The notes below the pieces were generated by a model. That model was not told the origin of the DNA, did no database searches, and saw only the letters and a list, made by a program, of their open reading frames with translations. Below, piece by piece: positions 1-32,000 of a stretch of 32,000 nucleotides of DNA. Origin of the DNA: Alkalilimnicola ehrlichii MLHE-1. Its GTDB lineage: Bacteria; Pseudomonadota; Gammaproteobacteria; Nitrococcales; Halorhodospiraceae. The translations under genes and the position numbers were made by a program. The stretch lies in NCBI RefSeq assembly GCF_000014785.1, contig NC_008340.1, positions 390,001 through 422,000 of the forward strand, in the 5' to 3' direction. The first letter of the stretch is position 1; each line of letters starts with the position of its first letter.

Positions 1-810
1 CATGATGATGGCGTCCGGGTGAGCCACCGAGAGTTTCTCCTCGGTCAGGCCGTAAAGCTTGAAGTACTCGCCCTCACTGGGCAGCAGGGCGCCGCGCATG
101 CGCTCCCGTTGCAGCCGGAGCATCATCACCACGTCGACATCGCGGAGCCCGGCCTGCATGTCGTGGAACACCCGCACGCCCAGGGTCTCCACATCCCGTG
201 GCAGCAGGGTGCGCGGGGCGATCACCCGGACCTCGCCGGCGCCCAGGCCATTGAGGGCGTGAATCTGGGAGCGGGCCACCCGCGAGTGCAGGATGTCGCC
301 GACAATGGCCACCCGCAGCGGTTCGAAATCGCCCTTGTGCTGGCGGATGGTGAACATGTCCAGCATGGCCTGGGTGGGGTGGGCGTGGCGGCCGTCGCCG
401 GCGTTCAGCACGCTCACCCCGGGCCGGACGTGGCGGGCGATAAACTCGGCGGTGCCGCTGTCGCCGTGGCGCACCACGAAGGCGTCGCACTGCATGGCCT
501 CCAGGTTGCGCAGCATGTCCAGAAGGCTCTCGCCCTTGGACTGGGAGGAGACCGCCACGTCGATGTTGAGCACGTCCGCCGACAGCCGGGTGGCGGCCAA
601 CTCGAAGGTGGTGCGGGTTCGCGTGCTCGGCTCGAAAAACAGGTTGATGACCGTGCGGCCGCGCAGCAGCGGGACCTTCTTGACCGACTTGCCGATGACG
701 CCGGTGAAGCTCTCGGCGGTGTCGAGGATCTGGTTCAGCAGCGGCCGGGGCAGGCCTTCCGTGGTCAGGAAGTGGCGCAACCGGCCCTGGTTGTCCAACT
801 GTGCGTTCAT
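1..810 (-). CDS. pyrB: aspartate carbamoyltransferase catalytic subunit, N-terminal about 270 codons only (gene runs off the left window edge)
   Basis: Absent from the ORF track because it has no stop inside the window. My translation of the minus strand from the ATG at 810-808 gives [20 protein letters not shown]...[19 protein letters not shown]...[12 protein letters not shown]...[13 protein letters not shown]. This carries the STRTR and HPTQ motifs of ATCases. ATGA start/stop overlap with pyrR at 807-810. Confidence 0.9.
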
Positions 811-1316
811 GCCGTGTCCTGAATGATGAAGTGCAGGGGTTCGGGGCCGCTCAGTTTAATGCGTCGGTGCCGGGGCAGAGAGAGCCGGGTACCGACGACA
901 TCGGCGGCGAAGGGCAACTCGCGTCCGCCGCGGTCCACCAGCACCACCAGCAGCACGGCGGCCGGGCGGCCGTAGTCGAAGATCTCGTTGAGTGCGGCGC
1001 GCACCGTCCGTCCGGTGTGCAGCACGTCATCGACCAACACGATGACCCGATCGTCCACGTCGAAGGGCAGGCTGGAGGGGCGCACCTGGGGGTTGAGCCC
1101 CGCCTGGCCGACGTCATCGCGGTAGAAGGCGATATCCAGGGTGCCCAGGGGCAGCGCCAGGCCCAGCCGCTGGTGCAACGCCCGGGCCACCCAGGCGCCA
1201 CCGGTGTGGATGCCGACCATGGCGGCCTCGTCGAGGGGGGCATCGAGGGCCTGCAGCCGGCCCTCCAGATCGTGTTGGACGCGCTCGAGTAGCGGTGTTA
1301 CCTCGGGTGTGGTCAT
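807..1316 (-). CDS. pyrR: bifunctional pyrimidine regulatory protein / uracil phosphoribosyltransferase PyrR
   Basis: Track ORF 807..1583 trimmed to the internal ATG at 1316 ([13 protein letters not shown]...). PRTase motif [14 protein letters not shown] is present. ATGA overlap with the ruvX stop (1313-1316). The 89 upstream codons are Ala/Arg/Pro-rich read-through overlapping ruvX. Confidence 0.88.
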
Positions 1317-1747
1317 GCGCACCCCTGTTGGCTGAACCAGGTTTCCAGGATGACCCGTGCCGCCTCGCTGTCCAGGGCGCCGGGCCGGCGGGTGGGGCGG
1401 CCGCGGCGTTCGGAGAGCCGTGCCGCCGCTTCGTGGGAGGAGAGCCGCTCGTCCACCAGCTCCACCCGCAGCCCGTAGCGGCCGTGCAGGCGCTGGGCGA
1501 ACTTGCGCGCGGCGCGGGTGCTTTCCGAGTCGCTGCCGTCGGCGTGCAGCGGCAGCCCCACCACCACCCCCTGCGGCCGCCACTCCGCCAGGAGCCGGCC
1601 GACCTCCTCCCAGTCGGGCTGACCGGCGCGGGCGCTCAGGGTGATCAGGGCCCGGCCGCCGCCGGTCAGGGCCTCACCCACGGCCACGCCGATGCGCCGG
1701 TCCCCGTGATCGAAGGCCAGCCAGGTGCCCGATACGGGGTCAGGCAT
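1313..1747 (-). CDS. ruvX: Holliday-junction-resolvase-like putative pre-16S rRNA nuclease (YqgF/RuvX family)
   Basis: 144-aa ORF with the family N-terminus WLAFDHGDRRIGVAVG and GLPLHADGS. It sits between yqgE and pyrR as in other gammaproteobacteria. 8-nt overlap with the yqgE stop. Confidence 0.85.
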   Translation of the reverse strand: MPDPVSGTWLAFDHGDRRIGVAVGEALTGGGRALITLSARAGQPDWEEVGRLLAEWRPQGVVVGLPLHADGSDSESTRAARKFAQRLHGRYGLRVELVDERLSSHEAAARLSERRGRPTRRPGALDSEAARVILETWFSQQGCA

Positions 1748-2315
1748 GCCCGCTTTCGCCGGACATGCGGCTGATATCCACCCCCAGTTGCGCCGCCGCG
1801 GCCTCCCAGCGCTGCGGCACCGGGGTGTCGAAGAGGATGGTGCTGGTCGCCGGCACCGTCAGCCAGGCATTGCTGGTCATCTCCTCCTCCAGCTGCCCGG
1901 CGCCCCAACCCGCGTAACCCAGGGCCATCAGAAAGCGGCGGGGGCCGCGGTTTTGGGCCAGGGCCGTGATGATGTCGCGGGAGGTGGTGACACTGACCTG
2001 GGGCGAGACCTGTGCTGAGGCCTCCCACTGATCGTCCGGTGGGTGGAGCACAAAGCCGCGTTCGCGCTGTACCGGGCCGCCGAGGAAGACCGGGGTGTCC
2101 ACCGGGGCGTCGGGGCCCGGCTCGATGTCCATGTGCTCGAACAGGTCCCTCAGCTTGAGATCGGAGGGGTGATTGATCACCAGGCCCATCGCGCCCTCCG
2201 GGCCGTGCTCACAGATGTAGATCACGGCGTGCGCGAAGTTGGGGTCCTGCAGGCTGGGCATTGCGATGGCGAAGTGGTCGCTCAGCCAGCCCCCGTTGTC
2301 GCTTGTCTCGCTCAT
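1740..2315 (-). CDS. yqgE: YqgE/AlgH family protein (UPF0301)
   Basis: 191-aa ORF. Blocks AIAMPSLQDPNFAHAVIYICEH, GAMGLVINHP, FLGGPV and GYAGWGAGQLEEE are typical of UPF0301. Confidence 0.85.
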   Translation of the reverse strand: MSETSDNGGWLSDHFAIAMPSLQDPNFAHAVIYICEHGPEGAMGLVINHPSDLKLRDLFEHMDIEPGPDAPVDTPVFLGGPVQRERGFVLHPPDDQWEASAQVSPQVSVTTSRDIITALAQNRGPRRFLMALGYAGWGAGQLEEEMTSNAWLTVPATSTILFDTPVPQRWEAAAAQLGVDISRMSGESGHA

Positions 2316-2367
2316 GCGTTTAGTATCCCTGTCCAGTGGCCGGGGGACAAGGCCGCCGGCCCTCCGG

Positions 2368-3255
2368 TCAGCGCGCCGAGAGATCGCTGCCCAGAAACTC
2401 CCAGGTGCGGGTGATCACCAGTTGATCGTTGCCCTGCAGGACATCGTCCGGCACCGGGGCGTAGGGGGCGGAAAGGCGGACGATGCGGACCGCCGCCTCG
2501 TCCAGCAAGCGGTGGCGCGAGGGCTCCAGGATGCGCACCGCGGCGACCTCGCCGTCGGGCTCCAGGGTGACCTGCAGCACCAGGCGCCCGGACAGCCCAC
2601 GCCGCCGGGCCTCATTGGGGTAGTTACGGTTGCCCACGTCCTCAACCCGGGCCACCCATTGGCGCATGTACTCGGCGGCGGGATGGCTGCGGGTGCTGGA
2701 GCTGATGAACTGGCGGCTGGGGCCGCGGGCATCGGGCTGGGCCCGTTCGGGCGTGGGGGCGTTGATCGCGGCCCGGCGGGCGGCGGCCAGGTCCAGCGGC
2801 TGGCGCTGCTCCGGCTCGCGCTCGGCCTGTTCGCTCTCCGGCCTGTCCACGGGGGCCTCCTCGGTGGTCAGCGCGGGTACCTCCGCCGGGGTCTCTGCGG
2901 TGGGGGTCGGCTCGGGGTCGGGCTCCGGCTCCGGCAGCGGCGTCTCCCGGGCGATCCGCGAGGCGGGCGTCTCCGGTACATGGGGCTCGGGGGTCTCCGC
3001 GGCACCGCCGCCCAACTGATCACTCTCCGCCAGGAAGTCGTAGTCCTCGGGCATCCCGCTGTCATGGCGGCTCAGGGTGACGTCGATCAGCGGCGGCCGT
3101 TCGGCCCGTTCCGGTTCGGGGAATGACAGACCGAGCCCGAAGATGACGGCGGCGTGGATCAGCGCGGCCACCACCATCGCGACCAGCAGCCGGCCGTGGT
3201 CGGTCCCGGTCCAGGCGGGCCGATGTAAACGGGGTTGTCGGGCGGCTGCGGTCAT
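2368..3255 (-). CDS. tonB: TonB-family energy transducer, with no exbB/exbD nearby
   Basis: Track ORF 2368..3636 trimmed to the ATG at 3255 (MTAAARQPRL...). Order of parts: N-terminal TM helix LLVAMVVAALIHAAVIFGLGL, a Pro/Glu-rich spacer (PLPEPEPDPEPTPTAETP), then a C-terminal TonB domain (YPNEARRRGLSGRLVLQVTLEPDGEV..V.ILEPS....LDEAAV). ATGA overlap with the stop of the upstream Gx gene (3252-3255). Confidence 0.85.
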   Translation of the reverse strand: MTAAARQPRLHRPAWTGTDHGRLLVAMVVAALIHAAVIFGLGLSFPEPERAERPPLIDVTLSRHDSGMPEDYDFLAESDQLGGGAAETPEPHVPETPASRIARETPLPEPEPDPEPTPTAETPAEVPALTTEEAPVDRPESEQAEREPEQRQPLDLAAARRAAINAPTPERAQPDARGPSRQFISSSTRSHPAAEYMRQWVARVEDVGNRNYPNEARRRGLSGRLVLQVTLEPDGEVAAVRILEPSRHRLLDEAAVRIVRLSAPYAPVPDDVLQGNDQLVITRTWEFLGSDLSAR

Positions 3256-3797
3256 GCTGCCTCGTGGCCATCCCGGCGCGGCGGGCGGCCGAGTTCGCGG
3301 ATCATGGCGCTGGCCATTATACCGTTGACCAGCCCGAAAACGATGGCGGCGGTCATGAAGGGCGGAAAGAGGAGCCAGAGCCCCGGGTGCGGAATGAACA
3401 ACCACCAGGCCGCGGTGAACTGGGCCCCCATGTGGGCCAGGGCGGCCAGCAGACTGTAGCTGACCGCGCTGGCGCCGGGCAGGGTCCGGGCCAGCGCGAG
3501 GCCGCCCAGTGCACCCAGGCCGCCCGCCAGGCTGAGGAAGAAGGTGGGGGAGAGCAGGGTGCCCATCAGGATGCCGCCGGCCAACACCCGCAGCACGGTG
3601 ATCCAGACGGCCACCCGCCAGCCGTAGAGCCAGCACGCGGCCACCGTGATGATGTTGGCCAGCCCCGGTTTGATGCCGGGCAGCGGGCTGGGCAACGCCG
3701 CCTCGGCCACGTGAATCGCCAGGGCCAGGGCGGCCAGGGTGGCGATCCGCAGGTCGTCGCGGTCACTCTTCAGGCGGCGGTAGCGGGGCGCTGTCAT
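3252..3797 (-). CDS. Gx transporter family membrane protein (heptaprenyl diphosphate synthase component I-like fold, PF07456-type)
   Basis: 181-aa polytopic membrane ORF. Family-typical blocks are LPSPLPGIKPGLANIITV, LRVLAGGILMGTLLSPTFFLSLAGGLG and HMGAQF. Confidence 0.75.
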   Translation of the reverse strand: MTAPRYRRLKSDRDDLRIATLAALALAIHVAEAALPSPLPGIKPGLANIITVAACWLYGWRVAVWITVLRVLAGGILMGTLLSPTFFLSLAGGLGALGGLALARTLPGASAVSYSLLAALAHMGAQFTAAWWLFIPHPGLWLLFPPFMTAAIVFGLVNGIMASAMIRELGRPPRRDGHEAA

Positions 3798-3799
3798 AG

Positions 3800-4162
3800 T
3801 CAGTAATGGATGGTGTCGTAGCGGGGTTCGGCGCCGAGGATCTCCACCGCGACCCGGTTGGGCAGGCAGAGGGCCTGGTCGCCGGGGGTGTCCAGGCGCC
3901 CGGCGCGCACGCAGATCTGCCGCGGCCCGGGGTCGGAGACCACCCGCGCGCCCCCATCGGCGATCTCCACCACCGTGGTCCCCAGCGGCCCGGGGACCTC
4001 CACCGTGCGCGGCCGATCCAGCGGGTAACGGGCGTATTCGCTGTCACCAGCCCAGATCCGCACCGTTTCCGCCTCCCCCTCCCGGCCGTCCCAGAGCCAG
4101 GGGTAGAGCAGGGCCACCCCGCTGATCGCGATCACCAGTACCAGCCGGTCGGTCCAGGTCAC
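3800..4162 (-). CDS. NusG domain II-containing membrane-anchored protein (PF07009-type)
   Basis: 120-aa ORF with a GTG start at 4162. N-terminal TM anchor LVLVIAISGVALLY, and the family's paired-Cys block RQICVRAGRL...ALCLPNRVAVEI. GTGA overlap with the apbE stop. Confidence 0.7.
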   Translation of the reverse strand: MTWTDRLVLVIAISGVALLYPWLWDGREGEAETVRIWAGDSEYARYPLDRPRTVEVPGPLGTTVVEIADGGARVVSDPGPRQICVRAGRLDTPGDQALCLPNRVAVEILGAEPRYDTIHY

Positions 4163-5211
4163 GGGTCGGGCCAGCTCCGCACGCCGGCCTCCGGGGTCTG
4201 CTCCACCCGCAGGTGGGCCTGCATCGATTCCGTCAGGTGGATGCGCCCGTCCGGCTCCACCAGCATGATCCGCTGGACCCCGAGCCGCCGGGCCACGGCC
4301 GGCCAGTCCTCCGGGCCGGCCAGCATCAGCGCGGTACTGGCGGCGTCGGCCCGCACCGGGTCCGAATGGACCACGGTGGCGGCGCTCAGGCCGCGGGCCG
4401 GGTGGCCGCTGCGCGGGTCGAGGATGTGGTGGTAGCGCTCACCGTCCTGCTCGAAATCGCGTTCGTAGTCGCCGGAGGTGAATACGGCGGTGTCGGCCCC
4501 AACCTCCAGCGACGCGATAATGCCCTCCTGGTGGGGGTGGCGGATGCCGATGCGCCAGGGGCGGCCGCGGGGCTCGCCCAGGGTGAGCAGATCACCGCCC
4601 ACATTCACCACCGCACGCTCGATGCCCTGACGGCGCAGATCGTCCACCGCCTGGCCGATGAGATAGCCCTTGGCGTACCCCCCCAGGTTGAGCCGCAGCC
4701 CGGTGTGGTCGCTGGCCAGACGGCCATCCTCCTCGCGCAGGTCGCGCAGGCTGGGCCGGGCGCTCAGCCAGGCCTCGAGCGCCTGCGGGTCGGGCCGTTG
4801 GGCGTCGCGGCCGTCGTCCTCGAAACCCCACAGGCGGATTAACTCCCCGATGGCCGGGGTGAACAGGCCGCCGCTGAGCCGTTCCAGTTCCCGGCCGGTG
4901 GCCAGCAGGGCGAGCAGCTCGTCGCTGGCCGCGGGGCTGGTTTCGCCGGCGGCCAAGGCGCGGTTGATCTGGCCCAGTTCGCCATCGCCGGCCGGGTGCC
5001 AGCGCTGCTGGTAATCCTCCAGCCGCCGGCGCACCCGATCGGCCGCCGCCAGGGCGGTGCGTTCGGGCTGGCCGTGGATGGTGACCTCCACCAGCGTGCC
5101 CAGGGCGTAGAAGCGTTCCCGGTGTTGCAGCTCCTCACCGCTGCAGGCGTTGAGCACCAGCGCGGCGAGACCGAGCAGGGTGGCCAGCCGTATCAGGCGG
5201 AAACGGCTCAT
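4159..5211 (-). CDS. apbE: FAD:protein FMN transferase ApbE, predicted lipoprotein
   Basis: 350-aa ORF. Signal peptide with lipobox-like LVLNAC. ApbE blocks LNLGGYAKGY, VVNVGGDL and AVFTSGDYERDF....YHHILDPRSG. ATGA overlap with the gshB stop (5208-5211). Confidence 0.88.
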   Translation of the reverse strand: MSRFRLIRLATLLGLAALVLNACSGEELQHRERFYALGTLVEVTIHGQPERTALAAADRVRRRLEDYQQRWHPAGDGELGQINRALAAGETSPAASDELLALLATGRELERLSGGLFTPAIGELIRLWGFEDDGRDAQRPDPQALEAWLSARPSLRDLREEDGRLASDHTGLRLNLGGYAKGYLIGQAVDDLRRQGIERAVVNVGGDLLTLGEPRGRPWRIGIRHPHQEGIIASLEVGADTAVFTSGDYERDFEQDGERYHHILDPRSGHPARGLSAATVVHSDPVRADAASTALMLAGPEDWPAVARRLGVQRIMLVEPDGRIHLTESMQAHLRVEQTPEAGVRSWPDP

Positions 5212-6152
5212 AGCCGGGTTTCCACCAAGTCCATCAGGCGTGCGGAGATATTGGTCTCGTAAATGGCGTCCAGCTCCCGGACGCAGGTGGGGCTGGTGAC
5301 GTTGATCTCGGTGAGGTAATCACCGATCACATCCAGGCCGACGAAATCCAGCCCGCGCCGGCGCAATTCCGGGGCCACCTGTTCGCAGATCCAGCGGTCG
5401 CGGTCGGTCAGTTCCACCCCGACGCCGCGCCCGCCGGCGGCCAGGTTGCCCCGGGTCTCGCCCTCGCGCGGGATACGGGCCAGCGCCCAGGGCAGCGGCT
5501 CGCCGCCGATCATCAGGATCCGCTTGTCGCCCGCCTCGATCTCCGGCAGGTAGCGCTGGGCCATGATCTGGAGGGTGCCCTCCCGGGTGAGGGTCTCCAG
5601 GATGACACTGGTGTTGGGGTCGCCATCCCGGACCACGAAGATCGAGGCGCCGCCCATGGCATCCAGCGGCTTCAGCACCACATGCTCTTGCTCGGCCATG
5701 AAGGCCCGCAGCTGCCCGGCATCGGCACTGACCAGGGTGGGGGCGCAACACTGCGGGAACTGGGCGGTAAAGAGCTTCTCATTGCAGTCGCGCAGCGCCT
5801 CCGGGCGGTTGATCACCTGGACCCCCGCCAGCTCAGCCAGCTCCAGTACGTGGGTGGCGTAGGCATAGGCGGTGTCCACCGGTGGATCGCTGCGCATGAG
5901 GATGACGTCCAGCGCCTCCAGCGGGCCCCAGGCCGGTTCGCCCAGCTCGAACCAGTCCCGGTTGTCGTCCCGCACCGTCAGTGGCCGGTTTCGGCCCAGG
6001 GGTCGGCCGTCGCGCAGGGCCAGATCGCCGGTCTCCAGATAATGCAGTACCCAGCCGCGGCGCTCGGCCTCCAGCAACAGGGCCAGGGTGGTGTCCTTCC
6101 AGGGTTTGATCGCGTGGATGGGGTCCATGACCACGCCCAGTCGTACGCTCAT
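5208..6152 (-). CDS. gshB: glutathione synthetase (ATP-grasp)
   Basis: 314-aa ORF. Blocks: MDPIHAIKPWKDTTLALLLEAERRG, VLKPLDAMGGASIF, and RILMIGGEP...ARIPREGETRGNLAAGG, typical of prokaryotic GshB. Confidence 0.92.
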   Translation of the reverse strand: MSVRLGVVMDPIHAIKPWKDTTLALLLEAERRGWVLHYLETGDLALRDGRPLGRNRPLTVRDDNRDWFELGEPAWGPLEALDVILMRSDPPVDTAYAYATHVLELAELAGVQVINRPEALRDCNEKLFTAQFPQCCAPTLVSADAGQLRAFMAEQEHVVLKPLDAMGGASIFVVRDGDPNTSVILETLTREGTLQIMAQRYLPEIEAGDKRILMIGGEPLPWALARIPREGETRGNLAAGGRGVGVELTDRDRWICEQVAPELRRRGLDFVGLDVIGDYLTEINVTSPTCVRELDAIYETNISARLMDLVETRL

Positions 6153-6379
6153 GAAGGTTCCTCGGGGCCGGGGCGGTTGCCCGCGTCAAGTGAATACGAT
6201 GGCCGCATGATACCGCGTGTCGGCGCTGAGTATGAGGGGCGGGGCGGCGTCGGCGCCGGTACCCAGTTAGTCGTAAGGTAGTATTCGGTCGGACACCTAT
6301 GGTAAATACCTGGGGGAGGAACTCGTGCCGCTGCCGTCCGGCGGGCAGCGGGATTTCTGCCATCGACGAGGGGGCGCGG

Positions 6380-6784
6380 GTGGAAAGCGAAGCGTCAGAG
6401 CAGGACGTGCAGGGCCTGAAGGTGATGGTCATCGACGACAGCAAGACCATCCGCCGCACGGCCGAGACACTCCTCAAAAAGGAAGGCTGCGAGGTGATCA
6501 CGGCCACCGACGGGTTCGAGGCCCTGGCCAAGGTGGCCGAACATCGGCCGGATATCATCTTCATTGACATCATGATGCCGCGCCTGGACGGCTACCAGAC
6601 CTGCGCGCTGGTCAAGAACAACCCCGCCTTCCGGGCCACGCCCGTGATCATGCTCTCCAGCAAGGACAGCCTGTTCGACCGGGCGCGGGGGCGCATTGTC
6701 GGTTCCGAGCAGTACCTCACCAAGCCGTTTACCCGGGGCGAGCTGCTGGACGCCATTCGCCGCCATATCACGCAGACGGCCTGA
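6380..6784 (+). CDS. pilG: twitching-motility response regulator PilG (CheY-like)
   Basis: Track ORF 6299..6784. The body KVMVIDDSKTIRRTAETLLKKEGCEVITATDGFEALAKV....DIIFIDIMMPRLDGYQTCALVKNNPAF..TPVIMLSSKD.LFD.A.GRIVGS.QYLTKPF is nearly collinear with P. aeruginosa PilG as I remember it. I prefer the in-frame GTG at 6380 (VESEASEQDVQGLKVMVIDD), which is preceded by GAGGGGG. The start could be up to 81 nt further upstream. Confidence 0.88.
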   Translation: MESEASEQDVQGLKVMVIDDSKTIRRTAETLLKKEGCEVITATDGFEALAKVAEHRPDIIFIDIMMPRLDGYQTCALVKNNPAFRATPVIMLSSKDSLFDRARGRIVGSEQYLTKPFTRGELLDAIRRHITQTA

Positions 6785-6827
6785 CACACTCTTTAAGGAC
6801 ATCATCTAAGGACGGGGAGTTCACACC

Positions 6828-7193
6828 ATGGCGCGCATTCTGGTTATCGACGATTCACCCACCGATCTCCACGCCATCCGCTCCATCCTGGAGGGGGAGG
6901 GGCACCAGCTGATTGAGGCCGGTGACGGGGAGCAGGGGCTGGAACAGGCGCGCAGCGCCCATCCCGATCTTATCCTCATGGACATCGTCATGCCCGGCAT
7001 GAACGGCTTCCAGGCCACCCGGCGGCTCAACCGCGACGCCGAGACCGCCTCGATCCCGGTGATCATGGTCAGCAGCAAGGACCAGGCCACCGACCGGATC
7101 TGGGCCAAGCGCCAGGGCGCGGTGGATTACATCGCCAAGCCCGTGGAGCGCGATGAACTGCTCCAGAAGGTACGCGCGGTGTTGGGCGGCTGA
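6828..7193 (+). CDS. pilH: twitching-motility response regulator PilH (CheY-like)
   Basis: 121-aa receiver domain (ILVIDDSPTD, LILMDIVMPGMNGF, VIMVSSK, DYIAKP). GGGGAG Shine-Dalgarno upstream. Positioned between pilG and pilI. Confidence 0.88.
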   Translation: MARILVIDDSPTDLHAIRSILEGEGHQLIEAGDGEQGLEQARSAHPDLILMDIVMPGMNGFQATRRLNRDAETASIPVIMVSSKDQATDRIWAKRQGAVDYIAKPVERDELLQKVRAVLGG

Positions 7194-7198
7194 GCGCT

Positions 7199-7750
7199 GT
7201 GTTGAGCCTGGAGGAACAGCCCACCGCCTTCGATGCCCTGCGGGCCCTGGATCGGATGGGCCGTGCCCATCCCCTGGACCTGACGGTCGACGAGGGGGGC
7301 GAGTCCGAATGGTACGGGGTGGCGGTGCGGTTCTCCGGGCGCCATTTCCTGCTGCCGATGCACGAAGTGGCGGAGGTGATGCCCTGCCCCCCGCTGACCC
7401 CCGTGCCCCACACCCGCGATTGGGTCAAGGGCGTGGCCAACGTCCGTGGCACCCTGATCCCGGTCATCGACCTGGACGGCTTCTTCGGCCAGGGCCCGGT
7501 CAACATGTCCCACCTGACACGCATTGTCATCATGCGCGCCGGGGAGGTGGTGGCCGGCCTGTTGGTGGACGAGGTGCTGGGGCTGCGCCCCTGTGCTCGC
7601 GGCGGTTGGCTGGCCCAGGTGCCGGGCGGGCTGTCGTCCGACCTGGCGCGCTGCATCGCCGGGGTGTTTCAGCGCGAGGATGGTGACTGGCCGGTCTTTC
7701 GCCCGGTGCGGCTGGTGCGTGACCCCCGTTTCATGCGGGTGGCGGCCTGA
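7199..7750 (+). CDS. pilI: CheW-like coupling protein PilI
   Basis: 183-aa ORF with a GTG start. CheW-domain pattern: VAVRFSGRHFLLPMHEVAEV...PHTRDWVKGVANVRGTLIPVIDL. Positioned between pilH and pilJ. Confidence 0.82.
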   Translation: MLSLEEQPTAFDALRALDRMGRAHPLDLTVDEGGESEWYGVAVRFSGRHFLLPMHEVAEVMPCPPLTPVPHTRDWVKGVANVRGTLIPVIDLDGFFGQGPVNMSHLTRIVIMRAGEVVAGLLVDEVLGLRPCARGGWLAQVPGGLSSDLARCIAGVFQREDGDWPVFRPVRLVRDPRFMRVAA

Positions 7751-7778
7751 GCAGGATGCACAGAGAGGTTGATTCAGT

Positions 7779-9461
7779 ATGACGGCGGCTCGAACAGACA
7801 AACCACAGCAGGGATCCACCCAGTCGAAGGCGCGCCTTTTTACCTCGCTGGCGGCGATCACCACGGTGCTCACCGCGCTGGTGATCGGCCTGACCCTGCA
7901 CCTGCAGGCGGCCGACCGGGGGCAGCTGGCGGCCGGCCAGGGTCTCGAGGTGGAGCTGCTGGAGCTTCGTGACCAGGCGGCGCGCGCCGGGCGCGGCGAC
8001 CCGGTGGAGGTGGCCCGGCTGGAACAGGCGCTGGCCGATGTCAGGGGCCATGCCGACACCCTAACGTCGGTCGACCCGGTGGCCGGATACGGCGCCCCGC
8101 CGGCGCTGGTGCAGGCCCGTCGCACGGTCAGCGAGGGCCTGCCGGCGGTCACGTCGGCCGGCGAGCGGCTGTTGAGCCGGCTGGCTGGCGCCGCGGGCCA
8201 GGAGGCGCCGGACTTGGCGGTGCGGGAGGTTGCCCGGGAGTTGCTCCGCACCAGTGACCAGCTCCGCGAGCCCGCCGGCGAACTCAGTACCCGGTTGCGG
8301 CAACGGGCCGATGACCGCTGGCTGCAGCCGGCGCTGGCGGGCGGACTGGGCGGCATCACACTGATTCTGCTGGCCAGCGCCGCGCTCTTCTCTACCCGGG
8401 TGTTCCGCGAGGTGCTGGCGGCCCGCGCCGAGGATAAGCGACGGGTGGACGAGGAGTCGCGGCGCAACCAGGAGGCCATCCTCAAGCTGCTCGACGAGCT
8501 CGAGGACCTGCGCGAGGGGGACCTGCGCACCCAGGCCTCCGTGGGCGAGGAGATCACCGGCGCCATCGCCGACGCCTTCAACGACGCCATCGACAACCTG
8601 CGCAGCCTGGTGGCCACCATCAACCGCACCGCCGAGCAGGTCTCCGCCTCCGCCGAGCAGACCCAGGCCACCGCCACCCGGCTCGCCGAGGCCTCCGGCC
8701 AGCAGGCCCAGCAGATCAGCAGCGCCTCCACCGCCATCGAGGACATGGCCCAATCCATCGACGAGGTCTCCCGCAACGCCGAGGAGTCGGCGCGGGTCGC
8801 CCAGCAGGCGGTGAATATCGCCACCAAGGGGGCGGAGACGGTGCGGGCCACCATCGAGGGCATGGACACCATCCGCGAGCAGATCCAGGAGACCGCCAAA
8901 CGCATCAAGCGCCTGGGTGAGTCCTCCCAGGAGATCGGCAACATCGTCGAACTGATCAACGACATCTCCGATCAGACCAATATCCTCGCGCTCAACGCCT
9001 CCATCCAGGCCGCCATGGCCGGCGAGACCGGGCGCGGGTTCGCGGTGGTTGCGGACGAGGTGCAGCGCCTGGCCGAGCGCTCGGGCAACGCCACCAAACA
9101 GATCGAGGCATTGGTCAAGACCATTCAGACCGACACCAACGAGGCGGTGCTGTCCATGGAGCAGAGCACCGCCGGGGTAGTGGAGGGGGCGCAGCTCGCC
9201 GAAAACGCCGGCGATGCCCTGCGCGAGATCGAATCCGTCTCCACTGACCTGGCGGCGCTGATCCAGAGCATCTCCCGGGCCTCCCGCCAGCAGGCCAATG
9301 CCGCGGCCAACGTCTCGGACACCATGAAGGTCATCCAGGGGATCACCGACGAGACCTCGGCGGGCACCCGGGAGACGGCCGACTCCATCGGAAACCTCAC
9401 GGCGCTGGCCAGCGATCTGCGCAGCTCCGTGGCCGGGTTCAAACTGCCGGACCATGACTGA
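7779..9461 (+). CDS. pilJ: methyl-accepting chemotaxis-type receptor PilJ
   Basis: 560-aa ORF. Two TM segments (LAAITTVLTALVIGLTL and GGITLILLASAALF) flank a roughly 150-aa periplasmic region. The cytoplasmic signalling domain has the invariant hairpin IGNIVELINDISDQTNILALNASIQAAMAGETGRGFAVVADEVQRLAERS. Confidence 0.9.
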   Translation: MTAARTDKPQQGSTQSKARLFTSLAAITTVLTALVIGLTLHLQAADRGQLAAGQGLEVELLELRDQAARAGRGDPVEVARLEQALADVRGHADTLTSVDPVAGYGAPPALVQARRTVSEGLPAVTSAGERLLSRLAGAAGQEAPDLAVREVARELLRTSDQLREPAGELSTRLRQRADDRWLQPALAGGLGGITLILLASAALFSTRVFREVLAARAEDKRRVDEESRRNQEAILKLLDELEDLREGDLRTQASVGEEITGAIADAFNDAIDNLRSLVATINRTAEQVSASAEQTQATATRLAEASGQQAQQISSASTAIEDMAQSIDEVSRNAEESARVAQQAVNIATKGAETVRATIEGMDTIREQIQETAKRIKRLGESSQEIGNIVELINDISDQTNILALNASIQAAMAGETGRGFAVVADEVQRLAERSGNATKQIEALVKTIQTDTNEAVLSMEQSTAGVVEGAQLAENAGDALREIESVSTDLAALIQSISRASRQQANAAANVSDTMKVIQGITDETSAGTRETADSIGNLTALASDLRSSVAGFKLPDHD

Positions 9462-12400
9462 TTCCGCCGCCATCCACCGCAGCGGCCTGGGCTGGGTCCG
9501 CCACGAGCTCAGGGAGGCCCTGCGCCAGGCCGCCGATGCCCTGGAGTGCGCCAGCGAGGACCGGGAGGCGGTGGACGACCTGGAGGCCTCGCTCGAGGCG
9601 CTGCGCCACGTCCGTGGTGTGCTCGCCCTGCTCGGCCTGGAGGGCGGTCAACGGCTGGTCGAGGCGATGGAACAGTTGACCTCCCGGCTGCTGGACGAGG
9701 CGATCGCGGAACCGGCGCCGGCGCAGGAGGCGCTGATGGGGGCGCTGCTGCAACTGCCGGACTACCTGGAGCAGGTGCAGTCCGGGCGCCTGCGCGACCA
9801 CCCGGTGCACCTTCTGGGGCTGATCAACCGGCTGCGTCAGGCGGGTGGCGAGCCGCCTCTGTCGGCCAGCGCCTGGTTCCGCCCGGACCCGGCAGCGGAC
9901 GGCGGGGAGGACCAACGGGCCCATGAGGGCGAGCCCGGCGGCGAGCGCCTGGCCGCTGCGGCGCGGCGACTGCGCGCGCCCTACCAGCGGGCCCTGCTGG
10001 GCGTCCTGCGGGCCGAGCAACCGCAGGCGGACCTGGGGCGGTTGCGTGCCGTTCTCGATGAGCTGGACCGGGCCTGCACGGACGATCAACAGGGCGCGCT
10101 CTGGTGGATCGCCGGGGGGGTGGTGGAGGCCCTGGAGCAGGGCCTGCTGACCCTGGATCAGTCCCTGCGCCTGCTGCTCGGGCGGGTCGACCGCGAACTG
10201 CGCCGGGTGGCCGACACCGGGCAGGACGACCAGGGCGGCGAGGCCCGCGCCGGGCTCCTGCGCGAGCTGCTCTACCACATCGCCCGGGCCCGACCGGAGA
10301 CGGAACGGCTCCGGGCCATCGCGGAGCGGTACCGGCTGGAGGAACAGCTCCCGCCGGCGACCGAGGCCGGGCCACAGGGCCTCAACGGCGAGGTGATGGA
10401 GGCGGTGGCCGGCGTGCTGCGCGAGGAGATCGCCTCGGCGAAGGATGCCCTGGACCTTTTCGCGCGCTCAAATGGTGAGGACACCGAGCGGCTGGATTCC
10501 CTGCAGACCCTGCTGGAGCCGTTGGCCCATACCCTGGACACCCTGGGGCTGGAGCCCGCGGTCCGCGAGGTGCGGGAGCAGATGGCTACCGTTGACGCCA
10601 TCCGCGGCGGCGAGCGGCCGGCCGATGAGGGCAGCCTGGACCAGGTGGCGCGCGCCCTGCTCTACGTGGAGGCCGCGCTGCAGGGGCGGGTCGAGCACAT
10701 CACCGGGGCCGGCCCGGCGCGGGCCGCCACCCGTGTCCAGGCACCGGGGGAAGCGCCCGGAGAGACCGAACAGACCGTGTTCGAGGCCGAGTACCGCCAG
10801 GCGCTGGCGCAGGCGCTGGACGAGGCGCTGAACGGCTTCGAACGCATCGAGCAGGCGCTCACCCGCTACATCGATAACGCCGATCACGATGCCCTCAGGG
10901 AAGCGGGCGACAGCCTGGAGGAGGTCGGCGGGCTGTTGCGCGTGGTCGGGCTGGAACGGGCCGATGCGGCCCTGCGCCGGCTGGTGCAGGCGATCCGGGA
11001 CGGCCTGGCGCCTGCGGAGGCCGGCTTACTGGAACCGCTGGCGGAGGCCGTCACCGGACTGGAATACCACCTCCAGGGGATCGCCGAGGACCGGGCGGAC
11101 CGTGACGCCGCCCTGGCCGTGGCCGAGGCGGCGGCGGAGCGCCTGAGCGAGGCCGTGCCGGCGACCGGGGCGGTGGACGAAGCGGCCGCGGAGACCGGCG
11201 GCGAGCCGGTTGGGCCCCCGGATGCCGAGACCGCGGCGGACACCGCCCCGGCCCCAGAGGAAGAGGCGCCGGCGGCGGACATCCCGGTCACCGAGGAGCC
11301 CATCGAAGCGGAGCCGATTGGAGCGGAGCCCGCAGCAGAGGAGCCTGCAGCAGAGGCACCGGCAACGGAGGGGCCCGCGTCGGCGCCCCCGGCCGCCACG
11401 CGCCAGCAGGCCGGCACCCCGGACCCCCAGGTGCCGGCCCTGGCCGAGGATTCGGACCCGGAGATCGTTGAGATCTACCTGGAGGAAGTCGGCGACCTGG
11501 CCGGCCCCCTGCGCGAGTCCTTCCAGCGCTGGCACCGCAACCCCGACGATCACGACGCCCTGGTGGAGACCCGGCGCGCCTTCCACACCCTGAAGGGCAG
11601 CGGCCGGCTGGCGGGCGCCCTGCTCATGGGCGAGATGGCCTGGGCGGTGGAGAACCTCCTCAATCGGGTCACGGCCGGCAAGCTCACCCCCGGGCCGGAT
11701 CTCTTTGCCGTGGTGGCGGAGGCGCTCGATCACCTCCCCGGACTGGTGGCCCACCTCCGGGACGGGACAGCGCCGCCGGCCGGGGTGCGGCCGCTGATCC
11801 GGCGCGCCGCGGTGCTGGCCGATCCCGCTCTGGACGACTGGCTGCCCCCGGTGGCGGCCGAACCGGCGCCGGTGGTCCCGCCATCGGAGGAGGCGTTGGC
11901 CGAGAGCGGGTCGGAGGCGGAAGAGGAGGAGCCGGAGACGGCCGTGTCCGACGAGCCCCGCGAGCCCACGGAACCGACAGAAGCAGCGGCGCCCCAGGAA
12001 CAGGACGTGGATCCGGCGCTGCTCGAGATCTTCCATACCGAGAGCGAGACCCATCTGGCCACCGTCCGCGAGTTCGTCGGACGCTGCCATACCGAGGGGC
12101 AATGCGAGATCGGTCAGGGGTTGAACCGGGCCCTGCACACCCTGGTGGGGAGCGCGCGGACCGCCGGCATCGACGGTATGGCGCGCTTGGGCCGGGCGCT
12201 GGAGACCCTCGCCCGCCACCGGATGGAACTGCGGCAACCGCTGAGTCCGGCCGAGGTGGATGCCTTCAGCCGGGGCGTGGACCTGCTGCACCGCTACGTC
12301 GAGGGCGCCGGGGTGGCGAGCGCCGAGCAGCCGGACGACGAGGCCGATGAGCTGATCCGGGAGCTGGCGGACCTGGAGGCCGAGAGCGCGGCGGGATCGG

Positions 12401-14958
12401 CCATGGAACTCGACGACGAAGAGGCGGCCCGGCGCTGGACCGCCAGCGACGGCATGGATCCGGACCTGGTGGCGCTGTTCACCGAGGAGGCCGAGGACCT
12501 GCTCGGCTTTCTCGAGACCACCATTCACGACTGGGCCTCGGGCGCGGGCGGCGAAGGCGCCCTGCGGGAGGTCCACCGCTCACTGCACACCCTCAAAGGC
12601 GGTGCCCGGCTGGCCGGCTTCCGGGCCATTGGCGATCTCTGCCACGCCCTGGAGTCCAGGGCCGCCGAGGTGGCCGGGGCCCCCCAGAGCGCCGATGCGG
12701 CCTATTTCTCCCTGCTCAACGCCGGCCTGGATCGCCTGGCGGAGATGACCGAGGAGGTCAAGCAGGGCTACTGGCCGCAGGCGGACGAGGCCCTGCTGCG
12801 CCGGGTCCGTGGCGAGGGGCCGGCCTCGCCCCAGGCGGAGGCGCCCGAGACGGAAGCGCCCCAGGCGGAGGAGCCTGCGACGCAGCTACCCGAGCCGGAG
12901 GAACCCGAGGCCGAGACCGCCGGGCCGGCCCCTGTCGAAGCCCCGCAGCCTCCGGCCCCAGAGCCAACGGTGGAGACCGCGGAGCCCCCCCCGCCGGCAG
13001 AACCCCTCGCCGACGAGGCCCCGGTCTACGAGGCGGAGTCGACCCCGCCCGAACCGGAGGCCGCGGAGCGTGCCGGGGAACAGCCGCGCGTGGCGCACCA
13101 GGACGCGGTGCGGGTGCGCGCGGAGCTGCTGGATCAGCTGGTCTCCTACGCCGGCGAGGTCAGCATCGTTCGGGCCCGCCTGGAGCAGAACAGCGGCGCC
13201 CTGCGCTTCAACCTCAATGAACTGGACGAGACGGTCAACCGTCTGCGCCGGCAGTTGCGCGACCTGGAGATCGAGACCGAGGCGCAGATCCTCTACCGCT
13301 TCAACCGCGACCAGGAGGATGCCCGCCGGGCGGAATTCGACCCTCTGGAACTGGACCGTTTCTCCCACATCCAGGAGCTCTCCCGCGCGCTGGCGGAGAG
13401 CGTCTCTGATTTGAGCAACCTCGAGGAGATGCTCGGCTACCTGGCCCGCGAGTCCGAGTCCCTGCTCACCGACCAGGCCCGGCTCAACGCCCAGGTGCAG
13501 GATGGACTGATGCGCACCCGCATGGTGCCCTTCGCCAACCTGCTGCCGCGGTTGCGCCGGATCATGCGCCAGACCGCGCAGGAGCTGGGCCGAAAGGCCG
13601 AGCTGAAGCTGCTGGGCAGCCAGGGGGAGCTGGATCGCACCGTGCTCGAGCGGCTCACCCCGCCGCTGGAGCACATGCTGCGCAACGCCCTTTCCCACGG
13701 CATCGAGCCGCCGGAGGAGCGCCGGGCGGCGGGCAAGGCGGAGACCGGCACCGTCTCGCTGGATGTCTACCGCGAGGGGGCGGACATCGTGGTCACCGTC
13801 AGCGACGATGGCCGCGGCATCGACCCGGACGCCATCCGCGCCAAGGCCGAGGCCGCCGGTCTGGTGCGCCCGGACGATTCGCTCAGCCGAAAGCAGGCCC
13901 TGCGGCTGATTCTGGCCTCGGGCCTGTCCACCGCCGAGTCGCTGACCCAGGTGGCGGGGCGCGGTGTGGGGATGGATGTGGTGGACACCGCCATCCGTGA
14001 GCTGGGCGGTAACCTGGAGATCGAATCCGAGCCGGGCGCGGGCAGTACCTTCACCATCCGGCTGCCCTTCACCCTGGCGATCAACCACGCCCTGCTCTGC
14101 GAGGTGGGCGATCAGGTCTACGCCATCCCGCTGTCTAGCATCGAGGGGGTGGCGCGCATGGACCGGCAGGAGGCGCTGCAGCAGCTCGCCGATCCCGAGG
14201 GGGCCCGGTACGAGTTTGCCGGCCAGCGTTACGACCTGCGCAGCCTGCAGGTGCTGCTGGGGGGTGGCCGGGCGCAGTGGCCGGCCGGGGGGCGGCCGGT
14301 GCACCTGCTGCTGGTCAACGCCGGGCGCAGGCGCCTGGCGCTGCAGGTGGATGCCATCCGTGGCAACCAGGAGATCGTGGTCAAGTCGGTGGGGCCGCAG
14401 ATCAGTGCCGTGCCCGGGATCTACGGCGCCACGGTGATGGCAGACGGCCGCGTTATCCTCATTCTCGATGTCTCCGCGCTGGCCCGGATGGACGCCGAGC
14501 AGGCCGCCGTGCCGCACTGGCTGCCGGAGGCCGAGGCGGTGCCGGAGCGGGACACCGAGCGGCCGTTGGTCATGGTGGTGGACGACTCCATCACCATGCG
14601 CAAGGTCGCGACCCGCCTGCTGGAGCGCAACCACATGGACGTGGTCACCGCCCGCGATGGCATGGAGGCGCTGACCCGGCTGGAGCAGCAGGTGCCGGAC
14701 GTCATGCTGTTGGACATCGAGATGCCGCGCATGGACGGCTTCGAGCTGGCCACGCACATGCGCAATCAGCCGGAGTTCAGTGAGGTGCCGATTATCATGA
14801 TCACCTCCCGGGTCGGTGACAAACACCGCCGCCGCGCCGAGGACATCGGCGTCCAGCGCTACATGGGCAAGCCGTACCAGGAGAGCGAACTGCTCGCGGC
14901 CATCCGCGAACTGGTGGAGGGCCGTCGTCCGCAGGATGAGGAGGAGCGCCCGTCATGA
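9454..14958 (+). CDS. chpA: hybrid CheA-type histidine kinase ChpA/PilL (multi-Hpt, kinase core, CheW domain, C-terminal receiver)
   Basis: 1834-aa ORF. Three canonical Hpt sites: FHTLKGSGRLAG (His codon 11584-11586), LHTLVGSARTAG (12136-12138), LHTLKGGARLAG (12586-12588). Kinase core with HMLRNALSHGIE, DDGRGID and GRGVGMD. CheW-like segment ALLCEVGDQVYAIPLSSIEG. Receiver VMVVDDSITMRK...MLLDIEMPRMDGFE...ITSR. Overlaps the pilJ stop by 8 nt. Confidence 0.9.
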   Translation: MTDSAAIHRSGLGWVRHELREALRQAADALECASEDREAVDDLEASLEALRHVRGVLALLGLEGGQRLVEAMEQLTSRLLDEAIAEPAPAQEALMGALLQLPDYLEQVQSGRLRDHPVHLLGLINRLRQAGGEPPLSASAWFRPDPAADGGEDQRAHEGEPGGERLAAAARRLRAPYQRALLGVLRAEQPQADLGRLRAVLDELDRACTDDQQGALWWIAGGVVEALEQGLLTLDQSLRLLLGRVDRELRRVADTGQDDQGGEARAGLLRELLYHIARARPETERLRAIAERYRLEEQLPPATEAGPQGLNGEVMEAVAGVLREEIASAKDALDLFARSNGEDTERLDSLQTLLEPLAHTLDTLGLEPAVREVREQMATVDAIRGGERPADEGSLDQVARALLYVEAALQGRVEHITGAGPARAATRVQAPGEAPGETEQTVFEAEYRQALAQALDEALNGFERIEQALTRYIDNADHDALREAGDSLEEVGGLLRVVGLERADAALRRLVQAIRDGLAPAEAGLLEPLAEAVTGLEYHLQGIAEDRADRDAALAVAEAAAERLSEAVPATGAVDEAAAETGGEPVGPPDAETAADTAPAPEEEAPAADIPVTEEPIEAEPIGAEPAAEEPAAEAPATEGPASAPPAATRQQAGTPDPQVPALAEDSDPEIVEIYLEEVGDLAGPLRESFQRWHRNPDDHDALVETRRAFHTLKGSGRLAGALLMGEMAWAVENLLNRVTAGKLTPGPDLFAVVAEALDHLPGLVAHLRDGTAPPAGVRPLIRRAAVLADPALDDWLPPVAAEPAPVVPPSEEALAESGSEAEEEEPETAVSDEPREPTEPTEAAAPQEQDVDPALLEIFHTESETHLATVREFVGRCHTEGQCEIGQGLNRALHTLVGSARTAGIDGMARLGRALETLARHRMELRQPLSPAEVDAFSRGVDLLHRYVEGAGVASAEQPDDEADELIRELADLEAESAAGSAMELDDEEAARRWTASDGMDPDLVALFTEEAEDLLGFLETTIHDWASGAGGEGALREVHRSLHTLKGGARLAGFRAIGDLCHALESRAAEVAGAPQSADAAYFSLLNAGLDRLAEMTEEVKQGYWPQADEALLRRVRGEGPASPQAEAPETEAPQAEEPATQLPEPEEPEAETAGPAPVEAPQPPAPEPTVETAEPPPPAEPLADEAPVYEAESTPPEPEAAERAGEQPRVAHQDAVRVRAELLDQLVSYAGEVSIVRARLEQNSGALRFNLNELDETVNRLRRQLRDLEIETEAQILYRFNRDQEDARRAEFDPLELDRFSHIQELSRALAESVSDLSNLEEMLGYLARESESLLTDQARLNAQVQDGLMRTRMVPFANLLPRLRRIMRQTAQELGRKAELKLLGSQGELDRTVLERLTPPLEHMLRNALSHGIEPPEERRAAGKAETGTVSLDVYREGADIVVTVSDDGRGIDPDAIRAKAEAAGLVRPDDSLSRKQALRLILASGLSTAESLTQVAGRGVGMDVVDTAIRELGGNLEIESEPGAGSTFTIRLPFTLAINHALLCEVGDQVYAIPLSSIEGVARMDRQEALQQLADPEGARYEFAGQRYDLRSLQVLLGGGRAQWPAGGRPVHLLLVNAGRRRLALQVDAIRGNQEIVVKSVGPQISAVPGIYGATVMADGRVILILDVSALARMDAEQAAVPHWLPEAEAVPERDTERPLVMVVDDSITMRKVATRLLERNHMDVVTARDGMEALTRLEQQVPDVMLLDIEMPRMDGFELATHMRNQPEFSEVPIIMITSRVGDKHRRRAEDIGVQRYMGKPYQESELLAAIRELVEGRRPQDEEERPS

Positions 14959-15515
14959 GCGAGTCGAGCGGACCGGATCACCCCGGGGCGGCGGCGCCCA
15001 CCGGCCGCGAGGCGGCCGGGTCCGACCTGATCCCGGGTATGCGGGTGGATGCAGACCAGACCGAGCTGCTGCTGCCCGGGGCGGTGGTGGCCGAGGTGAT
15101 CGCCTGGGTGACACCGCTGGCCTACCCCCAGGAGGTGCCCGAGTGGTTGTTGGGGGCCTTCGACTGGCGGGCGATGCGACTGCCGCTGGTCGCGGTGCAA
15201 TGCTTGGCCGAGGGGGTGGCCGCCCCGGAACCGGGGCCGGCCAGCCGCATCGTCGTGGTCAAGGGGCTCAAGCACCACCGGGACCTGCCCTTCTACGGCA
15301 TCGCGGCCGAGGACATCCCGCAGCTGGTGGCGATCCGCCCCGGCAATGTGCGCGACCCGGAAGACGATGAACCGCGGGCGCAGGACCTGCCGGGCCGGCC
15401 GGTGATGGTGGGGGGCGCCCCCGGCCTGATTCCTGACCTGACCGCGGTGGAGGACCGGCTGATGGCGGTATTGCCGGCGGCGGGGGAGACCCCGATGGAC
15501 GGCGAAGCGGACTGA
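14955..15515 (+). CDS. chpC: CheW-like protein ChpC
   Basis: 186-aa ORF with an ATGA overlap with the chpA stop. Weak but recognisable CheW pattern (LLLPGAVVAEVI...PEWLLGAFDWRAMRLPLVAV). Position equals chpC of the Pseudomonas cluster. The symbol is assigned by position, so it is less certain. Confidence 0.65.
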   Translation: MSESSGPDHPGAAAPTGREAAGSDLIPGMRVDADQTELLLPGAVVAEVIAWVTPLAYPQEVPEWLLGAFDWRAMRLPLVAVQCLAEGVAAPEPGPASRIVVVKGLKHHRDLPFYGIAAEDIPQLVAIRPGNVRDPEDDEPRAQDLPGRPVMVGGAPGLIPDLTAVEDRLMAVLPAAGETPMDGEAD

Positions 15516-15544
15516 CCGCCAGCCGGTCGCGGCACCGGGCGCCG

Positions 15545-16287
15545 TCAGCCGGCCAGGTCGCCGTGGAGCAACTGCAGGGCCGCCAGGGCCGTGATGCCGG
15601 CGGTCTCGGTGCGCAGGATACGCGGGCCCAGACCGACGGGTTCGGCGCCGGCCTCGCAGGCCCGGGCCACCTCGGCGTCGGACAACCCCCCCTCCGGGCC
15701 GATCAGCAGCCAGGCCCGTCGTAATTCGGGGTGGGCGTCGGCAAGGGCCCGCAGGGAGCGCCCGCCCGGGGTCAGCACCAGCCCCTGACCCGCCTCCCCC
15801 CCGGCCAGTTCCGGCCAGACCTCGGCCAGGGGGCGGGGCGGTGCCACCTCCGGCACCCGGTTACGCCCGCACTGCTCGCAGGCGGCCACCGCCACCCGCT
15901 GCCAGTGCTGACGCCGCTTTTCCCGGCGCCGCGCCTCCAGCCGTACGACCCCATTGTCGGTGAAGACCGGCACGATGCGCCGCACCCCCAGCTCCACCGC
16001 CTTCTGCACGGTGAAGTCCATGCGCTCGCCGCGGGCCACGCCCTGGACCAGGGTGAGCGCCAGCGGTGATTCGCGCTCCACCGGGTGGTGACCGAGGAGG
16101 GCCAGGCGCGCCTCGCGCCGCTCCAGCGCCTCCAGCCGAGCCCGGTACTCGCCGCCGCGACCGTCGAAGAGCACCAGTTCGTCGCCGGGGCGCAGCCGGA
16201 AGGCCTTTAGGTGCTGGGTCGTCTCCGCCGGCAGGGTCAGTGTCGCACCCGCCGCCAGCGGGGTGTCCACGTGGATGCGTGCGCGGC

Positions 16288-16291
<4 letters not shown>
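15545..16291 (-). CDS. rsmE: 16S rRNA (uracil1498-N3)-methyltransferase RsmE
   Basis: Track ORF 15545..16801 trimmed to the ATG at 16291 (MSRARIHVDTPL...). RsmE blocks LVQGVARGERMDFTVQKAVELGV, LLIGPEGGLSDAEV and LGPRILRTETAG. ATGA overlap with the bioA stop. Confidence 0.88.
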
Positions 16292-17637
<1,346 letters not shown>

Positions 17638-17686
17638 GGGTATCGTTTTGGGGTTGGCGTGGGTGTGAGTGTGAGATTGTTGTGTC

Positions 17687-17814
17687 GGGGCTTCGTGGGG
17701 GTGTGGGTCGGGGGAGCGGGGGCTTCCGTTACGGATACGCTGCAAGTACGTCCCTGTAGCTCGTAGGCGGCATCCCTGCCGCCTACGATCCGTAACGGAA
17801 GCCCCCGCTCCCCC
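17687..17814 (-). repeat. structured palindromic repeat, copy A (G-run tract 17687-17714; 27-bp arms 17710-17736 and 17788-17814; 51-nt core 17737-17787)
   Basis: Arms GGGGGAGCGGGGGCTTCCGTTACGGAT and ATCCGTAACGGAAGCCCCCGCTCCCCC are perfectly complementary. The core holds an 11-bp hairpin at 17762-17787 with a 4-nt loop, which reads GGGA on the minus strand. The strand given is only relative orientation, defined as the strand on which the loops read GGGA. Confidence 0.9.
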
Positions 17815-17987
17815 TGTCATCCGTTTGGGGCCGGGGTGTCCCCGATGCCGTCTCCTTCGTTAGCCCTACTCCTCTCGGCGCTGGTGATGCGCACGCAGAC
17901 ACGCCGGTGCCCCCAGCTATCTGTTCGCCGCCTTGCATTGGGAGGGGGACACTCAAAGGAATGACACCGGCGCCAATCATGTGTCGT

Positions 17988-18147
17988 GGTCTTCTCCGGG
18001 GCGGGGATAACGGTCGCGGACCGTAAGCGGCAGGGATGCCGCTTACGAGCTACAGGGACGTACTTGCTGCGTGTCCGCGACCGTTATCCCCGCCCCGGAG
18101 AAGACCCCCCTCCGAAGCCCCCGAGAGCCCCAAAGGCCCGAAGGCCC
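17988..18147 (+). repeat. structured palindromic repeat, copy B (34-bp arms 17988-18021 and 18073-18106; 51-nt core 18022-18072; C-run tract 18105-18147)
   Basis: The arms are perfectly complementary. Core CGTAAGCGGCAGGGATGCCGCTTACGAGCTACAGGGACGTACTTGCTGCGT is 48/51 identical to the reverse complement of the copy A core. One of the three differences is a compensated base-pair change in the 11-bp hairpin. Confidence 0.9.
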
Positions 18148-18186
18148 GAAGCCGGCACATGCTCCGAAACCTACCGGGCCCGACAC

Positions 18187-19521
18187 TCAACCAACCAGGG
18201 ACTTGACGAAAACCCGCGACGCCCGATTCTGATCGTAGGCCCTGCGCCGGGCCTCGGGCAGGTCCTCCGGCGCGGCCGGCTGGAACCCCCGCTCCTGGAA
18301 CCAGTGCGCCGTCCGGGTCGTCAGCACGTAAAGCCGGTCCAGCCCTTCCGCCCGGGCGTCGGCCTCCACCTGGGCCAGCAGGGCGTCGCCCCGGCCACCG
18401 CCCCGGTAATCGGGATGCACCGCGAAGCCCGCCAGCTCGCCCGTGGTCGAGCCCGGGATCGGGTAGAGCGCCGAGCAGGCGATAATGCTGCCATCGCGCT
18501 CCACCACAATGAAGTGGTCGATATCCGTCTCCAGCAGATCCCGCGGCCGGCTCACCAGCGTGCCATCCCGCTCCAGCGGCTCCAGCAGGGCCACAATCCC
18601 CGGCACATCCTCCGGCGTGGCGCGGCGCTGGGTCTCAAACCGCTCCGGCGTCACCAGCGTCCCCACCCCGTCGCGGGTAAACAACTCCAACAGCAGGGCC
18701 CCGTCTCGGTGCCGGTCCAGCAGGTGCACCCGATGCACCCCGGAACTGCACGCCCGCAGCGCGCGCTCCAGCAGGCGGCCGGTCTCCTTCGTCAGGCAGC
18801 GCGGCGGCGCGTTCAGCAGGGCCCGGACCTGGCTCAGCGTCATCTCGCCCACCCGCTGGCCCCGGTCATCGCAGACCGACTCGCCCTCCTGCAGAAAGAT
18901 CAGCTTGTCGGCCCGCAACGCCCGCGCCGCCTCCAGCGCCACCTCATCGCCGGCCAGGTTGAACACCTCGCCCGTGCGCGAACAGCCCAGCGGCGAGAGC
19001 AGCACCATATCGCCATCGTCCAGGCGGGCGCGGATGCCCTCGGCATCCACCCGGCGCACCTCACCGGTGTGCTGGTAGTCCACCCCGTCGCGCACCCCCA
19101 GGGGCCGGGCCGTCACCAGATTGCCGGAGGCCAGTCGCAGGCGCGCGCCGGCCATCGGCGAATTGGCCAGGCCCATGGTGAACAGCGCCTCGATCTCCAG
19201 GCGCACCGCGCCCACCGCCTCCTTCACGCAGGCCAGGGCCGCATCGTCGGTGATCCGCAGGCCGTTGACATAGCGCAGCTCGGCGCCGCGCTCGCGCAGG
19301 CGCGCCTCCACCTGCGGCCGGGCCCCGGGCACCAGCACCAGGCGCACACCCAGGCTGGAGAGCAGCGCCAGGTCGTGGATGATGTCGGGGAAGTCGCCGT
19401 CCTGCAGCGCCGCGCCGGAGAAGGCCACCACAAAGGTGCGCCCCCGGTGGGCGTTGATATAGGGCGCGCTGTTGCGGAACCAGCGCACGTAGAGTTCCGG
19501 GTCCAGATCGCTGGTCTTCAT
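18187..19521 (-). CDS. argA: amino-acid N-acetyltransferase (N-acetylglutamate synthase)
   Basis: 444-aa ORF. N-terminal amino-acid-kinase-like domain (FRNSAPYINAHRGRTFVV, LVLVPGARPQ) and C-terminal GNAT domain (ELAGFAVHPDYRGGGRGDALL). Confidence 0.9.
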   Translation of the reverse strand: MKTSDLDPELYVRWFRNSAPYINAHRGRTFVVAFSGAALQDGDFPDIIHDLALLSSLGVRLVLVPGARPQVEARLRERGAELRYVNGLRITDDAALACVKEAVGAVRLEIEALFTMGLANSPMAGARLRLASGNLVTARPLGVRDGVDYQHTGEVRRVDAEGIRARLDDGDMVLLSPLGCSRTGEVFNLAGDEVALEAARALRADKLIFLQEGESVCDDRGQRVGEMTLSQVRALLNAPPRCLTKETGRLLERALRACSSGVHRVHLLDRHRDGALLLELFTRDGVGTLVTPERFETQRRATPEDVPGIVALLEPLERDGTLVSRPRDLLETDIDHFIVVERDGSIIACSALYPIPGSTTGELAGFAVHPDYRGGGRGDALLAQVEADARAEGLDRLYVLTTRTAHWFQERGFQPAAPEDLPEARRRAYDQNRASRVFVKSLVG

Positions 19522-19525
19522 CGGG

Positions 19526-20686
19526 TCAGGCCGGGTCGACGCAGAACTGCTTGATCAGCCGGCGCAGCCGCTCCACCGTGGGCGTGAGCCGGTCCAGCGC
19601 CAGGTATTCGTCCGGCTGGTGGGCCTGGGCGATGTCGCCGGGCCCCATCACCACCACGTCCAGCCCCATGTCGCGCAGGAAGGGTGCCTCGGTGCCGAAG
19701 GCCACCGCCTCGGCCGGGAAGCCGGTGAGCTGTTCGCTGGCGCGCACGATCTCCGCCGTCTCCGGGGTGGCCATGGGCTGCAGCCCCGGGAACAGCGAGC
19801 GCAGGTGCAGGTAGCGGGCCTGCTCGCCCAGCGCCGCCTCCAGCCGTTGGCGCAGCAGGTAGCGCAGCTCCTCCAGGCCCATTCCCGGCAGCGGGCGGAT
19901 GTCGATGTGCAGCTCCGCCTCGCCGCAGATGCGGTTGGGGTTGTCGCCGGCGTGCAGGTGCCCCAGGTTCATGGTGGGCACCGGGACGTCGAACCGGGCG
20001 TCCTGGTACTGCGCCTGCAGCTCGCCGCGCCACTCCAGCAGGGCGTTGAGCACCCGGGTCATCAGCTCCAGGGCGTTGCGGCCCAGGGCCGGGTTGCTGG
20101 AGTGGCCGGAGTGTCCCTCGATGCGGATGGCCTCCATCATCATGCCCTTGTGCGTGCGCACCGGGCGGCCGTTGGTGGGCTCGCCGATGATCGCGTGCCG
20201 GCCCAGGGGGTGTTGGCTCTCCACCAGGGCGCGGGCGCCGGTCATGCCCGACTCCTCGTCGGCGGTGGCCAGCAGCACCAGCGGTTGCTTGAGGTCCTGC
20301 GCGCGCAGGCCGCGGGCGGCCTCCAGGGCCAGGCCCAGGAAGGACTTCATGTCGGTGGTGCCCAGGCCGTAAAGGCGGCCGTCGCGCTCGGTGAGCACAA
20401 AGGGGTCAGAGGTCCAGAGCGCACCGTCGTAGGGTACGGTATCGGTGTGCCCGGAGAGCACCAGCCCGCCGGGGCCGCGGCCCAGGGTGGCGATCAGGTT
20501 GGCCTTGTCCGGATGGCCGGGTACCGGCTGGATCTCGCACACGAAGCCGGCGGCCTCGGCCCAGCCGGCGAGCAGATCGATGACCTCGCGGTTGCCCTGG
20601 TCCAGGGCCGGGTCCACGCTGCTGACCGAGGGGGTGGCAATCAGCCCCCTCAGCATGTCCATCAATGCCGGCGCCTCACCGCTCAT
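19526..20686 (-). CDS. argE: acetylornithine deacetylase (M20 family)
   Basis: Track ORF 19526..20956 trimmed to the ATG at 20686 (MSGEAPALMDMLRGLIATPSVSS...). Collinear with E. coli ArgE blocks: LSGHTDTVP, LYGLGTTDMKSF, LATADEESGM, IIGEPT, GHSGHSS, NLGHLHAGDNPNRICGEAELHIDIRPLPGM, QAHQPDEY. Confidence 0.9.
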   Translation of the reverse strand: MSGEAPALMDMLRGLIATPSVSSVDPALDQGNREVIDLLAGWAEAAGFVCEIQPVPGHPDKANLIATLGRGPGGLVLSGHTDTVPYDGALWTSDPFVLTERDGRLYGLGTTDMKSFLGLALEAARGLRAQDLKQPLVLLATADEESGMTGARALVESQHPLGRHAIIGEPTNGRPVRTHKGMMMEAIRIEGHSGHSSNPALGRNALELMTRVLNALLEWRGELQAQYQDARFDVPVPTMNLGHLHAGDNPNRICGEAELHIDIRPLPGMGLEELRYLLRQRLEAALGEQARYLHLRSLFPGLQPMATPETAEIVRASEQLTGFPAEAVAFGTEAPFLRDMGLDVVVMGPGDIAQAHQPDEYLALDRLTPTVERLRRLIKQFCVDPA

Positions 20687-20723
20687 GGCCACCCCGTTGT
20701 TCTCCGCTGCTTGTCCCAGGTCG

Positions 20724-21377
20724 TTACAGGGTATCACCCCAGCCACGGCGGCGCTTCCAGCGGATCCGCGGCAGGATAAGGCCGAGAATGAGCCCCACCA
20801 GCAGCACGCCGGCCCCGGCCAGGAACCAGTCGCGCTGGGTCTGGCGGGCGAGGGCGGTCTTGTCCGCCTCCAGTTCACGGATCTCCGCCTGCAGATCGCT
20901 GATGGTGGTCTGCAGGCGCTGGTGTTCGTCGGCCAGCTCAAGGCCCTCGCGGGCATCCTCCAGGCGGGCCTCCAGGCGGTCGCGCTCGCTCTCCAGCGCC
21001 GCCACCCGTTCGGCCAGCTCGTCGGCGTGCTCGCGGGTCTCGGCCAGTTGCGCCGCCATCTCCTCGCGCGCCTCCTCGGCCGCTTCCACCCGGCGGTTGG
21101 CCGCCTCCAGCCGCTGCCGGGCGCTGGGCTCGTTCATCAGGTGCCGGGTCTCGATCCAGCCCTCACGGCCCTGGCCGTCGCGCACCTGGGTCCAGTCACC
21201 GCTGCTGTCCAGCTGCTGCAACTGCGTGCCGGAGCTTACGAAGCGCAGGATGCGGTGCTGCATGCTCGGGCCGCTGCGCTTGGCCACCTCGAGCTGATCG
21301 CTGACGTAGACCTGGGCATGGGCGGTCAGGGGCAGGGCGGTGAGTAACAGGAGCAACAGCAAGCAAATCCGGCGCAC
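20724..21377 (-). CDS. SH3-domain / coiled-coil membrane protein (YgiM / TIGR04211-like)
   Basis: Track ORF 20724..21590 trimmed to the GTG at 21377, which has GGAGG 7 nt upstream. Signal peptide RRICLLLLLLLTALPLTAHA. SH3-like segment (GTQLQQLDSSGDWTQVRDGQGREGWIETRHL). Long coiled coil, then a C-terminal TM helix WFLAGAGVLLVGLILGLILP. Confidence 0.75.
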   Translation of the reverse strand: MRRICLLLLLLLTALPLTAHAQVYVSDQLEVAKRSGPSMQHRILRFVSSGTQLQQLDSSGDWTQVRDGQGREGWIETRHLMNEPSARQRLEAANRRVEAAEEAREEMAAQLAETREHADELAERVAALESERDRLEARLEDAREGLELADEHQRLQTTISDLQAEIRELEADKTALARQTQRDWFLAGAGVLLVGLILGLILPRIRWKRRRGWGDTL

Positions 21378-21544
21378 CGGCAACCTCCAGGGCTTCGAGT
21401 GGGGTGGACTGGGGCGAGAGTCGCTTCGCCCTCCCGGAGCCCGCGGAAAACGGGGCGGGAGGGCAGAGTTTAGCCGATGGGCGGGCGGGTAAAAACCGTG
21501 CGTGCGCGGGTTGCTTGCGTGCGGCCGGCGGCACGCGGCGCTGC

Positions 21545-21573
21545 TTGGTGAACGCGGGCGGGGGTGCGACAAT
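21545..21573 (+). promoter_or_regulatory. possible sigma-70 promoter for rlmI (TTGGTG - 17 nt - GACAAT)
   Basis: The hexamers are 17 nt apart. The -10 element ends 38 nt before the rlmI ATG, and GAGGAGG lies at 21599-21605. Pattern match only. Confidence 0.25.
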
Positions 21574-21611
21574 GCCGCCCCGCCCACCAAGCCCGCTTCG
21601 AGGAGGTCCCG

Positions 21612-22823
21612 ATGACGGCAGCATTGCCCCCATTACGCCTGAAACCCGGTGAGGACAAGCGCCTGCGCGCCGGCCACTTGTGGGTGTTCAGCAACGAGGT
21701 GGATATCGACGCGACCCCGCTGAAGGCCTTCGAACCGGGCCAGGACGCGCTCCTGGTGGACAGCCGCGGCCACGCCCTGGGCACGGTGTACGTCAACCCG
21801 GGCTCGCTGATCTGCGCCCGGCTGGTGAGCCGGGACAGCCGGTACCGGCTGGATGAGTCGCTGCTGGTCCACCGGCTGAAGCTGGCGCTGGGCCTGCGGG
21901 AGCGGTTGTTCGATGCGCCCTATTACCGGCTGGTGCATGGTGAGGCGGACGGCCTGCCGGGGCTGGTGATCGACCGGTTCGGTGATGCCTGCGTGGTGCA
22001 GGTGAACACGGCGGGGATGGAGCGGGTCCGCGACAGCATTGTCACAGCGCTGGGCCGGGTGCTGGGTGAGGGGCCGGTGCTGTTGCGCTGTGACAGCGCG
22101 GTGCGCGAGCTGGAGGGGCTGACGCGGTATCAGGCCTGGGGCAGTGGGCCGGAGGCGCAGACCCTGGAGGTGGTGGAGAACGGGGTGCGCTTCCAGGTGC
22201 CCGCGACCACCGGGCAGAAGACCGGCTGGTATTACGACCACCGGATGAACCGTCAGGCGCTGCGGCCCTGGGTCCCGGGGCGGCGGGTGCTGGATGTGTT
22301 CAGCTACATGGGCGCTTGGGGGGTGCAGGCGGCGGTGGCCGGCGCGGCCGAGGTCTTCTGCGTCGACAGCTCGGAGCAGGCCCTGGACGGTGTCGCGGAG
22401 AATGCCGCCCTGAATGGCGTGTCCGACCAGGTGGCGGGGGTACAGGGGGACGCCTTCGATGCCTTGGCGGAGTTGCGCCAGGCCAATGAGCGCTTCGATG
22501 TGGTGGTGGTGGACCCGCCGGCCTTTATCAAGCGCAAGAAGGATTTCCGTCAGGGTTTCAAGGCCTATCAGCGGTTGAACCGGATGGCGATGCAGTTGCT
22601 GAACAAGGAGGGCCTGCTGGTGACGGCCTCCTGCTCGGCGCACCTGCCGGAGCAGCGGCTGCTGGACGCGGCCCAGGCGGGGGCGCGCCACCTGGAGCGC
22701 AGCCTGCGCGTGGTGGCCCTGGGTCACCAGGGGCCGGACCACCCGGTGCACCCGGCGATCCCCGAGACCCGCTACCTGAAGGCCGCCTTCTGCCGGGTGT
22801 TGCCGGCGGGGAGCATGCCTTAG
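21612..22823 (+). CDS. rlmI: class I SAM-dependent 23S rRNA (cytosine-C5) methyltransferase, RlmI-like
   Basis: Track ORF trimmed to the ATG at 21612 (MTAALPPLRLKPGEDKRLRAGHLWVF). PUA-like N-terminus, YRLVHGEADGLPGLVIDRFGD, QKTGWYYDHR, and the SAM-MTase block DVVVVDPPAF, collinear with E. coli RlmI. Confidence 0.8.
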   Translation: MTAALPPLRLKPGEDKRLRAGHLWVFSNEVDIDATPLKAFEPGQDALLVDSRGHALGTVYVNPGSLICARLVSRDSRYRLDESLLVHRLKLALGLRERLFDAPYYRLVHGEADGLPGLVIDRFGDACVVQVNTAGMERVRDSIVTALGRVLGEGPVLLRCDSAVRELEGLTRYQAWGSGPEAQTLEVVENGVRFQVPATTGQKTGWYYDHRMNRQALRPWVPGRRVLDVFSYMGAWGVQAAVAGAAEVFCVDSSEQALDGVAENAALNGVSDQVAGVQGDAFDALAELRQANERFDVVVVDPPAFIKRKKDFRQGFKAYQRLNRMAMQLLNKEGLLVTASCSAHLPEQRLLDAAQAGARHLERSLRVVALGHQGPDHPVHPAIPETRYLKAAFCRVLPAGSMP

Positions 22824-22886
22824 CGGGCTTTTGGCGGCCCTCTCCGCTAGTTGGTGCTGGGGCTCCGCTTTGGTATGGCGGGTGCT

Positions 22887-23024
22887 GGGTCTGCCGGGGG
22901 CTTCGGGGGGTGCGGGTCGGCCCTTGGGGTGCTTCGGTTGCGGATACGCTGTGAATACATCCCTGTACGCTCGAAGGCCGCATCCCTGCGGCCTACGATC
23001 CGCAACCGAAGCACCCCAAGGGCC
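22887..23024 (-). repeat. structured palindromic repeat, copy C (G-run tract 22887-22916; 27-bp arms 22919-22945 and 22998-23024; 52-nt core 22946-22997)
   Basis: Arms GGCCCTTGGGGTGCTTCGGTTGCGGAT and ATCCGCAACCGAAGCACCCCAAGGGCC are perfectly complementary. Core ACGCTGTGAATACATCCCTGTACGCTCGAAGGCCGCATCCCTGCGGCCTACG aligns with the copy A core. Same orientation as copy A. Confidence 0.9.
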
Positions 23025-23142
23025 TCTCGGCAGGACCGACCCGGATATACCGTAAGCCTGACAGAGCGTGCACCCCGGACTGAGCCCGAAAAACACCCCC
23101 GCACCGGCCGGCTGGTCAGCGCAGCGGGGTCCCGCTAGCAGG

Positions 23143-24399
23143 TCACCGCTTCATCGAGTCAAAGAACTCGCCGTTGGTCTTGGTGTCCTTCAGCTTGTCC
23201 AGCAGGAACTCGATGGCGGCCAGGTCGTCCATCGGGTGCAGCAGCTTGCGCAGGATCCACACCTTCTGCAACTCGTCCGGCTTCATCAGCAACTCCTCGC
23301 GGCGGGTGCCCGAACGGTTGATGTTCACCGCCGGGTAGATCCGCTTCTCGGAGATGCGCCGGTCCAAGTGCAGCTCCATATTGCCGGTGCCCTTGAACTC
23401 CTCGTAAATCACCTCATCCATCCGCGAGCCGGTGTCCACCAGCGACGTGGCGATGATCGACAGACTGCCGCCTTCCTCCACATTGCGCGCCGCACCGAAG
23501 AAACGCTTCGGCCGGTGCAGGGCATTGGCGTCCACACCGCCGGTCAGCACCTTGCCCGACGAAGGCACCACCGTGTTATAGGCCCGGGCCAGACGGGTGA
23601 TGGAATCCAGCAGGATCACCACATCCTTCTTGTGCTCCACCAGCCGCTTGGCCTTCTCGATCACCATCTCCGCCACCTGCACGTGGCGGCTGGCCGGCTC
23701 GTCGAAGGTCGAGGAGACCACCTCGCCGCGCACCGAGCGCTGCATCTCCGTGACCTCCTCCGGGCGCTCGTCGATCAGCAGCACGATCAGATAGGTCTCG
23801 GGGTGGTTGGCGGTGATGCTCTGCGCGATGTGCTGCAGCAGCATCGTCTTACCCGCCTTGGGCGGCGAAACCAGCAGGCCGCGCTGGCCCTTACCGATGG
23901 GGGCGATCAGGTCGATGATCCGCGCGGTGAGATCTTCCGTGGAGCCGTTGCCGCGCTCCATGCGCATACGCTCGGTGGCGTGCAGCGGCGTGAGGTTCTC
24001 GAACAGCACCTTGTGCTTGGCGTTCTCCGGCGGCTCGAAGTTGATCTCATTGACCTTGAGCAGCGCGAAGTAGCGCTCACCATCCTTGGGCGGGCGGATC
24101 TTGCCCGCGATGGTGTCGCCGGTGCGCAGCGCGAAGCGCCGGATCTGGCTCGGCGAGACGTAGATATCGTCCGGCCCCGCCATGTATGAACTGTCGGCAG
24201 ACCTCAGAAAGCCGAAGCCATCCTGCAGGATCTCCAACACGCCATCGCCGTAGATGGGTTCGCCACCTTTGGCCTGCGACTTGAGTATGGAAAAGATGAC
24301 GTCCTGCTTGCGCGAGCGGGCCGTCCCCTCCACGCCCAGTTCCTGGGCCAGTTTCATCAGTTCAGCGGCGGGTTTCTGTTTTAGTTCCGTCAGGTTCAT
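23143..24399 (-). CDS. rho: transcription termination factor Rho
   Basis: Track ORF trimmed to the ATG at 24399 ([25 protein letters not shown]...). Long blocks are essentially identical to E. coli Rho: [86 protein letters not shown]. Confidence 0.97.
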
Positions 24400-24499
24400 G
24401 GTGTCTGCTTTCGGATCATGGCGGGGTCGGGCAAAGCGCACCGGGCGGTGCCTTTGCGACTGGGAGTCTGGATACAGGTGCTGTTTGAGCTGGGGAGGC

Positions 24500-24520
24500 G
24501 GGGCGCCGCAGGGGCGCCCC
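24500..24520 (-). terminator. GC-rich hairpin downstream of trxA, in the rho leader
   Basis: GGGGCGCC / GGCGCCCC, an 8-bp stem with a 5-nt loop, 20 nt past the trxA stop. No U-tract follows on the minus strand, so intrinsic-terminator function is doubtful. Confidence 0.3.
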
Positions 24521-24539
24521 GGCTAAAGGCTTTGGGGGC

Positions 24540-24866
24540 TTACAGGTTGCTGTCGATAAAAGCCGTCAGCTGCGACTTGGACAGGGCACCCACCTTGGTG
24601 GCCTCCACACCGCCGTTCTTGAACAGCATCAGCGTGGGGATACCACGGATGCCGTACTTCGGCGGGGTTTCCGGGTTCTCGTCGATGTTCAGCTTGACCA
24701 CCTTGAGCTTGCCCGCGTATTCGGAGGCGACCTCGTCCAGGATCGGGGTGATCATCTTGCACGGACCGCACCAGTCGGCCCAGTAGTCCACGAGTACCGG
24801 CTCGCCGGCCTTGATCACTTCGTCTTCGAAATTCTGATCGGTGGCGTGCACGATCTGTCCGCTCAC
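24540..24866 (-). CDS. trxA: thioredoxin
   Basis: 108-aa ORF with a GTG start preceded by GGGAGG. Active site [13 protein letters not shown], and [13 protein letters not shown]. Confidence 0.96.
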
Positions 24867-25047
24867 GATAAAGCCTCCCGATTGGCTGTTCGGCGTAAAA
24901 TGATGCGCTTAGGGGATTTAAGGGGATAGTACTCGCTTATTGGCTGAGCAGGTACCCGGGATGACGCTGGCTGCAGGTATGAGCCTACCTATTTTGCGCT
25001 AACGATAGCGGGCGCGGGTTGGCGTGTCAAATGGCGTAATGTCGCGT

Positions 25048-25734
25048 TTATCCAGTGACCTGGGCCGGCGGCAGCACCTGGCGGAAGCAGCCCAGCAGCG
25101 GCACGTCGGCGGCCATGAGCGGCGCGGACCCGCTGTCCGGCTGGCGGATGCCCAGTACCGTGGCGATGCCATAGCGCCGGGCGCTGGCCAATGCGGCCAG
25201 GTTATCGTCAATCAGCACACTGCGCCCGGGCCGGAAGGGCGCGCGCTGTTGCAGCCGGTGCCAGAAGCCGTCCTCCTCCTTGGGCCGCTCCAGCTCATGG
25301 GCGCTCACCGCCGCGTCCAGGTGGGCGGCCAGGCCCGTGTGCGCCATCTTCAGTCGCAACACATCCGGGTGGGCATTGGTCACCAGGACCCGGCGCTTGC
25401 CACTGCGGCCCAGGGCCTGGAGAAAGTCCCGGGCGTAGGGGCGCCAGTCAATCAGGTGGGCGATCTCCCGTTTCAGCGCCATCATATCCACCGCCAGCTC
25501 CCGGCTCCAGTAATCCAGGCAGTACCACTCGATCCGCCCCTGAAGCCGTGCCATCCGCGGGAACACCTCCTGCTCGGCCTGAGCCGGCTCCAGGCCCTTC
25601 AGGGTCGCCAGCCGGTGGGGCAGGTGGTGTTTCCAGAAGAGGTTGTCGAAGCGCAGATCGAGCAGCGTGCCGTCCATGTCCAGCAGGACGGTGTCGGTGC
25701 GGGACCAATCGATGGTGGGCGCGGTGGTTGCCAT
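25048..25734 (-). CDS. HAD-superfamily hydrolase, YrfG (GMP/IMP nucleotidase)-like
   Basis: 228-aa ORF. HAD motif I LLDMDGTLLD, VTNAH, and motif IV LIDDN. Adjacent and divergent to nudE, reminiscent of E. coli nudE-yrfF-yrfG. Confidence 0.75.
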   Translation of the reverse strand: MATTAPTIDWSRTDTVLLDMDGTLLDLRFDNLFWKHHLPHRLATLKGLEPAQAEQEVFPRMARLQGRIEWYCLDYWSRELAVDMMALKREIAHLIDWRPYARDFLQALGRSGKRRVLVTNAHPDVLRLKMAHTGLAAHLDAAVSAHELERPKEEDGFWHRLQQRAPFRPGRSVLIDDNLAALASARRYGIATVLGIRQPDSGSAPLMAADVPLLGCFRQVLPPAQVTG

Positions 25735-25826
25735 GGCTGGATTCTACCACCCGGGGCGGTACTGGGGTATGCGCGGCGGGCGTGTACAATCGAAACCTGG
25801 TTACCGGATTGAGAGTGCCGCGCCCC

Positions 25827-26381
25827 ATGAGCAAGTACCCCGAGATCCTGCATCGCCGCACGGTGGCCCGTTCGCGGCTCTTCCGCGTCGAGGCGGTGGG
25901 GCTGCGTTTCAGTAACGGTGCCGAGGTGGAGTACGAACGTCTGGGCGGGACCTCCCACGGTGCGGTGCTGATCGTGGCCGTGGACGGCCAGGGGCGGGCG
26001 CAGTTGATCCGGGAATACGCGGCCGGCACCGGGCGTTACGAGCTGGGCCTGCCCAAGGGGCGGGTGGAGAAGGACGAGCCGCTGCTGGATGCCGCCAACC
26101 GTGAACTGCAGGAGGAGGTGGGCGTGGCCGCCCGGCGGCTCGAGTGGCTGCGCTCGCTGAGCCTGGCGCCCGGCTACCTCGCCCACCGCACCGAGGTGAT
26201 CCTGGCGCAGGATCTCTACCCCTCCCGTCTGCCCGGCGACGAACCGGAGCCTATCCAGGTGGTGCCCTGGGCGCTGGACGACCTGGAGGGCTTACTGGCC
26301 CAGGAGGACTTCAGCGAAGCGCGCAGCCTCGCCGCCCTCTACCTGGCCCGCGACCACCTGCGGGCCCGCGAGGCCCGGTAA
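25827..26381 (+). CDS. nudE: Nudix hydrolase, ADP-compounds hydrolase NudE-like
   Basis: Track ORF 25191..26381 trimmed to the ATG at 25827 (MSKYPEILHRRTVA...). Nudix box GLPKGRVEKDEPLLDAANRELQEEVGV. TACAAT at 25785-25790 could be its -10 element. Confidence 0.78.
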   Translation: MSKYPEILHRRTVARSRLFRVEAVGLRFSNGAEVEYERLGGTSHGAVLIVAVDGQGRAQLIREYAAGTGRYELGLPKGRVEKDEPLLDAANRELQEEVGVAARRLEWLRSLSLAPGYLAHRTEVILAQDLYPSRLPGDEPEPIQVVPWALDDLEGLLAQEDFSEARSLAALYLARDHLRAREAR

Positions 26382-26393
26382 CCGGCCAGCGCT

Positions 26394-27188
26394 TCAGACC
26401 GCCACCGGCGCCTTGATCGGCGGGTGGTGCTGATAACCCTCCAGGGCGATGTCCTCGTAACGGAAGGCGAACAGGTCCCGGACCTCCGGGTTCAGGCGCA
26501 ATCGCGGCAGGGGCAGCGGCTCGCGCTGCAGCTGCCGGTCCGCCTGTTCCAGGTGGTTGGTGTAGAGGTGGCAGTCGCCGCCGGTCCAGATGAACTCCCC
26601 CGGTTTCAGGTCGCAGACCTGGGCCACCATATGGGTCAGCAGGGCGTAGCTGGCGATGTTGAAGGGCAGCCCCAGGAAGATGTCCGCGCTGCGCTGGTAG
26701 AGCTGACAGGAGAGCCGGCCCTCGGCGACATAGAACTGGAACAGGGTATGGCAGGGGGGCAGCGCCATATTGGGCAGTTCACCCACATTCCAGGCCGAGA
26801 CCAGGTGGCGCCGGGAGTCCGGGTGCTCGCGCAGGTCCCGCAGCACCTGGGCCAGCTGATCCACCCGCCGGCCATCGGGGGTGGGCCAGGAGCGCCACTG
26901 CACCCCGTAGATCGGCCCCAGGTCGCCGTTCTCATCCGCCCACTCGTCCCAGATGCTGACGCCATTGGCCTTGAGGTAGGCGATGTTGCTATCGCCGCTG
27001 AGAAACCAGAGCAGCTCGTGGATGATCGAGCGCAGGTGCAACTTCTTGGTGGTGACCACCGGGAAGCCGCGGCTGAGATCGAAGCGCATCTGATGGCCAA
27101 ACACCGACAGGGTGCCGGTACCGGTGCGATCGCTCTTGGGGGTGCCGTGGTGGCGCACGTGCGCCATGAGGTCCAGGTAGGCTTGCAT
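26394..27188 (-). CDS. thyA: thymidylate synthase (ThyA type)
   Basis: 264-aa [12 protein letters not shown]...[14 protein letters not shown]. Contains [12 protein letters not shown] and [24 protein letters not shown] lies 5 nt upstream of the ATG. Confidence 0.96.
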
Positions 27189-27266
27189 AAGCTCCGTGAG
27201 GTCCGGGGTTCAGAGAGTGCCCGCCGCCGCACCAGTGGGGGCGGCGGCAGCGGGTGCCCACCGGGA

Positions 27267-28118
27267 TTATGCCTTGGGATCCGACTCGGTGTCTTCGTCC
27301 GTGGCCTGGATGGAGCGGTCGGAGGGCAGTTCCAGGAAGCTTTCGTCGATATCGTCCACCGGCAGCGGCACCCGCTGCTGCTGCCAGATGCTCTCGTCCT
27401 GGGCGCGGCGTAGCCGCGGCATCTGCTCGCTGAAGCCGCCGGGGTCGGAAGGCCGGCGATACTCCTCCTGCGCCCCGGTGGGGCGAAGGTAGGCCTGATA
27501 GACGCTCTGGATGCCCCGGGCCGAAAGCTCCTGGTATTGTCCGCGGCCCGCCCGGCTGGTGCCGATGGAGCCGGCCGGTTGTGGGGCGCCGCGCAGGGGC
27601 TCGCGCCGCTGGTGTCGCCCCGCCGCGTGGATGCGGCTGAGGGTGGCCTCGAGCTGGCGCCGCAGGGTGCGCTCCCGGCTCAGCGCCTTGCGCAGGCGCT
27701 CGTTCTCCGTGCGGATCCGGTGCAGCTCCTGCTCCGTGTTGGCCCAGGCGGCGCGGCTGGCCTCGTGCACCCGCTCGGGGTCGACGCCGGCCCGGCCCTG
27801 CAGGGCCTCCTCCTGATCCAGCAGCTTCTGGGTGAGTTCCTCATGCTGCTCCCGCAGCTGGGTGAGTTCCGCCTTGGTGCGTTTCAGCTCGCCACGCAGA
27901 TGGGCCAGGCTCTCCTCGGCGCGCCGGCGCTTGGCCACCTCGCTGGCCTGTGAGCGCAGGTGGCGGTTCTCGATACGCTGGCGGCTGGCCTCGAGCTCGG
28001 CCCGGTAATAGGCGGCGTCCTCCGCCAGCCGGGCGCGCGCCTCCTGCAGCTCGCGCCGGAGCCGGTTTATCTCCTGCTGATGCGTGGGGTTCGGGTCGCC
28101 CGATTTCGCGCTCTGCAT
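27267..28118 (-). CDS. hypothetical coiled-coil protein, no family recognised
   Basis: Track ORF 27267..28151. I prefer the ATG at 28118 (MQSAKSGD...), which has GAGG 5 nt upstream, over the GTG at 28151, which sits in a hairpin loop. Strong third-position GC bias supports real coding. About 190 residues of heptad-like Arg/Glu/Leu/Gln-rich sequence, then a Pro/Gly/Gln-rich and acidic C-terminus (VDDIDESFLELPSD...DEDTESDPKA). Confidence 0.7.
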   Translation of the reverse strand: MQSAKSGDPNPTHQQEINRLRRELQEARARLAEDAAYYRAELEASRQRIENRHLRSQASEVAKRRRAEESLAHLRGELKRTKAELTQLREQHEELTQKLLDQEEALQGRAGVDPERVHEASRAAWANTEQELHRIRTENERLRKALSRERTLRRQLEATLSRIHAAGRHQRREPLRGAPQPAGSIGTSRAGRGQYQELSARGIQSVYQAYLRPTGAQEEYRRPSDPGGFSEQMPRLRRAQDESIWQQQRVPLPVDDIDESFLELPSDRSIQATDEDTESDPKA

Positions 28119-28390
28119 ATCAGCCTCAGCCTGAAGGGGGCGGCGGACCACACCGGGGGGTCGCCGCCCGGAGCCACAGGCACCCGGCGGCGCAGTCGGC
28201 CCATCTCTAGTCCTTTTATACTATCGTGCCTGGCTGCGCCACTCCAGCGGCAGGCCGGAAAGGGCGGGGAGGCGATGCATCGATCCACCGCATCGGTTAT
28301 CATGGCGGGTCTATCCTGGGCGAGGCCGGAGCCCGTCCGTCCCAAGCCTACCCGACAACCACGTCAGTCTCGTGCAGTGCAGGAGCCTCA

Positions 28391-29650
28391 ATGTTCTCCC
28401 GTGATATGACCATCGCCAGCTTTGACCCGGAACTCTCCGAGGCCATGGAGGCCGAGCGCCGTCGGCAGGAGGATCACATCGAGCTGATCGCCTCCGAGAA
28501 CTACGCCAGCCCCCGGGTGCTCGAGGCCCAGGGCAGCGTACTCACCAACAAGTATGCCGAGGGCTACCCGGGCAAGCGCTATTACGGGGGCTGCGAGCAT
28601 GTGGACGAGGCCGAGCGCCTGGCCATCGAGCGGGCCAAGCAGCTCTTTGGCGCCGACTACGCCAATGTGCAGCCGCACTCCGGCTCCCAGGCCAACGCGG
28701 CCGTCTATCTGGCGCTGCTCCAGCCCGGCGACACCATCCTGGGCATGAGCCTGGACCACGGCGGGCACCTGACCCACGGCGCCAAGGTGAACTTCTCCGG
28801 GCGGCTGTTCAACGCCGTGCAGTACGGCGTCTGCCCCGACACCGGCGAGCTGGACTACGCCCAGCTCGAGCGCCTGGCCAAGGAGCACCAGCCGAAGATG
28901 ATTATCGGCGGCTTCTCCGCCTACTCCCGGGTGGTGGACTGGCAGCGCCTGCGCGACATCGCCGATTCGGTGGGCGCCTACCTGCTGGTGGATATGGCCC
29001 ACGTGGCGGGCCTGGTCGCCGCCGGTGTCTACCCGAGCCCGGTGCAGATCGCCGATGTCACCACCACCACCACCCACAAGACCCTGCGCGGCCCGCGCGG
29101 TGGCCTGATCCTGGCCCGGGCCAACGCCGAGGTGGAGAAAAAGCTCAACTCGCTGGTCTTCCCCGGCACCCAGGGCGGGCCGCTGATGCACGCCATCGCC
29201 GGCAAGGCCGTGGCCTTCAAAGAGGCCCTGGAGCCGGAGTTCAAGGCCTATCAGCAGCAGGTGGTCGCAAACGCCCGGGCGATGGCCCAGGGGCTGATCG
29301 AGCGCGGCTACAAGGTGGTCTCGGGCGGCACCGACAATCACCTGTTCCTGATCGACCTGGTGGACAAGGGGCTGACCGGCAAGGCCGCCGACGCCGCCCT
29401 GGGCAAGGCGCACATCACGGTCAACAAGAACACCGTGCCCAACGATCCGCAGTCGCCCTTTGTCACCTCCGGCCTGCGCATTGGCACCCCGGCGATCACC
29501 ACCCGCGGCTTCAAGGAAGAGGAGTGCCGCGAGCTGGCTGGTTGGATGGCCGACGTGCTGGATGACATCGAGAACGAGGACGTGATTGCGCGGGTGCGCG
29601 AGCAGGTCACCCAGGTCTGCCGCCGCCTGCCGGTCTACCAACAGGGCTGA
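28391..29650 (+). CDS. glyA: serine hydroxymethyltransferase
   Basis: Track ORF trimmed to the ATG at 28391 ([15 protein letters not shown]), with AGGAG upstream. Blocks [24 protein letters not shown] and the PLP-lysine block [14 protein letters not shown]. Confidence 0.97.
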
Positions 29651-29662
29651 GGCCTTTACGTG

Positions 29663-30115
29663 ATGCGTTGCCCTTACTGCCAGTTCGAGGACACCCGGGT
29701 GATCGACTCCCGCCTGGCCAGTGAGGGCGAGCAGGTGCGCCGCCGCCGCGAGTGCAACCGCTGCGGCGAGCGCTTCACCACCTACGAGACCGCCGAGCTG
29801 GCGCTGCCGCGCATCGTCAAGCGGGATGGCACCCGCGAGCCCTGGGACGAGGGCAAGCTGCGCCAGGGCATGCTGCGGGCGCTGGAAAAGCGGCCGGTGG
29901 CCACCGAGGCGGTGGAGGCGGCGCTGTTCCGCATCCGTCAGCGCCTGCGCGCCACCGGCGAGCGCGAGGTGTCGGCCTCGCAGCTCGGCGAGTGGGTCAT
30001 GGAGGAGCTGCGCGAGCTCGACCAGGTGGCCTACGTGCGTTTCGCCTCCGTCTACCGCAGCTTCGAGGACGTGTCCGCCTTCCGGGAGGTCATCGAAGGG
30101 CTGGAGAAGCGGTAG
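29663..30115 (+). CDS. nrdR: transcriptional repressor NrdR (zinc ribbon + ATP-cone)
   Basis: [17 protein letters not shown]....[18 protein letters not shown] followed by an ATP-cone. The track starts at the GTG one codon upstream (29660); the ATG at 29663 gives the canonical MRCP N-terminus. Confidence 0.93.
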
Positions 30116-30125
30116 CGCGCCCGCC

Positions 30126-31235
30126 ATGTCCGGTTTCTCCCCCGCCGACAACCTCTTCATGGGCCGGGCCCTGCGCCTGGCCCGCCGCCCGCAGCAGCCG
30201 CCCCATCCCAACCCCGCCGTCGGCTGCGTGCTGGTGCGCGACGGGCTTATCGTCGGCGAGGGCTGGCATGAGCGGGCGGGCGAGCCCCACGCGGAGGCCA
30301 TGGCCCTGCACCGGGCCGGCGAGCAGGCCAGCGGCGCCACCGCCTACGTCACCCTGGAGCCGTGCAGCCACCACGGCCGCACCCCGCCCTGCAGCGAGGC
30401 CCTGCTGGCGGCCGGCGTGGTCCGGGTGGTGGCGGCCATGACCGACCCCAACCCGCAGGTGGCCGGCCGCGGGCTGCGCCGCTTGCGCGCCGCCGGGCTG
30501 GAGGTGGCCACCGGCTTGATGGCCGAGCAGGCGGCGGCGCTGAACCCCGGCTTCACCCAGCGGATGCGCACCGGGCGGCCCTGGCTGCGGCTGAAATCGG
30601 CGGCCAGTCTCGACGGGCGGACCGCCATGGCCTCCGGCGAGAGCCGCTGGATCACCTCGCCCCAGGCCCGGGCCGACGTCCACCGCTGGCGGGCGCGCAG
30701 CGACGCCATGCTCACCGGCATCGGCACCGTGCTGGCGGACGACCCGCGCCTGGATGTCCGCGATGCCGGCATCGAGGCGCCGCGCCAGCCGCGCCGCTGC
30801 GTGCTCGACCGCGACCTGCGGACCCCCGCGGACGCGGTCCTGCTCCGCGGCGAGGGCGCGACCCTGTTCCACGGCCCGGACGTGGCCGCCGGACAGATCC
30901 GGCGGCTGACCGACGCCGGCGCCCACTGCGTGGCGCTGCCGCTGGCGGACGGGCGCCTGGACCTGGGCGCGGCCCTGGACTGGCTGGGCGGTCAGGGGTG
31001 CAATGAGGTGCTGGTGGAGGCCGGGCCGACCCTGGGCGGGGCCTTGAGCCGCGCCGGTCTGGTGGATGAATGGCTGCTCTACCTGGCGCCCCACCTGATG
31101 GGCGACGCGGCGCGGCCGCTGCTGCACTGGCCGGGGCTGGAGACGATGAGCCAGCGCCAGCCCCTCCGGGTGCAGGACTGCCGCTTGGTGGGGCCGGATC
31201 TGCGGTTGACGCTGCGGCTGGGGAGCGGGACCTGA
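30126..31235 (+). CDS. ribD: bifunctional diaminohydroxyphosphoribosylaminopyrimidine deaminase / 5-amino-6-(5-phosphoribosylamino)uracil reductase
   Basis: Track ORF 29721..31235 trimmed to the in-frame ATG at 30126 (MSGFSPADNLFMGRALRLA). Deaminase zinc motifs HAEAMAL and EPCSHHGRTPPC. Reductase part has KSAASLDGR and EAGPTLGGA. Confidence 0.92.
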   Translation: MSGFSPADNLFMGRALRLARRPQQPPHPNPAVGCVLVRDGLIVGEGWHERAGEPHAEAMALHRAGEQASGATAYVTLEPCSHHGRTPPCSEALLAAGVVRVVAAMTDPNPQVAGRGLRRLRAAGLEVATGLMAEQAAALNPGFTQRMRTGRPWLRLKSAASLDGRTAMASGESRWITSPQARADVHRWRARSDAMLTGIGTVLADDPRLDVRDAGIEAPRQPRRCVLDRDLRTPADAVLLRGEGATLFHGPDVAAGQIRRLTDAGAHCVALPLADGRLDLGAALDWLGGQGCNEVLVEAGPTLGGALSRAGLVDEWLLYLAPHLMGDAARPLLHWPGLETMSQRQPLRVQDCRLVGPDLRLTLRLGSGT

Positions 31236-31266
31236 TAGACTCGCGGGTTGTTGTGGGAGGGGTGTC

Positions 31267-31932
31267 GTGTTCACCGGGATCGTACAAGCAGTGGGCCGTA
31301 TCCAGCGCCGGGACCCCCGGGGCGAGGACATGCGGTTGTGGATCGCCGCCGGCGATTTGGACCTGACCGGCGTGCGGCTGGGCGACAGCATCGCCGTCAA
31401 CGGCGTCTGTCTCACCGCCGTGGAGCTGACGGCCGATGCCTTCGCCGCCGATGTCTCGGTGGAGACCCTGCGGCTCACCAGCCTGGGTGACCTGGGCGAG
31501 GGCGATGCGCTCAACCTGGAGCTGGCCCTCACCCTGCAGACCCCGCTGGGCGGCCATCTGGTCAGCGGCCACGTGGACGGCCTGGGCGAGGTGGTCTCGC
31601 GCCGCCCCGCCGGGCGCAGCGAGGTCTGGCGCTTCCGCGCCCCCGAGGGGCTGGCCCGCTACATCGCCGCCAAGGGCTCGATCACCGTGGACGGTGTAAG
31701 CCTCACGGTGAACGGGGTGGACGGCGCCGAGTTTGAGGTCAACCTGGTGCCCCACACCCTGGAGGTCACCCGTCTGGGGCAATTGCGCCCGGGCAGCCGG
31801 GTGAACCTCGAGGTGGATATCATCGCCCGCTACCTGGAGCGCCTGCTGACGGCCGGCGGCACGGGTGGTCAGGGCGTGACCCGAGAATTCCTGGAGGCGC
31901 ACGGCTTTGGCCGGGTGCCGGGGAGCAAGTGA
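31267..31932 (+). CDS. ribE: riboflavin synthase alpha chain
   Basis: 221-aa ORF with a GTG start. MFTGIVQAVG, SIAVNGVCLTA and SITVDGVSLTV are the two lumazine-binding repeats. Confidence 0.93.
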   Translation: MFTGIVQAVGRIQRRDPRGEDMRLWIAAGDLDLTGVRLGDSIAVNGVCLTAVELTADAFAADVSVETLRLTSLGDLGEGDALNLELALTLQTPLGGHLVSGHVDGLGEVVSRRPAGRSEVWRFRAPEGLARYIAAKGSITVDGVSLTVNGVDGAEFEVNLVPHTLEVTRLGQLRPGSRVNLEVDIIARYLERLLTAGGTGGQGVTREFLEAHGFGRVPGSK

Positions 31933-32000
31933 ATGGCGTTCAACAGCATCGACGAGATCATCGAGGACCTGCGCGAAGGGCGCATGGCGGTCATCCTGGA
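31933..32000 (+). CDS. ribB: 3,4-dihydroxy-2-butanone-4-phosphate synthase (probably bifunctional RibBA), first 22 codons only
   Basis: The ATG at 31933 immediately follows the ribE stop. My translation MAFNSIDEIIEDLREGRMAVIL matches the usual DHBP synthase N-terminus. Truncated by the right window edge. Confidence 0.7.
   Translation, partial: MAFNSIDEIIEDLREGRMAVIL

Follow-up and report, generated by a model that had tools for sequence, protein, structure and literature searches.

The spacer between argA and bioA in Alkalilimnicola ehrlichii holds two copies of a palindromic hairpin module, and a third copy lies about 5 kb away, next to rho. These elements can be regarded with good confidence as a distant, new member of a known MITE family, sharing the conserved heart of YPAL/RU-2, reportedly the Yersinia palindromic sequences of De Gregorio et al. 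2006 and Delihas 2007. To judge from the alignments, the core of the elements is homologous to the core of this Yersinia MITE, and the Rfam family RF02770 (Ysr224) models its opposite strand. The element had been left unclassified in the initial annotation, a description that no longer applies. Furthermore, the structure of the module is kept on one strand only, the one which displays two GGA loops, and a tentative reading of the conserved core as a docking site for CsrA is discussed below together with its alternatives.

The window, that is, the whole stretch of 32 kb that was analysed, contains three copies in a search with the covariance model R1, every one of them intergenic (Table 1). The two inverted palindromic copies initially described as filling the argA-bioA spacer stand in all their coordinates and counts, and copy C is now added to them. 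The spacer measures 549 nt, between the bioA start codon (17637) and the argA stop codon (18187). Copy A (105 nt), with arms of 27 bp, 100% complementary and 51 nt apart, runs in the argA to bioA sense, its end lying 72 nt ahead of the bioA start codon. Copy B (119 nt), whose arms of 34 bp are also 100% complementary with 51 nt between them, is antisense to argA and bioA and begins 80 nt past the argA stop. The two copies have opposite orientations and are separated by 173 nt. Their cores are identical at 48 of 51 positions, one of the three differences being a compensated pair in the 11-bp hairpin, and the octamer CAGGGAYG occurs twice in each. The supposed strand flip of CCGTTA in one copy to TAACGG in the other is trivial, since each palindrome contains both words. 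Copy C (106 nt) has the same orientation as copy A and shows further compensated changes in its core; it occupies the gap where an rlmI-like methyltransferase gene (stop 22823) and rho (stop 23143) converge, about 118 nt past the rho stop and on the same strand as rho.

The presence of these copies is far beyond chance, since a 26-nt hairpin pattern matched three times in the window and not once in 100 shuffles. The fold energies are -91.2 (A), -104.6 (B) and -80.8 kcal/mol (C), with z between -11.6 and -14.3. A C-rich tail that follows the 3' arm is common to A, B and C, reading GACCC[AG]CACCCCC(A)CGAAGCCCC in A and C and being shorter in B. These tails are poor in G (skew +0.30 to +0.68), and those of A and B together make up an imperfect outer inverted repeat of 18 nt (83% matched; 17687-17704 / 18104-18121). 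No sigma-70 promoter or intrinsic terminator was predicted between copies A and B or in their surroundings.

Table 1. Coordinates of the hairpin modules and their parts in the window; the canonical strand is the GGA-bearing one.
Feature	Position	Strand	Details
Copy A, hairpin module	17710-17814	(-)	canonical strand; arms 17710-17736 / 17788-17814, core 17737-17787
Copy A, loop 1, GCAGGGAUGC	17770-17779	(-)	caps stem P2; C-A-N-GGA-N-G
Copy A, loop 2, UACAGGGACGUA	17747-17758	(-)	P3 hairpin
Copy A, C-rich 3' tail, GACCCACACCCCCACGAAGCCCC (canonical strand)	17687-17709	(-)	forms the left half of the A/B doublet's outer inverted repeat
A-B spacer, 5' end to 5' end (head-to-head pair)	17815-17987	none	173 nt
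Copy B, hairpin module	17988-18106	(+)	canonical strand; arms 17988-18021 / 18073-18106, core 18022-18072
Copy B, loop 1, GCAGGGAUGC	18030-18039	(+)	
Copy B, loop 2, UACAGGGACGUA	18051-18062	(+)	
Copy B, C-rich 3' tail, CCCCTCCGAAGCCCC	18107-18121	(+)	forms the right half of the same repeat
Copy C, third module	22919-23024	(-)	canonical strand; 27-bp perfect arms, 52-nt core
Copy C, C-rich 3' tail, GACCCGCACCCCCCGAAGCCCC	22897-22918	(-)	

Each copy folds into a three-way junction. The closing stem, of about 25-35 bp, is free in sequence and required to pair; stem P2 (9-11 bp) covaries and contains a conserved U mismatch, and the short stem P3 consists of a 3-bp GCN/N'GC helix and UAC/GUA. Both apical loops have the same C-A-N-GGA-N-G design across the copies of the family, and in some lineages expanded variants display 4-7 GGA hairpins. 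In the natural loop variants, changes are confined to the N positions and GGA is invariant, as judged from about 25-30 partner copies found by BLAST or by the covariance model, since the search pattern behind most copies already demanded the loops. At the GGGA site of the window loop, relatives carry UGGA, AGGA or CGGA, and the variants include GCAUGGAUGC, CCAAGGAUGG and CACGGAUG. The GNRA tetraloop that had been read into GGGA is not kept across the family, and a GNRA-tetraloop hairpin was rejected because the conserved part is GGA, with a free N on both sides. With regard to the helices, pairing over 46 distinct copies reaches 96.2% of cells, as against 73.3% in shuffled sets and 27-51% with slid partners. 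Changes on both sides were found in 16 of 25 pairs, and the peaks of mutual information coincide with the proposed helices. These figures bear out the earlier proposal of selection on structure with arms that are free to vary.

Pattern and covariance-model searches recovered about 186 copies from many Gammaproteobacteria, the 186 R1 hits coming from 26 genome loci, mostly gammaproteobacterial, and at least 120 metagenome stretches. Model R1 was built from metagenome copies, with A and B outside the training set, and scores copy A at 79.4 bits (E about 1e-18) and copy B at 79.3 bits; copy C, which is in the training alignment, scores 93.4 bits. The pattern used to scan genome contigs had N7 after loop 1 while the window copies have N6, so that the source genome was missed by it. 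Viral contigs gave 0 hits, and a blastn search with copy B against phage and plasmid collections returned no match. Genes were called by a GC3>GC1>GC2 rule. The copies are located mostly between tandem (43) and convergent (17) genes, with 5 between divergent ones, and show no sense bias with respect to the flanking gene direction (20 sense, 23 antisense). All 18 of the 18 genuine close pairs are head-to-head (-,+). Upstream of the arms, the sequence is not conserved between genomes.

The relation to YPAL is supported by several features of the core. In the Y. pestis RU-2/YPAL sequence, CGTCCGCGCCAAGGATGGCGCGGCTCGAGCCTACATGGATGTATTTACGGCGT stands between long inverted arms (PMC2759123). Both this sequence and the Ysr224 consensus, taken as its reverse complement, can be aligned with the window cores over 53 nt. 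YPAL and the window elements have in common a core of about 52 nt, CGUC-stem-CANGGAUG-stem-CGAGC-N-UACANGGAUGUAUUUACGGCGU, as well as long internal inverted repeats that close this core into a stable stem-loop, and both are intergenic, multi-copy and not AT-rich. The YPAL hairpin is also better on the same strand (-68.1 vs -59.4 kcal/mol). In addition, R1 matches a YPAL-like copy on an IncN plasmid at 44.7 bits (E about 1e-9). The homology is nevertheless limited to the core of about 52 nt, with arms and shell unrelated to those of Yersinia: YPALs are 167-168 bp long (with a 130-bp variant), compared with 105-119 nt here, and the window arms and flanks are free of YPAL sequence and perfectly paired. 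The host also differs, being a species of the Ectothiorhodospiraceae with 70% GC, far from Yersinia and Pectobacterium.

The Ysr224 consensus corresponds to the reverse complement of the module core plus Yersinia arms and is likewise multi-copy, but it is modelled on the strand without GGA loops and presented as an sRNA rather than a mobile repeat. Rfam lists RF02770 as an sRNA that responds to temperature and whose several copies differ in expression; it ranks among the 'sRNAs' annotated most frequently. The model gives 22.9 bits for copy B (minus strand) and 17.5 for copy A, and 32.6 bits for the best relatives, all of them below the gathering threshold of 70. The possibility raised at the outset that a known Rfam or MITE family already describes the element is therefore partly borne out by the YPAL/Ysr224 homology, although the Rfam scores remain far below the gathering score. 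An Rfam search at permissive thresholds returned spurious miRNA-hairpin hits together with sub-threshold Ysr224 and RsmW, and nothing else. A literature search with the element sequence returned only primer sequences.

Elsewhere, the module travels in classical MITEs with terminal inverted repeats and target duplications of 8-10 bp, singly or head-to-head, and the earlier view that the element is not a MITE is not supported. Identical copies occur at many contig ends in one sample. Other genomes contain 167-bp units with the terminal repeat TAACWTCTCAAWAAGTCCGKGC and duplications of 9-10 bp, and a 314-bp unit that carries a doublet within a 23-bp terminal repeat and an 8-bp duplication; CCTGATTATCTCTGAAACTCAGC and GCATTATTCATGAACG are further terminal repeats of such shells. 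Both filled and empty YPAL sites have been reported in Yersinia (PMC2229807). In the window, A and B lie head-to-head with a weak inverted repeat outside them, and C is a singleton; the module, being non-coding, would be copied in trans, its spread here being suggested by the other genomes. Apart from the outer repeat formed by the tails, the window copies show no clear target duplication or terminal repeat, and across copies duplications right beside the arms are no commoner than in shuffled flanks. An empty argA-bioA site was not found among the nearest relatives, which offer no usable comparison since they carry metF, not argA, upstream of bioA. The genes between spaced pairs, checked for a transposase, are ordinary ones, namely ppx, a GrpB-like ORF (named from its translation) and hypothetical proteins. 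Correia/NEMIS of Neisseria and ERIC of enterobacteria are also small non-autonomous MITEs with terminal repeats and target duplications. In these elements, however, the terminal repeats and the whole sequence are conserved, and neither a conserved asymmetric apical core with variable arms nor a pair of GGA loops has been described.

Foldability is kept only on the GGA-bearing strand. Among mismatches in the unique arms, read on this strand, G:U outnumbers A:C by 129 to 26 (p = 1e-17); G:U is tolerated and A:C is not. This strand-asymmetric excess implies a single-stranded form, as the initial annotation had anticipated. The ratio is 24:3 in antisense copies and 22:7 in sense copies, and since the asymmetry is independent of the flanking gene direction, the constraint belongs to the life cycle of the element itself or to its own transcript.

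As for the function of the core, the conserved tip may constitute a protein-binding platform. The SELEX consensus for CsrA is RUACARGGAUGU, with GGA in a hairpin loop (PMC4347634), and loop 2 of copy A matches it except for a C in place of U after GGA. Each module contains two GGA hairpin loops whose flanks fit RUACARGGAUGU / CANGGANG. As RNA, the tip would most likely clamp one CsrA/RsmA dimer through these two loops, which are about 29 nt apart. It is possible, though we hold it only tentatively, that the core is a portable high-affinity docking module for CsrA/RsmA, with 2 or 4-7 optimal GGA hairpins, scattered by MITEs. Copy A would then place a CsrA site in the leader of bioA and copy C one in the 3' region of rho, while the antisense copy B would provide the argA-bioA transcript only with a very stable 34-bp duplex. 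The Csr/Rsm sponge RNAs (CsrB, RsmY/Z, RsmW) and CsrA-binding leaders similarly present GGA in short hairpin loops with RUACARGGAUGU-type flanks and two sites spaced for one dimer, and the sponges resemble the expanded variants of the module with their 4-7 such hairpins. The resemblance is nonetheless one of motif: among the Rfam Csr/Rsm models only RsmW responds, with a negligible 21.3 bits (E = 0.37), a Gac-type promoter or terminator is lacking, and the copies of this family are mobile and multi-copy. The balanced numbers of sense and antisense copies and the lack of a predicted promoter also count against the CsrA step, as does the fact that Ysr224, the sole transcript reported, has its model on the strand that is free of GGA. 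A tblastn search for csrA in the collected loci found no copy, which says little as these loci consist of short flanks. In the literature searched, no paper links YPAL or Ysr224 to CsrA, and a search for CsrA with MITE or REP gave nothing relevant.

The asymmetry could also arise from DNA. The canonical strand would fold while single-stranded, for instance at a replication fork, where a structure-specific enzyme would recognise it, much as happens at IS200/IS605 ends, attC sites or single-strand initiation signals; the GGA loops would then serve for recognition between DNA and protein and resemble CsrA sites by coincidence. This would account for an asymmetry independent of host transcription and for arms that are near-perfect despite large lineage divergence, as expected if only foldable masters propagate, and two identical loops would suit a dimeric protein. 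The YPAL target duplications, reported as variable (3-26 bp) and adjoining dyad symmetry, are also unusual for DDE transposition (PMC2229807). Nevertheless, several lineages carry the module in ordinary MITEs with terminal repeats and fixed 8-10 bp duplications, for which no ssDNA hairpin is needed, no associated enzyme gene was found, and an exact match of 11-12 nt to the SELEX optimum of an RNA-binding protein, with multiplied GGA hairpins, is not predicted. We consider this explanation unlikely.

Equally improbable is a host cis-acting RNA devoid of present mobility, which would block or insulate transcription, stabilise a 3' end or be processed by RNase III between argA and bioA. Functions of this kind have been shown for Correia and ERIC repeats, whose transcripts fold into long hairpins and influence adjacent mRNAs by way of RNase III or RNase E, and YPALs are reported to be co-transcribed, possibly with an effect on upstream mRNA stability (PMC2229807). 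With 27-34 perfect bp the RNA duplexes would be very stable, the copies favour positions downstream of genes, and the C-rich, G-poor tails are compatible with Rho loading sites. Such roles explain the arms, but neither the conserved, asymmetric 52-nt core and the covariation within it nor the strand asymmetry of copies antisense to host genes. Moreover, no intrinsic terminator is predicted, and the multi-copy spread with target duplications shows mobility.

A free-standing sRNA gene, either trans-acting and similar to Ysr224 or a Csr/Rsm-type sponge equipped with a promoter and terminator of its own, would agree with the expression of several Ysr224 copies in Yersinia and with the GGA hairpins, a hallmark of such sponges, which the expanded variants resemble. 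It is quite improbable, given the lack of a predicted promoter or terminator around A or B, the unconserved sequence upstream of the arms, the negligible Csr/Rsm scores and the tens to hundreds of copies in MITE shells.

The relationship to REP elements suggested earlier, with REP/REPIN-type repeats mobilised by a RAYT (Y1 HUH) transposase, the hairpin as its ssDNA substrate and the head-to-head pairs as REPINs, is very improbable. It had been prompted by a resemblance of CTACAGGG to the P. putida REP, and the copies do share with REPs, BIMEs and REPINs their intergenic palindromes, a single folding strand, the preference for tandem and convergent gene ends and the frequent pairs in opposite orientation (PMC3733652). 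However, REPs measure 20-40 nt against 105-119 nt, bear a GTAG or CGTC tag and conserve the stem while varying the spacer; here the stem is free, differing even among the copies of this genome, and the loop region conserved. On the reverse strand, the GTAG word is not kept, its N position covarying with N', the G:U-tolerant strand is opposite to the one that would carry a 5' GTAG, and the CGTC-family features (a stem of 8-9 bp starting with two A/T pairs, a loop of 4-5 nt and a CCA tail) are absent. The peptide encoded by a CGTC-1 dimer within an ORF, back-translated from what we take to be that repeat, points to the unrelated ATTCCCGC-stem repeat. Furthermore, no transposase or RAYT gene is found among the genes of the 32-kb window, mobility elsewhere proceeds by terminal repeats and target duplications of 8-10 bp, the REP surveys consulted include neither this motif nor Alkalilimnicola, and a literature search for Alkalilimnicola with RAYT or repeats found nothing relevant.

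Until now, YPAL and Ysr224 have passed for a repeat or an sRNA peculiar to Yersinia, with no known function. The locus described here shows that the 52-nt YPAL core is an old module, present in many Gammaproteobacteria, with its structure kept on one strand and carried in several MITE shells. Elements of this family also break short-read assemblies. Returning to CsrA, the match of the loops to its optimal site provides a simple, directly testable hypothesis for the function of the core. Should this hypothesis fail, a useful annotation remains, as the current Rfam model misses the family outside Yersinia. If it is true, transposition would wire genes into the global Csr/Rsm regulon, or titrate it, and in the window the places affected would be the leader of bioA and the 3' region of rho.

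Copies A, B and C of the non-coding hairpin module, two of them in the argA–bioA spacer and the third near rho, are most appropriately assigned to the YPAL/RU-2 (Ysr224) family of miniature mobile hairpin elements, to which they add three new and distant members. The initial annotation had called the element unclassified, a label that does not hold since the core, the sequence between the closing arms, is shared with YPAL/RU-2, the Yersinia palindromic repeat, and with Ysr224 (Rfam RF02770). When reverse-complemented, the Ysr224 consensus can be aligned to the cores along 53 nt, and the published Y. pestis RU-2/YPAL (PMC2759123) carries the same core between long imperfect arms, folding at −68.1 kcal/mol on the canonical strand, defined as the strand reading GCAGGGAUGC...UACAGGGA, versus −59.4 kcal/mol on the opposite one. 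The Rfam search that the initial annotation had proposed gave Ysr224, on the opposite strand and below the gathering score of 70 (17–23 bits for the window copies, 30–33 bits for relatives). The REP/RAYT relationship that had been put forward as one hypothesis is not supported; no transposase gene was seen adjoining the copies or in the window.

Positions of the module copies and flanking gene ends in the window, and of expanded module variants in other collected DNA stretches
Feature	Position	Strand	Remarks
bioA start	17637	minus	bioA and argA both confirmed by Pfam
argA stop	18187		argA–bioA spacer thus 549 nt
Copy A	arms 17710-17736 / 17788-17814	minus (canonical)	27 bp, perfect; sense to argA and bioA
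Copy B	arms 17988-18021 / 18073-18106	plus (canonical)	34 bp, perfect
Copy C	22919-23024	minus (canonical)	sense to rho; found by hairpin pattern search
Expanded variant, L068	~6060-6210	+	
Expanded variant, L100	~660-800	+	
Expanded variant, L088	~6770-6990	-	

The description of A and B from which this analysis started agrees with the sequence in spacer, arms and cores: each arm pair encloses 51 nt, and once brought into the same orientation the two cores show three differences, one of them a compensated pair in the 11-bp hairpin. Copy C sits in the interval where a methyltransferase gene and rho converge, with 27-bp perfect arms unlike those of the other copies and further compensated changes in its core. 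A chance origin is excluded, because the hairpin pattern had no match in 100 shuffles and the fold z-scores of the three copies are strongly negative (−11.6 to −14.3). The covariance model of the module, R1, finds exactly three copies in the window, with A and B, neither of which was in the training set, at 79 bits each. BioA is 100% identical to the Alkalilimnicola ehrlichii MLHE-1 protein, and the window maps to CP183314.1 (3.26 Mb). In the nearest relatives, metF instead of argA lies upstream of bioA and the element is absent from that place, so these relatives offer no comparable empty site. The metF–bioA spacer of a related MAG (L151:2797-3000) is occupied by a palindromic repeat of another kind (CACAGAGGCACAGAGAA ... 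TTCTCTGTGCCTCTGTG), which encloses a second small palindrome and is unrelated to the module.

On the canonical strand, A, B and C are followed 3' by a C-rich tail, ...CCCC(N)CGAAGCCCC, and in the A/B pair these tails form a weak outer inverted repeat. As RNA of the canonical strand, these tails resemble Rho loading sites in being rich in C and poor in G. The strand opposite carries G runs (GGGG, GGGGG, GGG ...; window 17640-17730 (+), 22897-22925 (+) and 18104-18160 (-)), which could form G-quadruplexes. On the 5' side of C, a short stretch at 23025-23110 (+), ACCGTAAGC ... CACCCCCGCACCGG, might represent what is left, after decay, of a copy once paired head-to-head with C, together with that copy's tail; R1 detects no copy there.

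YPALs have been described as 167–168 bp MITEs of Yersinia and Erwinia carotovora, with internal inverted repeats, variable target duplications beside dyad symmetry and co-transcription with upstream genes (PMC2229807). Most Yersinia species have 37–144 copies per genome and Y. ruckeri only 2. Ysr224 has been catalogued as an 'sRNA' that is multi-copy and responds to temperature. No paper in the literature searched takes the family beyond enterobacteria; the range of the core over many Gammaproteobacteria is new here. The core pattern occurs at 26 loci in reference genomes, nearly all gammaproteobacterial (Tolumonas, Marinimicrobium, Pseudoteredinibacter, Enterobacteriaceae MAGs and many further MAGs, besides one Hyphomicrobiales MAG), and in at least 120 metagenome stretches. 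R1, trained on 46 distinct copies, is a covariance model of the kind that the initial annotation had suggested, and it finds at least 186 copies across the collected DNA. The Hyphomicrobiales contig, binned as alphaproteobacterial, has one full copy (L019, 922-1000; 77 bits), which may reflect mis-binning or transfer beyond Gammaproteobacteria. A match in a Massilia MAG (L007, 2300-2330), armless and inside a coding region, is probably due to chance. Copy B had no match in viral contigs, phages or plasmids. Unannotated copies resembling YPAL, with about 75% identity to the Y. pestis element, are present on conjugative enterobacterial plasmids (E. coli, Klebsiella, Citrobacter; wastewater), namely on an IncN plasmid (L152, NZ_CP058883.1, 3501-3664) and in 18 other records. 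In the one context examined, that of L152, a metabolic gene block flanked by IS26 is close to the copy; conjugative plasmids are a possible route for horizontal spread.

The architecture is common to all copies. A closing stem, some 25–35 bp long, unconstrained in sequence and usually ending in GAC/GUC, is followed by CGU and stem P2, with a conserved U mismatch and capped by loop 1 (C-AGGGAU-G); then come CGAGC and a 3-bp helix, GCN/N'GC, enclosing stem P3 (UAC/GUA) with loop 2 (AGGGAY), and the conserved 3' strand reads YUYRC-N'-GCG(U). In a 72-column alignment, 96.2% of pairing cells are paired, versus 73.3% in column shuffles and 27–51% with partners slid, and in 16 of 25 pairs both partners have changed. 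Since the arms were chosen by their pairing, independent structural support comes from P2 and the N–N' pair (C-G 55, G-C 14, U-A 9, A-U 2; also G opposite A 26). Near-perfect covariation also links two positions at a distance of just 2 nt (U..A in 94 copies, C..G in 17, 5 exceptions). Rearranged copies also occur, one in which 11 nt have been duplicated internally, giving a third CAGGGAUG (L060:2597-2679), and one interrupted by an inserted segment of about 70 nt with its own CCAGGGAGG hairpin (L095:5211-5354).

With mismatch types penalised equally, unique arms read on the canonical strand contain 129 G:T/T:G versus 26 A:C/C:A mismatches (p = 1e-17). Where the flanking genes are co-directional, the excess appears both in antisense copies (24:3) and in sense copies (22:7), so the constraint is the element's own, on a transcript or propagation intermediate, and not one of host read-through. 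Orientation relative to flanking genes is unbiased (23 antisense, 20 sense), and most copies are found between tandem (43) or convergent (17) genes, divergent contexts being rare (5). This element-intrinsic strand asymmetry, together with the 'free arms, fixed tip' design, is new here.

In other genomes the module is mobile, travelling as MITE cargo. Copies with identical arms from one sample, aligned together with their flanks, reveal a 167-bp unit with terminal inverted repeat TAACWTCTCAAWAAGTCCGKGC and 9–10 bp target duplications (CGGGGTGTCG, GCTCAATCC, TTCACCGGC), the same terminal repeat recurring around modules with unrelated arms. A second shell measures 314 bp, its terminal repeat (CCTGATTATCTCTGAAACTCAGC) 23 bp and its target duplications 8 bp; it carries a head-to-head module pair and occurs twice, flanking a ppx gene, and a third has the outer repeat GCATTATTCATGAACG, with a different internal hairpin in one element. 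No duplications directly flank the arms of the copies. A 170-bp element (L114:2992-3161) has the outer inverted repeat GCATTATTCATGGACG / CGTTCATGAATAATGC of module-bearing elements in L012 and L024 around a different long internal hairpin that lacks the GGA core, a sign that the cargo of a shell may be exchangeable. Among pairs of neighbouring R1 matches no more than 500 nt apart, 18 of 19 are arranged (-,+) with 5' ends facing, a rule that A and B obey; the nineteenth is in fact one copy interrupted by an insertion, and no orientation preference is seen once the distance exceeds 1.5 kb. The strict head-to-head pairing and the several MITE shells are new here. Copies A and B are also assembly breakpoints: in a short-read assembly of the same strain (Logan contigs, SRR32708590), the end of L028 and the start of L149 lie within the perfectly paired arms of B and A. 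Many metagenome matches likewise sit at contig ends, and one sample has many copies with identical arms placed there. A 275-nt contig (L125) that is one palindrome with 100-bp arms is probably an assembly artefact.

Both loops follow the form C-A-N-GGA-N-G. The GNRA-type tetraloop of the initial annotation is ruled out, because copies independent of the search pattern change at the N positions only (CAUGGAUG, CAAGGAUG, CAGGGAAG, ACAAGGAGGU, CACGGAUG) and keep GGA. Loop 2 with its stem, UACAGGGAUGUA, corresponds to RUACARGGAUGU, the optimum that SELEX gave for CsrA, with ACA and GGA invariant and GGA placed in a hairpin loop (PMC4347634). In three related elements, loop 1 is replaced by extra short hairpins with GGA in each loop (GGGC-AGGAU-GCCC, GCAC-AGGGAU-GUGC); through a tandem duplication, the L088 element has 6–7 GGA motifs on a single closing stem, built in the manner of Csr/Rsm sponge RNAs. 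Against a link to CsrA count the missing sense-orientation bias, the lack of a predicted promoter at A/B and the Rfam model, which places the transcript known from Yersinia on the GGA-less strand, and the literature searched does not connect the YPAL/Ysr224 family with CsrA. The likeness of the loops to CsrA sites is new here, and on these sequence grounds the role of the core may be to bind CsrA through its GGA loops.

Follow-up and report, generated by a model that had tools for sequence, protein, structure and literature searches.

A YPAL-like mobile palindromic repeat between rlmI and rho of Alkalilimnicola ehrlichii MLHE-1, with a putative dual CsrA/RsmA site in its conserved apex

The palindrome located between the convergent genes rlmI and rho of Alkalilimnicola ehrlichii MLHE-1 (copy C) is almost certainly a YPAL-like mobile repeat. 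It represents a family of small, non-coding, non-autonomous mobile palindromic repeats which is spread through Gammaproteobacteria and whose Yersinia members are YPAL, RU-2, and Ysr224. The explanation that we favor, with a probability of about 0.55, is that this YPAL-like mobile element would present a dual CsrA site in its RNA hairpin, as judged from its loop motifs and from the published work on YPALs.

Three copies in the window and their insertion

A covariance-model scan of the window, i.e., the whole analyzed stretch of 32,000 nucleotides, revealed exactly three copies of the element (A, B, and C; E from about 1e-17 to 1e-19). The copies, their parts, and the neighboring genes are as follows.

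16288–17637, minus: bioA (ORF call)
17676–18186, no strand: insertion of about 511 nt with copy A, a 173-nt spacer, and copy B, head to head (ends approximate; bioA-argA gap of relatives only 38 nt)
17683–17709, minus: common flank of copy A (direct-repeat family and alignment)
17710–17814, folding strand minus: copy A, co-oriented with argA and bioA (covariance model R1, 85.8 bits; arms 17710–17736 and 17788–17814, 51 nt apart)
17988–18106, folding strand plus: copy B, inverted relative to A and C, antisense to argA and bioA (R1, 85.3 bits)
18107–18130, plus: common flank of copy B (CCCCCTCCGAAGCCCCCGAG...; alignment of copies)
18187–19521, minus: argA (ORF call)
21564–22823, plus: rlmI-like rRNA methyltransferase gene, convergent with rho (ORF call and relatives)
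22892–22918, minus: G-rich flank of copy C, a C-rich 3' tail on the folding strand, common to copies A and B
22919–23024, folding ('GGA-sense') strand minus: copy C, whole palindrome, co-oriented with rho (R1 match 22934–23009, minus, 95.4 bits)
22919–22945, no strand: left arm of copy C, stem P1, 27 bp, perfect (inverted-repeat search)
22946–22997, minus: conserved apex (core) of copy C, 52 nt, with homology to the consensus of Rfam Ysr224 (34.3 bits; gathering score, 70)
22956–22967, minus: hairpin 2 of copy C, reading UACAGGGAUGUA, with GGGA in the loop
22972–22997, minus: hairpin P2 of copy C, a 10-bp stem with one U.U mismatch; loop 22982–22987 (AGGGAU) within CAGGGAUG
22998–23024, no strand: right arm of copy C, stem P1, 100% complementary to the left arm (inverted-repeat search)
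23143–24441, minus: rho (ORF call)

Copy C is separated from the stop codon of rlmI by 95 nt and from that of rho by 118 nt, and the rho transcript would read it in the folding sense. The true start of the rlmI-like gene is probably later than position 21564, since the protein of the relatives has 403 aa. Copy A precedes the start codon of bioA by 72 nt, while copy B has perfect arms of 34 nt (17988–18021 and 18073–18106). The perfect 27-bp arms of copy C, set 52 nt apart, had already been pointed out in the preliminary description of this DNA, and the inverted-repeat search found the same structure. The predicted energies of the hairpin in the two senses are −91 and −85 kcal/mol (z about −7), and the z-scores of the fold against shuffled sequences are −6.6 and −7.3.

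The comparison of copies A and C was likewise reproduced by alignment. Their arms are identical at 18 of 27 positions, and all nine differences are mirrored in the partner arm, since both copies are perfect palindromes; the cores differ by seven substitutions and one 1-nt indel. The swap of a G-C to a C-G pair in the inner hairpin is present, as is the A.A mismatch on the plus strand, which corresponds to U.U on the folding strand, the usual state of that position across the family. The homology to the left of the palindromes (17683–17709 vs. 22892–22918) is real, and this G-rich flank belongs to the repeat unit in the A. ehrlichii genome; across genomes, no conserved sequence was found outside the arms. 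The arms of A and C had also been put forward as direct evidence of covariation. The mirrored changes stand, but they argue little for covariation of the RNA type, because eight of the nine differences are transversions and the outer arms are largely copy-specific across the family.

The unit inserts into intergenic DNA. In two syntenic relatives (L121 and L122), the bioA-argA gap is 38 nt vs. 549 nt in the window, and the rlmI-rho gap is 70 nt vs. 319 nt; the covariance model found no copy of the element in them, and all three copies of the window are absent there. Between the window and the syntenic relative devoid of copies, RlmI identity is about 91%. The absence of copies A, B, and C from the syntenic relative indicates that they are insertions and that the element is mobile; the comparison of presence and absence had been called for in the preliminary description. 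Together with the model matches and the fold, this absence bears out the earlier reading of a repeated, structured, mobile unit. The proposed link of these loci with gene-order breakpoints failed, since the relative keeps the same gene order without the elements. Candidate target duplications of the window copies are weak, of only 3–4 nt (TGTC, TCT), and the intergenic sequence of the relative has diverged too far for the junctions to be placed. No sigma-70-like promoter adjoining the window copies was found in a sequence scan.

Relation to YPAL/RU-2/Ysr224 and distribution of the family

YPAL and RU-2 are reportedly miniature insertion sequences of Yersinia, described by De Gregorio et al. 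in 2006 and by Delihas in 2007. The relation of copy C to them and to Rfam Ysr224 had not been recognized in the preliminary description. Model R1, built from window-type copies, and the Rfam Ysr224 model match the same element at a Yersinia plasmid site, namely the published YPAL/RU-2 miniature insertion sequence (R1: 61.7 bits, E = 1.5e-13; Ysr224: 133.9 bits, gathering score 70). In the window, copy C matched Ysr224 on the plus strand with 34.3 bits (E = 1.2e-6; below the gathering threshold of 70 bits), and copies A and B with 17–23 bits. At the Rfam gathering thresholds the window gave no match, and at E-value thresholds, apart from Ysr224, only generic long-hairpin (miRNA precursor) matches. 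It should be stressed that the Rfam Ysr224 model (RF02770) is built on the opposite (CAUCC) strand. The core is also present in the printed sequence of Y. pestis RU-2 (PMC2759123).

The window copies share with YPAL/Ysr224 a homologous apex, CGTC-hairpin(CANGGATG)-CGAGCC-TACANGGATGTA-TTTACGGCGT, and homology is confined to this core, the arms and outer parts being not alignable. Both are long hairpins which are not AT-rich, have no TA terminus, and contain internal inverted repeats, and both are intergenic and multi-copy, with filled and empty sites (filled in the window, empty in L121 and L122). They differ in size, as the window copies have 105, 106, and 119 nt (with the flank of ~25 nt, ~130–145 nt in total) and YPALs 167–168 nt, and in their arms, those of the window being perfect and GC-rich, with no sequence relation to the arms of YPALs. 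Moreover, the host is a halophilic Ectothiorhodospirales-like bacterium and not an enterobacterium, whereas in the literature found YPALs are placed only in Yersinia and Erwinia carotovora.

YPALs were reported with variable target duplications of 3–26 bp at or next to dyad symmetry, and as co-transcribed with upstream genes, possibly stabilizing them (PMC2229807). Ysr224 was reported as an expressed, multi-copy RNA (PMC9029176, PMC12112432); it is catalogued as a temperature-responsive sRNA (PMC9029176), and its copies in Y. ruckeri have different expression profiles (PMC12112432). One Yersinia copy (L123) is a 167-nt element located between a duplicated terminator hairpin.

The core was found in at least 240 loci in many gammaproteobacterial orders, i.e., at least 120 genome loci among the matches listed and 127 metagenome matches obtained with a different pattern. 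Carriers include Marinobacter, Halopseudomonas, Ectothiorhodospirales, Lysobacterales, and Yersinia. The conservation of the core with both CAGGGAYG motifs, first noticed between copies A and C, thus extends far beyond the A. ehrlichii genome. No match was found among viral contigs or in E. coli genomes, and the core sequence used as a literature query retrieved nothing relevant. In one variant copy, an insertion adds a further GGGCAGGAUGCCC hairpin.

The setting of the copies was analyzed in two samples of loci, with heuristic gene calls in the foreign ones. There is no co-orientation with host genes (tandem same/opposite, 23/32 and 17/17), and as orientation relative to the neighbors is random, about half of the read-through would yield the 'wrong' strand. 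The claim that the elements lie at gene 3' ends holds for copy C, which is downstream of both rlmI and rho, but it is not stable across the family: convergent contexts outnumbered divergent ones 23:11 in one sample, while the other gave 10:19, and the preference for convergent intergenic regions was consequently rejected. Many copies lie inside operons, 14–36 nt before the next start codon. Clustering of all ORFs within 3 kb of the 120 loci listed revealed no recurrent partner gene; the only recurrent cluster, ABC-transporter ATPases, is expected by chance. Replication-strand bias measured by local GC skew was not significant (p about 0.06–0.11). In some genomes there are several copies per 8 kb, 10 of 11 close pairs are divergently arranged with respect to the folding sense, and the spacers of paired copies are not related from one genome to another. 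A candidate empty site in L012 for the second copy of L117 was discarded, as the loci are not collinear there.

The stem, the folding strand, and the apex loops

Each copy consists of a long P1 stem, copy-specific in sequence and almost perfectly self-complementary, which closes the conserved apex of ~52 nt. In the family alignment, 94.8% of the cells are paired vs. 67% in shuffles (0 of 500 as high), 731 cells are changed on both sides vs. 186, and the covariation score is 0.688 vs. 0.08–0.15 with the partners slid, in agreement with RNAalifold. The comparison of orthologous sites suggested in the preliminary description gave 59 arm pairs changed on both sides and five changed on one side. 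The stem stays complementary in place after insertion while its sequence drifts. As for arms originating by inverted duplication of flanking genes, the sole case (L109, 130-bp arms over the start of a LysR gene) was an assembly fold-back artefact at position 1 of a MAG contig.

The residual stem mismatches are strongly asymmetric between the strands. On the CAGGGATG strand, there are 48 G.T, 25 G.A, and nine G.G mismatches vs. eight A.C, six C.T, and one C.C (p = 5e-8 and 2e-12 in the first sample), and an independent sample gave 53 G.T vs. 14 A.C (p = 2e-6). This asymmetry points to the CAGGGATG strand as the folding one (minus for C and A, plus for B), and strand-specific folding is thus very probable. 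Furthermore, 6 of the 10 pairs of the P2 stem are changed on both sides across the family, and P2 has tandem G.A pairs and a recurrent U.U. What speaks for a folded single strand is, in fact, the mismatch spectrum together with the inner hairpins; on this strand, the apex is predicted to form a three-way junction with two small hairpins. The asymmetry is seen whichever way the neighbors run (13:2 and 19:5), so a strand-specific mobilization step accounts for it no less well than selection acting on read-through RNA does. A stronger asymmetry in co-oriented copies (at first p = 0.034) was not replicated in the second sample.

Both apex loops on the folding strand read C-A-N-G-G-A-N-G and lie 23 nt apart. 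CsrA sites are reportedly spaced by 10–60 nt, according to the rule of Mercante et al. from 2009. The element carries what is expected of a CsrA/RsmA RNA, i.e., A(N)GGA in hairpin loops, at least two per molecule, at 10–60 nt spacing. As both GGA motifs were fixed in the pattern of the first scan, the unbiased figures come from a scan with the loop left free and from 30 model matches outside that pattern: loop 2 reads A-N-G-G-A-N in 122 of 127 matches, with N varying among G, U, C, and A, and in the model matches GGA is kept in 29/29 and 30/30, with a covarying stem of hairpin 2. In the CsrA consensus, RUACARGGAUGU, ACA and GGA are invariant and GGA is placed in a hairpin loop (PMC4347634); the variable and invariant positions of the loops agree with it exactly. 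On the strength of this motif match, CsrA/RsmA binding at the RNA level may be given slightly less than an even chance. In the literature searched, we found no link of YPAL or Ysr224 to CsrA, or of CsrA to REPs or MITEs.

With CsrB/CsrC, the RsmX/Y/Z/W sponges, and CsrA-bound leaders, the element shares A(N)GGA in the loops of short hairpins, and the spacing of its two predicted sites suits one CsrA dimer. It differs from them in the number of sites, just two per unit, in lacking its own promoter, in being dispersed and mobile, and in carrying the sites atop a 27–34-bp stem; it is not homologous to any Rsm/Csr family at Rfam thresholds (RsmW gave a weak match of 21 bits).

Alternative explanations and biological meaning

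Another explanation, rather unlikely in our view, is a selfish substrate of single-stranded DNA transposition, with the apex being the site of a trans-acting enzyme on one folded strand, as in IS200/IS605, REP/RAYT, and integron attC systems. The identical loops would then bind a dimeric enzyme, the CsrA likeness would be coincidental, and the G.T-rich mismatch spectrum would arise because only copies with a foldable active strand are copied. The presence/absence polymorphism, the random orientation relative to genes, and the strand asymmetry independent of host transcription direction are consistent with it, as are the YPAL target duplications, the duplicated terminator hairpin flanking the element of L123, and the head-to-head heterotypic dimers, which resemble the REP/BIME organization (PMC3733652). 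However, the ORFs near the loci include no recurrent protein gene, local GC skew revealed no significant bias of orientation, the conservation of the core spans orders (ends recognized by transposases being usually lineage-specific), and the variable and invariant loop positions are exactly those of the CsrA consensus. Moreover, the paired changes of the arms at orthologous sites point to something acting in place, and not only to a filter at copying.

The known systems of this type are similar only in part. Like REP/BIME/REPIN (RAYT) sequences, the elements are short extragenic palindromes, found either singly or as inverted (head-to-head) dimers that combine two different sub-types, and single-strand folding specific to one strand is plausible in either case. 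In REPs, though, it is the palindrome that is conserved, whereas in the present family conservation is found in the apex and the stem sequence varies freely. A GTAG tag is not conserved in the family (the consensus at that position is CGTC/GACG; only some copies have GTAG, and its presence in copy A is incidental), and the ORFs within 3 kb of the 120 loci listed included no RAYT-like gene adjoining a copy. With integron attC sites, the element shares a conserved structure of one folded strand with free stem sequence and long stems, imperfect or perfect, but in attC the boxes are located at the stem base and the center is variable, which is the reverse of the element, and there is no integrase or cassette context at the element.

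It is improbable that the perfect arms are solely a by-product of palindrome correction at the DNA level (template switching between the arms in replication), with a stem devoid of function and mirrored substitutions uninformative on any RNA fold. The correction of quasi-palindromes is well established as a mechanism of mutation, and the transversions between A and C, the multi-base patches that change together on both arms (L092 vs. L118), and the divergence of the arms, at least as fast as that of the mostly coding flanks, speak for it. Alone, it does not explain the residual G.T, G.A, and G.G mismatches on one defined strand or the conservation of the apex and loop motifs across orders, and palindrome correction should be regarded as contributing to the main explanation rather than competing with it.

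An independently transcribed sRNA gene of the Ysr224 type, with its own promoter and a base-pairing target, is still less probable. The cataloguing of Ysr224 as a temperature-responsive sRNA, the differing expression of its copies in Y. ruckeri, and the divergent arrangement of close pairs, as if read from a central promoter, would suit it, but there is no sequence conservation upstream of the 5' arm, no promoter-like site was found, no terminator follows the element, the spacers of paired copies are unrelated between genomes, and the copy density and insertion polymorphism are traits of a repeat and not of a gene.

Finally, the bidirectional terminator or insulator between convergent genes, a role implied in the preliminary description, is scarcely credible, as in spite of a hairpin very stable in both senses, the position of copy C between convergent genes, and the convergent contexts enriched in one sample, that enrichment was reversed in the second sample, no T-run follows the stem in either sense in 116 copies, a terminator scan gave zero sites at any window copy, 27–34-bp stems capped by a structured apex of 52 nt do not resemble intrinsic terminators, many copies lie in operons shortly before a start codon, and a symmetric role would not yield a strand-asymmetric mismatch spectrum; the element is not an intrinsic terminator.

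According to the favored explanation, i.e., a YPAL-like mobile element with a dual CsrA site, selection on the folded strand would preserve the stem, probably with the aid of hairpin-templated palindrome correction. RNA made in the folding sense would form a very stable hairpin altering the decay or processing of the host transcript, as suggested by the motif match and the published YPAL work; in the window, copy C would exert this effect at the 3' end of the rho mRNA and copy A in the argA-bioA spacer. The Correia/NEMIS repeats of Neisseria and the ERIC repeats of enterobacteria are also hairpin repeats of 100–150 nt, co-transcribed with their neighbors, and at the RNA level their hairpins alter how mRNA is processed or how stable it is, through RNase III (NEMIS) or, in an orientation-dependent manner, RNase E (ERIC) (PMC2229807). 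They differ from the element in that they have no sequence similarity to it, carry conserved terminal inverted repeats and TA target duplications, and lack GGA loops. The two GGA loops would make a dual-site, high-affinity platform for one CsrA/RsmA dimer, and a transcribed copy would place its neighbors under Csr/Rsm control or titrate CsrA/RsmA.

Independently of CsrA, these results extend the YPAL/RU-2/Ysr224 family from Yersinia and Erwinia to much of Gammaproteobacteria, and indicate that the Rfam Ysr224 model is narrow and may be built on the non-folding strand. They also provide a natural example of stems kept complementary during sequence turnover, and a strand test, the mismatch spectrum, applicable to other repeat families. 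If the loops bind CsrA/RsmA, this would be a mobile element bearing a platform for a global post-transcriptional regulator. As a more tentative suggestion, one mobile hairpin family may have spread a ready-made, dual-site, high-affinity CsrA/RsmA module across many gammaproteobacterial orders. If so, every insertion could wire a neighboring transcript into the Csr/Rsm regulon, which would be a simple route to gain, lose, and shuffle its members, and tens to hundreds of copies per genome would form a distributed sponge for CsrA/RsmA, a protein-titrating RNA for lineages in which canonical sponge RNAs are poorly known. It would also account for the accumulation of YPAL-carrying mRNA in Yersinia and for the nature of the orphan sRNA Ysr224.

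Window copies and their insertion

The inverted-repeat search recovered three palindromic copies of the element, and R1, a covariance model built from copies of this type, matched these three and nothing else in the window.

Palindromic copies in the window (the folding strand is that defined by the stem mismatches)
Copy A: 17710-17814, folding strand minus; same architecture as C, core of 51 nt
Copy B: 17988-18106, folding strand plus; opposite orientation, perfect arms of 34 nt
Copy C: 22919-22945 and 22998-23024 (arms), folding strand minus; perfect arms of 27 nt, core of 52 nt

The preliminary description of the region 22887-23024 was borne out by this search: the perfect 27-nt arms and 52-nt core of copy C were found again, the arms of A and C are identical at 18/27 positions with all differences mirrored, their cores differ by seven substitutions and one indel, a G-rich left flank is common to the copies, and the neighbouring genes are, as stated there, rlmI-like (+), rho (-), trxA, bioA, argA and argE. 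Of the nine positions at which the A and C arms differ, eight show transversions. Each strand of the element folds much more stably than shuffled sequence (z = -6.6 and -7.3).

The closest RlmI homologue (91% identical) was located on two contigs, L121 and L122, while the next best ones, from Aquisalimonas, Arhodomonas, Spiribacter and Ectothiorhodospiraceae, were 64-65% identical. Both contigs have the gene order of the window (chpA-cheW-rsmE-bioA-argA-argE-SH3-rlmI-rho-trxA), which contradicts the earlier idea that these loci are rearrangement points. Despite this synteny, R1 found no copy in either relative; the bioA-argA spacer is 38 nt long there versus 549 nt in the window, where it holds A and B, and the rlmI-rho spacer 70 nt versus 319 nt, where it holds C. 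Judged from this sequence comparison, copies A, B and C are insertions, and A and B came as, or now make up, a single block of ~511 nt with the copies head to head.

The 173-nt spacer between A and B (17815-17987), part of the block that the relatives lack, matched nothing else in the window and none of the fetched loci, and neither Rfam nor the promoter and terminator scans made a call in it. From copy A to its start codon, bioA has a leader (17638-17709) that is rich in C and A, poor in G and devoid of an obvious Shine-Dalgarno sequence. On the folding strand, the 3' tails of the three copies show a similar excess of C and shortage of G. Such a composition is reminiscent of Rho loading sites. 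In two Marinobacter genomes (L092:1065-1141 and L118:264-340) a copy also lies just downstream of rho, as at 22919-23024, with the core in the opposite orientation relative to rho; this could be a coincidence, or reflect a preference for the same target or a core that has flipped between its arms. Elsewhere in the window, three tandem 15-nt units (CGCCCCAGGCGGAGG / CGCCCGAGACGGAAG; 12827-12886) within a 1834-aa chpA-like ORF (9454-14958) probably encode a repetitive Pro/Glu/Ala-rich linker.

A large family related to YPAL/RU-2

Copy C belongs to a large family and is not part of a local triplet. The core-pattern scan of the genome collection yielded at least 120 loci, among the listed matches those of Marinobacter, Halopseudomonas, Ectothiorhodospiraceae, Thioalkalivibrio, Thiohalobacter, Lysobacterales, Alcanivoracaceae, Microbulbifer, Porticoccaceae, Zobellella and other Aeromonadaceae, Moraxellaceae, Methylococcaceae, Legionellales, Sedimenticola, Sodalis and others. 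A metagenome scan using a different pattern gave at least 127 matches, and R1 found ~30 extra copies in the fetched loci, none of them matching the scan pattern. The core had no match in 2.9 million viral contigs or in E. coli genomes. In almost all loci listed, the ~52-nt core is flanked by inverted arms (median 24 bp, longest ~50 bp), 63/116 stems being perfect, with 104 mismatches in 2481 pairs. The outer arms vary among copies and genomes, and just the 3-9 bp adjoining the core are semi-conserved.

At permissive thresholds, copy C matched Rfam RF02770 (Ysr224, "Yersinia sRNA 224") with 34.3 bits (gathering score 70), and the alignment showed clear homology across the core. A blastn search of plasmids with the core consensus matched Yersinia plasmids, on one of which Ysr224 (133.9 bits) and R1 (61.7 bits) hit the same place on opposite strands. 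The same core (...gtaaagCGTCCGCGCCAAGGATGGCGCGGCTCGAGCCTACATGGATGTATTTACGGCGTctttac...) is included in the printed sequence of the 168-nt Y. pestis RU-2 repeat of Delihas, which is the YPAL of De Gregorio et al. 2006 (PMC2759123, Table 1b). YPAL/RU-2 is a MITE-like repeat of ~168 bp known from Yersinia and Erwinia carotovora, with internal inverted repeats, no TA termini, variable target duplications of 3 to 26 bp at or beside dyad symmetry, and filled as well as empty sites; it is co-transcribed with upstream genes, which it may stabilise (PMC2229807). Ysr224 is listed with the Rfam sRNAs of highest prevalence, and Y. ruckeri has several copies of it. The window element shares the apex with YPAL, but is shorter, GC-rich, and below the Rfam threshold and the expected length. 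Because of the core shared with Ysr224 and RU-2, we consider it a new, distant variant of this mobile repeat (probability about 0.9).

On a Yersinia similis plasmid (L123, NZ_CP007231.1), a 167-nt YPAL copy lies between direct repeats (1421-1441 and 1605-1625) formed by a terminator-like hairpin (aaaccgcctttatggcggttt), in keeping with reports that YPAL target duplications can be long and dyad-symmetric; immediately beside the copy, at 1127-1410, is a ryfA RNA (Rfam, 179 bits).

Some MAG loci carry 3-5 copies per 8 kb. Paired copies, 85-210 nt apart, occur in at least ten loci (L022, L085, L031, L050, L051, L096, L008, L024, L035 and the window at 17710-18106); they are divergent with respect to the folding strand in 10/11 cases and represent different sub-types (both arms and inner-hairpin stems differ), as do the two members of REP/BIME dimers, and their spacers are unrelated across genomes. 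Two copies (L094:6080-6206 and L107:5200-5358) have insertions exactly within a GGA loop, of 51 nt in loop 1, bringing an additional GGGCAGGAUGCCC hairpin, and of ~83 nt in loop 2, so these loops may be insertion hot spots, or the module may grow by adding GGA hairpins. Apparent 130-bp perfect arms spanning the start of a LysR-type gene (L109:1-320) were rejected as an assembly fold-back at the palindrome, since the arm starts at base 1 of the MAG contig; in metagenome assemblies, repeats that form hairpins like this one may give rise to such fold-backs. At L118:1-110, ~150 nt away from the element, several dozen identical bases follow one another (poly-G in the orientation shown), probably as an artefact of assembly or masking.

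Free stem, conserved apex and folding strand

Over 108 aligned copies, 94.8% of cells formed a standard pair versus 67% in shuffles (0/500 as high), 731 cells were changed on both sides versus 186, and the covariation score was 0.688 versus 0.08-0.15 for slid partners; RNAalifold agreed with these figures. The paired arm changes that the preliminary description had proposed to look for at orthologous sites were found in seven locus pairs with both flanks matching, where 59 arm pairs had changed on both sides and only five on one side, so, at a given site, the stem sequence turns over without loss of complementarity. The change grows with flank divergence: none at 89-91% flank identity, 4-6/28 pairs at 82-87%, and most pairs at 72-80%. 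Since transversions and multi-base patches are frequent among these changes, selection is probably not the only cause of the complementarity. Hairpin-templated correction of quasi-palindromes is an established mutational mechanism and probably contributes, and some replacement by other copies is conceivable. At one orthologous site in two Halopseudomonas species (L008:4005-4113 and L107:4943-5057; flanks 83-87% identical), the arms are ~50% different and the inner-hairpin stems completely different; here the element either changes far more quickly than the DNA around it or gets replaced.

Stem mismatches, expressed on the strand reading CAGGGATG
Genome loci: G.T 48, G.A 25, G.G 9; A.C 8, C.T 6, C.C 1 (G.T versus A.C, p = 5e-8; G-containing versus C-containing, p = 2e-12)
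Metagenome loci: G.T 53, G.A 19, G.G 4; A.C 14, C.T 6, C.C 1 (G.T versus A.C, p = 2e-6; G-containing 76 versus C-containing 21, p = 2e-8)

A folded single strand tolerates G-containing mismatches, and their complements are the worst; the asymmetric spectrum therefore indicates that the element functions in single-stranded form, with a defined polarity, as either RNA or DNA. On this strand the inner hairpin shows tandem G.A pairs and recurrent U.U.

The folding-strand core reads CGU-CGGCCGC[AGGGAU]GCGGCCG-UCGAGCC-UACA[GGGA]UGUA-UUCACGGCGU. Atop the long stem stand P2, a hairpin of 10 bp with a freely covarying stem, the short hairpin 2, and a 3-bp helix closing hairpin 2 along with a UUCAC bulge. 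Both hairpin loops are C-A-N-G-G-A-N-G. The first scan pattern forced both loop motifs, which were re-tested in samples without that bias: in 30 model hits outside the pattern, GGA was kept in 29/29 and 30/30 loops and CA almost always, while the N positions varied and the hairpin 2 stem changed from UACA/UGUA to CCCC/GGGG, GGCC/GGC or GCAC/GUGC. With the six hairpin 2 loop positions left free in the metagenome scan, A-N-G-G-A-N appeared in 122/127 matches listed, N being G, U, C or A. The GGA triplets of the two loops lie 23 nt from each other, a spacing that reportedly suits one CsrA dimer. In the CsrA SELEX consensus, RUACARGGAUGU, both ACA and GGA are invariant, and GGA lies within a hairpin loop (PMC4347634). 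Hairpin 2 of copy C, UACAGGGAUGU, fits it at 11/12 positions, only the leading R being absent. By their sequence, the apex loops match the CsrA/RsmA recognition motif.

Possible mode of action

A transcription terminator role is not supported. The main competing explanation, which we regard as rather unlikely, is a purely selfish element whose single-stranded DNA is the substrate of a strand-specific mobilisation step. Such a step would also yield the mismatch asymmetry, because only copies with a still-folding active strand propagate, but it leaves unexplained why arm pairs change together in place at orthologous sites, why the loops coincide exactly with the CsrA motif and why the apex is conserved across orders. 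No partner enzyme gene was found near the copies, which argues neither way for a trans-mobilised element.

In our preferred reading, the element would be a mobile hairpin that, transcribed in the folding sense, would affect the host transcript as a stable RNA stem and would also display a predicted dual CsrA/RsmA site, the latter at somewhat below even odds. Copy C would put this module into the 3' part of the rho transcript, and copy A would put it 72 nt before the bioA start, in a spacer to argA that measures just 38 nt in the relatives. Against a simple RNA reading argue the random orientation relative to flanking genes (tandem same/opposite 23/32 and 17/17 in two samples, with heuristic gene calls), the mismatch asymmetry in both orientation classes, the lack of promoter-like or terminator-like sites beside the window copies, and the Rfam Ysr224 model, which is built on the strand opposite to the folding strand. 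No conserved sequence was seen outside the arms.

In kind, the finding is unremarkable: the repeats are intergenic and the family has a published relative. New, according to the literature searched, are the breadth of the family, its inverted logic, in which the apex is conserved and the stem is free, and the CsrA-type loops, and these are directly testable.
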